Notes: generated by a model not told the origin, from the letters alone. A DNA stretch of 64,000 nucleotides from an uncultured Methanobrevibacter sp. (GCA_964409285.1 CAYPCR010000002.1:32149-96148), one strand, 5' to 3'; positions 1 through 64,000 are shown, counted from the stretch's first letter. Translations and numbers: made by a program.

Positions 1-1
1 T

Positions 2-1546
2 GGTCTTAAAGTAGATGGAACTGGAGACCATACCTCAGTGGCAGGAGCTCCTAATCACATGGAAACTTTAATGAACCATACAGGAGAAATCATGTTAGCT
101 GCTCAACAAAACATGTCTGGAGGACAAGGTATGAGCCTTTGGAATGTATTTGTTGCTCCATTTGCAAGAGGAAGAACTTATGATGAAATAAAACAATCTG
201 TACAAATGCTTATTTACAATTTAAATATGGCTTATGCAGCTCGTGGTTCACAAGTTCCATTTACTAGTATGGCTTTAGAATTTGGAGTTCCTAAATTTTT
301 AGAGGATGTAACAGCTTATGGACCTAAAGGAGAAGTAGTTGGAACATATGGGGACTTTGAAGAAGAAACTAGATTAATCCAAAGAGCTTTCACTGAAACA
401 TTATTAGCTGGAGATGAAGAAGGAAAACCTCATTTATTCCCAAATACAATTTATACTCTTCGTAAAGAAACATTAAAAGGAGATTATGATGAAGATTTAC
501 ACTTAGTCCATGAATTGTCAGCTAAATACGGTTCATCTTATTTTGTAAATATGCTTCCTGATTATAGAAATGAAATGGCAAATTATATGGGATGTAGAAC
601 TTGTTTACAAGATACCTGGACCGGAGATTGGGATGAAGATTGTCTTAGAACTGGTAATTTAGCTTATGTAACTTTAAACTTCCCAAGAATCGGTTATCAA
701 TCTAAAGATGAAGATCAAGTATTTGAGTATTTAGATGAATATATGGATTTAGCTGTTGAAACATTAATGATTAGAAGAGAACAAGGATTAAAATGTTTAG
801 ATCAATTTAAAATCTTACCATTCCTTGATCAAGATGTTGATGGAGACACATATTATAGAATAAGAAATTCAACACTTTCATTTGGTTTTGTTGGTTTAAA
901 TGAAATGTTACTATCCTTATTTGGTGAAGGAATAGACAATCCAGATGCAAATAAATTCGGTGTAAAATGTCTTGAGTATGTAAATGCAAGAGCTAAAAAA
1001 TTACAAGAAGAAACCGGCTTAAGATGGTCTGTTCTCCAAACCCCTGCAGAATCTACTGCTTATAGATTTGCAACATTAGACAAAGAACAATTTGGAGACA
1101 AAGCTATTGTACAAGGTGATGGTAATGCAAATTACTATACAAACTCTTCACATGTTCCAGTAGATACTGGAGTTTCATTAATTGATAAAATAAAAATCGA
1201 AGAACAATACCACAGTTTAACTCCAGGAGGACATATTTTCCATGCATTTATGGGAGAATCCTATGCTGATCCTGATTCTTTAATGAGTCTTACAAATAAA
1301 ATTGCTAAAAAATCAGATATTGGTTTCTGGGCTTATAGCTCAGCTATGAGTTTCTGTCTTAAATGTAAAACCTTAATGAAAGGATTAAACAACCAATGCC
1401 CAAATTGTGGTGAAAAAGACGATGTTGAATGGTATGATCGTATTACTGGATATGTTCAACAAGTAGGTCGTGCAAAATCCTCTTCCGGTGGATGGAATCC
1501 TGGAAAACGTCAAGAACTTCTTGATAGAAAAAGATGGGAACAATAA
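2..1546 (+). CDS. nrdD: Anaerobic (class III) ribonucleoside-triphosphate reductase, 5'-truncated by window edge
   Basis: Frame is open from position 2 (GLKVDGTGDHTSVAGAP...). C-terminal zinc ribbon (CLKC...CPNC) and glycyl-radical motif YDRITGY. Confidence 0.95.
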   Translation, partial: GLKVDGTGDHTSVAGAPNHMETLMNHTGEIMLAAQQNMSGGQGMSLWNVFVAPFARGRTYDEIKQSVQMLIYNLNMAYAARGSQVPFTSMALEFGVPKFLEDVTAYGPKGEVVGTYGDFEEETRLIQRAFTETLLAGDEEGKPHLFPNTIYTLRKETLKGDYDEDLHLVHELSAKYGSSYFVNMLPDYRNEMANYMGCRTCLQDTWTGDWDEDCLRTGNLAYVTLNFPRIGYQSKDEDQVFEYLDEYMDLAVETLMIRREQGLKCLDQFKILPFLDQDVDGDTYYRIRNSTLSFGFVGLNEMLLSLFGEGIDNPDANKFGVKCLEYVNARAKKLQEETGLRWSVLQTPAESTAYRFATLDKEQFGDKAIVQGDGNANYYTNSSHVPVDTGVSLIDKIKIEEQYHSLTPGGHIFHAFMGESYADPDSLMSLTNKIAKKSDIGFWAYSSAMSFCLKCKTLMKGLNNQCPNCGEKDDVEWYDRITGYVQQVGRAKSSSGGWNPGKRQELLDRKRWEQ

Positions 1547-1589
1547 AATCCCATCATATCACTTCTTTTAAAATTTCTATTTAAAAAAA

Positions 1590-2201
1590 CTAGATTATAT
1601 GAATATATAAATCATCATCAATTTTTTGAATTATATCATTACCTTTATTCAATTCTTCGATATATTTATTTATTGTTGTTTCATCCTCTTTTTCTAATAT
1701 TTCCTTAAGTTTACGACTATAAAATCCCATTTCATATACATCATTTAAAAAATCAGCATGATTTAAAAAGAATACACTTCCATGAATCATATTTTTAAAT
1801 ATATTTAAATTATCTATATTATCTATTTCAATTTTTTTAATAAGAGGAGAAATTAATTTATTAATAACATCCTCATCCAATTCTATTTCTAACTCATCTT
1901 GAAGAAAATAAAGACTATCTTCATTATATCCAAATTCTTCAATTGAAGTTATACTTTGTCTACCTCTTTTAAAATTATTTAAACCAAAATTCTCTAATCT
2001 AGAACCACATTCCAAATCATCTAAATAACACCCCTCATTTTTGTTAATATATGATTCTAATTCAGTGATTATTTTATTAACTTCTTCTTGAGAAGTAGAA
2101 AAGTCATCATAATCCTTTTCATGAAAATTTTTTAAGTTTTTAATAATTGTTTTTAAATCATTATTTGTTAAAAAAACCTTTTTACTCATGTTTATCCCCA
2201 A
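1590..2201 (-). CDS. Hypothetical acidic protein (203 aa)
   Basis: Long ORF with normal AT-rich codon usage, convergent with nrdD; no recognisable motif. Confidence 0.7.
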   Translation of the reverse strand: MGINMSKKVFLTNNDLKTIIKNLKNFHEKDYDDFSTSQEEVNKIITELESYINKNEGCYLDDLECGSRLENFGLNNFKRGRQSITSIEEFGYNEDSLYFLQDELEIELDEDVINKLISPLIKKIEIDNIDNLNIFKNMIHGSVFFLNHADFLNDVYEMGFYSRKLKEILEKEDETTINKYIEELNKGNDIIQKIDDDLYIHII

Positions 2202-2567
2202 TAATAATCTTTATTGTCAAAGGCAAGATTATCTATTAAACTCCCCCCATTTTACTTTACTTTAATTCATTTAATAACTATAATGTAAATAAATTACATG
2301 ATGTTATTACATTACATTATTTTAGTTATTTAGTTACTAGAATATATGGAAATTATATATTATATATTTTATTTAACAAGTGTTAAAAATACCATAAATT
2401 ACTACACTTATTTTTAAATTAAAATAAAATACATTTGAACTTTATCAATAAAGCTTTAAAATAAAAATAACTTCATTACATTATAATAATAGAAAATATA
2501 AGAAAAATCATTAGATTTTTAAGTAAATAAATGAAATATAATAATAATTATAAAAGGAGGAATAAAA

Positions 2568-3215
2568 ATAAATTTAAATTTTAATTATATTGAAAAAAAA
2601 ATAATTCTTATTACCTTACTTTGTGTAGCATTTATAACTACAAACATAGTAACAATAAAAATTTTAAATATTGGTTTTTGGGGTTTAACCGTTCCTTGTG
2701 GAGTAATAATTTACCCCTTAGTATTTATTCTCACATCGGTAATAGCTGATGTATATGGAGAAAGATCAGCACAAAAAGCAATTATATTTGGAGTTTTATG
2801 TAATTTATTATTTGTTGTAGTTTCAACAATCGCACTTATTCTTCCACCTGCTCCTTTTTGGGAAGGTCAAGAAAGTTTTGCTTACATTTTCGAACAAACT
2901 CCTAGAATGTTAATTTCCTCATTTACATCTTATTTAGTGGGTAATTTTGTTAATGCTAAATTAACCACAATGATTAAGGAAAGTTCTGCAGATAACGAAG
3001 CAGGTTATAAAACCATAGCAGCAATAGCTATTGGAGAAATAATTGACAATACTATATTTATTTCCATGGCATTTGCATTTACAGTGTCCTGGTACAATAT
3101 AGCAATTATGATTATTGTACATTTCACAATAATGTTTATTTGGACATTTGTAGCTCAACCTATTACCGTACGTGTAATTGAATGGGCAAAAAAAGGTGAA
3201 AATCTAACTTGTTAG
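2568..3215 (+). CDS. Queuosine/7-deazaguanine precursor transporter (YhhQ/VUT, DUF165 family), probable ATA start
   Basis: Frame is open from 2535 with no in-frame ATG/GTG/TTG before 2907. Upstream part translates to typical YhhQ segments (GVIIYPLVFILTSVIADVYGE, LPPAPFW, IFEQTPR). GGAGG at 2556-2560 lies 7 nt before ATA 2568. The ORF track captured only the last 102 aa. Confidence 0.85.
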   Translation: MNLNFNYIEKKIILITLLCVAFITTNIVTIKILNIGFWGLTVPCGVIIYPLVFILTSVIADVYGERSAQKAIIFGVLCNLLFVVVSTIALILPPAPFWEGQESFAYIFEQTPRMLISSFTSYLVGNFVNAKLTTMIKESSADNEAGYKTIAAIAIGEIIDNTIFISMAFAFTVSWYNIAIMIIVHFTIMFIWTFVAQPITVRVIEWAKKGENLTC

Positions 3216-3251
3216 AATAAAAATCATCTTTTTTTATTTTTTTCTTAAACA

Positions 3252-3259
3252 TTTATATA
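3252..3259 (+). promoter_or_regulatory. Putative TATA box for metallophosphoesterase operon
   Basis: TTTATATA about 40 nt upstream of ATG 3301, followed by GGTGA RBS. Confidence 0.45.
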
Positions 3260-3300
3260 TTATCCCAAACTATTTTATTATGGAATGAAGGTGATGATAT

Positions 3301-4152
3301 ATGCAACAAAAAACTCCGAATGCCTTATGGTTACGTCAAGGAATACAAGAATTCTTAACCAACTCTAGAGATATACTTTTTGATGTTAAATTTAATAAGG
3401 ATGATTTTGAATTAGTTGAGGTTGAAATTGAATTAGAAAACCTGGACTCTATTTTTGATGGATATAAAATTATTAATTTGAGTGATATCCACCTAGGACA
3501 ATGGATGAATCCTACTTATTTATATGGAGTAGTTAAATATGTTAATACTTTAAAACCAGATTTAATTACTTTAACTGGAGATTATGTTTCATATATTATT
3601 GATAAATACGAACTAACTCTTGAAACAGCTTTTAGAAAACTAAAAGCAAAAGATAAAAAAGTTGCTGTACTTGGAAATCACGATCATTGGTTAGGAGCCG
3701 AAAGAATAAGAAAAATCTTGAAAAGAGCTGATGTTCTTGATTTGAGTAATGATGTTTATACAATTGAAAAGAAAAACGGAGCTATATTAAATATTGCAGG
3801 TGTAGATAGTTATATGGAAGGAAAAGATGATATTGATAAGGTACTTAATAAATTACCTGAAAACGGACCTTCCATCCTACTTGTTCACGAACCAGATTTT
3901 GCAGATATTTCCTCAAAAACTGGTAAATTTGATCTTGAAATTTCTGGCCATTCACATGGTGGACAATTTATAATTCCTGGATTAGATACAACAATTTTTA
4001 GAGGTTCCTATTCTACTTGTTATCCAGTAGGTATGTATAAAATAAGAGATATGTTACAATACACTAGCAAAGGTTTAGGAACCAATGTATTTTGGATGAG
4101 AATAAATTGTAAACCTGAAATAACATTATTTACTTTAAAATCTAAAAAATAG
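3301..4152 (+). CDS. Calcineurin-like metallophosphoesterase (YkuE/YaeI-like)
   Basis: Motifs SDIH, TGD, GNHD, HEP, SGHSHGGQ. Confidence 0.92.
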   Translation: MQQKTPNALWLRQGIQEFLTNSRDILFDVKFNKDDFELVEVEIELENLDSIFDGYKIINLSDIHLGQWMNPTYLYGVVKYVNTLKPDLITLTGDYVSYIIDKYELTLETAFRKLKAKDKKVAVLGNHDHWLGAERIRKILKRADVLDLSNDVYTIEKKNGAILNIAGVDSYMEGKDDIDKVLNKLPENGPSILLVHEPDFADISSKTGKFDLEISGHSHGGQFIIPGLDTTIFRGSYSTCYPVGMYKIRDMLQYTSKGLGTNVFWMRINCKPEITLFTLKSKK

Positions 4153-4165
4153 AAATTGATAAAAA

Positions 4166-6322
4166 ATGTCAGAAAAGAATAGTTACTCCTTTTCCACAAT
4201 TATTAAAGGAATTTTCAACATTTTATTAATGTGGATTGCAAATGTTTTAATAATAATTGGCATGTCATATATATGTACCCAATTTACATTAGGGCCATGG
4301 TACAATGCGATTATAATTGCAACAGTAGTGGCTATTTTAAATACATTATTATGGCCAATCTTTGCTAAAATCTTTATGCCTTTTTTAGTATATACATTTG
4401 GAATTGGAGCTCTAGTACTAAACGATATTATCTTTTATATTGCAAGTTTTTACTTACCTGGAATTGAAATAGGAATAGCTGCTATTCTACAAGTTCCGCT
4501 AGCTATGGCATTTGCATCAACTTTAGTTTCTAATATTGCTCATATTGATTTATATGGCTCTTATATGGAATCAATATCCAATCAAGCTAAAAAAAGAAAG
4601 AAAAAGAACAAGAAACAATATCCTGGAATGATTATACTGGAAATTGATGGATTAGCGAAAGATATTCTAATGGAAGCTATTGAAAACGATTCTATGCCAA
4701 AACTTAAAAGTTGGTTAGAATCAGGAGAATATTCCGTAAAAGAGTGGGAAACTGATTTATCTTCACAAACAGGAGCTAGTCAAGCAGGAATTCTTCATGG
4801 AAATAATGAAGAATTAGTAGCTTATCGCTGGGTAAGTAAAGAAAATGGAAATAAAATAATTGTTTCATCTAATCTTAAGCAAACACCACTTATAGAACAG
4901 GAAATTTCCAACGGAAATGGATTACTTAGTGATAATGGAGCTAGTCGTTCAAATATGTTTTCTGGTGATACTGATAATGTCATATTTACTTCCAGTAAAC
5001 TTAGAGATGTAAAAAAAATGAATAATCCATCATGGTATGCTGTTTTTTCAAATTCCTATAATTTTCAAAGAATTTGTATACTTTTTGTTTGGGAATTATT
5101 GATTGAATTTAAATCACAGATAATACATGAAATTAAAAATATAAAACCACGGTTAAGAAGAGGATTGGTCTATGCATCTACAAGAGCTGGTGCAAATGTA
5201 TTTTTAAGAGAAATAACTACAGAAACATTAATAGGAGATATTTTAATAGGCGACATCGATGTAGCTTATGCATCATATATGGGATACGATGAAGTAGCTC
5301 ACCATTCTGGAATAAGGGATGAAGATGTTTGGAATGTTTTAAAAATGATTGATCTTCAATTTAACAGACTAGAAAAAGCCGTTGAGATTGGAGACAGAAT
5401 GTATGAATTTGTAATACTTTCTGACCATGGACAGGGAAATGGAGCTACTTTTAAACAGAAAAATGGAATTTCATTTCCAAAATTTGTACGAAGTCTTTTA
5501 CCTGAAAATATGGAAATATACAGTGAAATGAATTCAAATTTAGATCATTTTAACGATTTACTCTATCAACCCCCAGAACATGTAGAAAATTTAAAAGAAA
5601 AAATGGATAATTTAAAAATTAATCCCTTAGAAGAAAGTGAATCATTACAAAACTTAAAAGAAAAATATGGGGAAGGAATTGACTATATTAAAAATATTGA
5701 AATAATAAATCAAAATGAACAATTACGAACATTAAAACGAAAATATGATGATATTTTAGAATACATCACTACACATAAAGCAGAAAAACATGAAATTAAA
5801 AAACCACAAGATTCTGAATTAATTGTTTTAGGATCTGGAAATCTTGCACTTATCTATTTTAGTCAATGGAAACACAGACTCAGCTATGAAGAAATTGTAA
5901 TGAATTTTCCAGATTTAATTCCAGGACTTGTAAAAAATCAAGATATTGGCTTTATAGTTGTAGATTCAAAAAGAGATGGACCATTAGTTATTGGTGATAA
6001 AGGAATATACTACCTCAACACAGATAAAATAAAAGGAGAAAACCCTCTTAAAGACTATGGAAAAAGAGCGGCAGAACATATTAAAAGACACAATAAATTT
6101 AAAGATATGCCAGATATTTTAGTAAATAGTTATTACGATCCTGAAAATGAAGAAATATGTGCTTTTGAAGAACTTATTGGAAGTCATGGAGGTCTAGGGG
6201 GAACTCAAACACAACCTTTTATAATGTATCCATCTTATTGGGATGTTCCTGATGAATTAGTAGGTGCACAATCAATATATAACCTTTTAAAAAATGAATT
6301 GACAAAATTAAAAGAGGAATAA
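4166..6322 (+). CDS. Fusion: N-terminal 4-TM holin-like (DUF360/superfamily IV) domain + alkaline-phosphatase-superfamily (nucleotide pyrophosphatase/phosphodiesterase) domain
   Basis: Hydrophobic N-terminal ~140 aa (ILNTLLWP, FTFGIGALVLN); then EIDGL, SSQTGASQAGILHG, YDEVAHH, SDHGQ, GSHGG metal-binding motifs. Confidence 0.85.
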   Translation: MSEKNSYSFSTIIKGIFNILLMWIANVLIIIGMSYICTQFTLGPWYNAIIIATVVAILNTLLWPIFAKIFMPFLVYTFGIGALVLNDIIFYIASFYLPGIEIGIAAILQVPLAMAFASTLVSNIAHIDLYGSYMESISNQAKKRKKKNKKQYPGMIILEIDGLAKDILMEAIENDSMPKLKSWLESGEYSVKEWETDLSSQTGASQAGILHGNNEELVAYRWVSKENGNKIIVSSNLKQTPLIEQEISNGNGLLSDNGASRSNMFSGDTDNVIFTSSKLRDVKKMNNPSWYAVFSNSYNFQRICILFVWELLIEFKSQIIHEIKNIKPRLRRGLVYASTRAGANVFLREITTETLIGDILIGDIDVAYASYMGYDEVAHHSGIRDEDVWNVLKMIDLQFNRLEKAVEIGDRMYEFVILSDHGQGNGATFKQKNGISFPKFVRSLLPENMEIYSEMNSNLDHFNDLLYQPPEHVENLKEKMDNLKINPLEESESLQNLKEKYGEGIDYIKNIEIINQNEQLRTLKRKYDDILEYITTHKAEKHEIKKPQDSELIVLGSGNLALIYFSQWKHRLSYEEIVMNFPDLIPGLVKNQDIGFIVVDSKRDGPLVIGDKGIYYLNTDKIKGENPLKDYGKRAAEHIKRHNKFKDMPDILVNSYYDPENEEICAFEELIGSHGGLGGTQTQPFIMYPSYWDVPDELVGAQSIYNLLKNELTKLKEE

Positions 6323-6323
6323 A

Positions 6324-6959
6324 ATGGAATCAAAAATTTACATTGTTGGAATCGGACCTGGAGCAGAAGAATATCTTACAAAAAAAGCAATTGAAACTGT
6401 AGAAAATGCAGATATTGTAGTTGGAAGCGAGCGAGCTATAAAATTATTTGAAAATGTAGGAAAAAAACTACCATTTAATGTAAACAATTTAATGGAAAAA
6501 TTAGAAGAAGGAGTAGATTTAGCAATAAATGGTAATAATGTAGCTATTTTATCTACAGGAGATCCTGGATTTTCAGGAGTTTTAAACTCTGTTTTAAAAA
6601 TAGCTAATGAAAAAAAATATTCTGAAAAAAATATTGAAGTAATACCTGGAATAAGTTCTCTACAACTAGCTGCTGCTAAAAATCATCTGCAATGGGATAA
6701 CTGTAATGTTATGACATTTCATGGTAGGGAAAATATTGAAGAAATTTTAGATGTTGTAAATAATGGAAAAACTACCATTGCATTGCCTTCTAGAAAGGTT
6801 AAAGATATGGCTCAATTTTTATTAGATAATGGACTTTCTCCTTCTAGAGAAGTTACTGTTTGTGAACGTTTAAGCTATGAAGATGAAAAAATTGTTCACT
6901 CAACATTAAAGGATATTGCAAATAGTGAATTTACTTATATGTGTATATTAATAATATAA
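6324..6959 (+). CDS. cbiE: Cobalt-precorrin-7 C5-methyltransferase
   Basis: IVGIGPG, LSTGDPGFSG, IPGISSLQLAAA, ERLSY tetrapyrrole methylase motifs; stand-alone ~210 aa. Confidence 0.9.
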   Translation: MESKIYIVGIGPGAEEYLTKKAIETVENADIVVGSERAIKLFENVGKKLPFNVNNLMEKLEEGVDLAINGNNVAILSTGDPGFSGVLNSVLKIANEKKYSEKNIEVIPGISSLQLAAAKNHLQWDNCNVMTFHGRENIEEILDVVNNGKTTIALPSRKVKDMAQFLLDNGLSPSREVTVCERLSYEDEKIVHSTLKDIANSEFTYMCILII

Positions 6960-7099
6960 CCTAATTATTTACCTTATTTTTATTAATTTACTTTAAATAT
7001 TTAATATTATTAAATATTACCATTAATAAATTTGATTAAACCATAAATATCATATTATACAAAGTTTTCATGCTAATTTACTAAAATTAGTAATGAAAA

Positions 7100-10000
7100 T
7101 TGGTTGATAATATGATTAAAAAAATACATATTTTTTGTTTTTGTTTTCTTTTTTTATTGTTGATAGGATCTGTATCAGCAGAAAATATTGAAAATAAAAC
7201 AACTGAGAATGATTTAACACAATTAAGTGAAATATCAGAAATTTCAAATGAAAATATTGGAAATTACGCAGAAAAAACATATGATAATCCTATCTTAGTA
7301 ACAAAGGATATTGAAATGTATTATAAAGATGGGACAAATTATACAGTACAAATAACAGATGGTTTGAAACCATTAGACAATCAAAAAGTAAATATTAGCA
7401 TTCTTGGAGAAACTTATTTAAAAACTACAAATTCAACTGGCTATGCTAAACTATCCTTAGATTTATTGCCAGGACAATACACAATAGAAAGTTCATGTAT
7501 TTTTGATAATCGCCAATTATCCATAAAAAGTTTAATAAATGTAAAAGAAATGAATACGACTCTAATCGGTCAAGAAAAAGTTGAATTAGGATACAAAACT
7601 GAGAGTTATACTGTACAACTTCTCGGCGGAAACAACCAACCATTACAGAACAAAGAAATAATATTCGAAATCATAGGAAAAAAATACACAATCACCACAA
7701 ACAACAACGGACAAGCAAGCCTCCCAATAAACCTAATACCAGGCACTTACCAAATCACCACATACTATAAAGGTGAAAACAACATAAAAAAATCAAATCA
7801 ATTAAAAGCAACAATAACAGTCCAAAAATATGATACAACTTTAATAACAGATGACCCAATACTGAAATATAAAAATGGAGCTTTTAGCGCAACACTTACA
7901 AATTCAAAAAACCAACCAATGAAAAATACAGAAATTGAATTCCACATCATAGGAAAAAAATACACAATCACCACAAACAATACAGGACAGGCAAGTTTGC
8001 CAATTAATCTTCTACCTGGAAACTACACAATCACCACAAAATTCACAGGAAACATAGAATACAACCCAACAACAACCACAAATAAAATAACAGTTGAAAA
8101 ATATGATACAACATTAATAACAACCGATACAACATTGGAATATAAAAATGGAGCTTTTAGCGCAACACTTACAAATTCAAAAAACCAACCAATGAAAAAT
8201 ACAGAAATTGAATTCCACATCATAGGAAAAAAATACACAATCACCACAAACAATACAGGACAGGCAAGTTTGCCAATTAATCTTCTACCTGGAAACTACA
8301 CAATCACCACAAAATTCACAGGAAACATAGAATACAACCCAACAACAACCACTAACAACATAATAGTAGTAAAAAATTATCAAAATGCAGAAGAGAAAAA
8401 CTTTACAATTGAAAAGAAAGAAGAAAGTTATAATGGAAATAAATTGATTAGTCAAGATATAGACATGTACTATAATGATGGCACCTCCTACATAGTTCAA
8501 CTACTTAATGAAAATACAACATTATCAAACCACCCGATAAATATCACAATACTTGGAAAAACCTACACAATATATACAGATGAAAATGGAACTGCTAAAT
8601 TTCCAATAGAATTGGATTCAAATTTATATACAATTGTAACAAGCTGTATTTGTGATAATAAAAAATTATCAATGACAAATTATATCAATGTAAAAAAAAT
8701 GAATTCAACCCTAATTGGTCAAGAAAAACTTGAATTAGGATACAAAACAGAGAGTTACACCGTACAACTTCTTGACACAACCAACAAACCATTACAGAAT
8801 AAAGAAATAATATTCGAAATCATAGGAAAAAAATACACAATCACCACAAACAACAACGGACAAGCAAGCCTCCCAATAAACCTAATACCAGGCACCTATC
8901 AAATAATCGCATATTATGAAGGTGAAGATAATATAAAAAAATCAAATCAAATAAACACCAATATAACAGTTAAAAAATATGATACAACTCTAATAACAGA
9001 TGACCCCATATTGGAATATAAAAATGGAGCTTTTACAGCTATACTTACAAATTCAAAAAACCAACCAATGAAAAATACAGAAATTGAATTCCACATCATA
9101 GGAAAAAAATACACAATCACCACAAACAATACAGGACAGGCAAGTTTGCCAATTAATCTTCTACCTGGAAACTACACAATCACCACAAAATTCACAGGAA
9201 ACATAGGATACAGCCCAATAACAACTACAAATAAAATAACAGTTGAAAAAAATAAAATTAACATTACTAATGATTATTTTGAAACTTATTTTGGTGATGT
9301 AAATCAATATTTAATACCTGTTAAAAATTCAAATTCCAATAAAGATATAGCTGATCTTGATTTGAAAATTGGAGTATATGATTCTACTGGTTTAGTTAAA
9401 ACTTATGATGCTCGAACAAGTTTGGATGGAGTAGCTAGAATCGTGTTTGATTTGATGCCAGGTACATATACCTTGAAAACAAGTCCATCTAATGTCAATT
9501 ATATTGGGGAAAGTGTTCAGAGTATTAAAATAAATCAAACAGATGTTGTAGTTAAAAGTAAGGATTTGGTTTTAAATAGAAAAGGGGAGGATTATTGTGT
9601 TGAATTTAGAAATGCTATGAACAATCATCCATTAGCTAATCAAACAGTCTACATTTCTATTATCTCAAAAACATATACCATAACTACTAATAATTTTGGA
9701 GTAGCTAAACTTCCTATTAATCTTAACAATGGAAATTATACAGTAAAATATAATTTCAGCTCAAATCCTGGATATGTTCCTGCAATTGGATTAAATTGTA
9801 TTGTAAGAAATGATGAAATACTCGATAGTAATATTGAAATTTTAAACACTGATATACTTAGAAGAGGAACTAATCTAGAGGTTAAACTTACTGATTCAAA
9901 TGGAATAGCTTTGAAAAATAAGAATGTTCAGTTCCATATTATAAATAAAGTTTACACTATTAAAACCGATGAAAATGGTATAGCTAAATTACAAATCAAT

Positions 10001-11713
10001 TTGCTTGATGGGAAATATCCTTTTACAGTTGAATTTAATGGAAATAACTTGTTTAGAAGTTTTTCAATTTCTGATATGTTAATAGTGAATACAACTGCTG
10101 ATTTTAGCTATTCTTTAACTATTCCAACAAATAAAGTGTATAACAATAAAACACTTAACTTTTATAGGTTATTAGTCTGTGAATATGATAACAAAGAATA
10201 TAAATTTGATTATGGAGTAGATGAGAAAGGTTATACTCCAATTAAAAAAGGAGTTGATTATTTTATAACAGCCTATGGTCTTCAATATAATCATGATATG
10301 GAAAAACAAGGTTTAAATGTAAAAATTAATGATGATAATTTCAATATAACATTTACTGGCAAACTCTTTAATGACTTAAACCAATTTAGCGTTATCTATA
10401 GCTCACAAGATTATTGGGAGTATATAAATATTGTACTAAATAATGAAGTAGTTGCTAAAATAGCTATTTCAGACAAATATTATTATATTGATGAATTAAT
10501 GGCTGTAAATCCTCCATTATTAATTTCTGATGAAGATGTTCAGACAGTATTAAAAACTAAAGAAAATACTGTGGATAGGGTTTTACAAATTTTCTATGGA
10601 GATCCTTTACTTGAAGAAGAGAAAATTGATGAACCATATGAAGTTATCCAATCATTTGCAATATCATCTCAAATAATAACAGATAAGCAGATGAATGATG
10701 CAATTGAGAAAGGATGGAATCATAATCCTGATTATGAAGAATATGCCTATGAATTATTTATCTCTGGATTAATTACAACTTTCTATGCAGACAATTGGGC
10801 TAATGAAATAGGAAATGATTTAAATATAACCTGGAACAAAAAAGAGAATATAGTATTAATAACTAGAGATTGGTTAGGTTTAAGTTGTCATAGTGTAGGA
10901 GACATCAATGCCTATGGAAATGAAACAGATGTGAAAAATTTTTATTTAAACTATGGGCTTATGTATGCTACCTTTGAGCAATTAGGAATACAATTTACAG
11001 GAAACTATGCTGTATCAGCTGTTAGTGAAATATTTGACGGAATTTTAAATAAAAATGAAAGTTTTGTTATTGAAGAAAATAAAGATTCAATAATTTTAAG
11101 ACTTGTAAATTCTACAAATAGAATAGAAATCAACACAACCACAGGTAAAACAAAAGTAATTTTAGACAATATAAATTATCTTCCTTTTCAAACATTAAAA
11201 GGAGCCAGAGCACTTAAACTTGTAAATAAAATTAAGTCCACAACAACTTTTGGATATACATTAAGCAGTTTTAAACACGGAGTAAAAGGAATTATAAAAA
11301 CAATGTCACAAGCATTGAGAAATTTACCACTTCTGATAGATTATGGAGTTAGAGGTGCATCAACCATAGGACCGGCAATAAAAGGTTTATCTATGATAAG
11401 TAAACCGGCAGCTTACTTCAGTATAATAGGAATTTTAATAACAGAAGGAGAATTAATAGTAGATTATAGAAATAAATTCGCTAGTCATGACACATACCAA
11501 TATTTTTCTTATCATCCAAATAGCATAGGTTCTAAAACAATACATGTTTTAAATGAAAAAACAGGGTGTGTAGATTGTGTAGAAATACCAATAAAAGATT
11601 TCACAGGATTGGATATGGACAATGCAATTTACATTGATGGAAAAACAGGATCTCGGAAGTTAACAGAACAAGAGAAAATAAAATATAAAAATTACGATAG
11701 TAAATATAATTAG
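7100..11713 (+). CDS. Large secreted adhesin-like protein with Ig-like repeats and ~540-aa non-repeat C-terminal region (likely start ATG 7112)
   Basis: Signal peptide (KKIHIFCFCFLFLLLIGSVSA); about ten ~90-aa repeats of the type ...KTYTITTNxxGxAxLPINLxPGxY...; no C-terminal membrane anchor. Confidence 0.9.
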   Translation: MVDNMIKKIHIFCFCFLFLLLIGSVSAENIENKTTENDLTQLSEISEISNENIGNYAEKTYDNPILVTKDIEMYYKDGTNYTVQITDGLKPLDNQKVNISILGETYLKTTNSTGYAKLSLDLLPGQYTIESSCIFDNRQLSIKSLINVKEMNTTLIGQEKVELGYKTESYTVQLLGGNNQPLQNKEIIFEIIGKKYTITTNNNGQASLPINLIPGTYQITTYYKGENNIKKSNQLKATITVQKYDTTLITDDPILKYKNGAFSATLTNSKNQPMKNTEIEFHIIGKKYTITTNNTGQASLPINLLPGNYTITTKFTGNIEYNPTTTTNKITVEKYDTTLITTDTTLEYKNGAFSATLTNSKNQPMKNTEIEFHIIGKKYTITTNNTGQASLPINLLPGNYTITTKFTGNIEYNPTTTTNNIIVVKNYQNAEEKNFTIEKKEESYNGNKLISQDIDMYYNDGTSYIVQLLNENTTLSNHPINITILGKTYTIYTDENGTAKFPIELDSNLYTIVTSCICDNKKLSMTNYINVKKMNSTLIGQEKLELGYKTESYTVQLLDTTNKPLQNKEIIFEIIGKKYTITTNNNGQASLPINLIPGTYQIIAYYEGEDNIKKSNQINTNITVKKYDTTLITDDPILEYKNGAFTAILTNSKNQPMKNTEIEFHIIGKKYTITTNNTGQASLPINLLPGNYTITTKFTGNIGYSPITTTNKITVEKNKINITNDYFETYFGDVNQYLIPVKNSNSNKDIADLDLKIGVYDSTGLVKTYDARTSLDGVARIVFDLMPGTYTLKTSPSNVNYIGESVQSIKINQTDVVVKSKDLVLNRKGEDYCVEFRNAMNNHPLANQTVYISIISKTYTITTNNFGVAKLPINLNNGNYTVKYNFSSNPGYVPAIGLNCIVRNDEILDSNIEILNTDILRRGTNLEVKLTDSNGIALKNKNVQFHIINKVYTIKTDENGIAKLQINLLDGKYPFTVEFNGNNLFRSFSISDMLIVNTTADFSYSLTIPTNKVYNNKTLNFYRLLVCEYDNKEYKFDYGVDEKGYTPIKKGVDYFITAYGLQYNHDMEKQGLNVKINDDNFNITFTGKLFNDLNQFSVIYSSQDYWEYINIVLNNEVVAKIAISDKYYYIDELMAVNPPLLISDEDVQTVLKTKENTVDRVLQIFYGDPLLEEEKIDEPYEVIQSFAISSQIITDKQMNDAIEKGWNHNPDYEEYAYELFISGLITTFYADNWANEIGNDLNITWNKKENIVLITRDWLGLSCHSVGDINAYGNETDVKNFYLNYGLMYATFEQLGIQFTGNYAVSAVSEIFDGILNKNESFVIEENKDSIILRLVNSTNRIEINTTTGKTKVILDNINYLPFQTLKGARALKLVNKIKSTTTFGYTLSSFKHGVKGIIKTMSQALRNLPLLIDYGVRGASTIGPAIKGLSMISKPAAYFSIIGILITEGELIVDYRNKFASHDTYQYFSYHPNSIGSKTIHVLNEKTGCVDCVEIPIKDFTGLDMDNAIYIDGKTGSRKLTEQEKIKYKNYDSKYN
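7550..9247 (+). repeat. Intragenic direct repeats: unit A x2 (7550-7825, 8699-8974), unit B x3 (7826-8098, 8099-~8350, 8975-9247)
   Basis: B1/B2 period is 273 bp and the A+B block is duplicated at 1149 bp. Long nucleotide-identical stretches; the 35-nt core ATCATAGGAAAAAAATACACAATCACCACAAACAA recurs at 7670, 7946, 8219, 8819, 9095. Confidence 0.95.
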
Positions 11714-11736
11714 ATATTTTAAATTAGAATGATATT

Positions 11737-12225
11737 ATGCAATTTAAAACCAAAAGAAGAATAATAACTTTAATTTTCATTATTTTAGGGATTATACTTT
11801 TTTACGAAGAGTTAAAATTTACGAACAATATAATGGAAACAAAGTTTTTAGTGCCAGTTTATGAACTACTCTCCATAGTTGTAATCCTTTATAAACCATG
11901 GAGATGGGGAAATAAAGATAATCCTGAAGATGAAAAATATGTGAAAAATAGGAGCATGATAGATTTATATCTTGAGTGCGCATTGATTATTATTTGGACT
12001 ATAACATATTTATCATTGGAAGTTTATTATAACTCTATTGGAATCTTTATTCTTTCAATAGCTCTCATTGTAACAATAGAACAGAATGGATTTTACTTAA
12101 AATGTGATGATTGCAAAACTTCATTGGAATATCTTAAAAAACACGATAAAAAAAAGTTCAGGAATGCTCTAATTATCTGGTTTGGTTTAACAGCATCAAT
12201 ATTTGCATTATTAGTAATAAGTTAA
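11737..12225 (+). CDS. Small polytopic membrane protein (4-5 TM), co-oriented 23 nt downstream of the adhesin
   Basis: Five hydrophobic stretches and a CDDC motif; no recognised family. Confidence 0.8.
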   Translation: MQFKTKRRIITLIFIILGIILFYEELKFTNNIMETKFLVPVYELLSIVVILYKPWRWGNKDNPEDEKYVKNRSMIDLYLECALIIIWTITYLSLEVYYNSIGIFILSIALIVTIEQNGFYLKCDDCKTSLEYLKKHDKKKFRNALIIWFGLTASIFALLVIS

Positions 12226-12257
12226 AATAATTAATTATTTTAACTTATTCATATTTT

Positions 12258-13310
<1,053 letters not shown>

Positions 13311-13553
13311 TTATTTAATCATTTTAACTATATAAAAATATCTTTTTATTTAGAAGAAGTTTCCTAATATTTACCAATTATTTCTTTTAAATCTAAACTA
13401 GGTAATATTAATTAATGGTTTCTCAAAATTAACAAAAAACTATTAGTTTCTATTATTAACTATATCATCGAAAAAACAATTTCTAAACTAGAACTTTATA
13501 ATATACTTATATTAATAATAAAATACATATTAATACTTATTATAAAAATTTAC

Positions 13554-14348
13554 GTGATTAAAATGAGCGAGCTTCCAAAATTAAATTCAGAAATAACAAA
13601 ACAGAATATTATTCAATTTATTAAAAATAAAGTCAGTGAAGCTAATGCTGATGGAATTGTAGTTGGATTAAGTGGAGGAATAGATTCAACATTAACAGCA
13701 TTTTTAGCTACTGAAGCAGTTGGAAAAGAAAACGTGTTTGGAGTAATATTACCTTCAACTACAACTCCTACCGAAGATAAAGTTCACGGTAGCGATATAG
13801 CTCAATTACTTGGAATTGATTACAAGGAAATAGCTATTGATAGTATTTTAAATGAATTTTTAGAAGTTACAGATACCGAGAGAAATGCATCAAAATTAGC
13901 TATTGGAAATTTAAAAGCTAGAATTAGAATGGCGATTATCTATTATTATGCTAATGAAATGAATTATATCGTAGGCGGAACTGGAAATAAAAGTGAATTA
14001 TTGATTGGTTACTTTACAAAACATGGAGATGGTGCTTGTGATATGGAACCAATAGGCAAACTTTATAAAACTGAGGTTAAACAATTAGCTGATTATGTTG
14101 GAGTTCCACAACATATTATTGATAAACCACCACGTGCAGGATTATGGAGCAATCAGACAGATGAAGAAGAAATTGGAATGCCTTATGAACTTTTAGATAG
14201 AATCCTTTATTTATACATTGATTTAGATAAAGATAGCAATTATATTTCTAAAGAACTTGATATTCCAAAAGATGAAGTTGAAAGAATTATTACAAAAGTT
14301 AAAAATAATGCTCATAAAAGCCAAACCCCAGCGATTCCTCAAGAATAA
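13554..14348 (+). CDS. nadE: NH3-dependent NAD+ synthetase
   Basis: GLSGGIDS, GNLKARIRM, GYFTKHGDG, LYKTEV. Confidence 0.96.
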   Translation: MIKMSELPKLNSEITKQNIIQFIKNKVSEANADGIVVGLSGGIDSTLTAFLATEAVGKENVFGVILPSTTTPTEDKVHGSDIAQLLGIDYKEIAIDSILNEFLEVTDTERNASKLAIGNLKARIRMAIIYYYANEMNYIVGGTGNKSELLIGYFTKHGDGACDMEPIGKLYKTEVKQLADYVGVPQHIIDKPPRAGLWSNQTDEEEIGMPYELLDRILYLYIDLDKDSNYISKELDIPKDEVERIITKVKNNAHKSQTPAIPQE

Positions 14349-14366
14349 TTAAATTACGGTGATTTA

Positions 14367-17219
14367 GTGACAGAAATAGAAAAAAAATGGCAGAAAAAAT
14401 GGGATGAAGAAAAATTATTCGAATCTAATCCTAATGAAAAAGAAAAATTATTTTTAACCGTGGCTTTCCCATATCCAAGTGGAGCAATGCATATAGGACA
14501 TGGAAGAACCTATACTGTTCCAGATGTTTATGCTAGATTTAAAAGAATGGAAGGTTATAATGTATTGTTCCCAATGGCATGGCATGTAACTGGAGCTCCG
14601 GTTATTGGAATAGCTAGTAGAATTCAAAGAAAAGTTCCATGGACTTTAGATTTATATGAAAATGTCCATAAAGTTCCAAAAGAAGAACTTGCAAAAATGG
14701 AAGATCCAGAATATATTGTGAGATATTTCAGTAGCGAATATCATGATGTGATGCATGACATGGGATTTTCTATTGATTGGAGACGAGAGTTTAGAACAAT
14801 CGACCCTACCTATAAAAAATTCATTGAATGGCAAATTAGAAAACTTAAAGATAAAGGATTAATTAAAAAAGGAGAGCATCCAGTTAAATATTGTCCTAGA
14901 GATAAAAATCCTGTAGGAGACCATGATCTTTTAGAAGGAGAAGGAGTGGGAGTTAATGAATTAACACTTCTTAAATTTAAACATGATGACCAAATTCTTG
15001 TTACAGCTACTTTAAGACCTGAAACCATTGTTGGAGCGACTAATATATGGTTAAATCCTGACATTGAATATGTTGAAGTAGATGCAAATGGAGAAAAATG
15101 GATTATAACTAAAGATGCTTATCATAATCTAGAAAATCAAATAAACGATTTAAAAATTATTAAAGAAATTAATCCTGAAGATTTGATTGGAGAATATGTT
15201 GAAAATCCTTTCACTGGAGAAAAACTTCCAATTTTACCTGCTAGTTTTGTAGATGGAGAATATGGAAGCGGAGTTGTATTTTCAGAACCTGCTGATGCTC
15301 CAGCAGATTATATTGCACTTCAAGATTTAAAAAATAACTCTCAATTAATAGCTAAATATGGATTAGAAGACATTATTAAAGATGTTGAACCTATTAACGT
15401 CTGTACTGTAAAAGGTTATGGTGAAATTCCAGCTGCTGAAATCATTGAAAAATTAGGAATCAAAAGTCAAGAAGATCCTAAACTTCAAGAAGCTACAAAT
15501 GAGCTTTATAAAATTGAATTCAGTAAAGGTAAAATAAGTGACCATGTTCCTGGATTTGGCGGACAAAGTGTAAGAGAAGCCCGTGAAAATTTCAAACAAC
15601 AAATGCTTAAAGACAATACAGCAGCTATAATGTATGATTTTGCTGAAAGGCCTGTAATTTGTAGATGTGGAGAAAGATGTGTTGTTAAAATTATGGATGA
15701 CCAATGGTTTATGGAATATTCCAATCCAGAATGGACTGAAAAAACTTTAAAAGTTCTTGAAGGAGAAACAATTATCCCTTCAGAGATTAGAAATAATTTT
15801 GAGTATTATATAGATTGGTTAAATGATTGGGCTTGTTCTAGAAATGTTGGGCTTGGAACAAAACTTCCATGGGACAATAAATGGTTAATTGAACCTTTAA
15901 CTGACTCTACAATTTATATGTCCTACTATACAATAGCTAAGTATCTAAGAGATATTGATCCTGAGCTTTTAAATGATGCCTTCTTTGATAAGGTCTTTTT
16001 AAATATTGATAGCGAAGATATTTTAGTTGATGAGGAACTTACAAATGAAATTCAAGAAGAATTCAATTATTGGTATCCTCTTGATTGGAGATTATCTGCA
16101 AAAGATTTAGTAGGAAACCATTTAAGTTTTTTAATGTTCCATCATAGTGCAATTTATCCTCCTGAAAAATGGCCTAAAGGAACTGTAGTGTTTGGAATGG
16201 GTTTACTTGAAGGAAATAAAATGTCTTCATCTAAAGGGAATGTAATCCTTTTAAAAGATGCTATCAATCAATACAGTGCAGATGTTGTAAGACTCTTTTT
16301 GATGGCATCAGCTGAGCCATGGCAAGATTTTGACTGGAGAGAAAAAGAAGTTCTTGGAACCAAAAGAAGACTTGAATGGTTTAGAGAATTTGCTTCAAAA
16401 GTTGAAGAAATTAAAGGTTCTCCTTTAGATTTAAGTAATATTGAAGAAGTAGAACTTTCTAGAACTATTGATAGATGGATGATATCACAGCTTAATAAAC
16501 ATATTAAAGAAGCTACAGAAGCATTGGAAGTATTCCAAACTAGAAAAGCACTTCAAGAAGCTTTATTTTTACTTAAAAAAGATATTGACCATTATATGTA
16601 TAGAGTAAAAAATTTACTTGATAAACAAGACCCTGCAGTGATATACGTTCTTTCAACTGTCCTTGAAAATTGGATTAGACTTCTAGCACCATTTACTCCA
16701 CACACCAGTGAAGAATTATGGGAAAAATATGGAGGAAAAGGTTTTGTCTCTAATGCTAAATGGCCAGAGTACGACGAAGAATTGATAAGTGAAGAAATTG
16801 AACGTTCAGAAAATCTCGTTCAAAATATAATAAAAGACATATCTCAAATCCAAAACATGGTAGATGGAGATGTTGAAAAAATACATGTTTATCTTGCTCC
16901 TGATTGGAAATGGGAATTATATGCAATAGCTGATGAAGTTGGAAAACCTGATATTGGTCAAATTATGGGTAAAGCTATTAAAGATAATATCTATGATGAT
17001 AAAAAAGAAATAGCTGCAGTAGCTAAAAAAATAGGTCGTGAAATGACTAAAACCCATTATATTGGAAAAATTGATGAAAATCAAATATTGAATGATGCCA
17101 TTGATTATATCAGCCAAGAAAGTGGTAGTGAAATAATAATCCATACAGATGATAGTTACGACCCTCAAAATAAAGCTAAAAATGCTATGCCATATAAACC
17201 AGCTATTTTTATGGAATAA
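14367..17219 (+). CDS. leuS: Leucine--tRNA ligase (archaeal type)
   Basis: [21 protein letters not shown]-terminal [13 protein letters not shown]. Confidence 0.97.
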
Positions 17220-17308
17220 ATAATTTTATTCCTTTTTCACATTTTTTTAAAAAATTTTATAACATCGAAATAAAATACTATTAATATCGATGAGAAGGAG
17301 GTGAAATT

Positions 17309-18868
17309 ATAAAGAAAAAAATTTTATTAATTTTACTTATTTTTACACTAACAATAAGTGCAGTTTCAGCTAACAATATTACAGTAGATAACAATTCAAC
17401 AGATACAAATTCATATACATCACTTGGAGAAGCTGTGAATAAATCTTCTAATGGGGATATTATTCTCATTGAAAATGGAATATATTCAGGTTCTAACAAC
17501 ACAAATATCAATATTAATAAGGATTTAGTAATTCTAGGAAAAGATACGATTATTGATGCAAATCAACATAATGTATTTACCATATCAAAAACAGCTACAT
17601 TAACCTTAAAAGGAATCAAGATAATAAATGCTAATAACCTTTATGGTGGTGCAATTTATAATTATGGAACATTAAACTTAATTAATTGTTCAATAAATAA
17701 TTGTAAAGCCACTAGTTATGGTGGAGCAATATATAATGAATTGGGAACAGTAAATATTATCAATTCAACAATTTCAGATAATTATGCAGGTTCTCAAGGA
17801 GGAGCTATCCACACAGAATATGGGGCCATAAAGATTCAAAATTCATTAATAGCTAATAATTGTGCTGTAAGAGGTGGTGCAATTTATAATGAATATGGAA
17901 CAATGAATATAGAAAACTCAGTGTTTGATGGGAATACAATTCATGATAATTCTGGTCTTGGAGGAGCTATTAAAAATTGGGGAACTACTACTGTTTATAA
18001 TACTCTTTTTATAGATAATGATGGTGCATATGAAGGAGGAGCCATATATAATTTCTACAACATAACAATCATAAATTCTACATTTATCCAGAACACTGCA
18101 ACCTATGGAGGAGCTATTAATAATGCTTTAGGTTCATTAATTATAAAAAATTCCAAAATAACAAATAACCAAGGAAAATTTGGAAGCGGAATTTATAATT
18201 TAAATGGAGAAATTTTAATTGTAAACAATTCTATTGTAAATAACACAGTTTCATCAAAAACTCCTATAAATGCTTTATATAATTGGTGGGGAAATAATGA
18301 AAATCCTTTAATCCAAAATAATGTAAATGCATCTAACTGGTATATAATGAAATTTTCATCCCAATCAAATAATATAACCCAAAATGAAAGCACTGTGTTA
18401 ATTATTAGCTTGAATAATTTGTATGACAATATTACAAAAACTATAACTCCTACACCAACATCCATTAATGGAGATGTTAAAATTGAATCTTCAGATTTTA
18501 ATACAATAGCTAAATTATCCAATGGAATAAGTTTAGTTAAATTTATATCTGAAAATGGAGAGAATGTTTCTGCAACTTTTGACAATCAAAAAATAAGTTT
18601 AAATATATTAAAACAAAATATAACAGGTTTTAATCAAACTATACCTTCAACAAATTCAACAGGAGAAAATAAAAATGTAACTAATTTCGATAAACCTCAA
18701 ATAGCTGAAAATAACTACTCTAATACAACTGACCCAGATTGGAATGAAATAGCTGACAATAAACCTTCTAATATAAGTGAAAAAATAAGTCAAAAAACTG
18801 GAAATCCGCTAATAATGTTATTGATAAATTGTTTAATGATTCCCTTAAAATTAAAAAGAAAAGAATAG
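17309..18868 (+). CDS. Adhesin-like beta-helix protein (GGAI repeats) with signal peptide and C-terminal TGNP/hydrophobic/basic tail; probable ATA start
   Basis: In-frame extension upstream of GTG 17435 gives (I/M)KKKILLILLIFTLTISAVSA, directly after GGAGGTGA (17297-17304). Eight GGAIYN-type repeats; ends KTGNPLIMLLINCLMIPLKLKRKE. Confidence 0.88.
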   Translation: MKKKILLILLIFTLTISAVSANNITVDNNSTDTNSYTSLGEAVNKSSNGDIILIENGIYSGSNNTNININKDLVILGKDTIIDANQHNVFTISKTATLTLKGIKIINANNLYGGAIYNYGTLNLINCSINNCKATSYGGAIYNELGTVNIINSTISDNYAGSQGGAIHTEYGAIKIQNSLIANNCAVRGGAIYNEYGTMNIENSVFDGNTIHDNSGLGGAIKNWGTTTVYNTLFIDNDGAYEGGAIYNFYNITIINSTFIQNTATYGGAINNALGSLIIKNSKITNNQGKFGSGIYNLNGEILIVNNSIVNNTVSSKTPINALYNWWGNNENPLIQNNVNASNWYIMKFSSQSNNITQNESTVLIISLNNLYDNITKTITPTPTSINGDVKIESSDFNTIAKLSNGISLVKFISENGENVSATFDNQKISLNILKQNITGFNQTIPSTNSTGENKNVTNFDKPQIAENNYSNTTDPDWNEIADNKPSNISEKISQKTGNPLIMLLINCLMIPLKLKRKE

Positions 18869-18888
18869 CTAATTTAATGTTAGCTATT
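18864..18888. terminator. Inverted repeat at convergent junction (possible bidirectional terminator)
   Basis: AATAGCTAA-TTTAATG-TTAGCTATT between the stops of the adhesin and trmI. Confidence 0.45.
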
Positions 18889-19619
18889 TATAATTTTCTT
18901 GCAAAAAGTAAATAGCCACTGTGGCCTACCATTCTTGTTTGAGGCCTTACACCTTGGGGTCTTACTTCTAAACCTCTTTGAAGAGTTTCAATAATCTCAA
19001 TATTATAAAATCCTAATTTTTTAGCTATTCTGTATGAAGTTTCAGCTTGATCAATATATGGAGCATAAACAACTAACCAGCCACCTAACTTTAAAGAATC
19101 ATAAACTTCCTCAAATATCTCAAATGGTTTAGGCAAATCTAGAAAAATTAAATCAACATTTTTTTCATTGATTCCTTCTTTAATATCCTGATTTTTAACT
19201 TCAATATTAGTAATTCCAAAGTTTTCAATATTTCTTGAAGCTATTTCTGCAAAATCTTCCCTTATCTCATAAGTGTAGACTTGACCTTCTTTTCCTACAA
19301 CATTTCCAAAATTTAAAGCAATAGCTCCAGCACCAGTTCCAGCATCCACAACAACATCTCCTGCTCCTAAACCTGTATGAGCTAAAACTGTTCCAATATC
19401 TTTTTGAATTAATATTGAACATTTTCTTTCCATTAAATCAATAAAATCATTAACAGTTGGTTTTACAATCTTAAAAGAATGATTTAGATGACTTTTAAGT
19501 TCATCACCAATTTCTGCGTTGGCAATCTGTTCTTCTGTAATAATTCCCAAATCACTTTGGAACTCCTTAACTTCTTTAAGAAGGTATTTTTTACCTCTTT
19601 CATCTAAAATCATCTTCAT
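18888..19619 (-). CDS. trmI: tRNA (adenine-N1)-methyltransferase (m1A58/57)
   Basis: VVDAGTGAGA, YEIREDF, FLDLPKP, RMVGHSGYL. Confidence 0.93.
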   Translation of the reverse strand: MKMILDERGKKYLLKEVKEFQSDLGIITEEQIANAEIGDELKSHLNHSFKIVKPTVNDFIDLMERKCSILIQKDIGTVLAHTGLGAGDVVVDAGTGAGAIALNFGNVVGKEGQVYTYEIREDFAEIASRNIENFGITNIEVKNQDIKEGINEKNVDLIFLDLPKPFEIFEEVYDSLKLGGWLVVYAPYIDQAETSYRIAKKLGFYNIEIIETLQRGLEVRPQGVRPQTRMVGHSGYLLFARKL

Positions 19620-19628
19620 ATTATCACT

Positions 19629-20603
19629 TTAATTGTATTTTTCATGATCAAGTTCTGCTAACCTTTTTGCACGTTTTAAACTATCTGGATGAGTTGAAAG
19701 TATTTCTTTAAAACTATCTCCTAATCCTGATTTAATTCCTACATTATAGAATTTTCTTAAATCCTCATCAGAAATTTTACCATCACCATCAAAATCAATT
19801 TGTCTAAAAGTAGCTACATCTCTTTCTCCATTGTTAATATCATTAGCAAAGAAAGCTCTTAAAGTACCTACGTCCTTTATTTCTTGATCATTTAATCTTG
19901 CTGCTCCATATGATAATTTATAAAGTGCAGATGCAAGAGCAGCAGGCCTATTTCCAAAATCAACACTAGCTTCATCTGCATAATATTCTCTTAATCTAGA
20001 TATTAAAAGAACTAAAAATTGACCTAAAATATATGCTGCATAACCAACAATTCCTATTATAAAACCTATTCCATTGTCATCATCTCTTGAGAACATGAAA
20101 GATAATGCAATATAATAACAAACCATAGGAATTACACTTGCAATAGTTGTTACAATCATATCATTATGTTTAATATGTCCCATTTCATGACCTAAAACAG
20201 CTTTTAGTTCGTCTTTATCAAGTAAACCTAAAATAGGTCTTGTAATAGCTATATGGCCACTTCTTTTGGATCTTCCATATGCAAATGCATTAGGAATATT
20301 TACTTCAGACAAACCAATTTTTGGCATTGGAATATTAGCTTCCTTAGATAGTTCTTCAACCATTTCATAGATATTAGGGGCTTCTTCACGTGTTAAAGGC
20401 CTCACATTCATTGTATGTTTAACCATTGTAGGACCAAGTAAATACTGAAGTATAATAATAGCTAAACTTGCAAAGAAATAAAATCCTAAACCTGTTCTAA
20501 CTCCTGCAAGATATGCTATTGCATAAATTAATGCGAAAAGCACAATAAACATTAAAAACATGACTAACCATTGTCTTAGTCTAAGTTTCCATCGTCCATT
20601 CAT
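19629..20603 (-). CDS. htpX: HtpX-family M48 zinc metalloprotease
   Basis: PNAFAYG, HEMGH, SRLREYYADE, STHP; N-terminal TMs. Confidence 0.93.
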   Translation of the reverse strand: MNGRWKLRLRQWLVMFLMFIVLFALIYAIAYLAGVRTGLGFYFFASLAIIILQYLLGPTMVKHTMNVRPLTREEAPNIYEMVEELSKEANIPMPKIGLSEVNIPNAFAYGRSKRSGHIAITRPILGLLDKDELKAVLGHEMGHIKHNDMIVTTIASVIPMVCYYIALSFMFSRDDDNGIGFIIGIVGYAAYILGQFLVLLISRLREYYADEASVDFGNRPAALASALYKLSYGAARLNDQEIKDVGTLRAFFANDINNGERDVATFRQIDFDGDGKISDEDLRKFYNVGIKSGLGDSFKEILSTHPDSLKRAKRLAELDHEKYN

Positions 20604-20779
20604 ATTATTTCACCTTTTAAATTTTAAATTATTTTTATCTAGTTATTAATATATAGTTTATCTTTTAAATAAATCCGACTTTTTTAACTTTAATATTAAA
20701 AGTTAAATTATGATAGTTAAAATGGGATTTTTATCTTAAAAAGTTATTTATATATTAATAATAAATAATTATTAATTAT

Positions 20780-21844
20780 ATGTATTATACTGAAGAAAGT
20801 GATAGAATTTTATGGGCAGATTGGATTAAAGTTTTTGCTGTTATTGCAGTTGCTATAATACATGTTTGCGGAAGCTATTTAGAAGAAGATCTGCTTTTTA
20901 GCTTTAATTGGTACGTAGCTATTATTTTTGAATCTTTCTGTAGATATGCAGTTGTATTTTTCGTGATGATTTCAGGATTTTTAATTTTAAGAAAACCTGA
21001 ACCAATAACAAATGTTCCACGAAGATTTAAAAGAATTGTAGTTCCTTTTGTATTTTGGATGTTTGTATATGCTGTATTTTACTATTTTTTAGTTGATAAA
21101 AATCCTTTAAACATTGTAGGTTTTATAACATATTTCATAAATGGATTTTTAGATCCTACCAGTGTTTGTCTTCTTTTTTGGTTTGTTTATATGATTTTAG
21201 GACTTTACATATTAGCTCCAATATTATCAAAATGGATTCAAAATGCTAAAACTTTTGAAATTGAATATTTTCTAATAATTTGGGCAATTGTAATGATGAT
21301 TCATTTTTCTGGCATACATACAATAATATACGATTATTTAAGATATTTTAGTGGAGCTGTAGGATATTTTGTATTAGGTTACTATTTAACAATTAAAGAT
21401 TCCAAATATCTTAGAAGTAGGAAATTTGGATTCCTATTATTTATAATTGGCAGTTTAATTGGAATAATCGGCAGCATAGTTGTTCCAATGTACACAGGTG
21501 CTCAAACATTCATGTTTATGTCTGTAGGAGATATTACCCCTAATGCATGTTTACAAGCTATAGGATTATTTATTATTATTAAAAATACTAATTTCAATAA
21601 ATTATCTGACAGGACAAATAGTCTTGCAGTTTTAATAAGTTTAGAATCTTATGGTTTTTATTTATCTCATTTATTAGTAATTGGAGTATTGAAAAAATTA
21701 TCCATATTTTCAATTGAAAACAATGCTTTAATAACAATTCCAATATTTGCAATAGTTGTTTTCATAGCTACGAATATGATGATTTATATAATGAGCAAAA
21801 TTCCATTCTTTAAACGATTTACAGGATTTAAATCTATTTTATGA
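20780..21844 (+). CDS. Acyltransferase-3 (OafA/WecH-like) membrane acyltransferase
   Basis: WADWIKVFAVIAVAIIH, FCRYAVVFFVMISGF, WFVYMILGLYILAP, SYGFYLSH; ~10 TMs. Confidence 0.88.
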   Translation: MYYTEESDRILWADWIKVFAVIAVAIIHVCGSYLEEDLLFSFNWYVAIIFESFCRYAVVFFVMISGFLILRKPEPITNVPRRFKRIVVPFVFWMFVYAVFYYFLVDKNPLNIVGFITYFINGFLDPTSVCLLFWFVYMILGLYILAPILSKWIQNAKTFEIEYFLIIWAIVMMIHFSGIHTIIYDYLRYFSGAVGYFVLGYYLTIKDSKYLRSRKFGFLLFIIGSLIGIIGSIVVPMYTGAQTFMFMSVGDITPNACLQAIGLFIIIKNTNFNKLSDRTNSLAVLISLESYGFYLSHLLVIGVLKKLSIFSIENNALITIPIFAIVVFIATNMMIYIMSKIPFFKRFTGFKSIL

Positions 21845-22065
21845 GGATAAATTCCTCATCTATTTTTTTAAAGATTTTGCTGTTACTTTTATTAAATGTA
21901 GAATTTTTGAAATTGATTTAAAAAAAATCTTTTATTTATGTTATTTATTTTAAAAATAAATCCATTTAAGAAAATTAAATTTGATTAAAAAAATCGAATT
22001 TTCATACAACCAAATAGATTATAATAATTAAAAAACATACATAATTTTAATTATACGGTGATTAT

Positions 22066-23013
22066 ATGAGCGGACCTTGGGTAGAAAAATACAGACCACA
22101 AAGTTTAGATGACATTGTAGGACAAAAACCAATCATTAACAGGCTTCAAAAATATGTTGGAGAAGAAAGCATGCCTAATTTAATGTTTACTGGGCCTGCA
22201 GGGGTTGGAAAAACAACCACAGCTATAGCATTAGTAAAAGCTATTCTTGGGGATTATTGGAGACAAAATTTCTTAGAGTTAAATGCATCTGATGCTAGAG
22301 GAATTGAAACTGTAAGAAATAATATTAAAAATTTCTGTAGATTAAAACCAGTTGGAGCTCCATTTAGAATAATATTTTTAGATGAAGTGGATAATATGAC
22401 TAAAGATGCTCAACATGCACTTCGTCGTGAAATGGAAATGTATACAAAAACAGCTTCATTTATCTTGTCTTGTAACTATTCTTCAAAAATTATTGACCCA
22501 ATCCAATCAAGATGTGCAATTTTTAGGTTCGCCCCAATCAATGGAGAAGCTATTGTAGAAAGATTAGAATACATCTGTAACAATCAGGAAGTTAAATTTA
22601 CAAAAGAGGGTTTAGAAAACATTGTTTATTTTGCTGAAGGAGATATGAGAAAAGCTATTAATATTCTTCAAGCATGTGCAAGTGAAGGTGAAGGAATAAC
22701 AGAAGATGCTGTTTATGAAGTAGTATCCAAAGCAAGACCTCAAGATATAAATCTAATGATAACCGCTGCATTATCTGGCGATTTCATGAAAGCCAGAGAT
22801 TTACTTAGAGACACTATGATTCTACAGGGAACAAGTGGAGAAGACATGGTAACTCAAATTTACACCGATGTATCTAAAAGAGTTTATGAAGGAAAAATGG
22901 ATGCAGATATTTACATCGAATTAATTGATGCAATAGCTAATTGTGACTTTAGAATAAGAGAAGGAGCTAATCCAAGAATACAACTTGAAGCACTTTTAAC
23001 TAAATTTTTATAA
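22066..23013 (+). CDS. rfcS: Replication factor C small subunit
   Basis: [30 protein letters not shown]; no intein. Confidence 0.97.
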
Positions 23014-23019
23014 CTGTAG

Positions 23020-24507
23020 ATGACTGCTATGTTATGGACTGAAAAATACCGGCCAAAAACAATTGATAGTGTGGTTGGTAACAACAAAGAAAAAGAACAA
23101 ATTCAAAAATGGGTTAATGAATGGAAAGAGGGAAATCCTCAAAAACCATTGTTACTCGTTGGTCCTGCAGGAATAGGAAAAACAACACTAGCTCATTTAA
23201 TAGCTGATCAGTTCGATGAATCCATTGAACTTAATGCAAGTGATAAACGTTCACAAGATGAAATAATGAGAACTGTTGGAGAATCTTCTTCTAGCATGTC
23301 ATTATTTGGAGAGTCTTATAAGTGCATTATTCTTGATGAAGTAGATGGGATTCATGGAACCAATGATCGTGGCGGAGTAAAAGCTATTAATGAGATTATT
23401 AAAAGTTCAAAACATCCTCTTATTTTAATAGCTAATGATTTGTATAGTAAACGTTTAACAACTATCAAAACAAAATGTGATGTTATTAAAATGAAGAAGA
23501 TTAGAAGTCCTTCAATTAATAAACTATTCAAACAAATTGCAAAAGAAGAGGGCATAAAAGCAAATCCAGCTGCTTTAAAAGAATTAGCTAAAAGAGCTGG
23601 TGGAGATTTACGTTCAGCATTAAATAGTTTTCAAGCAATAGCTGATGAAAGTGAAACATTAGAAATGGAAGATGTTGAAAATATAAGCTCTAAAGATGAC
23701 CGTTCAAATATCATAAATGGTGTAACTGCTGTAATGAAAAGTAAAACTCCTGCTAAAGTAAAAAAAGCATTAATTACTGAAGAAGATCCTACGTTGGTAA
23801 TGGAATATATTGCAGAAAATGTTCCAAGAGAATATAAGAAAAAAGAAGAAATCCAAAAAGCTTATGAAAATTTGGCTAAAGCAGATTTATACTTTGGAAG
23901 AGCCCAACAAAGTAGAAATTACGGTTACTGGAAATATGCAACAGATTTCATGGGTGTTGGAGTAGCTGATGCAAAAGATGAAACTTATAAAAAATTCACT
24001 AAAATAACCTCTCCTACCGTATTTACTAAAATGAGCAAAAATAGAGGTAAAAGAAATCTAAGAGATAAAATAGCTGAAAAAATGTCTGAAAAAATGCATA
24101 TTTCACATGCTGTAGCTATTTCCATGTTTCCATATTTGGAGATAATGTTTGCAGATGATGAATTGGCTTGGGAAATATCTGATTTTTTAGATTTAGAGGA
24201 TGATGAAATTAAACGCTTCCGTAAAAAGAAAATTCCTAAAAAAGTTGTAACAAAAATGGAAAAGCTTAAAAATGAAATGCGTGAAGCTGAAAAGGAAAAA
24301 TATCAGGAACAAATATCCGAAAAAATCATTGAAGAAGCTGGCCAGCTAGCTGAAAATGAAGTGGAAGATGTTGAAAACATTATCGAAAGTGGAGACGAAA
24401 TAGCTGAGGATATGGAAGATGAAACTTCAGCTGAAGAAGAAAATGTTGATAGTGAAGATAAACCTAAAAAGAAAGAAACCAAACAAACTTCACTTTTTAG
24501 CTTTTAA
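23020..24507 (+). CDS. rfcL: Replication factor C large subunit
   Basis: [21 protein letters not shown]; acidic tail ending in PIP box QTSLFSF (24484-24504). Confidence 0.96.
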
Positions 24508-25176
24508 TTGATTTTCTATAAATTCACTGGCTTTTAAAACATTTTCCATATACTGTGGAGAAACAGTTTCTAAAAACTCCATAAAATCTGTAGCTAATTT
24601 ATCTTCATTTTTATTTTCAATTTTAATATCTAAAAAATCTTCAACCCATTTTTTAGGAATATTGATTAAAGGATAAATTATATTTTCCTCTTTAAAATCA
24701 AAATCAATACCCTCTCCTTTAAAAATTTCAGAGAATATTCTATTTGTTCGTTCATCTAATAATAAAGGATTAGCTATCAAATCATAATCCCCCTCATAAA
24801 CCAATTTTAATCCATATTTACGAGTATAAGGTTCTAAAATAACAAACATCAAATCATTTAAAGGGGATTTTTCAGATGAAAGTAATATTCTATCTCCAGG
24901 CTTTACTGCTGATAAAACCTTTGAAGATTTAGAACAGATTTTTTGAAAAAGAGTGGATCTTATAACTTCAATATTTGAATATTGATTTTTAAAAGTCTTT
25001 TCTCTTTTTCTTGAAAATTTAGAAAATCTTAAGTTGTTAATATAAATTTTATTATCTGTATAGCTAATAAATCTAGTATCAACACCAATTATTTTAAGAA
25101 ATTTTAAAACATCCTTTTTAGAATTATTAAAACTCTCTTCTTCTTGGGAAGGTATAAAATCAAATATAAAATCCAT
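24490..25176 (-). CDS. Conserved hypothetical protein (possibly degenerate PP-loop ATPase-like)
   Basis: 228-aa ORF starting 1 nt after aroE stop; weak resemblance only. Confidence 0.65.
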
Positions 25177-25177
25177 A

Positions 25178-26032
25178 TTAATCAGCTATATTTAGAGTTT
25201 CTTTTAATGCTTTTTCCATTACATCAATCGGAGCTTCTCTTCCAGTCCAAATTTTAAAACTTTCAGCTCCTTGATATAATAACATTTTTATTCCATATAC
25301 AATAGAAGCATTGGCTTTAATAGCTTCTTTTAAAAGAACGGTTTCATTTGGATTGTATACAATATCATTAACAACCAACTCTTCATGCATCATGTCAGCT
25401 GTAGCTATTGGTTTATCATCAATATGTGGATCCATGCCTAAAGGAGTACTATCTATTAGAATATCTGCATCTTTAAGATGATTGTCAATATTTTCAATAC
25501 TATCATATCCAACATTATCAATCAATTTAGATTCCTTAACATCAAAAGCCAAATTTTTAGCTTTATCTACATTTCTATTTAGAATATTTAAATTTTCCAC
25601 CTTTCCTTGAGCTAAATAAAATGCAATTGCACGAGATGCTCCTCCAGCACCTGCCAACACCACATTTTTATCCTTAATTGAAGTTATCTCTTCAATAGCT
25701 TTAATACACCCAATCCCATCAGTATTATAACCTTTTAATGTTTTAAAATCAATAGTATTAACAGCTCCAATTAACTTAGCTATTGGGTCTAATTCTTTGA
25801 GATAGTTCATTACATTGATTTTATGTGGAATAGTAACATTTAATCCTTTAATGTTTAAACTCTCTGCTCCCTCAATAGCTGATTTTAAATTAACATTTTT
25901 AACATTAAATGGAACATAAACATAATCCATACCCAATTTTTCAAATGCTGCATTATGCATAGGTGGAGAAAAACTATGCTCAACTGGATCTCCAATTAAA
26001 CCAACAATATTGGTACTTCCCTTGATATTCAT
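25178..26032 (-). CDS. aroE: Shikimate dehydrogenase
   Basis: HSFSPPMHN, NVTIPHK, GAVNT, NTDG, GAGGA, MLLYQG. Confidence 0.96.
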   Translation of the reverse strand: MNIKGSTNIVGLIGDPVEHSFSPPMHNAAFEKLGMDYVYVPFNVKNVNLKSAIEGAESLNIKGLNVTIPHKINVMNYLKELDPIAKLIGAVNTIDFKTLKGYNTDGIGCIKAIEEITSIKDKNVVLAGAGGASRAIAFYLAQGKVENLNILNRNVDKAKNLAFDVKESKLIDNVGYDSIENIDNHLKDADILIDSTPLGMDPHIDDKPIATADMMHEELVVNDIVYNPNETVLLKEAIKANASIVYGIKMLLYQGAESFKIWTGREAPIDVMEKALKETLNIAD

Positions 26033-26192
26033 AGTAGAAAATTTAAATTTTAAATTATAAAAATATTTTTAGCAATTAATTTTAGGAGTAGATTTTACCT
26101 CTTTTTAACTTAATTTATCTAGAATAGTTAAATTCAGAACAAATATTAATTGAAAAATTTGAGTTTCTAATTATTGTTCATAGGAACCAAGA

Positions 26193-26200
26193 TTATATAA
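26193..26200 (+). promoter_or_regulatory. Putative BRE/TATA promoter of hisS-hisI-PINA operon
   Basis: GGAACCAAGA followed by TTATATAA about 50 nt upstream of hisS ATG. Confidence 0.45.
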
Positions 26201-26249
26201 ATAAAAAATCATAAAAATTTACTATTATAATTTATTTAGGAGATATTAA

Positions 26250-27542
26250 ATGGAATTTACAAAACCACGAGGAACAAGAGACTTTCTTTTTGACGAAATG
26301 AGAACAAGAAAAGATGCTGAAAGTACTCTTAGAAATGTTTTTGAAAATTATGGCTATCAAGAAATAAAAACCCCACTATTTGAAGAATTAAAATTATTTA
26401 CTACAAAATCTGGAGAAGAAATAGTAGATCAACTTTATAATTTTAAAGATAAATCCGACAGAGAGCTAGCTTTAAGACCTGAAATTACTGCCCCGGTAGC
26501 TAGATTATATTTAAATGAACTTGAAAAAACCGCCTCAAAGCCAATTAAACTTTATTATTATGGAAGTTGTTTTAGATATGAAAGACCTCAAAAAGGTAGA
26601 TTTAGACAATTCTGGCAATTTGGATGTGAGTTAATCGGAGCTAAATCTCCTCAAGGAGAAGCAGAAGTTATAGCTATGTGTAATGATTCTCTAAATCAGC
26701 TTGGAATTACAACTGCAGATATTAATATTAATCACTTAGGAATAATTAGAGGTTTATTTGAACATTTTAACATTGATGAGGACACACAAAGAGAAATTAT
26801 GGTTATTATTGATAAAGGAGATAAAGACCTTTTAAAAGAAGCTTTAAATGGTGAGGATGCAATAATAGCTAATGAAGAGTTAGGAAATCTATTATTAAAA
26901 TTAATTGATTTAGTAGGAGATAAGTCAATTATCAAGGATATAGAAGATTTAGTTGAAAATTATCCTGAAGCTCACGAAAGTGTAGAAGAACTTAAAAGTT
27001 TAATTGACACATTAGCTAGTTTCGGTGTTGGAAATTACACTATAAATCTTGGAGTAGCTAGAGGTCTTGATTATTACACTGGAATTGTATTTGAAGTTTA
27101 TATTCCTGAACTTGGAGCTCAAAAACAAGTTTGTGGAGGAGGAACTTACAGTTTAATTAAAGTATTTGGAGGGGCAGACGTTACATCTACAGGGTTTGCA
27201 TTTGGATTTGATAGATTAATGAATGCATTAGAAGACAAACAAAAAGAGTTAGATTCTCATATTACTGTTTATGTGGCTCCAATTAATAATTCTGTTCAAC
27301 AAGAAGCCTTTAAAATAACACAAACCCTTAGAAGAAATAACATAGCCAGTGAAGTGGATTTAAACAATAAGAAGTTTAAAAAGATTATGAACCATGCAAA
27401 CAACATTAAGGTACCTTACGTAGTTATTGTTGGGCCTCAAGATTTAGAAGAAGGAAAAATAACTGTGAAAGATATGAACAGTGGAAAACAAGATTTAATT
27501 GAAATTGATGGTTTAGTTGACTATATTAAAGGAGATTTATAA
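26250..27542 (+). CDS. hisS: Histidine--tRNA ligase
   Basis: KPRGTRD, LRPEITA, FRYERPQKGRFRQFWQ, RGLDYYTG, GFAFGFDR. Confidence 0.97.
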   Translation: MEFTKPRGTRDFLFDEMRTRKDAESTLRNVFENYGYQEIKTPLFEELKLFTTKSGEEIVDQLYNFKDKSDRELALRPEITAPVARLYLNELEKTASKPIKLYYYGSCFRYERPQKGRFRQFWQFGCELIGAKSPQGEAEVIAMCNDSLNQLGITTADININHLGIIRGLFEHFNIDEDTQREIMVIIDKGDKDLLKEALNGEDAIIANEELGNLLLKLIDLVGDKSIIKDIEDLVENYPEAHESVEELKSLIDTLASFGVGNYTINLGVARGLDYYTGIVFEVYIPELGAQKQVCGGGTYSLIKVFGGADVTSTGFAFGFDRLMNALEDKQKELDSHITVYVAPINNSVQQEAFKITQTLRRNNIASEVDLNNKKFKKIMNHANNIKVPYVVIVGPQDLEEGKITVKDMNSGKQDLIEIDGLVDYIKGDL

Positions 27543-27950
27543 ATGAATATTAATTTTAGACATGAAATAAATGGAGAAAAACTTATCACAGCTATTGCAC
27601 AAGATTGGGAAACAAATGAAATCTTAATGGTAGCTAATATGAATGAAGAAGCTCTTAGAAAAACTATTGAAACAGGAAAAGCACATTATTGGAGTACCTC
27701 CAGACAAAAACAATGGTTAAAAGGAGAAAGTTCTGGACATTTTCAAGAAGTTAAAGAAATTTTAGTTGATTGTGATATGGATGCAGTAGTTCTAAAAGTA
27801 AAACAGAATGGAGCAGCTTGTCATGAAGGATATTATTCATGTTTTTTCAGAAAACTTAATACAAATAACAAACCTAATATATTTGAATTAGACAATGAGG
27901 ATATAGAAGTAATATCTGAAAGATTGTTTAATCCTGATGATATATATTAG
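27543..27950 (+). CDS. hisI: Phosphoribosyl-AMP cyclohydrolase
   Basis: [29 protein letters not shown]. Confidence 0.96.
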
Positions 27951-29819
27951 GTGGAGATGAAATTGCAAGTAGAACAAACAAAAACAATAATACCCGATAC
28001 AAGTGCGGTAATTGAAGGGGCAGTTACTAAATTATTAAATGAAAATGATTTAGATTATCCTGAAATTATAGTTCCTGAAGCTGTAGTCTGTGAACTAGAA
28101 CACCAAGCTAATGCAAATCGAGAAGAGGGTTTGAAAGGTTTAAAAGAACTTCAAAGATTACAAGAAGCTGAATATGATGGAGAAATAGCTGTAACTTTTA
28201 AAGGAAAACGTCCAACAAACTACGATATAAAATATGCAAAAAGTGGAGAAATTGATGCCATTATTCGAGACGTAGCTAGATCAGAATTTGGAACCCTTCT
28301 TACAAATGATAAAGTTCAAGCAGAAACTGCAAAAGCTCAAGGAATAGCTGTTATATATTTCCAACAAGAAAAAAAGGATTATGGTGCTCTTAAAATAGAA
28401 GACCTCTTTGATGAAGAAACCATGTCTGTTCATCTTAAAGAGGGTGTTGTTCCAATGGCTAAAAAAGGAACTCCCGGAAATATAAAGCTTGTTTCTTTAA
28501 GTGATGAACCATTAACTGAAAAGGAAATGGAGGAATATTCATCTGAAATTATGGAAAGAGCTAGAAACGATTCAAAAACCTTTTTAGAATCTCAAAGAAA
28601 TGGTTCAGCTGTAATTCAAGCTGGCCCATATAGAATTTCACTAGCCAAACCACCATTTTCAGAAGGATCAGAAATAACTGCTGTAAGACCTGTTGTAAAT
28701 ATCGGGTTAGATGAATACAATATTTCAGATAAATTAATGAAAAGAATAAATGAAAATGCAGAAGGTATATTAATTTCCGGATCTCCAGGAGCTGGTAAAT
28801 CCACCTTTGTACAGGCCTTAGCTACACATTATAATGGATTAAACAAAGTTGTTAAAACAATGGAGTCTCCAAGAGACTTACAACTTCCAAAAGAAATAAC
28901 ACAATATGCTCCATTAGATGGAGATATGGAAAATACAGCTGATGTTCTTCTTCTTGTAAGGCCTGATTATACAGTTTATGATGAACTTAGAAAAACCAAA
29001 GATTTCTCAATATTTTCAGATATGAGAATGGCTGGAGTAGGAATGATTGGAGTTGTTCATGCTACACGTCCAATTGATGCTATTCAAAGGATTTCAACTA
29101 GAGTGGAACTTGGTGTAATTCCTTCAATTGTAGATACGAGTATTTACATTGAAGACGGTGAAATTAAAAGTGTCTATGAAACAAAAATGACTGTTAAAGT
29201 TCCATCAGGAATGCAAGAAGCAGATCTTGCACGACCTGTTATTGAAATTCGTGATTTTGAAACTGGAGAACTTAAACATGAAATTTACACCTACGGTGAA
29301 CAAACAATTGTGATGGACATTGGCCTTGTACATGAAAATGAAGCAAAAAATAAATCTTCTGTAGATAAAATAGCTGAAAAAGAAATTTTAAGAAAAATTA
29401 AAAAGATTATTCCAAAATCTCCAATTGAAGTCGAAGTTATTTCTCCAGACAGAGCTAATATTTACATTAAAGAATCTTATATTCCTAAAATTATTGGTCA
29501 AAACGGATCTAGAATAGCTGAAATTGAAAAAGAAATTGGAATCAGTTTAGGTGTTGAAGTTCTTGAAAAAGAAGATAATCATGCTCCAAAAGGTAAACAA
29601 ATTCCAGTAGATATTTTTGAAACTAAAAAACAAGTTATTTTAGATTTGGGAAAAGATAATGGTGGAAGAAACTTTGATGTGTTTGTTGATGGGGATTATC
29701 TTTTAACTGCTACTACCAGTAAAAAAGGAGAAATAAAAATTAAAAAAGGAGTGGAATTAGCTGATAGAATTAATGACGGATTAGAACTTAACAGTAATTT
29801 TACAGCTACTAGAAAATAA
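27951..29819 (+). CDS. PIN domain-ATPase-KH protein (PINA, archaeal branch-migration ATPase)
   Basis: N-terminal PIN (PDTSAVI), GSPGAGKST, RPDYTVYDE, C-terminal KH (IIGQNG). Confidence 0.92.
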   Translation: MEMKLQVEQTKTIIPDTSAVIEGAVTKLLNENDLDYPEIIVPEAVVCELEHQANANREEGLKGLKELQRLQEAEYDGEIAVTFKGKRPTNYDIKYAKSGEIDAIIRDVARSEFGTLLTNDKVQAETAKAQGIAVIYFQQEKKDYGALKIEDLFDEETMSVHLKEGVVPMAKKGTPGNIKLVSLSDEPLTEKEMEEYSSEIMERARNDSKTFLESQRNGSAVIQAGPYRISLAKPPFSEGSEITAVRPVVNIGLDEYNISDKLMKRINENAEGILISGSPGAGKSTFVQALATHYNGLNKVVKTMESPRDLQLPKEITQYAPLDGDMENTADVLLLVRPDYTVYDELRKTKDFSIFSDMRMAGVGMIGVVHATRPIDAIQRISTRVELGVIPSIVDTSIYIEDGEIKSVYETKMTVKVPSGMQEADLARPVIEIRDFETGELKHEIYTYGEQTIVMDIGLVHENEAKNKSSVDKIAEKEILRKIKKIIPKSPIEVEVISPDRANIYIKESYIPKIIGQNGSRIAEIEKEIGISLGVEVLEKEDNHAPKGKQIPVDIFETKKQVILDLGKDNGGRNFDVFVDGDYLLTATTSKKGEIKIKKGVELADRINDGLELNSNFTATRK

Positions 29820-29822
29820 AAT

Positions 29823-30572
29823 GTGATATTTATGAAAATTGGTGCCTCAACATTATCAGGATTTAAAGATGATTTAGAAAGTAATTTAGACTATTTTGAG
29901 CAATTAGGGTTAAAATATGCTGAAATAGTACATCAATACCCTAACGATGAAATAAACACAGATGTTCTTGACTCTTATAACCTAAAATATTCTGTTCATT
30001 CTCCATTAATGGGCATTAACATTGGTAGTTTGAATAAAGGGATTCGTGAAGCTTCTATAAATGAAATTAAAAAATCAATTGATTTAGCATCTGAAATTAA
30101 TGCTGATATTGTTGTTGTACACCCTGGTATGGTTCCTTTTTTAGGAAGAGGTTTTGAAGAGGAGATTTACAGATTAGCCCATGAAGCTTTTAAAGAATTA
30201 GGCCAATATGGTCAAGATTTAGGTGTTACAGCAGCTATTGAAAATATGCCTAATTTTGAAGGCCATATCTATAAAAATATGGTTGATTTGAATAACATTT
30301 TAGAAGAATTAGATATGTATATGACTTTAGACATTGGCCATGCTTATCATTCAGGATATAGCGCTGAAGATATGTATTTTGACCGTGTAAAACACATACA
30401 TATCCATGATAATAATGGAAATGATGATTCGCACATGGCATTAGGTGAAGGATCTATTGATTTAAAAAAGGTCATTAGTCAATATGAAGATAATAACTAT
30501 AAAGGCATCTACACTATTGAGGTAAATGATAAAGAATCTGTTAAAAAGAGTCTTAACTATTTGAAAAAATAG
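29823..30572 (+). CDS. Sugar-phosphate isomerase/epimerase / AP-endonuclease-2 TIM-barrel protein
   Basis: VHSP, VVHPG, IENM, TLDIGHA, HIHDN..DSH..LGEG. Confidence 0.88.
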   Translation: MIFMKIGASTLSGFKDDLESNLDYFEQLGLKYAEIVHQYPNDEINTDVLDSYNLKYSVHSPLMGINIGSLNKGIREASINEIKKSIDLASEINADIVVVHPGMVPFLGRGFEEEIYRLAHEAFKELGQYGQDLGVTAAIENMPNFEGHIYKNMVDLNNILEELDMYMTLDIGHAYHSGYSAEDMYFDRVKHIHIHDNNGNDDSHMALGEGSIDLKKVISQYEDNNYKGIYTIEVNDKESVKKSLNYLKK

Positions 30573-32217
30573 CTTTTCTATTTTTTATTAACATATATAA
30601 TGTTACAATAGCTAAAACTTCAAAAATTGCAAAGAATCCTTGGGAAGGAAAAGTATAAATAAGCATCATAATAGCTATATTATATCTCATCCACGATGTA
30701 AACCAAGCTACGGCAAAAATTTGAACGCCGAAAGTTCCTAAAACCAAAATCTCAAAACCTATTATAATATTAAGAGACTTGTTTTTAAATTTTGTTTTTA
30801 TTATAGCTATTAATCCACCTATAAATCCAATAGCTGATAAAGCTACAATAACAAAGGAGATAACTTTATAAAAAGAAATAACACTCTTTACACCTATAAC
30901 CACATTCTCATTAGTTATATTATAAGGCAAATGCTTATCCGGAAAATTATCAACATAATAATAAGTAGAAGATACATCTGACAGGTTTAAATCGTTTAAA
31001 TCTAGGTCAATTGATTTATAAAATAAATTGTCCTCTAAGCCTACTTTAATAAAAGGTTTTAAATCCATTATTTCTGTAAAATTTTTACCTGTAATTGATG
31101 AGGTAAAAAATAATTTATCTACTTTTTGAAGAGTGTCATTATCAAATGCCTCTTCTAATTCTCCATTAACTTTAGAAATAAACATAGAAAAATCTTTTTC
31201 ATTATTATACAATCCCACATCGTTAAAAGATTTTCTTAAAGCCCAATTAACAAGATCGCCCTGAATAGGATTTTGTGAAATATTACCCTCAGCCCATGGC
31301 GAAGTTTTAAAAGAATCGATGACTTCAGGATGTGAACTTAATGTTGGTGAAGCATTCCAAGCTTTTTCTACAGTTGAAAGTGGCACCCAAATAGTTACAT
31401 TTTTATTAGAATCTTCAATTAAAAGCAAATTATTCCAAAATTCACCGAATTCTCCATCACTTCTTGTGTTAATATCACTTACTCCAAAATAATAGTTATT
31501 AATTTCCATATAACTTACAGTAGAAATTCCGAAAATCAAAATTGGAATTAACCCAATAGCTAAAATGGATATTGATTTATTTTTATATAAATTATAAATG
31601 ATAGGAATTAAAATAGCTATTAAAAGAATAGGCATAAGAGCCATTCCATCTTCTTTAATATAAAAATTAAAACTAAATACTAATCCTACGATTATTCCCC
31701 AAAAAATTCTTTGTTTGGATGAATTTTTGTAAAATAAAGAAACAACAAAAATAAACAGTGAAGATAAAAATATAATAGCAAATTGTGGTTGTATTACATT
31801 TCTATAAATTCTAAAACTACCTATATAGAAACCAATTGGTAAAAATAATATAAATAGAAATATTAAACCAAGAAAGATTTTATTTTTAATTTTGAACTTG
31901 TAAAGAGCATATATAGTTAATGAAGCTGCAATAACCCATAAAATACCTAACCAAAAAGTGTAAGGTAAAGTAGTTATCTTAACAAAAAATAAGAATATTG
32001 GATAAGACATAGGTTTAACTAAACTTAAATAATCCCAATGTGAAAAATGATAACCTAAATTTGAATAATTAATCATTAACAAATCATCATATTGTGAATT
32101 AAGAAAAATACAAATTGGAAGACATTCCTCCATATATATTCTTATTATAGAGAAAATTATTAAAATTAAAATAAATAATTTAGTTGAATGATTCCTTAAA
32201 TTATTTAAAATATTCAT
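30553..32217 (-). CDS. Polytopic membrane protein with large extracellular loop (possible GT-C-fold glycan polymerase/transferase)
   Basis: About 11 TMs; DD in the first loop (SQYDDLLM); PMSYPIFL, IKED motifs. Confidence 0.65.
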   Translation of the reverse strand: MNILNNLRNHSTKLFILILIIFSIIRIYMEECLPICIFLNSQYDDLLMINYSNLGYHFSHWDYLSLVKPMSYPIFLFFVKITTLPYTFWLGILWVIAASLTIYALYKFKIKNKIFLGLIFLFILFLPIGFYIGSFRIYRNVIQPQFAIIFLSSLFIFVVSLFYKNSSKQRIFWGIIVGLVFSFNFYIKEDGMALMPILLIAILIPIIYNLYKNKSISILAIGLIPILIFGISTVSYMEINNYYFGVSDINTRSDGEFGEFWNNLLLIEDSNKNVTIWVPLSTVEKAWNASPTLSSHPEVIDSFKTSPWAEGNISQNPIQGDLVNWALRKSFNDVGLYNNEKDFSMFISKVNGELEEAFDNDTLQKVDKLFFTSSITGKNFTEIMDLKPFIKVGLEDNLFYKSIDLDLNDLNLSDVSSTYYYVDNFPDKHLPYNITNENVVIGVKSVISFYKVISFVIVALSAIGFIGGLIAIIKTKFKNKSLNIIIGFEILVLGTFGVQIFAVAWFTSWMRYNIAIMMLIYTFPSQGFFAIFEVLAIVTLYMLIKNRKAIFSNS

Positions 32218-32349
32218 ATAATAATATATAGAATATTAAGTTTATATATAGCTTTATGTAATTATCTAAATCATTTTAAAATTAAAGTAAATTTAAAAAA
32301 ATTATTTGTTAATTATATTAACTTTAAAATTTCATATAAAAGTGATAAT

Positions 32350-33012
32350 ATGGATTTAGATAGTGAACTTAAAAATTATTTAAAAGAATGTGGAGCTACT
32401 GAAGTAGGTTATGCAGATTTAAGGGATTTTCCAGATAGTGATTATCCCTCAGGAATATCAATTTTTATTAAATTACCTAAAGAAATGATACTAGCTATTG
32501 ATAAAAATGATCCTGAAACTTATTTTAAACATTATAATGAAATTAACGATAAATTAGATGAAGTTATTCTTAAAGGAGAAGAATTTATTAAAAATAAAGG
32601 TTATGATGCTTATGCAATAACTCAAAAAAGAGTTACTTTAAGCGAGGATAAACGAAGTAAAATTCCACATAAAACAGTAGCTACTAAAAGTGGTCTTGGT
32701 TGGATTGGAAAATGCGCCCTTTTTGTAAATAAAGATTATGGATCAGGATTAAGACTTTCAACAATATTAACAGATGCTCCACTTAGCTATGGAAAACCTG
32801 TTACAAAATCAAAATGTGGAAAATGCACAGAATGTATGGATATTTGTCCATCTAATGCTGTTTTAGGACCTAACTGGGATGTAACTAAAGACAGAGCTGA
32901 ATTTTTTGACTACAAACAATGTGCAAAAATGGTTTTCGATGAAAATAAAAAATATAAATTATGTGGAAAATGTATTTACATCTGTCCTCACACTCAAAAA
33001 TACTTAAAATAG
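32350..33012 (+). CDS. QueG/reductive-dehalogenase-like 2x[4Fe-4S] protein
   Basis: HKTVATKSGLGWIGKC, GLRLSTILTDAPL, CGKCTECMDICP, C...CGKCIYICP. Confidence 0.85.
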   Translation: MDLDSELKNYLKECGATEVGYADLRDFPDSDYPSGISIFIKLPKEMILAIDKNDPETYFKHYNEINDKLDEVILKGEEFIKNKGYDAYAITQKRVTLSEDKRSKIPHKTVATKSGLGWIGKCALFVNKDYGSGLRLSTILTDAPLSYGKPVTKSKCGKCTECMDICPSNAVLGPNWDVTKDRAEFFDYKQCAKMVFDENKKYKLCGKCIYICPHTQKYLK

Positions 33013-35319
33013 CTTTTTATCTTTAATTTCCTGTTGAAAATGTAAATATTTAGTATCAACAACCTTTCGAATATTTTCAGCTGTTTTTTTACCAATTCCC
33101 TCTACTTCTTGAAGTTCCTCTGCTGAAGCATTAATAACATTAGAAACTGTTCCAAAATGTTCTAATAACTTTTTAGCATTTACAGGACCAATATTTGGAA
33201 GAGATTCAACAATATATGTTTGTTGTTCCCACATGTTAGTTGGTTTTTTCTCTGTTCTAATAGCTATAGCTGGTTTTTCACCTTTTTGTTCTCTAATAGC
33301 TATTCTTTTAATCATAGCTGCAGTATCTTGAGCATTTCTAGTAGGTATTATACTTATTCCAAAATCTAATGCAATTGAAGCCATTGAACCTCTTATTGCA
33401 TTTGGATTTATAAAACCGCTGTATAAATCATCACCTTCAAGTATCATTATAGGTTTTTTAAATTCTTCTCTAAGCTCATTAGCTTGTTTAAACAGTCTTT
33501 TATCAACAATGGAATCTACAAAATCCTTTGCAGTTTTTCTCTCAATAGCTACTTCATCACTAACCTGATAATCCCCTACAGACATGGTTTTAACTTCAAC
33601 ATCAATTTCCATCTCAGAAAGGTGTCTTATAACTTTAGAGTTTCCTTCACGAGTATCTGCCAAAACAAGGGGTCTTTCATCTTTTGTAACTTCTCTTTCA
33701 ATAACTTTAACTCTTTTTTCATCGTCCATCCTTTGAGCAGCTGTTTTGTTAAGTTCTTCTAAAACATCGTTATCAATTAACTGATATTTCATCCTTCTTT
33801 CTTTTCTTATAGAAGAATAATAAAAAGCTTCATCCATTGTTTTTTCAGTGACTAATACTTTAACTCTACCAGTTCTTTTTCTTCCAGTTCTTCCTCGTCT
33901 TTGAATCATTCTAACTTCAGATGGAACCGGTTCATAAAGAATTACTAAATCAACTGCCGGGATATCAATTCCTTCTTCAGCTACACTTGTAGATATTAAA
34001 ACATCATATTCTCCTTTCCGAAAAGACTTGATTATTGCTTTTTGTTCCTTTTGAGTTAATCCCTTTTGGCCATCTTTTTGAGCCTGACCGTAAAATTTAG
34101 CTGATTTAATTCCTTCCCTTTCAAGTTTTTCATGAATCATGTTTAGTGTGTCTCTATATTGAGTAAACACCATTATTTTAGATGAACTTTCATCCTCTTT
34201 ATTTACTCTTGAGGATTGAAGTTTAGTTTGTCCATCATATCCCAATTCTTGTTTAAGAATTTTAGTTAGTTTATTAAGTTTAGGATGTTCCAAACCATTT
34301 TTTTCAGCATTTCTTGATAAAACCACAGCTTTACCGAAATTAGGATCATTCAATAATGATTTTGAAGCCTTTGTTTTTTTCTTTCTTAACCGTGCCACGT
34401 ACTTATTAAAAGTAACAACACCTTGTGTTTCAATTAACTCTAAAGAATGTTGAAGATTAATAACTGCACTTAAAATAGAAATTGCTTGAAAACATTCCTT
34501 TTTTGGATTAACACTTCTGCCTATTTTACTTTGAACTTTTCCCCGAGCCTTTAAAATATCTTTTTTACTTACAGAAACTGTGTTTATTACTCCCATGTTT
34601 TTAAGAGCTTTTAGTCTTACTTTTAAAGCTTTATTGACTAAATCTTTAATTTTACCTAATTGCTCAGTCATTTTTACCTTTACCCAGTCAATATTAACTG
34701 GATTAAAATAAGGTTTAACATCAGGATCTTCTTCGCTTTTTACAACAACATTTTGAATGTATAAATTTTCACAAACTTCTTTGATCTTATCTTTATCAGA
34801 ACCTGGAGAAGCTGTAAGGCCTAAAATTAAATTAAATTTAGATTCTCTAGCATATCTTGAAGCTAAATAAACATAGGAGTAAGCTCCAACTCCATGGTGA
34901 CATTCATCAAAAACCATTAATGAAATATCCTCTAAGCTATATCTGCCGTTTAATAAATCAGATTCAACAGTTTGTGGAGTTGCACAAATTACTTGAGATT
35001 CTTCCCATCTTTTAACTCTTTCATCTGTTTTTATAGATCCAGTAATAGAAGTGCACGGAACGGTTAAAAATTCCCTAAAGCTACTTTCGTGCTGTAATGC
35101 TAATGGTTTACTTGGAGCTAGAACTAATATTTTAGAGTGTTTCACCTTTTCTAATCTATCTGCTCCAACTAAAATAGCTACAATAGTTTTTCCTAAAGCT
35201 GTAGGTGCAACTACCATAGTATTTCCCTTTTGTAAAACATCCCTAGCTAATACTTGTTGATATAATCTTGACTCAACAGTATTAGGTTTGATTAATGAAT
35301 GTTTAATATAATTTGCCAT
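33004..35319 (-). CDS. hef: Hef helicase-nuclease (FANCM/ERCC4 family)
   Basis: APTALGKT, DECHH, QRRGRTGR, ERCC4 nuclease (DTRE, GDY, ERK), C-terminal HhH. Confidence 0.95.
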   Translation of the reverse strand: MANYIKHSLIKPNTVESRLYQQVLARDVLQKGNTMVVAPTALGKTIVAILVGADRLEKVKHSKILVLAPSKPLALQHESSFREFLTVPCTSITGSIKTDERVKRWEESQVICATPQTVESDLLNGRYSLEDISLMVFDECHHGVGAYSYVYLASRYARESKFNLILGLTASPGSDKDKIKEVCENLYIQNVVVKSEEDPDVKPYFNPVNIDWVKVKMTEQLGKIKDLVNKALKVRLKALKNMGVINTVSVSKKDILKARGKVQSKIGRSVNPKKECFQAISILSAVINLQHSLELIETQGVVTFNKYVARLRKKKTKASKSLLNDPNFGKAVVLSRNAEKNGLEHPKLNKLTKILKQELGYDGQTKLQSSRVNKEDESSSKIMVFTQYRDTLNMIHEKLEREGIKSAKFYGQAQKDGQKGLTQKEQKAIIKSFRKGEYDVLISTSVAEEGIDIPAVDLVILYEPVPSEVRMIQRRGRTGRKRTGRVKVLVTEKTMDEAFYYSSIRKERRMKYQLIDNDVLEELNKTAAQRMDDEKRVKVIEREVTKDERPLVLADTREGNSKVIRHLSEMEIDVEVKTMSVGDYQVSDEVAIERKTAKDFVDSIVDKRLFKQANELREEFKKPIMILEGDDLYSGFINPNAIRGSMASIALDFGISIIPTRNAQDTAAMIKRIAIREQKGEKPAIAIRTEKKPTNMWEQQTYIVESLPNIGPVNAKKLLEHFGTVSNVINASAEELQEVEGIGKKTAENIRKVVDTKYLHFQQEIKDKKLF

Positions 35320-35377
35320 AAAATTACTCTTTATCTTTTATATTTAAATAAACTAGTGTGAGAGCGATTGAAAAGTA

Positions 35378-36901
35378 TTAAATTATATCTTTAAACTTGA
35401 CAGCTGCTTCACCAATAGCTATTATTTTATTACAATCTAATTTCAAAGCCTCTTCTATTCCTTTTATAACATCTTTTTTTGTTGATCCTAAAGTTCCCTG
35501 TTTAACAAAATCTTCATCAATATTTTCTAAAATAATCTTTTCTTTAAGATTAGAATCTTTAGAAATTAATTTATTAGCTATTTTTTGAGATGCTAAAGAG
35601 GTTGGAATTATATATTTTGAAAAGTCTAAAGCACTTTCAAAAATCTCTTTATCTCCATCCTCTCCAGACTCGGAGGAAATTGTAATAACTGTTGTAATAT
35701 CGCCATATAGCTTTTTAAATTCTCTTAATACTGTTTCCACTCCCGCAGGATTATGAGCATAATCAACAATAATATCCTTTCCATCAATATTTTTAATATG
35801 TTCCATTCTACCTGCCACGCCGCTAAATGATTCTACAGAAGGTAAAATTTTATCATAAGGAAGATTTAAAAATTCATGTGCAGCTATTATAACACCAGTA
35901 ACATTAAAAACATTATGAATTCCATTTAATGCCATTTTGACTGTGATTTTTCCATCAGGAGTAAATAAATCAAAAGTTTGATTTTTTAAATCAATATTTG
36001 TAGCTAAATAATCAGTTTGTGGAGTGGTAAGACCGCATTTACAAAAATAATATCCAGAACCTGAAATAATCTCTTTAATTTCAATCATTTCACCACAAAC
36101 ACATTCTTTTTGAGCTACTCCACATACATCACCATCAACTCTAAATGTAATTACATCACCATCATAGTTTAAATCTCTTAAAAGTCCCATAATTGTAGGG
36201 TCATTTGCATTAACTATGATTTGCTTACCTGAAAGTGATTGAATAAGCTCACCTTTAACAAGAGCATAATCTAAAAATCCACTATCTTCAGTTAGATGAT
36301 CATGAGTTATGTTTGTAATCAAACCAGAAACTAAATCAACATTGTCAGTAATCCTTTTAATAGTTCCATTAACACCAAAAGTACCCACTTCCAAAATTGC
36401 AACATCACCATTTAAACGAGACTGTAAAAGTGGAATATACTCTGCATTTCCCTGCATATCCTCTAAATCATGCTCTGCAGGTGAAATTCCATTATCATAA
36501 GCTATCTTTTTAAGTAAAGTGGTAGATGTGGTTTTCCCATTAGTTCCAGTAATTGCAAAAACAGGTTTATCTGAATTGAACTCATTTATTATATCTGAAA
36601 GTTCTAAAATTTCAATATTATTTTCTTTAGCTATTTTAAATATCTCATTATCCTTTGAAAGACTGGCAGGAGGAACTAAATAATCAATAGCTTGGAAGAA
36701 CTCATCTGGATTTTTTCCATAAAAAACATCAATATCATATCTATCCAATGATTTTATAAACCTACAATCCTCTTTAGATGAAATATCTGTTCCAATAACT
36801 TTAAATCCTCTTTGAGATAAAATACGAGCTATTAAATTTCCATTAGCTCCACAAATTCCCACCACCCCAATGACAGAATTTTTATCAATCATATTTTTCA
36901 A
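35378..36901 (-). CDS. Pseudomurein Mur-family peptide ligase (pMurC-like, with 4-Cys insertion)
   Basis: GICGANG, ITGTNGKTT, LEVG, TNITHDH, NANDP, DYAHNP; insertion ECVCG...FCKCG. Confidence 0.88.
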   Translation of the reverse strand: MKNMIDKNSVIGVVGICGANGNLIARILSQRGFKVIGTDISSKEDCRFIKSLDRYDIDVFYGKNPDEFFQAIDYLVPPASLSKDNEIFKIAKENNIEILELSDIINEFNSDKPVFAITGTNGKTTSTTLLKKIAYDNGISPAEHDLEDMQGNAEYIPLLQSRLNGDVAILEVGTFGVNGTIKRITDNVDLVSGLITNITHDHLTEDSGFLDYALVKGELIQSLSGKQIIVNANDPTIMGLLRDLNYDGDVITFRVDGDVCGVAQKECVCGEMIEIKEIISGSGYYFCKCGLTTPQTDYLATNIDLKNQTFDLFTPDGKITVKMALNGIHNVFNVTGVIIAAHEFLNLPYDKILPSVESFSGVAGRMEHIKNIDGKDIIVDYAHNPAGVETVLREFKKLYGDITTVITISSESGEDGDKEIFESALDFSKYIIPTSLASQKIANKLISKDSNLKEKIILENIDEDFVKQGTLGSTKKDVIKGIEEALKLDCNKIIAIGEAAVKFKDII

Positions 36902-38270
36902 TACCTCTTTTAAGACCTTCTAAAATCTTATTAGTAACTCCTTCCACATCAGTTGGTAAAATTGGACCCATATGAAGAAGAACATCTCCAGGTTTTGAGT
37001 ATTTTAAAGCCATCTCTGCAGCATCATCAATATCCTCACAAGCTACTTTAACAGCATCAGGATTATCAACAGCATCTAAAATTTCATATGCTCCATCCAT
37101 ATTTACACGTTCGTTAATTTCATCATACCCACTAGTAATAATTACATCACTATATTGATTTACAAGCTCTCCAACTTCCTTTTTATCCCTTTCAGTTGTT
37201 GTATCAAAATAATCAAGAAAAACTACTAGATTTTCATCTTTAAAATTCTCCAAAGTAGTTTTCATCCCATCATATAAAAAGGCACAATCCAAAATAACTC
37301 TTCTGCCATTATACAAACCAACATCTTCCATATGAGAAGGCATTCCTTTAAAATTAGATAATGCTTTAATAATAACCTCTTCAGAAATTCCATATGTTAA
37401 AGCTATACTAGCAGCTCCAACAGAGTTTTCAAAAAAATAACTCATCATATTAAAAGGAGTGGTAAATTCCTTATCTTCATAGCTAATTTTTAAGCTATTT
37501 TCTCCTTTTTGGCCATTAAAATCTGCATTTTGTCCGATTTCATAATAAATAACATTTTCTTTATCTGGAAATAAACTTTTACAGGAGCTATTAGCTATAA
37601 AAATATCACTAATTAACTCTAAAATCTTTTTACGTTCATGATATTTTTCAATTGAATTATCAAACTCCTCTAAATGATCGGCACCTACAACTGTTAAAAG
37701 TCCAATTTTAACATCCAATCTATCTAAAAGCCCTAAAGTTCCATGAGGAAGTTCAAAAATAGCTATATCACACTCTTCACCTTTTCTCTTAATAATTCCA
37801 TCAATGATTCCTTCACTTACTAAATTACTTGTTAATGAAGAGCAATTCCAAACATTATAACCTGCCTGTTTAAAAATAGTTGTAGTTAAATAAGTTGTAG
37901 TTGTTTTGCCCATAGTCCCTGTAATTCCAATGATATCAATAGGAATATACTTATTTACAATTTGAGAAAATTCTTCATTTGTAATTACATGAATGTCTAA
38001 TTCTTGAATTTTTTTAGCTATTTTAGAGTTTTTTAATGAAGGAGGAATATAAACATTATCAAATCCTTCGATAACAGGTGAAGGATTATTTAAATCAACT
38101 TTAACACCTTCTTTTTCCATTTCTTTTAATATATTCTGATATCTAAGCCTAAAATTTTCCAATGGTTGTAAATCAGTTATGGTAACATCATATCCATCAT
38201 GATTAAGTAATCTTGCAACAGGCCTACTTGCATTTCCTGCACCAACAACTAAACAATTCATTTTAATCAT
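36885..38270 (-). CDS. Pseudomurein Mur-family peptide ligase (pMurD-like)
   Basis: VVGAGNAS, ITGTMGKTT, FELPHG, DHLE; overlaps the next Mur gene. Confidence 0.85.
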   Translation of the reverse strand: MIKMNCLVVGAGNASRPVARLLNHDGYDVTITDLQPLENFRLRYQNILKEMEKEGVKVDLNNPSPVIEGFDNVYIPPSLKNSKIAKKIQELDIHVITNEEFSQIVNKYIPIDIIGITGTMGKTTTTYLTTTIFKQAGYNVWNCSSLTSNLVSEGIIDGIIKRKGEECDIAIFELPHGTLGLLDRLDVKIGLLTVVGADHLEEFDNSIEKYHERKKILELISDIFIANSSCKSLFPDKENVIYYEIGQNADFNGQKGENSLKISYEDKEFTTPFNMMSYFFENSVGAASIALTYGISEEVIIKALSNFKGMPSHMEDVGLYNGRRVILDCAFLYDGMKTTLENFKDENLVVFLDYFDTTTERDKKEVGELVNQYSDVIITSGYDEINERVNMDGAYEILDAVDNPDAVKVACEDIDDAAEMALKYSKPGDVLLHMGPILPTDVEGVTNKILEGLKRGIEKYD

Positions 38271-38922
38271 CCTCCTCTAGATAATCAATATTAATGGTAG
38301 GTTTTATATCTTCCATCATCTCTTCGGGCATTGTAATGGTTATAATCGGACTATTATCCGTTTTAAGTTCAATAACGACTTTTTTATTTTTATTTACACC
38401 AATTTCATCGCTTCTTTTTTGAGATTTAGAAATTACTTCAGAAGAAGAAAATTCATCTAAAGATCTTAAATTAGCTTTTTCCATTTTAACCCAATCATCA
38501 TCAGAAGCAGGAATATTATAAAAATCAACAGGTTCTTCCATATTTTCATCAACTAAAAAATAAGCAGTAACTTCATGAACCTTTTCAGCATTATCAACAG
38601 CCTTTTTATGGGAAAAGTGCCTGGTGTGATTAATAGCTCCCTCACTATTAATTCTAATGTCATTTAAATAAATACAAATTTCAGATGCAGTATTGTTAAA
38701 TTTACATATTCTTTCAATAAGTTTTGATAAATCATCGCTAGAATTATCAGTGTTTAAAATAATATTAACTAAATCACTTAAAATTTCTCCAGATAGTGCT
38801 ACAGACTTATTATATTCCTCATTTACAATAGCTAAATCCATTTTTTTACATTTATTATATAAAATTGGATAGCTATCTTTTAAAAAGAAAAAATTAGAAT
38901 TTGTTAATTTAAGATTTGACAT
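38263..38922 (-). CDS. Hypothetical protein, weakly DUF4145/HsdR-N-terminal-like
   Basis: N-terminus SNFFFLKDSYPILY and IRINSEGAINH recall DUF4145; its 3' end overlaps/abuts the Mur ligase start. Confidence 0.55.
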   Translation of the reverse strand: MSNLKLTNSNFFFLKDSYPILYNKCKKMDLAIVNEEYNKSVALSGEILSDLVNIILNTDNSSDDLSKLIERICKFNNTASEICIYLNDIRINSEGAINHTRHFSHKKAVDNAEKVHEVTAYFLVDENMEEPVDFYNIPASDDDWVKMEKANLRSLDEFSSSEVISKSQKRSDEIGVNKNKKVVIELKTDNSPIITITMPEEMMEDIKPTINIDYLEEDD

Positions 38923-39074
38923 GATTATTCCTCAAAATTAAATTAATATAATTTATAATAGTTATTTTATTAAAATATTAAGGTAATATGTAGCTAAATT
39001 TACAAAAAGTTTTTTTAATAAAGAAAATTAAAATATTTATATTATATTTATTTTTATAACCTAGAGGTGAATCG

Positions 39075-40394
39075 ATGCAAGGATTATTAAATAATTGGAG
39101 AAGAACAAACTATACAAAGAATGTTACTCCTGAATTAACTGGAGAAGACGTTATTGTAATGGGTTGGGTTCATGAAATTCGTGACTTAGGTGGAATCATT
39201 TTTATTTTAGTAAGAGACACAAGTGGAATGATTCAAATTACTGCACCAAGTAAAAAAGTAGACCCTGAAATCCTTGAACAATTACGTGAATTTAGAAAAG
39301 AATCTGTTGTAGCTATTGAAGGAACCGTACAAGAATCTGATAAAGCACCTAATGGTGTTGAAATTATTCCAAAGGAAATTAAAATTTTAAACTTAGCTAA
39401 TCAACCTTTACCAATGGATCCAACAGAAAAAGTTAAAGCAGAAATCGATACACGATTAGATTCAAGATTTTTAGATTTGAGAAAATCCAATATTAGTGCT
39501 ATTTTTAAAATCAAAAGTCAAATGTTTCACACTGTAAGAGATTTCTTCTATGAAAATGGATTTGTTGAGATTAACACTCCAAAACTTGTAGCTTCAGCTA
39601 CTGAAGGAGGAACCGAACTTTTCCCAATAACTTACTTTGAAAAAGAAGCATTTCTTGGACAATCTCCACAATTATATAAACAAATTATGATGTCTAGTGG
39701 AATTGATAGAGTATTTGAAATTGGTCAAATCTTTAGAGCAGAAGAACATGATACTTTAAGACACCTAAATGAAGCTGTCTCTATTGATGCTGAAGCTTCA
39801 TTTATGGACGGTGATGACATGATGAAAGTCTTAAACAACATGATTGAACAAGTTATCATCGATGTAAACGAATACTGCAGCTCTGAGTTAGAATTACTAG
39901 ACCATAAATTACCAATTCCAGACGGACCATTTCCAAAAATCACCTATGATGAAGCAGTAGATATTGTAAACTCAAAAGGTGTTGAAATGGAATGGGGAGA
40001 AGATTTATCTCGTGCAGCTGAAAAAGTATTAGGAGATACTATGGATGATTTTTACTTCCTAACTCAATGGCCAAGTGCAATTAAACCATTTTATGTAATG
40101 CCATGTGCTGATGATCCTACAAAATCACATGCATTTGATTTAATGTATAAAAACCTAGAATTGTCTTCAGGTGCTACTCGTGTTCACCAATATGATATTC
40201 TAGTAGAACAAATTGAAGAGCGTGATTTAAACCCTGATGCATTTACTAGCTATTTAAAAGCATTTGAATATGGAATGCCGCCTCATGCTGGATGGGGAGT
40301 AGGTGCAGATAGATTAACAATGGTTCTTACTGGCGTTAACAACATCCGTGAAACAGTACTCTTCCCAAGAGACAGACATAGATTAACCCCATAA
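39075..40394 (+). CDS. aspS: Aspartate--tRNA ligase (archaeal, likely non-discriminating)
   Basis: [46 protein letters not shown]. Confidence 0.97.
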
Positions 40395-40424
40395 ATTTAT
40401 AAGGGTTAAACTCCCTTATTTTTT

Positions 40425-41654
40425 ATGGTGATACATATGGATGAATTTGACATTGCTATAATAGGAGGAGGTCCTGCAGGAATGATGGCAGCTATTGCCT
40501 GCAAGGATAAAAACACTGTACTTATTGAAAAAACATCAAAATTAGGTAGAAAACTTCTTTTAACTGGTGGTGGTAGATGTAACATCACAAACAACAAACC
40601 TATAAAAGCTCTGTTAAATTCCTACCAAGATAAAAACTTTCTAAAACACTCTTTTTATACATTAACCAATGAAAAATTATTAGAATTATTTGAAAATAAA
40701 GGTCTTCATTTTATTGAAGAAGACAATAATCGTGTTTTTCCAGCTACTGAAAAAGCAGAATCTGTTTTAAATATTCTAGAGGAATATCTTGAAGATGTTG
40801 AAATAAAATATAACACAGATGTTTTTAGTGTTGAGAAAACTGATGACTATTTTGTAATTAACAATGAAATCAAGGCATCTAAAGTAATAATAGCTACTGG
40901 AGGAATTACTTTTCCTGAGACTGGCTCAAATGGTGCTGGATATAGCTTAACAAATCAAAGTTTAACTCCAATTAAATGGGGACTTGTCCCATTAATAGCA
41001 AACTATCATTTTGAAGATTTTGCAGGAATTACTCTTTACGATGTATGCGTAAGCTATAAAGATAAAAATTATTGTGGAGATATGCTAATTACTCATAATG
41101 GCCTTACTGGCCCTGTAATTTTAAATATAAGTAATGAAATTTCAAAAGACATAGATTATAATCTCTTAAATAATGATAATTTACCATTAGATAATGTAGC
41201 TATTGCTATTGATTTACTTCCAAAATATAGTGCTGAAGAACTTAAAGCGAAAATCAACAAAGATTTTCAGGCTAAAGGAAAAACCCTACTTAAAAATTAT
41301 CTTAAAATATATTTAACTAACAGTTTTATTTCATTTTTCCTTAATCATGTAGGATTAGACGGAGAAGTTAAATTAGCTAATGTGATTAAAAAAGACCGCC
41401 AAACATTAATTGAAAATTTAAAAGGTTGTAGCCTAAAAATTGATGGTTTTAATGCTCCTCAAAGTAAAATCACAATTGGTGGAATAGCTATTGATTCAAT
41501 AGATTCAAAAACCATGGAATCTAAAGAAATTGATGGACTTTACTTTGCTGGCGAAATATTATCTCCCGTTGGTCCTAGTGGAGGATACAATCTAAAAATA
41601 GCTTTCTCAACTGGTTATCTAGCAGGACTATCAGCTAGTAAATCTATCTTTTAA
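40425..41654 (+). CDS. HI0933/YhiN/BaiN-family flavoprotein
   Basis: GGGPAGMMAA, GRKLLLTGGGRCNITN, GRVFP-like NRVFP, GLYFAGE, GGYNL..AFSTG. Confidence 0.92.
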   Translation: MVIHMDEFDIAIIGGGPAGMMAAIACKDKNTVLIEKTSKLGRKLLLTGGGRCNITNNKPIKALLNSYQDKNFLKHSFYTLTNEKLLELFENKGLHFIEEDNNRVFPATEKAESVLNILEEYLEDVEIKYNTDVFSVEKTDDYFVINNEIKASKVIIATGGITFPETGSNGAGYSLTNQSLTPIKWGLVPLIANYHFEDFAGITLYDVCVSYKDKNYCGDMLITHNGLTGPVILNISNEISKDIDYNLLNNDNLPLDNVAIAIDLLPKYSAEELKAKINKDFQAKGKTLLKNYLKIYLTNSFISFFLNHVGLDGEVKLANVIKKDRQTLIENLKGCSLKIDGFNAPQSKITIGGIAIDSIDSKTMESKEIDGLYFAGEILSPVGPSGGYNLKIAFSTGYLAGLSASKSIF

Positions 41655-41658
41655 ATCA

Positions 41659-42048
41659 GTGAAAAAGAGGAACAATAACATGAAAGAAAATGCAGATATT
41701 AATTATTCCTACGATTTTGAATTTGACATAATGGATATGAAAGTCCCTGAAAAAGGGAAATATAAAGAATCTATTCAATTAGACACAGGCATTTATTTAG
41801 ATTTTGATGAAAATAATTATCCAATTAATCTTGAAATTTTAGAAGCTTCTAAATTATTAAAAATAGATAAACAATATTTAACAAATCCCGAACTTAAAGT
41901 TAACATCCAAATTAATAAAAATGTAATTAAAGTCCATGTGTGGATTTTTTATAAAATACATGATAAAAAGATGTCTAATGATTTCAATAAAGAAATTATT
42001 AATAATTTCCAAGTTCCTGACATGGAAGCTAATTTAGCTATTGGATAA
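41659..42048 (+). CDS. DUF2283-family protein (likely start ATG 41680)
   Basis: YSYDFEFDI, IYLDFDENNYPINLEILEASK. Confidence 0.75.
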   Translation: MKKRNNNMKENADINYSYDFEFDIMDMKVPEKGKYKESIQLDTGIYLDFDENNYPINLEILEASKLLKIDKQYLTNPELKVNIQINKNVIKVHVWIFYKIHDKKMSNDFNKEIINNFQVPDMEANLAIG

Positions 42049-42054
42049 AAATTA

Positions 42055-42427
42055 TTAATTAATTTTTAAAGTTTTTTTAAAATTTTCTTTTAACTCATGA
42101 GTAGTCTTCTCATCATAATTATTATTTTCATCTTCTAAAGTAAACATAGCTAATTCATATATAACCTTATTTAATGATTTTCCACGTTCAGTTAAACTGT
42201 ATTCAGTAATATTAGGATTAATAGAAATAATTTTTTTAGCTATTAAACCATTGCTTTCCAATTCTTTAAGACAATTTGATAAAACTTTGTTTGTTATCTT
42301 TTTATCTTGTTTAAATTCTTTAAAATGTTTTTTACCAAAAAAACATGTCACGTATTATTTGTATACTCCACTTTTTAGAAAATAATCTTAAACTTTGATC
42401 AACGGGACACACTACTTTTTTATCCAT
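42055..42427 (-). pseudogene. HxlR/DUF24 winged-helix regulator, frameshifted in a T7 run
   Basis: ATG at 42427 gives MDKKVVCPVDQSLRLFSKKWSIQIIRDMFF then TGG TAA. The +1 frame continues GKKHFKEF...LSNCLKEL...EYSLTERG. One extra T (A run at 42337-42343 on +). Confidence 0.88.
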
Positions 42428-42480
42428 AATGAATATTTATATAATCTTTATTTATACTTTATGTTTCTGAATGGATACCA

Positions 42481-42496
42481 GTAACCAATAGGGTAC
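42481..42496. promoter_or_regulatory. Imperfect palindrome between divergent hxlR-like and PNPOx-like genes (candidate operator)
   Basis: GTAACC-AATA-GGGTAC (one mismatch). Confidence 0.3.
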
Positions 42497-42532
42497 AAAA
42501 AGGCTTTATTAATGTTTAAACAATGAATAAGT

Positions 42533-42934
42533 ATGAATGAAGTAATAAATTTTTTAGAAAACAACTCATTAGTGTATTTAGCAACAGAAGGTCTTGATGG
42601 AAATGCCAAAGTAAGACCGATTCTATATTACTTTGAAGAAAATGGAAAACCATTTTTCTGTACTGCTAACACCAAACCAATGTATAAAGAGATTGAAAAT
42701 AATCCAAACATTGAAATCTGTGTAGCTACTCCTGAATTTGAATGGTTAAGAATATCTGGAGAAGTAGAGATTGTTGATAATTTGGAACTTAAACAAAAAG
42801 TTTTAGATATTAATGAATTAGTTAAAAGTCTTTATCAAACTGCAGATAACCCTATTTTTGTACTTTTTACTGTTTCTGGAGAAGGTACAATAGCTGATTT
42901 TTCCAGAGAAATACCTAAAACATATAAAATTTAA
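42533..42934 (+). CDS. Pyridoxamine 5'-phosphate oxidase-like FMN-binding protein
   Basis: LATEGLDGNAKVRP, FCTANTKPMYKEIENNPNIEIC, WLRISG. Confidence 0.88.
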   Translation: MNEVINFLENNSLVYLATEGLDGNAKVRPILYYFEENGKPFFCTANTKPMYKEIENNPNIEICVATPEFEWLRISGEVEIVDNLELKQKVLDINELVKSLYQTADNPIFVLFTVSGEGTIADFSREIPKTYKI

Positions 42935-43166
42935 CCATTTTTTTATTTTTTTGAATAAATGTCATTAATTTTATTCATTATCTTTTAAAAATACACTCAA
43001 TTTTTAAATTTGAACATGGAAATATTGTCTATCTCTTCTAATAAGACCACTACTTTATTAAATCAATGAATTTCAAGAACATTTAAATGAATATTATCAA
43101 CTCACCACAACATTACTTTAAAAAAATAGTAATATTTTAAACCGATATCAAACATACAAATAAATC

Positions 43167-43811
43167 ATGAAAGAAGACAACCATCAAATGTTTATGGGTG
43201 CTTCAACTAAACAAGGTTATGATATAGCTACTAAAAGTAGACAAATAATCCGTGAATTAATTGGTGAAGAAATTAAAGATTTAAATCCAGCAGAAAAAGA
43301 TATTGTAGAGCGTATTGTCCATTCTACAGCTGATCCTGAATATGCAAAATTAGTTCAAATTAGCCCAAATTTTGTTGATGCAGCTATTAAATCTATGAAA
43401 AAAAATGAAACAATTTTAACTGACATTAATATGGTTAAATCAGGCATAACCCAATATGATGGAGAAGTTGAGTGCTATATTAAAAACGAAGAAGTAAAAA
43501 AAATAGCTAAGGAAAACCAAATCACAAGAGCAGCTGCTGCAGTTAAATATGCGAGTAATGAAGGTTTTGAAGGAATTATAGTTTCTGGTAATGCTCCAAC
43601 CGCTGTTTGGCAAGCTATAGATTTATTTGAAAAGGATGAATTGAATGTTAAAGCTATAGTCGGTGCCCCTGTAGGTTTTGTAGGAGCAGCTGATAGTAAA
43701 GAAGCTTTAAAAAATTCCAATATTCCGAATATTATTACACAAGGTCCTAAAGGAGGAACTCCAATAGCTGTAGCTTGTGTCAATTCATTAATTCAAACAA
43801 TGAGGTCATAA
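43167..43811 (+). CDS. cbiC: Cobalt-precorrin-8 methylmutase
   Basis: RIVHSTADP, TRAAAA, SGNAPTA, PVGFVGAADSKE, KGGTPIA. Confidence 0.95.
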   Translation: MKEDNHQMFMGASTKQGYDIATKSRQIIRELIGEEIKDLNPAEKDIVERIVHSTADPEYAKLVQISPNFVDAAIKSMKKNETILTDINMVKSGITQYDGEVECYIKNEEVKKIAKENQITRAAAAVKYASNEGFEGIIVSGNAPTAVWQAIDLFEKDELNVKAIVGAPVGFVGAADSKEALKNSNIPNIITQGPKGGTPIAVACVNSLIQTMRS

Positions 43812-43814
43812 AAT

Positions 43815-45080
43815 ATGAATTCTAAAGAACTATTTGAAGAATCTAAAAAATATATTCCTGGAGGAGTTAACTCTCCTTTGAGAGCTTTTAAACCTTATCC
43901 TTTCTTTGTTGAAAAAGGTAAAGGTTCTCATTTAATAGATGTTGAAGGCAATGATTATATTGATTATTGTTTAGCATATGGCCCTCTTATTTTAGGTCAT
44001 GCTAATGAGAAAGTAGTTAATGCACTTGAAAAAAGAACAGAATTAGGAACTACCTATGGTGCACCTACAGAAAATGAAATAATCTTAGCTAAAGAAGTTG
44101 TTGATAGAATTCCATCAGCTGAAATGGTTCGTTTTGTAAATAGTGGAACTGAAGCTACAATGAGTGCTATTAGAGTAGCTAGAGGTTATACTGGAAGGGA
44201 TAAAATTGTAAAATTTGACGGTGCCTACCATGGGGCTCATGATTATTGTTTAGTTAAAAGTGGATCTGGAGCCACCTGTCTTCCAGATTGTGAAGGAATA
44301 CCAGTAGAAACTACTAAAAATACATTAACAGTTCCATTTAATGATGAAGAAGCTATTAGTGATTTAATTGAAAAGGAAGGGGAAAATATTGCATGTATCA
44401 TCATGGAAGTTGTAATGGGAAATCTTGGATTTATTCCACCTAAAAAAGGTTATTTAGAATTTTTAAGAAAAATAACTGAAGAAAATGGAATTGTTTTAAT
44501 ATTTGATGAGGTTATTACTGGTTTTAGAATGAGTAAAGGAGGAGCCCAAGAGTATTATGGTGTAACTCCTGACATGACCACCTTGGGAAAAATTGTAGGG
44601 GGAGGTCTTCCAATGGGAGCTTTTTGTGGTAAAAAGGAAATAATGGAAAAAGTAGCTCCAATTGGACCAGTTTATCAGGCCGGAACTTTTAGTGGAAACC
44701 CAATTTCCTCTCAAGCTGGAATTACAACTTTACAACAGTTAGATGATGAATTTTACAAACAATTAGCTAAAAAGGGAGATTTCTTAAGAGATGGATTTAA
44801 AGACATTAAAGAGGATTTAGATTTACCAGTTTATGTTGCTGGAGACCAATCAATGTTTCAAATTTATTTCAATGAAAATGAAGTTTGTAATGCAGTAGAT
44901 GCTAAAAATAGTGATGCTGAGAGATTTTTACTTTACTTTAAAGAATTACTTTCAAGAGGTATTTTTATACCACCAAGCCAATTTGAATGTAACTTCCTAT
45001 CAAGTGCGCATAATGAAACAGATTTAGAAGCTAGTTTAATGTCTGCTGAAGAATCTTTAAAAATAGCTTATTCAAAATAA
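43815..45080 (+). CDS. hemL: Glutamate-1-semialdehyde 2,1-aminomutase
   Basis: [46 protein letters not shown]. Confidence 0.97.
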
Positions 45081-45129
45081 AAATCTAAGAAAATATAAAT
45101 ATATCCTCATTAGAAAATATTCTTTTATA

Positions 45130-45163
45130 AAATTAAAGACATCGTAAAACATGTCTATAATTT
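45130..45163. promoter_or_regulatory. Inverted repeat (13-bp arms, 1 mismatch, 8-nt spacer) between hemL and signal peptidase
   Basis: AAATTAAAGACAT-CGTAAAAC-ATGTCTATAATTT. Confidence 0.4.
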
Positions 45164-45218
45164 TCTTTATTTTAAATTAATTATAAATACAATATAATTA
45201 ATAATTATTATATAATAG

Positions 45219-45656
45219 GTGTTTTTCATGACAAATAAAAAAGAAATTGCAACATATATTATAATTATTGTCATCGCCATAATAGCTGCTCAACATTTAA
45301 ATGTAGTAGTTTCTGGTAGTATGGAGCCTGTTTTTTCAAGAGGAGATATTGTTGCAGTTGAAAAAGCTAATTTATTAGGATTGGGAATTCAAGAATTTAA
45401 TCCGGAAGATGTTCAAGTGGGCGATATAGTTGTTTATGATGCTCATTGGGTTAATGAATCCGTAATTCATAGAGTTATTAATATTACGGAAATTAATGGG
45501 ACTACCTATTATATGATTAAAGGTGACCATAACAATGCCCCTGATCCTTATTATGTAAAAGCTGATCAAATTACTGATAGAGTAATAACTATCAATGACA
45601 ATCCTGTTGTAATTCCATATATTGGAAATATAAATCTTTGGTTAAAAGGACTTTAA
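45219..45656 (+). CDS. Signal peptidase I (Sec11/S26B type)
   Basis: VVSGSMEP..RGD, VIHRV, KGDHN. Confidence 0.93.
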   Translation: MFFMTNKKEIATYIIIIVIAIIAAQHLNVVVSGSMEPVFSRGDIVAVEKANLLGLGIQEFNPEDVQVGDIVVYDAHWVNESVIHRVINITEINGTTYYMIKGDHNNAPDPYYVKADQITDRVITINDNPVVIPYIGNINLWLKGL

Positions 45657-45686
45657 ATCCTTTTATTAATTTTTTTAGGTGAATAA

Positions 45687-47387
45687 ATGTATTTTGAAAT
45701 AGAACAACAAGCAATTGAAGCTATTAATGATGGAATTGAAAATTTTGATTGTGAAGTTGATGAAGAATTTCGTTTAGAATTTCCTCCAAACCCTGAGTTA
45801 GGAGATTTAGCTAGTACAATTTCATTCGTATTAGCTAAAAAATTAAGAAAATCCCCACATTTAATAGCTGAAGAATTAGCTTCTTATATTGAAGCTCCAG
45901 AAATATTTGAAAAAGTAGAAGCTGCTGGACCCTATGTGAATTTTTATATTGATTATTCTAAATTTGCAAAACAACAATTAGATAAAATCGATGAGAATTA
46001 TGGCCATCTTCCAAAAGTCGATGAAAAAATTGTTTTAGAACATACTTCAGCTAATCCTAATGGTCCTCTACATATTGGACATGTTCGTAATTCCATTTTT
46101 GGAGATTCTCTTAATCGTCTTTTAACATTAGCTGGTAGGGATGTTGAAACACAATATTATGTTAATGATATGGGAAGACAAATAGCTATTATTGTTTTAG
46201 GTATTACCGAACTAGGTTTGAAAATAGAAGATCAGGAAGGAGAAAAAATAGACCATAAAATTGGTAAGCTATACTTCAAAGCAAACGAAGCTTTAAAGGA
46301 AGATGAAAATTTAAATTCAAAGGTAGATGCATTAATTAAAGAATATGAAAATGGTGACAATCCTGAATTAAATAGAATCTTTGAAGAAGTAGTTGAAAGT
46401 TGTCTAACTGGAATCAAGCAAACACTTCAAAGAATCAATATAAATCATGATAGCTTCCAGTGGGAAGGACAATTCATTAGAAATGGTGAAGTTAAAGACC
46501 TTGTAGATTACATTGAAAATGAAGGATTTGTAACCCATGGTGATGTAGACTACATTGATTTAAGTCATTTTAACATAGACAAAGAATTTATCTTAAAAAG
46601 AGCTGATGGTTCTTCACTTTACTCAACAAGAGATTTAGCATATCATAGATATAAAAATAAACTTGGAGATACTGTATTAGATATTCTAGGTTCTGATCAT
46701 AAATTAGCAGCTAAACAGATTAAAGTAATTTTTGAAGAAATTTTAAGAGAGGATTATCCAGAAGTTATATTTTATGAGTTCATTACCCTTCCAGAAGGTT
46801 CAATGTCTACAAGAAAAGGAGTATTTATTTCAGTTGATGAACTAATAGATGAAGCAGTTAGAAGAGCATCTGAAGAAATTCAAAAAAGAAATCCTGATTT
46901 AAGTCCTGAAGAAGTTTTACCAATAGCTGAACAAATTGGAATTGGAGCTATTCGATTTTTTATAGCTAAACTTTCACCAGAAAAACATATAACCTTTAAA
47001 TGGGATGAAGCATTAAGTTTTGAAAGAGGTTGTGCCTCTATTCAATACGCTCATGCAAGAGCTTGTAAGCTTCTTAAAAAATCAGATAAAGACATTGAAA
47101 ATCTAGAAGTATCAGATGATTGGATTGCCAATGAAAATGAAAAAGATTTAATAAGAATTTTAGCTAAATTTCCACAAGTAGTTGAGGAATCAGCTAATAA
47201 GAAAAGAATTCATAATATAACCCAATACTGTCAAGATTTAGCAAATAGCTTTAATAAATTTTATAAATCTGAACAGGTTATTGGTTCTAGTATGGAAGAT
47301 TCAAGACTAGTTCTTGTTGATAAATCAAGAATTACACTTAAAAATGCATTAAATATTTTAGGAGTAGATGCACCTGAAAAGATGTAA
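45687..47387 (+). CDS. argS: Arginine--tRNA ligase
   Basis: EHTSANPNGPLHIGHVRN, YVNDMG, MSTRKG, QYAHAR, C-terminal PEKM. Confidence 0.97.
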   Translation: MYFEIEQQAIEAINDGIENFDCEVDEEFRLEFPPNPELGDLASTISFVLAKKLRKSPHLIAEELASYIEAPEIFEKVEAAGPYVNFYIDYSKFAKQQLDKIDENYGHLPKVDEKIVLEHTSANPNGPLHIGHVRNSIFGDSLNRLLTLAGRDVETQYYVNDMGRQIAIIVLGITELGLKIEDQEGEKIDHKIGKLYFKANEALKEDENLNSKVDALIKEYENGDNPELNRIFEEVVESCLTGIKQTLQRININHDSFQWEGQFIRNGEVKDLVDYIENEGFVTHGDVDYIDLSHFNIDKEFILKRADGSSLYSTRDLAYHRYKNKLGDTVLDILGSDHKLAAKQIKVIFEEILREDYPEVIFYEFITLPEGSMSTRKGVFISVDELIDEAVRRASEEIQKRNPDLSPEEVLPIAEQIGIGAIRFFIAKLSPEKHITFKWDEALSFERGCASIQYAHARACKLLKKSDKDIENLEVSDDWIANENEKDLIRILAKFPQVVEESANKKRIHNITQYCQDLANSFNKFYKSEQVIGSSMEDSRLVLVDKSRITLKNALNILGVDAPEKM

Positions 47388-47494
47388 TCTACATTATTTT
47401 TTTATTTTCAAATAATCTTCTCAGAGATTAAATAACATTAATTAATTCATACCGTTTATCTATCCCTTTATGTAACTAAGAAATAAGCACATAA

Positions 47495-48866
47495 TTATGA
47501 AACTACATCAAATTCTTCTTTTAATTTTTTAATATAAAACTCAACATAAATAACCCCTATTGCAGAACCAATTACAGTTCCAACAATCAACCCTATATAA
47601 ACACCTAAAAGTCCAAAATCAAGTGTGACTGCAAAAATATATGCACAAATTACCGCACATATTAATTCTCTCAACATTGTAAGAATAAAACTGGTAATCC
47701 CTTTTCCCAGCCCTTGAAAAACATAACCTGCAGTTGCACCAAATGCAACTGGCAAAACATAAATCCACATTAATCTTAAAAAATCAGCTATCATACCTGC
47801 TAAATCAGCACTATTTGCAGAGTAGGAAAATAAATAAGCAATTTGATCAGCAAATACAATAAAAATAATAGCTATTATTACAGAAAATATAAAACCAAGT
47901 TTGATTGAATATCTAGTAGCTATTTGAATATTTTTAATGTTTCGAGCACCATATGCTACACCTGCAACTGTAATAGAGGCAGTTGCAACAGCTATAGTTG
48001 GCATTATTGCAATAGCTAATAATCTCCATCCTGCTGTAAAAACTGCAACAGCGGTAGTTCCAGCTACAACTTGAATTAAGAAATTTATAATAATTGATAC
48101 TGCTGACATTAAAATTTCTTCCAAACTTGCTGGAATTCCAACATTTAAAATATCTTTATACATTGAAAAATTTAATTTGAAATTTTTTAAATCATATGAA
48201 AAAAAAGAGTCTTTTTTAACAAACATCCAGTAAAGCATTAAAATTAAAGCTATTAAAGAAGCTAGGACTGTTGCAATAGCTGCTCCTTTAATTCCAAAAT
48301 TTAGAATATAAATAAAAATAGGATCTAAAATAATATTAATTATCGCTGTAACAGCAATTGGAACTGTTGCTTTTTTAATATCCCCTTCAGCTCTAAATAT
48401 TCCTCCATAAATTCCTGGAAGTAATATTGCAAAGGAACCTAAAAATAAAATATAACCATAATCCATTCCATAGCTAATAACTTCACCGGCTCCCATAATG
48501 TAAAGTAAATCCTTTAAAAAGAATGTGAAAAAGAAAGTTATTATCACACAAACTACAATACTTAGAAAAATTGAGTGAATAGCTGCATTATCCAAATCTT
48601 TAGTTTTTTTTAGCTCCAATTAAACGAGATAAAAGAGAATTAACACCACCTCCAATACCATTACCAATTCCTATTAAAACCAGATAAAGAGGAGTAATAA
48701 AACCTAACGCTGCAAGAGGTTCCGCTCCAAGGCCTGCTACCCAAATACTATCAACTAAATTGTTAAACATTTGTAATAACATTGAAATAACCAATGGATA
48801 AGCTAATTTTTGAATAGCTTTTTTAGGATCGCCTGTTATAAATTTAATGTTTTCATTTTCTTGCAA
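47495..48866 (-). pseudogene. MATE-family efflux transporter split by +1 frameshift in an A8 run
   Basis: ORF 48600-48866 (GDPKKAI...DSIWVAGLG...SRLIGAKKN*) and ORF 47495-48619 join into one MATE if one A is removed (T run at 48604-48611 on +). Confidence 0.9.
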
Positions 48867-48965
48867 TCTTTAACCTCAAAATTGTAGTTATTTTAAAATT
48901 TCATGTTCAATATTCAATAAATGTTTAATATAAAAAATAAAGAAATAAAAAAGACAATATTGAAT

Positions 48966-50153
48966 TTAAATAAACTTAATTAAATTTTCAACATCATCGT
49001 AAACTACATCAAGTCCACACATTGAAGGAACATAGTTGGCAGCTTTGGCTGAATTAACGCCAATTACTTCAAAACCCATATCTTCAATAGGAGCTACCAC
49101 CATACAAGTATCACAAACAATATTTCCCCCTGCCTTTTCAATAACAGAAGTATAACCCATTCTATCAGCAGAGGCTTTAACAGCTATTGATGTACAAATC
49201 CATAATTTATTTTTAATTGTTTTACCTTTAACAATATTAGCTACTTTTTTAATTTCTTCTAATGAAGCATGAGGACAACCTAAACAAACTAAATCTGCTT
49301 CTTTATCTGTTGTATTTAATTTCTCACGAGTTTGTAAAATATCTTGCCTACTAATAGCTAAATTACTTTCTACTTCATTTTTATTAGCCATACTAAACTC
49401 AGGAGTTACATCTTCAATATGATAAAGTGCAACAGAACCAGATGATGCCAGGGCGGCTCCTAAAGTTTTTAAATCATTATTATCAGGTTTATTTTCTAAA
49501 ATGAAATATGGAACATCTCCTCCAACTTCCTGACCAATAATATAACCTAAAGCACCAAAATCAGCTCCTGATAATTTAGTATCAACATTAATTATCCAAT
49601 CAGCTTTTCTAGCATCGTCTAAATGAAACCCATAAAGAGGAGTTTTTCCTACAATAGCTGCAGCTAATGCACCGGGACCACCTTCACGATTAGTTCTAGC
49701 TCCAATAACTGAGTTTACATAAGCAACAGCTGATGATTCAGACCAAGATATGTGATCTTTGAATCTTGGAACATTTCCTACCAAATAAGGTGTGCAAGTA
49801 CATGTTTTAACTATTCCAAGTTCACCATAAGCTTCTACAATCCTATTTTGTTTGATTGAAAAATCTTCTGGAAAACCTAATTCCTTCCAATTATCCAAAT
49901 CAGTTCCAGGAGGATTTAAAGTGGAATTAATTTTAGCTTCAGCTTTTTTATCATTTGCCAAATCTTCCAGATATTCAAGACCAGCATCTCCAATAGTTTT
50001 ATAAGAAACACCAGATACCTGGGCAGAAGTAATATCTACAAGCTTAGGTGCATTGTATATATCACCTAATGCTACCAGAATATCCATACTTTTACGGATT
50101 GTTTCTCCCAATTCTCCCTCGCACATTTTTTCTTCGCTTTTAGTTAAATACAC
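48966..50153 (-). CDS. Aconitase X catalytic subunit (phosphomevalonate dehydratase large subunit, archaeal mevalonate pathway)
   Basis: [37 protein letters not shown]. Confidence 0.9.
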
Positions 50154-50181
50154 AACAAATCACCTTAAATGAATATTTATT

Positions 50182-51516
50182 TTATTCACCGTTTAACTGA
50201 TATTCAACCATTTCATCTACTAAATGTAAAAATAAATCCTTAGATTCAGCAGAAATCATTGCACCTGCAGCTATATCATGACCTCCACCTTGACCACCAA
50301 AATTATTAGAGCTGTCATGAAGAACTTTCCCCAAATCTACTCCTTCATCTACTAACTCCCTAGTAGTTCTTCCAGAAATTTTAATATCCTTATGAAGTCT
50401 AGATAGACCTAAAACAGGTTTGGAAGAATCAATAATGTTACAAGATAAAGCAATACTAGCTATTGTTCCCATTACAGATTTGAATACTTTATCTTCACTA
50501 TATAAATATTGAATAGCGTTAAGTTCTGTAGCTCCAGTATTTTTAATCCATTCTAGACCCTTAACAATATTATCCCTATAAGTTCTTTGAAGATTTTGAG
50601 CTGCTTCTAAAGCCTTATCTCTCTCTCCAATAGCTATACTTAATCCTAAGCCAGATTTCTTATTCTTTCCAGTTGCATCTAAAATATAGGCATATTCTTC
50701 CAAATCCCTTAAAAGAGGGTTTTCTTTAGGAATGGAATAGATATTTCCAAAAATTTTAGGATTAATAGCCATTAATCTCTCCATTAATGCATCTTTCTCT
50801 TCAGGAGCCAAATCTGTAAACTTAATACCATAGGAAATTCCAGTTTTTTCTAAAAATGCCATAGATCCTTCCAAATCACCAGTAATGCCCGGCAATGCAG
50901 GAGTAAATGTATATGCTAAAGATTTAAAAAGAGGTTCAGATGATTTAGAAACAATTTTAAGACCCTCTGTAATTTCAAGATTTCCAGAATCTAATCCATC
51001 TTGAACAATCATCTCATTAACACCAGTGAAACCATCTTGTCCTTGCATATCCCCAAAAGCACCTGTAAGTGCAAAATAAGACAAATGTTTTTTATCAAGT
51101 CCCCTAACCATTAAATAGCTAGAGCCTGCTCCACTTAAATCCTTACTTCCATCAATTCCAAATAAATGAGGATTAATATGTACCAAATTACTTTCGGCTT
51201 CCACATCGCTAACTTGGTGATGATCAGCTATTATAACATCACTTTTAAATGAATTAAGTTCACTAACATAAGCGCTTCCCATGTCAGAAAAAATAAATAA
51301 AGGATATTGTTCGTGTCTTAACTTATTTACAACTTCATCAGTAAGACGAGGAACAATAGTTGTGTGATAGCGGATTTTTTCTTCTTTTAAAGCATTAGCT
51401 ATCACAGCTGCTGCTGAAATTCCATCAGCGTCATTATGAGAGATGATACGAATCGTATCATCTTTATCAATATGCTCCTTGAGCATATTGGTAGCTTCAT
51501 TAGCTCTATTTAACAA
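50182..51516 (-). CDS. DHH-family RecJ-like exonuclease (probable TTG start 51516 overlapping rps15 stop)
   Basis: SHNDADG, FSDMGS, ADHH, C-terminal GGGHDIAAG (DHHA1). Confidence 0.9.
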
Positions 51517-51904
51517 GGAGTGCTGCTTCTTGTGGATCGTATCTCCAACCTTCAGGTAATACTCCATCATTTACGTAATATGAACCTAATTTTCTGATTC
51601 TAGATTCAATAATGGTTAAACCTCTTTTTGAGTGTAAATCTTTTGGATTTTCTTCTAAATGATCTCTAATATTAACAGCTCTTTTAATTAAATTCATTAA
51701 ATCTTCTGGATATTCTTTAGCTTGACCATTTCTTTTTAATATTTGATTAATCCTTTCACCAGTTACATCTTTAACACTAGGAATACCATAGGTATCTCTT
51801 AAAATGATACCAATTTCACTGGTTGATTTACCTTCTCTTGTAAATTTTAAAATCATTTCTTCAATTTCTTCATTACTATAATTTACCCAATCTGGTTTTG
51901 CCAT
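51506..51904 (-). CDS. rps15: 30S ribosomal protein S15 (uS15, archaeal)
   Basis: [36 protein letters not shown]. Confidence 0.97.
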
Positions 51905-51953
51905 AAATATTACCTCAAATATAAATATATTATTTAATTCTTTAGTAAAATAG

Positions 51954-52535
51954 CTAATCTTGACTAGAATACCATTTAATAAATTTCTCTAAAGAATTTT
52001 TTCTATGTGAAAACTGATTTTTTTGCTCTGTTGTTAATTCACCAAATGTTTTATCTTCATCTGGCACATAAAATATTGGATCAAAGGCAAATCCTAAATT
52101 ACCTTTTTCACTATGAGCTATTTCTCCACTGACTTTGCCTAAAAAGACCTTGGGCTCAGAATTGGGGGTGCAGTACCCAATAACTGACCTGAATTCGGCA
52201 TATCTATCGTCAGTATCTTTTAAAAGCTTTAAAATTCCTTCATTTCCTAATGTATCTTGAACATAAGAGGAATAAGTTCCAGGAAATCCTTTAAGAGCTT
52301 TTATAAATAAACCAGCATCTTCAACAATCACAGGCTTATTTAGTTTACGACTAGCATATTTTGCACCTGATTTAGCTACTTCTTCAAGAGTTCCTTGAGG
52401 TTCACAGTAACCTAAATCAATATGCTCTAAATCAATGTCATAATCTTTAAAAATATTCTCTGCTTCTTCTACTTTATGTTTGTTTCCAGTAATAAATGTT
52501 ATTGTTTTCATAGTAATTACCAATTTAAAAACCAA
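51954..52535 (-). CDS. rdgB: XTP/dITP diphosphatase (Ham1/RdgB)
   Basis: [29 protein letters not shown]. Confidence 0.95.
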
Positions 52536-52804
52536 TATTCAATATGATTGTTTTAAGCCTATTCAATGAAAACCTTTCTATCATCTATTTTATTTATAAT
52601 TGCCCATTTTTAAAGATAATTTTCAAATGAAGTAAAAATTGTTCTTGAAATATAAAAATTATTCGGGTTTAAAAAATTGATTTAAAAGTATAAAATTATA
52701 ATATAATGATTAAAATAGCTTTAAATTTAAAAATAAAAAAATTTAAATAATTATAAATTAAATTAAGTGTAATTAAAATAAAAATTCAGAATTAGGGGGG
52801 AACA

Positions 52805-53689
52805 ATGTCAGAAAAAACATCAAGAAAGATTGATAAATATTTGGATAAACTTTTCAAAGGTCTTGATTTGAAATATATAAACTCAATATTTAAAATGGGA
52901 GATATTGATGAAAAATTAATAAAAGAATTACCTACGGAGTACACCTCCATAGCAGAAGGTGAGCGAAGAGCAGATTTAGTAGCTGAAAGTACACATGGAT
53001 ATGTAGTTAATGCTGAATATGAAAGTGGTGAACTTAATAAAAATAAATTTTTTAAAAGTTGGGATTATTGCAGTAGAATACACAAATATCTGAAGAAAAA
53101 TGGAAAAACAGGAAAAAACGCTAAAGTGAAAAATTACATGATTTGTACGAGTGGAATTGATAAACCTTACTATGATTACCATCCCACCTGCGGAGGCCGT
53201 CATAGAATCTATACAATATCTTTGAAGAATATAGATGGAGATAAAAAATTAAATATAGTTGAAAATAAAATTAAAAATAGAGAAAAGTTTGATGTAAATG
53301 ACATGACATTCTTAATGGTTGCAGTACTTACAGATTCCAGCTATAAACCACACGAAATACTAATGAAAGTAGTTAAACTAACTAATAAAATAATAAAAAT
53401 ACAAAAAGAAGAAGAGATTACTTTAATAGATGAAAACACAATAAAAGAAATCAAATATTACCAATCAAACAATTGCGAAAACCTAATCGAAGAAAAATAC
53501 CAAGACAAAATATTGGAGGAAATAAAAATGAAAAACGACTTCTACAGAAACGCAATGAAAGAAGGAATGAAAAAAGGAAAAGTAGAAGGGAAAAAAGAAG
53601 TAGCTAAAATGATGAAAGAAGATGGAAACAAACAAGAGTACATCCAAAAAATAACAGGCCTTACACTAAACGAAATAAAATCCCTCTAA
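52805..53689 (+). CDS. Rpn/YhgA-like PD-(D/E)xK nuclease ('transposase_31'-like) protein
   Basis: ERRADLV...VVNAEYES catalytic-type motif; C-terminal EGMKKGKVEGKKEVAKMM...IQKITGLTLNEI tail typical of the family; lies between and opposite to rdgB and kae1-bud32. Confidence 0.75.
   Translation: MSEKTSRKIDKYLDKLFKGLDLKYINSIFKMGDIDEKLIKELPTEYTSIAEGERRADLVAESTHGYVVNAEYESGELNKNKFFKSWDYCSRIHKYLKKNGKTGKNAKVKNYMICTSGIDKPYYDYHPTCGGRHRIYTISLKNIDGDKKLNIVENKIKNREKFDVNDMTFLMVAVLTDSSYKPHEILMKVVKLTNKIIKIQKEEEITLIDENTIKEIKYYQSNNCENLIEEKYQDKILEEIKMKNDFYRNAMKEGMKKGKVEGKKEVAKMMKEDGNKQEYIQKITGLTLNEIKSL
53528..53689 (+). CDS. Putative intragenic 53-aa small protein (RpnS-like), in frame with the Rpn-like gene
   Basis: GGAGG at 53515-53519, 8-nt spacer, ATG 53528 = codon 242 of the long ORF. 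Confidence 0.5.
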   Translation: MKNDFYRNAMKEGMKKGKVEGKKEVAKMMKEDGNKQEYIQKITGLTLNEIKSL

Positions 53690-53701
53690 ATAGCTAAATA
53701 A

Positions 53702-55312
53702 TTAATGAGTATATCTTCCTCTTGATTCAATTTCATCTATCTTTTTAATAATTTTAGGATTATTATAACCTTTTAAAACTTCATCAAATAATTCAATAGC
53801 TAAATTATAATCAATACTTTGAAGGGATTTCTTTAAAACCAATAAATCAACGGCCTTATCCTCTAATAAATCAGAATATCTTCCAAGACCAAAATCAATG
53901 AAGACAATATCATTATTTTCATTTAACATGATATTAGAAGTTGTAATATCTCCATGAATTATATCTTGATTATGGAATTTAGCAATTTGACAGCCGATTT
54001 TAAAAGCAATATCCTTGTCAATAATATCTTTAACAATTACACCTTCAATTTTTTCCATAGCTATTTGCTTATCTTTTAAATTAATATCATATAAAACAGG
54101 AGTAATCACTCCAGATTTTTTAACATCTGATAAAATTTTAGATTCTAATTTTGTTCTTGATTTTCTAATTTGCTTATCAATTTCAGGAATTCTATAGTTT
54201 TTAGATATTCTATCTTTTATTATACAGTCAAAATCTAAGTATTTACCTTTGATAATATTGGATTCTGCTCCTTTAGCTATTAAACCTTCATTTAATTTTA
54301 AATAATGTTTTTCATTATTAATCCATGGAATATCAACTTCATCTGTTCTAAACTTCTGTATTATGCCTGTATCTTTTAAATCATCAGGACCATAGTATTT
54401 ATTCATTAATAAACCTAACCAAGCAATCATGACACCATTATCACCGCATAATTTCATTTCAGGCAGGTAAAATTCAGCTCCATGTTCCTCAGCCATTATA
54501 TTTAACATTTCACGAAGTCTACTGTTTGCAGAAACCCCTCCGCATAACATAACTTCTTCTTTTTGAGTGTGGGAGAGTGCACGTTCTGTAACCTCCACTA
54601 ACATTGCAAATGCAGTTTCTTGTAATGAATAACAAATATCTTCAATAGAGCTTCCCTTTTTAAATTCTCTTAAAGCAGCTGAAAGTAATCCTGAAAATGA
54701 GAAATCCATTCCTTTTACACTGTATGGTAAATCTATATAGCTTCCTTTTTTAGCTAATTTTTCAATAACTGGACCTCCAGGATGGCCTAAACCTGTATCT
54801 CGGCCAAACTGATCAAGACAATTTCCAATAGCTATATCTAATGTTTCGCCAAATATTCTATACCTTCCACTTTCAAAAGCTATTACCTGACTGTTTCCAC
54901 CACTAACATATAATGAAACAGGATTAACTGCTCCAGTATCAAGTTTTCCTATTTCAACATGACCAATACAATGGTTAACTCCGATTATAGGCTTATTTAA
55001 AGATAATGCTAAACTTCTTGCTGAGGTTGCAACAATTCTTAAAGCTGGACCTAATCCTGGCCCTTGAGAAAATGAAATTAAATCTATATCCTTATAATTT
55101 AATCCAGCTTCATCAATAGCTTGAGGAATTAATTTAGGAATCCACTGAGCATGGTGTTCTGCAGCTATTCTTGGATGAATTCCTCCTTCCTCTGGGAACA
55201 ACTGTTTTCCAGCCATTGAAAGAATAGTACCTTCATCATCAACAATTCCAACACCTGTTTTTTCTGCAGTTCCTTCAATTCCTAAACAAATCAAATAAAT
55301 CACTAAAATCAA
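53702..55312 (-). CDS. Bifunctional t6A protein Kae1 fused to Bud32 kinase
   Basis: LGIEGTAEKTG, GPGLGPAL, NHCIGH, GGNSQ, DNGVMIA; kinase HGDITTSN, IDFGL. Confidence 0.96.
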   Translation of the reverse strand: MILVIYLICLGIEGTAEKTGVGIVDDEGTILSMAGKQLFPEEGGIHPRIAAEHHAQWIPKLIPQAIDEAGLNYKDIDLISFSQGPGLGPALRIVATSARSLALSLNKPIIGVNHCIGHVEIGKLDTGAVNPVSLYVSGGNSQVIAFESGRYRIFGETLDIAIGNCLDQFGRDTGLGHPGGPVIEKLAKKGSYIDLPYSVKGMDFSFSGLLSAALREFKKGSSIEDICYSLQETAFAMLVEVTERALSHTQKEEVMLCGGVSANSRLREMLNIMAEEHGAEFYLPEMKLCGDNGVMIAWLGLLMNKYYGPDDLKDTGIIQKFRTDEVDIPWINNEKHYLKLNEGLIAKGAESNIIKGKYLDFDCIIKDRISKNYRIPEIDKQIRKSRTKLESKILSDVKKSGVITPVLYDINLKDKQIAMEKIEGVIVKDIIDKDIAFKIGCQIAKFHNQDIIHGDITTSNIMLNENNDIVFIDFGLGRYSDLLEDKAVDLLVLKKSLQSIDYNLAIELFDEVLKGYNNPKIIKKIDEIESRGRYTH

Positions 55313-55367
55313 TTATATAATACTAATATTAAATTCATAATCTTAAAAATATAACTATCAAATTGAC

Positions 55368-56930
55368 ATGAATTTTTTTATATTAAAAAATTTAATATTA
55401 TATGTAATGATGAATTTAAAAAAAATTAGTGAAAATAATGTAGGAAAAATATTATTTTCTTTAAGTATCATTGGTATTTTAATCTGTCTATGGATTGCTT
55501 TAACTAAACCAAGCTTATGGGAAGCTGAATTTTTTACCTTAAATGTAATACAATTTCCATTTGATGATTTTATTTATAAAATATGCAATGATGTTCATCC
55601 TATTTTATATTATTTAATTGTTAGGTTCTTTGTGGATATTTTTTCATTTGTAGGAGTAGACATTGTTTCTACAGTTCAGATAGTTTCTTTAATCCCAATA
55701 GTTTTATTGCTTATAGTAAATTATTATAAAGTTAGAGAAAACTTTGGATGGTTTGTTTGTGGATTATTCTCATTCTGTATTGTATTTATGCCTAAATTCA
55801 TGTTTAACAGTATTGAGTGTAGGATGTACAGTTGGGCAATGTTTTTCTTAACTGTTAGTTTCATTTATCTTTATAATCTTATTAAAAAACCTAACTTTAA
55901 AAATTGGGCGATTTTCACAATTTTAACAATCTGTTCTGCATATACACATTATTTTGCAGCTATTGGTTCAATAATTTTATATGTTTTATTTTTAGCTTAT
56001 ATCATTTTTAAAAATAGAAGTTTACTTAAAAACTATATTTTATCTGTAATCTGTTGTATTGTGGCATATTTACCTTGGGTTAATGTGGTTTTATCTCAAA
56101 TTAACAATACCCAAGATTATTGGATTCTACCGATTGAATTTAAAACCGTTGTTGGTTATCTATATTATGTATTTTCCCCAACTGACGTTTATATAATCGG
56201 TAATCAGTTTATTAGTCCTACAGTATTAGGAACCATTTTTATTCTTGTTTTATTATTTGTTTTAATATTCTCATTTAAAGGTAAAACAAATTTTAATGAA
56301 AAATATGCATATCTAGGAATATCCATTGTCATTCTAACATGTGCTGTTGGAATAATAATTTCATTCCTCACCCACCCTATTTTACATTATAGATATATCT
56401 ATCCTGCAATGGGATGTTTCTGGTTAGGAATTTGTATATTAATAAATAAAATTAAAAAAGATTATAAATTAATTGCCACTGTTGTAGTAGCTATAATATT
56501 ATTAATAGGTTGTGTAGCTACATTAGATTTTGTACACATGAAAAATAACGCTTTTGACAGCAGCACTGCATTGAATGAAAGTGTTAATAGTTATTATCAA
56601 GATAATTCAATAATAATTTATAAACCAGGTTATTATTCTTATGCTGAAAATATGTTTTTAGACAATAGTACCTGTATTTTCATTGAAGAGACAAATACAA
56701 CGACGATTGAAGACCATGATATGAATACTATTCATAGAATTAAAATGAATGTAACTTCTAATTTAACAAAAGAATTAAAAGAAAAATTTAAGGTGGATCA
56801 TGTCTACTTAGCTGGAGATAATGATGATTGGCTAAAAAGCCATGAAATAGTTTATCAAAAAATAGTTGATAGTAATTATGATCCTTTTGGATTAATGATT
56901 GATGTTCACAATGTTTATGAATTAAAATAA
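55368..56930 (+). CDS. GT39/ArnT-like GT-C membrane glycosyltransferase
   Basis: LWEAEFFT, DVHPILYY, ECRMYSW, YTHYFA, YRYIYP; ~11 TMs plus C-terminal soluble domain. Confidence 0.82.
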   Translation: MNFFILKNLILYVMMNLKKISENNVGKILFSLSIIGILICLWIALTKPSLWEAEFFTLNVIQFPFDDFIYKICNDVHPILYYLIVRFFVDIFSFVGVDIVSTVQIVSLIPIVLLLIVNYYKVRENFGWFVCGLFSFCIVFMPKFMFNSIECRMYSWAMFFLTVSFIYLYNLIKKPNFKNWAIFTILTICSAYTHYFAAIGSIILYVLFLAYIIFKNRSLLKNYILSVICCIVAYLPWVNVVLSQINNTQDYWILPIEFKTVVGYLYYVFSPTDVYIIGNQFISPTVLGTIFILVLLFVLIFSFKGKTNFNEKYAYLGISIVILTCAVGIIISFLTHPILHYRYIYPAMGCFWLGICILINKIKKDYKLIATVVVAIILLIGCVATLDFVHMKNNAFDSSTALNESVNSYYQDNSIIIYKPGYYSYAENMFLDNSTCIFIEETNTTTIEDHDMNTIHRIKMNVTSNLTKELKEKFKVDHVYLAGDNDDWLKSHEIVYQKIVDSNYDPFGLMIDVHNVYELK

Positions 56931-57033
56931 AATGGGAAATTAATATTCCCTATCATTTTTTTGAATATAAATAGTAATTGTATTATAATCTTTAATACAT
57001 AAATAATATTAACAATTTTTTCAGGTTTTAATT

Positions 57034-57729
57034 ATGTTAAGTATTAATCAATGTTACATTGATTTTGTAAAAGATATCGTAAATAATGGTAAGGAGACAT
57101 ATAAAGATAGTAATCATCATTTAATTGAAAGTCTTGGTAATTATTATTATATCGATGACCCTTTAGATTTGAAATATAAAGCCAAGTATCAAAATATGAC
57201 ACCAGAAATAATGTTAAATGAAATTCAATCTGGAAAGTATGATATAGATGGATGCCCTATTAAAAGTGATGCTCTATATGAATATGTAAAATCATTTGAA
57301 GATGGTTCCGATAAAGGATTTGTATATGATTATCCTAACCGTATTTTACAACATTTTAATGTAAATCAATTTGATGTGATGAAAAAAAGAATATTAAACT
57401 CAATGGGAAGTAACAGGGCCGTAGCAATTACATATGATCCTGAATTAGATCAAGATAGAGAAGATATCCCTTGTTTGCAATTTCTTCAAGGCATTGTAAG
57501 AAATGGAGAACTTACCATCCACTGTTTATTCCGTTCTAATGATATTTATGGTGCTTTCTATTCCAATATGTTTTTCATCGCTTATATTGGAATTAAATTA
57601 ATGAATGAGATAAATAAAGAATTAGTAGGGGAAAAAATAAACTTTGGAGGAATTCATTATCATTCTACCTCAGGACATATTTACAATAATGATTTGAAAT
57701 CTGCCAAAAAATTAGCAAAAAAACATTGA
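57034..57729 (+). CDS. Thymidylate-synthase-family protein (divergent archaeal/phage-type ThyA)
   Basis: YDYPNR, SNRAVA, DIPCLQ (catalytic Cys), FRSND, SNM (Asn at the dUMP-specificity position), SGHIY. Confidence 0.85.
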   Translation: MLSINQCYIDFVKDIVNNGKETYKDSNHHLIESLGNYYYIDDPLDLKYKAKYQNMTPEIMLNEIQSGKYDIDGCPIKSDALYEYVKSFEDGSDKGFVYDYPNRILQHFNVNQFDVMKKRILNSMGSNRAVAITYDPELDQDREDIPCLQFLQGIVRNGELTIHCLFRSNDIYGAFYSNMFFIAYIGIKLMNEINKELVGEKINFGGIHYHSTSGHIYNNDLKSAKKLAKKH

Positions 57730-57736
57730 TGATATT

Positions 57737-58237
57737 ATGGGATTTTATAGTACTAAATCTCCTGCAATGCGGAGAATAACAGAATTAACTGGAGACGTTC
57801 AGCTCTCTGATGAATTTAAAACTGAAACTGAAGCAAGAGGAATACCTTTATATAAAGCATATAACATTCAAAAAAGATTAATTTTTGAAGCTGAAGAAGA
57901 AAAGTTAAACAATCAAAAAGAAGTGGATGAACGTTTAATGGAATTATTAAATGAAAATACCAAAAATGATGTAACTTCCAACTATACTGATAAATGTAGT
58001 AATTGTGAAGGTGCAACTAGAGTACCTCCAAAACCTAAGGAAATTAAACCTCCAGAAGGATATGTTTCACAGCTACCTCCAAAAGAAGAAATATTTATTC
58101 CGCCAAAAGGCAGAGATTTAGCTAAACAAAAAGAAATGACAGACAGAGAACTTTTAGAAAAAATGGTTTTACAAAATGAAAAAATCATAAATCAAAATAA
58201 AATTATAATACAACAATTGAAAAAATTAGGTGATTAA
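57737..58237 (+). CDS. Hypothetical protein with CxxC, Pro-rich linker and C-terminal coiled coil
   Basis: ORF between thyA-like gene and cobT with 7 and 0 nt gaps. Confidence 0.75.
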   Translation: MGFYSTKSPAMRRITELTGDVQLSDEFKTETEARGIPLYKAYNIQKRLIFEAEEEKLNNQKEVDERLMELLNENTKNDVTSNYTDKCSNCEGATRVPPKPKEIKPPEGYVSQLPPKEEIFIPPKGRDLAKQKEMTDRELLEKMVLQNEKIINQNKIIIQQLKKLGD

Positions 58238-59311
58238 GTGATAGACGGAATAACAACACATGGCTCTGAAGAATTACTAAATACAATTCGTTATATGGAA
58301 CCTGTATTTATGTGTGTTATTGGAACTACAGAAACTTCTAGAATTCCTGGAATTTCAGGAGCAGGAGCTACTCCCGAAATGACAGAATACACTCCTGCAG
58401 CAGATGTGGAATTAATGGTGCATGGAGAGGTTAGATGCATGGATGGAATAGCTCAAACTGTTGTTAATGGAGCTGCTGCACATACTCCAGCTACAATTAC
58501 TAAAGCATGTATTGAATTAGCAGATGTGCCTTTTGTAATTGTAAATGCTGGAAGTAAAATAACACCTGATTTAGAATGTAATGTATTAGGTCATGAATAC
58601 GGAAGAGACATTAGAACCGGTAAAGGTGTTGTTAATCCACTTGAAATCTATGAAAATGGAAAAGAATTAGGATTAAGATTAAATGGACTCCATGATTATC
58701 TAGTCATAGGAGAAAGTATAGCTGCAGGAACCACTACTGCATTAGGAGTTTTAAAAGCTTTAGGATATGATGCTAATGAAAAGGTAAGTGGAAGTATGCC
58801 AACTAATCCTCATGATTTAAAAATTAAAACCGTTGAAGAGGGACTTAAAAATTCAGGATTAGAAGGAAAAAAAGATATTGATGCATTTCAAGCTATTGGA
58901 GCTGTAGGGGATCCTATTCTTCCAGCTATTGCAGGACTTGTTCTTGGAGCATCTGATACACCAATTATTTTAGCAGGTGGAACCCAAATGGCTGCAGTTT
59001 GTGCTATTATAAAAAACATTAATCCAAATTTTGATTTTTCAAAAATAAATCTAGCTACAACAGTATATGTTGCAGAAGATGAAACAGCAGATTTATTAAA
59101 TCTACTTAAACAAATTGATCCTGAAATAGTTCTTCATGTAGTTGATCCTGAATTTGAAAAATCTGAAGATGAAGGACTTAGATTATATATTGATGGATAT
59201 GTTAAAGAAGGAGCTGGAGCTGGTGGAGCTATGTTAACTGCACTGGTTCGAGGAGCCTCTAAAGAAACACTTAGAAAAAAAATAGAAAAAGTTTGTAATA
59301 GTACAAATTAA
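58238..59311 (+). CDS. cobT: Archaeal nicotinate-nucleotide:lower-ligand phosphoribosyltransferase (CobT, MJ1598-like)
   Basis: TTETSRIPGISGAG, GESIAAGTTTALGVL, GDP, LAGGTQM, VKEGAGAGG. Confidence 0.88.
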   Translation: MIDGITTHGSEELLNTIRYMEPVFMCVIGTTETSRIPGISGAGATPEMTEYTPAADVELMVHGEVRCMDGIAQTVVNGAAAHTPATITKACIELADVPFVIVNAGSKITPDLECNVLGHEYGRDIRTGKGVVNPLEIYENGKELGLRLNGLHDYLVIGESIAAGTTTALGVLKALGYDANEKVSGSMPTNPHDLKIKTVEEGLKNSGLEGKKDIDAFQAIGAVGDPILPAIAGLVLGASDTPIILAGGTQMAAVCAIIKNINPNFDFSKINLATTVYVAEDETADLLNLLKQIDPEIVLHVVDPEFEKSEDEGLRLYIDGYVKEGAGAGGAMLTALVRGASKETLRKKIEKVCNSTN

Positions 59312-59325
59312 ATAAAAAAAAGTTT

Positions 59326-59346
59326 TGTAAAGTTTAAAACTTTACA
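59326..59346. terminator. 21-bp palindrome at convergent cobT/uppP junction
   Basis: TGTAAAGTTT-A-AAACTTTACA preceded by an A run. Confidence 0.45.
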
Positions 59347-59357
59347 TATTTCTTATT

Positions 59358-60191
59358 TTAAAATATTTGAGCTACTGAACCTAAAAAGATTACAATACCC
59401 ATTATCCAACAGTAAAATGCAAATATATCCAAACTTCTTTTTTGAATTAAATCTAAAACCCATTTAATAGCTATATATCCTGCTACAAATGCTGCTAAGA
59501 AACCTAATATAATAGCTGCAAAGTTTACATCCATTGCAGCACCAATATCACCAACTTGAACCAAAAATGCTCCTAAAATAGCAGGAATAGACAATATAAA
59601 ACTGAATTTAGCTGCAAATTCTTTATCTAAATTTATCACAAGACCAGCTGCAATTGTAGTACCTGAACGAGAAAGACCAGGTAAAATTGCACATGCTTGA
59701 GCTAAACCCATAAATAATGATTCTTTAGCTGAAATATTTGCAAAATCAACTCTTCCACTATTCATTCTTTGTGATATATAAAGAATAGTACCAGTTACAA
59801 ATAAGAAGAATGCAGGAACATATAATGCACCTCCAAATAATGCATCAATTTGACTTTCAAAGCAAATTCCAACAATTCCTACAGGAACAGATGCTAAAAT
59901 TACATACCAAGCTAATCTTTTATAGGGATCTGCATAAAATCCTTCTTTAAAACGATGTTGCAAGATATCTCCTATACTTAACCACCAAGCCCTAAGCATT
60001 TTATAAATATCTGTTTTAAAGAACCATAAAACAGCTAACAAAGAACCTAAATGAAGAAAAGTATCAAAAGCAAGTGAACTTTCAACACCTAAAAGTCTTT
60101 GTACAAAAATTAAATGTGCAGAACTACTAATCGGTAAAAATTCAGTCAAACCCTGAACAATACCAATAATAATTCCTTGTATTATATCCAT
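59358..60191 (-). CDS. uppP: Undecaprenyl-diphosphate phosphatase
   Basis: QGLTEFLPISSSAHL, LHLGSL, PGLSRSG, AKFSFILSIPAILGA. Confidence 0.96.
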   Translation of the reverse strand: MDIIQGIIIGIVQGLTEFLPISSSAHLIFVQRLLGVESSLAFDTFLHLGSLLAVLWFFKTDIYKMLRAWWLSIGDILQHRFKEGFYADPYKRLAWYVILASVPVGIVGICFESQIDALFGGALYVPAFFLFVTGTILYISQRMNSGRVDFANISAKESLFMGLAQACAILPGLSRSGTTIAAGLVINLDKEFAAKFSFILSIPAILGAFLVQVGDIGAAMDVNFAAIILGFLAAFVAGYIAIKWVLDLIQKRSLDIFAFYCWIMGIVIFLGSVAQIF

Positions 60192-60209
60192 AGATTACAC
60201 CAATAGTTA

Positions 60210-61142
60210 TTAAATATAAGTTAACCAATCAAATTCATCTTCTTTTTTATTTTCAACAATATCAAAGAATGTTTTTTGTAACTCTTCTGTAATAGGGCCT
60301 CTTTTTCCAGAACCTATAACTCTATGGTCAACAGATCTTATAGGAGTTACTTCAGCTGCAGTTCCAGTGAAGAAAATTTCATCAGCTATATATAACCTTT
60401 CCCTACTAATTGTTTCTTCAACTATTTCATATCCAAGTGAAGTAGCTAGTTGAATAACTGATTGTCTTGTAATTCCTTTTAAAATTGAAGATCCTAAAGG
60501 GGAAGTATGTAATGTATCTCCTTCAACAATGAAAATATTTTCTCCACTTCCTTCTGCAACAAGTCCTTGATAATCAAGCATTATAGCTTCATCATATCCA
60601 TGATCTATAGCTTCCATTTTAGCTAATTGAGAATTCATATAATTAGCACCTGTTTTAGCTAAAGTTGGAAATGTATCAGGAGCTGGTTTTCTCCAGGAGG
60701 AAACACCAACATTTACACCATTAGCCATACCTTCCTCTCCTAAATATGATCCCCATTCCCATGCAGCTATTACAACATTAACTGGGCAATTCAATGGATT
60801 AACTCCCAATTCACCATATCCTCTAAATACAACTGGGCGAATATAACAAGATTTTAAATCATTTTCTTTAATAACATCTATTATTGCATCTGCAATTTCC
60901 TCTTCAGAAAATGGAATATCCATCTTATAGATTTTTGCAGAATCAAAAAGACGTTTTACATGTTCTTTAAGACGGAAAATAGCAGTTCCTTTATCATTAT
61001 TATAAGCTCTAATTCCTTCAAAAACACTAGTACCATAATGAACTACATGAGAAAGTGCATGAATTTTTGCATCTTCCCAGTTTATCATTTCTCCATCCAT
61101 CCATACTTTACTTGCAGTATCATCCCAAGCCATATTTTTCAC
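60210..61142 (-). CDS. ilvE: Branched-chain amino acid aminotransferase
   Basis: [38 protein letters not shown]. Confidence 0.96.
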
Positions 61143-61297
61143 TTCTCAAATTTAATATATAAATAATATTTGTTTCAATTGTTTATTATGTATATGTATA
61201 AAATATGTTACATATAAATATTATAGTCAATACAAAATATTTAAATGAAAACATATAAAAGAATTATTGTTAATATAAAAATAAAAAGGCTGAAAGA

Positions 61298-61498
61298 ATG
61301 GAAGAAGAAGATTTTAAAGTAAATGAACAATTTTTACAATTCAAAGGAAAAAATGTTATTGTAGGACTTAGAGATGGAAGTGAATATGAAGGAAAATTAA
61401 TTTCTATTGACAACTACCTTAATATAGTCCTAGAACAAGATGGAGGATTACTAACCTTAAAAGGTGGTAAAGTAATTGAAATTATTTTAAATGAATAA
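61298..61498 (+). CDS. Sm/Lsm-like RNA-binding protein (SmAP)
   Basis: Sm1 motif V.L.DGSEYEGKLISIDNYLNIVL; Sm2-like LKGGKV. Confidence 0.88.
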   Translation: MEEEDFKVNEQFLQFKGKNVIVGLRDGSEYEGKLISIDNYLNIVLEQDGGLLTLKGGKVIEIILNE

Positions 61499-61500
61499 AT

Positions 61501-62505
61501 TTAATCAACTACTTCAATTCCTAAAATATTTTTTTTACCATTATAAACATCATAAGCTATTTGAGCTGCACCAATTGCACCAGATTCAGAAGAAATAACT
61601 TTGATAGGATATCTATTTTTTAAATATTTATTTAACTTATTTTGAAAATTAAATGGCTCGGTTGTAGATCCTAAAGAACCAGTTAAAACAATACCCTCAA
61701 TTTCATTTTCTGAAATAGCTATTAATCCTGCAATCTCCATAGCAACCGTCATGATTAAAGCATCAATAGCTAAAATTGCTTTTTCATCCTCGTTTCTATA
61801 ATTTTCATATAAAATATCTTTTACATTAGCTACTTTATCATTAATACCAGCTATTTTAACAGCTCCTGCATGTGAAAAAGCTTCATTTGCAGTAATTTTA
61901 CCATCATCAATATCTCTAATCATCTGTAAATCAATTGGACCGTGCACAATACCCATTGCACCAACACAAGCATCCATAGCTCCTTTAATTTTAGAATTTT
62001 CAATTAAAATATCTACACTGTTAGAACTTAAATCAGCTACAATTAAATTTTTCCAACCAGTTTCCTTAACTGCATTATAACAAATACTTACCTTTTCGGG
62101 ACTGGCCTGGTGAGAATAAGCTGCTTTAAACAATTCATCAAGAGAATCTGAATCTTTATGAAGTCCTGGAATCATAATGGTAGGCATATCCATATTTTCA
62201 ATTTCACTAAAAACTGAAGTTCCTCCTCCAGTTACTTTTCCTGCACCATTAATGGACAAAATTCCCCTATCCTTTACCTTTTCTATAGGTAAAATTTTAT
62301 TGATTCCATCACCCATCGCATAAGTAATAGCTATTAATTTAATTGAATTTAAATCTATTCTTTTAGCTAATTCTTCTACAGCAGAGACTTTTCCAGCTTT
62401 AGACTCTTCTCTACCAATCTTAAAAACATCAACTACTTCCCCATCATCAGACATAATACAAAAAGAAATTCCTGTTGTCCCATGATCCATTCCTATAAAT
62501 ACCAT
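61501..62505 (-). CDS. Methanogenesis marker protein 12 (UPF0285)
   Basis: FIGMDHGTTG, YAMGDG, GAGKVTGGG, SHQASPEK. Confidence 0.85.
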   Translation of the reverse strand: MVFIGMDHGTTGISFCIMSDDGEVVDVFKIGREESKAGKVSAVEELAKRIDLNSIKLIAITYAMGDGINKILPIEKVKDRGILSINGAGKVTGGGTSVFSEIENMDMPTIMIPGLHKDSDSLDELFKAAYSHQASPEKVSICYNAVKETGWKNLIVADLSSNSVDILIENSKIKGAMDACVGAMGIVHGPIDLQMIRDIDDGKITANEAFSHAGAVKIAGINDKVANVKDILYENYRNEDEKAILAIDALIMTVAMEIAGLIAISENEIEGIVLTGSLGSTTEPFNFQNKLNKYLKNRYPIKVISSESGAIGAAQIAYDVYNGKKNILGIEVVD

Positions 62506-62599
62506 GTAAGTATATTTAAAGGACCTTATTTTTATAGCTTCTCAAAAAATAGCTATTTAAAAATTTAAAATAAAAAAAGAGTAATGATTAAAATTAAAC

Positions 62600-63592
62600 T
62601 TAATCATCTTTTTGTAATCCACAAGCTTTTCTAAGTCTTTCTCCAACAATTTCAATGGTTTCTTGACTTTCAGCATCTCTCATTTCTTTTAAGTTAGCAC
62701 CATCAGTTGCGTTTTCATCAGCCCATTGTTTTTTGAAAGTTCCATCTTGGATTTCTTTTAAAACTTGTTTCATACCATCTTTAGCTTCTTGAGTGATAAC
62801 AGTTTCTCTTCTGGTTAAACCACCATATTCAGCTGTGTTACTTACATCTTCCCACATTCCACCGAATCCTTTTTCATAGATTAAATCTACAATAAGTTTT
62901 ACTTCGTGACAAGTTTCAAAGTAAGCAATTTCCGGTTGATAACCAGCTTCTACTAAAGTTTGGAATCCTGAATTAATTAATTCTGTGATTCCTCCACAAA
63001 GAACAGCTTGTTCACCGAATAAATCGGTTTCAGTTTCTTCTTGGAAAGTAGTTTCTAAAACACCAGCTTTAGTTAATCCAGTGTCTTTTGCCATACCTAA
63101 AGCTAATTGTAATGCATCACCAGTAGCATCTTGTTCTACTGCGACTAATCCAGGAATACCAAATCCTTCTTCGTAAGTTCTTCTTACCATTGAACCAGGA
63201 CCTTTTGGTGCGAACATTACAATATTAACATCTTCATCAGGTTCAATTAAACCAAAATGAATGTTGTAACCGTGGGAGAATGAAATAGTATTTCCACTTT
63301 CAACATAAGGTGCGATTTGTTCTCTGTAAACATCTTCTTGAATTTCATCAGGGAGTAAAATGTGAATAATATCAGCTGCTTTAGCTGCATCTTCAATGGA
63401 CATTACATTCATACCATCTTCTTTAGCTAAATCCCATGATTTACCATTTTCTCTTACACCTATAACTACATCTGCTCCACTATCTGCCATGTTTCTGGAT
63501 TGAGCTCTACCTTGACTTCCATATCCAATAACAGCTATAGTTTTACCGTCAAGAGCATCAGTTTCTACATCTGCATCATAATACATTTTCAT
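62600..63592 (-). CDS. ilvC: Ketol-acid reductoisomerase
   Basis: [44 protein letters not shown]. Confidence 0.97.
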
Positions 63593-63717
63593 ATTAATAT
63601 TCTCCTTGTAAATTGGTTAAAATTAAAATTCGATAAATTAAATATCAAAAGATAAATATGTTTTTTGACATTTATAAAAGTAACTTTTTATATTAAAAAA
63701 ATAAAAAAGAATTGAAT

Positions 63718-63999
63718 TTAAGCATTAGAATAAATCAATCCAAGAGATCTTGCAGTGAAAAGTGCTAAATAAGCTTCAAAAATAAATCCATATATCAATG
63801 CCCCTACATAAGGAATTACAGCACTTATTAAACCAAATATAATAGCTAAAATAAACAAGATAATTAAATAAATTATACCCCATGCAATAAATTTACCCCA
63901 ACCTATATTTTTTAAATCATCTACGATTTCATGCATAGCAAAGGCTTCTTTAAAGCTTCCACTGTTAGCTAATCTACAAACCGCAATTGATTGGAAAAT
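63718..63999 (-). CDS. DUF4013-family membrane protein, C-terminal part (runs off window)
   Basis: Frame is open to the edge: IFQSIAVCRLANSGSFKEAFAMHEIV...IGWGKFIAW...FTARSLGLIY. Confidence 0.75.
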   Translation of the reverse strand: MFQSIAVCRLANSGSFKEAFAMHEIVDDLKNIGWGKFIAWGIIYLIILFILAIIFGLISAVIPYVGALIYGFIFEAYLALFTARSLGLIYSNA

Positions 64000-64000
64000 T

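Follow-up and report, generated by a model that had tools for sequence, protein, structure and literature searches.

The gene for a large adhesin-like surface protein and the gene that follows it, for a 162-aa membrane protein, very probably encode a cognate membrane pair. We read this pair, tentatively, as one of the effector/immunity type specifically. Both genes lie on the plus strand of the window, by which we mean the whole 64,000-nucleotide stretch of DNA that was analysed, and the host is a pig-gut Methanobrevibacter species. The locus bears on the role of the dozens of adhesin-like proteins (ALPs) in gut and rumen methanogens and on their mode of attachment; antagonism between archaea is barely documented.

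The adhesin gene spans positions 7100..11713 and was recognised from the ORF list, from its Pfam domains (Big_3_5, MG4 and Big_1) and from positional orthologues beside ArsA. Its product has 1537 aa if translation starts at the TTG at 7100 and 1533 aa if it starts at the ATG at 7112, and with its signal peptide and repeated Ig-like domains it has the features by which ALPs of Methanobacteriales are recognised. The signal peptide (residues 1–27, 7100..7180) ends with a VSA|E site of the signal-peptidase type. The (G)xVSA motif is also present in orthologues P0002–P0004 and P0009–P0011, and the mean pairwise identity of the region is 0.62 in the first 30 columns of the orthologue alignment. It is likely that the peptide is cut at the VSA site. 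The Ig-like repeat stalk (7280..10096; Pfam matches at residues 166–967) includes a tandem duplication of about 435 aa that is specific to the lineage; when compared with the ~1100-aa orthologues, residues 5–608 and 441–1529 of the adhesin both match their N-terminus. The 1537-aa ORF and the Pfam matches thus confirm the arrangement given in the original prediction, i.e. a signal peptide and an Ig-like stalk followed by about 540 aa. The genes neighbouring the adhesin are 77–88% identical to Methanobrevibacter records.

The ~540 aa behind the stalk had been regarded as unique. They are instead a conserved family module, present in 174 of 314 Methanobacteriaceae genomes, and the last 538 aa of the adhesin have no above-threshold match in Pfam or NCBIfam. 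The module begins with a beta-sandwich, continues with a constant alpha/beta domain and a hydrophobic hairpin rich in Gly and Ala, and closes with a conserved tail. The beta-sandwich (residues ~1000–1130, 10097..10489) appears in the AlphaFold2 model as strands E3–E125 with pLDDT 83–93 and is conserved in alignment A1. The alpha/beta core (residues ~1140–1370, 10517..11209) is the family-defining part and the most widely matched region in the search of representative genomes (query 140–360); PDB sequence and fold comparisons of this core gave no match. In most relatives the core ends with the junction motif YKGA.S..YC[YF]H..LT, which is degenerate in the studied adhesin (LKGARALKLV) and lost across its clade. 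As the Cys-His motif kept by most relatives is lost here, this copy may no longer release its end.

Downstream of the core there is a basic amphipathic linker and the Gly/Ala-rich hydrophobic hairpin (residues 1394–1450, 11279..11449), delimited by sequence and Kyte-Doolittle hydropathy. The Gly/Ala/Ile-rich stretch seen at the outset is therefore present, with its end at 11449 and not at about 11466. The best 19-residue Kyte-Doolittle mean of this stretch is 1.5, which makes it marginal as a transmembrane helix. In the AlphaFold2 model it is unstructured (pLDDT <50) with beta-rich domains on both flanks, and it is the least conserved stretch among orthologues (identity 0.27). Equivalent 40-aa hairpin windows across the family contain 39–43% G+A+S+T as compared to 21% in the transmembrane segments of the partners, and the mean Kyte-Doolittle values are 1.05 for hairpins and 1.94 for partner helices. 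The genome has 29% GC, and the hairpin is nonetheless rich in Gly and Ala. We infer that the hairpin enters a membrane.

The conserved tail (11450..11710; YRN.F..(Y/W)QY.SYH ... VEIP ... AIYID..TG.R.LT..EK in alignments A1 and A2) has a mean pairwise identity of 0.59–0.60 among 55 orthologues, so that only the signal peptide is better conserved; the stalk evolves faster. It is modelled by AlphaFold2 as beta strands with pLDDT 76–89. The hydrophobic stretch lies 87 aa ahead of the polar C-terminus (...YKNYDSKYN), and according to NCBIfam and Pfam the adhesin has no sorting-signal anchor of the PGF-CTERM/archaeosortase or LPXTG/sortase kind. The hydrophobic stretch is the only candidate anchor of the protein, whose VSA cleavage site is conserved, and it may be a C-terminal anchor contrary to the earlier statement that there is none. 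A PDB profile search with alignment A1 found no match, and Foldseek comparison of the AlphaFold2 model with PDB and BFVD returned nothing at E<=1e-3. No toxin fold or domain was found in the C-terminal region by Pfam, NCBIfam, PDB profile or Foldseek.

The partner gene (11737..12225; ORF list and hydrophobicity) begins exactly 23 nt past the adhesin stop codon on the same strand. As had been predicted, it encodes a polytopic membrane protein of 162 aa, with five hydrophobic segments and a predicted N-in/C-out topology. A promoter would hardly fit into the 23-nt gap, and co-transcription with the adhesin is therefore probable. The 162-aa protein belongs to no Pfam, NCBIfam or PADLOC family, and nothing else in 121 genomes of the family matches it at E<=0.001; the hits to unrelated ORFs (E~0.004–0.01) are at chance level. 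Scans of the C-terminal 538 aa, of the 162-aa protein and of the S1, S2 and D1 partners described below against the same three collections gave sub-threshold noise only, e.g. AgrB with E = 0.008. The protein is weakly but significantly similar to same-position small ORFs of relatives (z = 5.2–5.4 against shuffles): partners in L027 and L003 show this weak homology, and in L027, L003 and L005 this position is taken by a homologous ORF. More specifically, the clade of the window has its own partner family (D4-type) within the type-A ends, and the sole conserved motif of that family, W.I.G..NP.S..YL, lies in predicted cytoplasmic loops. An internal duplication of the 162-aa protein was suggested by two BLAST segments and found to be unsupported when the halves were compared (z = −1.4).

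Orthologous loci were gathered using ArsA as syntenic anchor. The adhesin is the positional orthologue adjoining ArsA in 61 Methanobrevibacter species representatives, and directly downstream of it 56 of these loci (92%) carry one or two small ORFs for membrane proteins of two or more transmembrane segments, frequently with a 4-nt overlap. The genome baseline for such a neighbour is 6.6% (46 of 695 genes of at least 300 aa). Three of the 21 ALP-like ORFs in the genome have one, and two of these three are the two module-bearing genes; at the second of them, a paralogue of the studied adhesin, the partner gene is tandemly duplicated. The adjacency is far beyond chance, and the pair is real and evolutionarily conserved. 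In one clade (L006, L030, L142) the adhesin is intact but the partner gene is absent. Partner genes kept without the adhesin were not seen at the ArsA locus, where the adhesin-less clade has a different gene order. Genomes of the family contain one to four module-bearing ALPs among dozens of ALPs, two in the present genome, and this rarity argues against a general anchor.

Regarding the family as a whole, the C-terminal ends past the shared core and the YC[YF]H..LT junction form 12 unrelated clusters, and nearly all of them have a Gly/Ala-rich hairpin. Type-A ends (83 loci) are mostly followed directly by small partners with 2–5 transmembrane segments, which belong to at least 10 families; 8 of the 83 loci lack a partner by the criterion used. 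The other end clusters are mostly followed by the D1 family (200–300 aa). Partner class tracks the class of the C-terminal end across the family, and partners are unrelated between clades although the type-A end is homologous. The S1 and S2 partners, which are paralogues, are conserved in dozens of species (BLAST E<1e-6, composition-corrected); single-linkage clustering of small proteins without composition correction merged everything and was discarded. S1 and S2 genes almost always adjoin the adhesin (1–3 per genome), and essentially no orphan islands of them were found away from it.

Orphan cassettes made of a 5'-truncated core, an alternative end and its own partner occur downstream of the main gene in four genomes (L115, L133, L134 and L136), and one of the orphan cores shares 99% identity with the main gene of a different genome; none of these cassettes is in the window. 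L105 has three diverged, intact small partners beside decayed tail fragments, and in L106 the small partner is tandemly duplicated. D1 genes form arrays, in the order D1-ALP-D1-D1 in G280, and the syntenic locus in G049 and G103 retains three intact D1 genes with the ALP absent. The D1 partners keep the polar motifs R..F.D, GY.P and PD..NK..PFDLR across unlike ends. As these motifs are conserved and D1 also occurs alone, D1 may have a function of its own. Recent end-swapping, i.e. a highly similar core with an unrelated end, was found in no pair among 109 genes. At the level of genes, and as judged from sequence, the wider family carries the hallmarks of polymorphic toxin/immunity systems.

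In the mechanism that we propose for the pair, the large protein would leave the cell via Sec, with its signal peptide removed at VSA, and would display the Ig-repeat stalk. The exported protein would end in the family module, of which the Gly/Ala-rich helical hairpin would enter the membrane with the beta-rich tail after it. The co-transcribed 162-aa polytopic protein would reside in the membrane of the producer and pair helix-to-helix with the hairpin. In the effector/immunity reading, the hairpin end would be a membrane-active effector on neighbouring cells, and the small protein would shield the producer. Physical contact between hairpin and partner is presumed in this scheme, and so is the toxicity of the C-terminal end. 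We count in favour of this reading the specific pairing, the family architecture, the orphan cassettes, the amplification of partners, the rarity of the module and the composition of the hairpin, which in its Gly/Ala richness resembles glycine-zipper membrane effectors.

Polymorphic toxins with a Sec-exported, wall-associated carrier are represented by WapA/WapI of Bacillus subtilis and, more broadly, by CdiA-CT/CdiI and Rhs. Similarly to these, the family combines a large repeat-rich exported protein, a constant region with a junction before unlike ends, an immediately downstream cognate small gene whose class follows that of the end, and 5'-truncated orphan cassettes with tandem partner arrays. 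It differs in having no YD/Rhs, filamentous haemagglutinin repeat or LXG parts, and in that nearly every end is a membrane hairpin, where those systems mix nucleases with other enzymes; the end found at this locus is of one type in 83 loci and near-identical between strains, and its toxicity is putative. Membrane-depolarising effectors with a glycine zipper or hydrophobic helices and membrane immunity proteins include Tse4/Tsi4, Tse5-CT/Tsi5, TspA/TsaI, TelE/TipE and CdiA-CT EC93/CdiI. The Gly/Ala-rich hydrophobic C-terminal segment and the membrane partner directly downstream are common to these effectors and the adhesin, and the tandem partner paralogues of the family resemble TsaI arrays. 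Unlike these effectors, which use type VI, VII or V secretion, the adhesin has a Sec signal peptide only, and a conserved folded tail of ~87 aa follows its hairpin. Pfam, PDB profile and Foldseek searches gave no sequence or fold similarity between the adhesin and known effector families.

The colicin-like layout that had been proposed did not hold, as there is no helical bundle in the AlphaFold2 model and no Pfam colicin domain. The adhesin shares with pore-forming colicins, whose immunity proteins are Cai and Cei, a hydrophobic helical hairpin as inserting element, and its small partner can be likened to colicin immunity proteins, which have three or four transmembrane helices and would recognise the hairpin within the bilayer. 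However, the pore domain and the ten-helix bundle of colicins are missing, as are translocation and receptor domains, and the partner gene lies on the strand of the adhesin gene instead of the opposite one, with probable translational coupling.

The polymorphic toxin concept has been applied to archaea before (PMC8416519). In VARTIG modules of Thermococcales, a large surface protein with Ig domains precedes a variable set of small proteins, often membrane proteins; the authors draw the parallel with polymorphic toxin systems and detected nothing equivalent in other archaea (PMC8416519). The hypervariable part of VARTIG is a C-terminal Ig domain shuffled by recombination (PMC8416519), in contrast to the C-terminal module described here, which is not Ig-like, has a membrane hairpin and is conserved in its lineage. 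ALPs of Methanobrevibacter and Methanosphaera have a signal or transmembrane segment at the N-terminus, Ig-like ('archaeal big') repeats rich in Asn and Thr and, in some, hydrophobic helices at both ends (excerpts of PMC11532034 and PMC2812497). The N-terminal segment, the Ig-like repeats and the gut methanogen host are shared by our adhesin; these excerpts describe no ~540-aa C-terminal module, junction motif or obligate downstream membrane-protein genes.

The end at the present locus does not behave as the tip of a variable toxin. It is identical in type (type A) in all orthologues (83 loci). In the close relatives L003 and L005 the last 150 aa are 92–96% identical as compared to 70–86% for the stalk, and in four metagenomes most contigs of the species show 99% identity or more over the tip and the small gene, with one piece at about 96%. 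The end is thus hardly polymorphic between strains or close relatives, and at strain and species level this is the outcome that the original prediction had named in advance as grounds for giving it up. Co-variation of ends and downstream genes does exist between classes across the family, while the locus itself has a single end type. The locus is syntenic across the genus and usually single-copy, and sequence comparison identifies this copy as a fixed, vertically inherited, non-polymorphic member of the family. Of the toxin/immunity proposal there remain a conserved pair and hallmarks at the family level, set against a locus with almost no end polymorphism, no toxin fold and one partnerless clade. 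We count against the effector/immunity type the synteny, the one end type, the conserved tail, the near-zero strain polymorphism, the partnerless clade, the lack of orphan S1/S2 islands, of any pair alike in core and unlike in end and of a toxin domain or fold, and the possible independent function of D1. It is important to note that the hairpin is also the only plausible means of holding the signal-cleaved protein on the cell.

This last point leads to the alternative of a membrane anchor with a docking subunit, which we consider possible but doubtful. The hairpin would hold the signal-cleaved fibre in the membrane of the producer itself, the base that spans the wall would be made up of the constant domain and tail, and the small protein would be a structural or assembly partner, with no antagonism involved. 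The conserved VSA site fits this, since no other anchor, pseudomurein-binding repeat or sorting signal is present, and so does the order of divergence, fastest in the N-terminal stalk and slowest in the C-terminal end, as expected if the C-terminus adjoins the cell. A genus-wide, syntenic and usually single-copy locus, S1/S2 partners almost always beside the adhesin at 1–3 per genome, 4-nt overlaps suggestive of stoichiometric co-production, and an adhesin that persists partnerless in one clade point in the same direction, and ALPs with membrane-anchoring helices at both ends are already in the literature (PMC11532034, in excerpt). However, the module is present in only 2 of the 21 ALP-like proteins of the genome and is therefore not the general anchor. 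Nor does an anchor account well for partners that are unrelated between clades next to a homologous end, for partner paralogues in arrays that stay intact in G049 and G103 where the adhesin is absent, or for orphan end-plus-partner cassettes, and the Gly/Ala-rich, moderately hydrophobic hairpin (1.05 against 1.94) is unlike the ordinary anchors of these genomes.

It is rather unlikely that the two proteins form some other dedicated membrane complex. One form of it would be a sensor triggered by adhesion: the stalk would bind a partner organism, force would pass through a juxtamembrane constant domain whose C[YF]H..LT junction may cleave itself, and the hairpin and small protein would signal across the membrane. 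In another, the role of the partner would be to process or insert the C-terminal end. Some adhesion receptors self-cleave at a GPS motif, and the order of adhesive repeats, a juxtamembrane Cys-x-His..Leu-Thr domain and a membrane segment recalls such receptors, as a resemblance only. The D1 polar motifs kept across unlike ends look more like those of an enzyme or receptor than of a variable antidote, the only conserved motif of the window's partner family is in predicted cytoplasmic loops, and the arrangement is conserved genus-wide. On the other hand, no component has a signalling domain or belongs to a known enzyme family, the clade of the window has lost the junction motif, the partners are tiny with short loops, and the orphan cassettes and partner arrays are left unexplained.

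That the small ORF is unrelated to an ordinary adhesin gene, or a spurious hydrophobic frame, is hardly credible: it belongs to no family, nothing else in 121 related genomes matches it at E<=0.001, and AT-rich codons favour Ile, Leu and Phe, but an open frame of 162 codons at 29% GC is very unlikely by chance (estimated at ~1e-6 per frame), homologous ORFs hold the same position in three relatives, adjacency is 92% against a baseline of 6.6%, and the S1 and S2 families are conserved in dozens of species.

Whichever reading applies, the locus defines an easily recognised module of constant domain, Gly-rich hairpin, tail and membrane partner in most Methanobrevibacter species. If the effector/immunity reading is true, the locus would give a first handle on competition between methanogens in animals and might lead to anti-methanogen agents of narrow spectrum. 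A broader proposal, which we regard as unlikely in its full form, is that a subset of Methanobacteriaceae ALPs would be Sec-exported contact-dependent effectors, cleaved at C[YF]H..LT and depolarising competing methanogens by a Gly-rich hairpin, with S1/S2, D4-type (the 162-aa protein) and D1 partners as immunity proteins; they would be a home-grown archaeal counterpart of the CDI, WapA and TspA systems in gut and rumen methanogen communities. If an anchor complex is the true one, the locus would show by what means one conserved surface fibre is held on a cell with a pseudomurein wall, and it would indicate a conserved target on the surface. Simple experiments can tell the two readings apart, as their predictions are opposite.

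At the downstream border of the pair, a perfect AT-rich palindrome read from the sequence, GTTAAAATAATTAATTATTTTAAC (12221..12244), separates the convergent small gene and ArsA and is likely to be a bidirectional terminator.

The adhesin-like gene (positions 7100–11713, forward strand) encodes 1537 aa with an N-terminal signal peptide (MVDNMIKKIHIFCFCFLFLLLIGSVSA|EN), and residues 166–967 match the Pfam domains Big_3_5, MG4 and Big_1. Signal peptide and repeated Big domains place it among bona fide Methanobrevibacter adhesin-like proteins (ALPs). The 162-aa ORF with five hydrophobic segments follows 23 nt past its stop codon on the same strand (11737–12225), and between it and the convergent ArsA/Get3-type ATPase gene lies a perfect AT-rich palindrome (12221–12244); GC content of the window is 26–33%. 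ORF, Pfam and hydropathy analyses confirm the order originally described: signal peptide, Ig-like stalk, small membrane ORF. The Gly/Ala/Ile-rich stretch quoted in the original prediction maps to residues 1394–1450 (nt 11279–11449, forward strand) and reaches a Kyte-Doolittle 19-residue mean of 1.5 at best. The window adhesin is about 430 aa longer than its orthologues of ~1000–1100 aa, owing to a tandem duplication at the start of the stalk (~435 aa of N-terminal stalk relative to the orthologues, within 7100–10096). Near-identical repeat units in the duplicated stalk, e.g. KNQPMKNTEIEFHIIGKKYTITTNNTGQASLPINLLPGNYTITTKFTGN, suggest that this intragenic expansion is recent.

The last 538 aa have no above-threshold match in Pfam or NCBIfam, and the original prediction regarded this C-terminal region of ~540 aa as unique. 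It is instead a family module, found by profile search in 174 of 314 Methanobacteriaceae genomes and 18 of 27 genera, usually at the C-terminal end of an 800–2800-aa ORF and in two copies in the window's genome. With the C-terminal query, HMMER retrieved only 35 matches from 1.84 billion representative proteins searched exhaustively; most cover query residues 140–360, and a subset also the last 85 residues. AlphaFold2, run on the 538-aa query with an 18-sequence alignment (mean pLDDT 75, pTM 0.76), models a beta-sandwich (query residues 1–125), an alpha/beta domain (145–370), a low-confidence stretch (404–450) comprising most of the Gly-rich hairpin (approximately 395–451), and a helix followed by a beta-rich tail (479–531). 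The module has no significant match among PDB sequences, PDB folds or viral folds, and membership tests place the window locus neither with the colicins nor with proteins carrying a sorting-signal anchor. In its accessible portions, the literature on ALPs names C-terminal hydrophobic helices only as possible anchors and describes neither the module nor partner genes (PMC11532034; PMC2812497). The authors of VARTIG found no analogous module outside Thermococcales (PMC8416519).

Using the neighbouring ArsA as query, 80 loci were found (77–88% identity), nearly all labelled Methanobrevibacter. In 61 of them an ORF matching the C-terminal profile occupies the corresponding position next to ArsA and converges on it. 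Orthologues from metagenome assemblies have the same flanks, with GTPase or TP_methylase on one side and ArsA, NadE and LeuRS on the other. Full-length identity of the window adhesin to its orthologues is only 32–34%, as compared to ~87% for ArsA. Exact 31-mers of the window locus are present in metagenomes from pig gut, dust and wastewater. Directly after the adhesin, 56 of the 61 loci carry one or two small same-strand ORFs with at least two hydrophobic segments each, many overlapping the adhesin stop by 4 nt. In the window's genome such a neighbour is uncommon: among ORFs of at least 300 aa it follows 46 of 695 (6.6%), and among ALP-like ORFs of at least 800 aa just 3 of 21, two of the three being the two module-bearing genes. 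The third, an 884-aa ALP-like ORF on contig C25 (minus strand, 6791–9445) with a 105-aa two-transmembrane-segment ORF at +80 nt, does not match the module profile; it may be a further, undetected variant.

Partner family S1 (~60 aa) has two transmembrane segments and S2 (~112 aa) four, its C-terminal half being related to S1 (hhalign probability 91%); families D3 and D6 are related to S1 as well. The window clade has its own partner type, including proteins of 151 aa (L027) and 91 aa (L003 and L005). The 162-aa protein shows weak, significant similarity to these (z = 5.2–5.4; 0–1 of 500 shuffles reach the score). One clade (L006, L030, L142) has an intact adhesin and no partner gene. The pairing itself is secure, and the small protein is very probably the membrane protein cognate to the hairpin module.

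Among 55 orthologues, mean pairwise identity is lowest in linker and hairpin (0.27), ~0.45–0.55 in stalk and core, 0.59–0.60 in the tail and highest in the signal peptide (0.62). Between two close relatives (housekeeping proteins 93–99.5% identical), stalk windows are 70–86%, the last 150 aa 92–96% and the partner 91% identical. This pattern is the opposite of the polymorphic tip originally proposed: at this evolutionary depth the end is highly conserved, which the prediction itself had named as contrary to it. In four metagenomes, contigs of the window species mostly reach 99% identity or more over 9.2–12.2 kb. One 420-nt piece (run X6, record 20; window 11353–11775), which runs from the tail through the intergenic gap into the small gene's first codons, differs by ~4% (17 substitutions and two gaps), while the other pieces of that run are identical to the window. 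This suggests a second allele, ~96% identical, in the pig gut.

In most family members the core ends in YKGA.S..YC[YF]H..LT (columns ~460–480 of module alignment A1; proteins P0015, P0016, P0018–P0023, P0025–P0027, P0035); its Cys-His is lost in the window's clade. We take this junction to resemble, loosely, the GPS motif (CxCxHL|T) at which adhesion receptors self-cleave. Past the junction, the ends of 109 genes form 12 sequence clusters, nearly all of them with a hydrophobic hairpin very rich in Gly and Ala, after which the tails are dissimilar; no recent end swaps were found among these genes. Hairpins contain 13–18% Gly and 39–43% G+A+S+T, against 4% and 21% in the partner transmembrane segments. 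Partner class tracks end class across the family. The 83 loci with the end type of the window locus and all its orthologues (type A) are mostly followed by small partners of at least 10 families, 8 having none by our criterion, and in the other clusters D1 comes after most ends. The D1 family (200–300 aa, 5–8 transmembrane segments; conserved polar motifs R..F.D, GY.P and PD..NK..PFDLR) has no annotation and is present in 102 of 314 family genomes. D1 arrays are common: one locus (L152, G280:C6:50000-62000) has the order D1-ALP-D1-D1, its ALP carrying the module, and the syntenic loci in G049 (L150, C1:443000-455000) and G103 (L151, C10:113000-126000) lack an ALP and have three intact D1 genes. 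D1 also stands alone elsewhere, in contrast to S1/S2 genes, which are nearly always beside their adhesin. Orphan cassettes occur in four genomes: downstream of main gene and partner lies a 5'-truncated copy that begins inside the best-conserved stretch of the core (around MKAAYGTF) and has an alternative end and a partner of its own, often decayed. One orphan core shares 99% identity with the main gene in a different genome. Genome G001 has three diverged, intact small partner genes with decayed type-A tail fragments between them.

The two genes form a genuine, conserved pair that had not been described before; it belongs to a family of polymorphic-toxin-like build, of which the window locus is a fixed, non-polymorphic member. 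For this locus the label of polymorphic toxin and immunity is supported only in part. Any toxicity, cleavage, insertion into a membrane or physical contact is inferred. An effector/immunity-type pair is a tentative first choice for its function; the architecture of polymorphic-toxin families, the orphan cassettes, the amplification of partner paralogues (in one case kept without the adhesin), unrelated partner families between clades despite a homologous end, the rarity of the module among ALPs and the glycine-zipper-like hairpin composition point to it. We take Sec-dependent polymorphic toxins, e.g. WapA/WapI, and glycine-zipper membrane effectors with membrane immunity proteins (Tse4, Tse5-CT, TspA/TsaI) to be the closest systems in working. 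A membrane anchor with a docking subunit is somewhat less probable. The VSA cleavage site is conserved, so only the hairpin would be left to hold the protein on the cell, and the original statement that there is no anchor needs correcting. The end evolving more slowly than the stalk, genus-wide vertical inheritance, near absence of strain polymorphism, the almost constant adjacency of S1/S2 to the adhesin and the clade missing the partner are consistent with anchoring. A sensor or processing complex around the junction, which may be self-cleaving, is a less probable third option. Chance adjacency of the small ORF can practically be dismissed, adhesin and membrane protein being a conserved pair (56 of 61 loci against a 6.6% baseline).

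Gene order beside ArsA differs in one Methanobrevibacter clade that includes a M. olleyae MAG (L056, L059, L070, L071, L086, L088, L098, L101): neither adhesin nor partner stands there, and a 186-aa ORF, presumably resembling DNA-3-methyladenine glycosylase by reading of its sequence, and a ~160-aa Cys-rich protein are found. In L003, one close relative, an additional 263-aa ORF (9956–10747) separates ArsA from the small partner gene, an insertion that its sister locus L005 lacks; this ORF has a faint HTH match to the Rpn family, which we take to be recombination-promoting nucleases or transposase-like proteins. On L026 (CAVDAS010000046.1), filed as 'Bacteroidaceae bacterium', an ArsA of Methanobrevibacter type (84% identical) occurs together with an ALP-like gene of 886 aa, and this contig is probably mis-binned.
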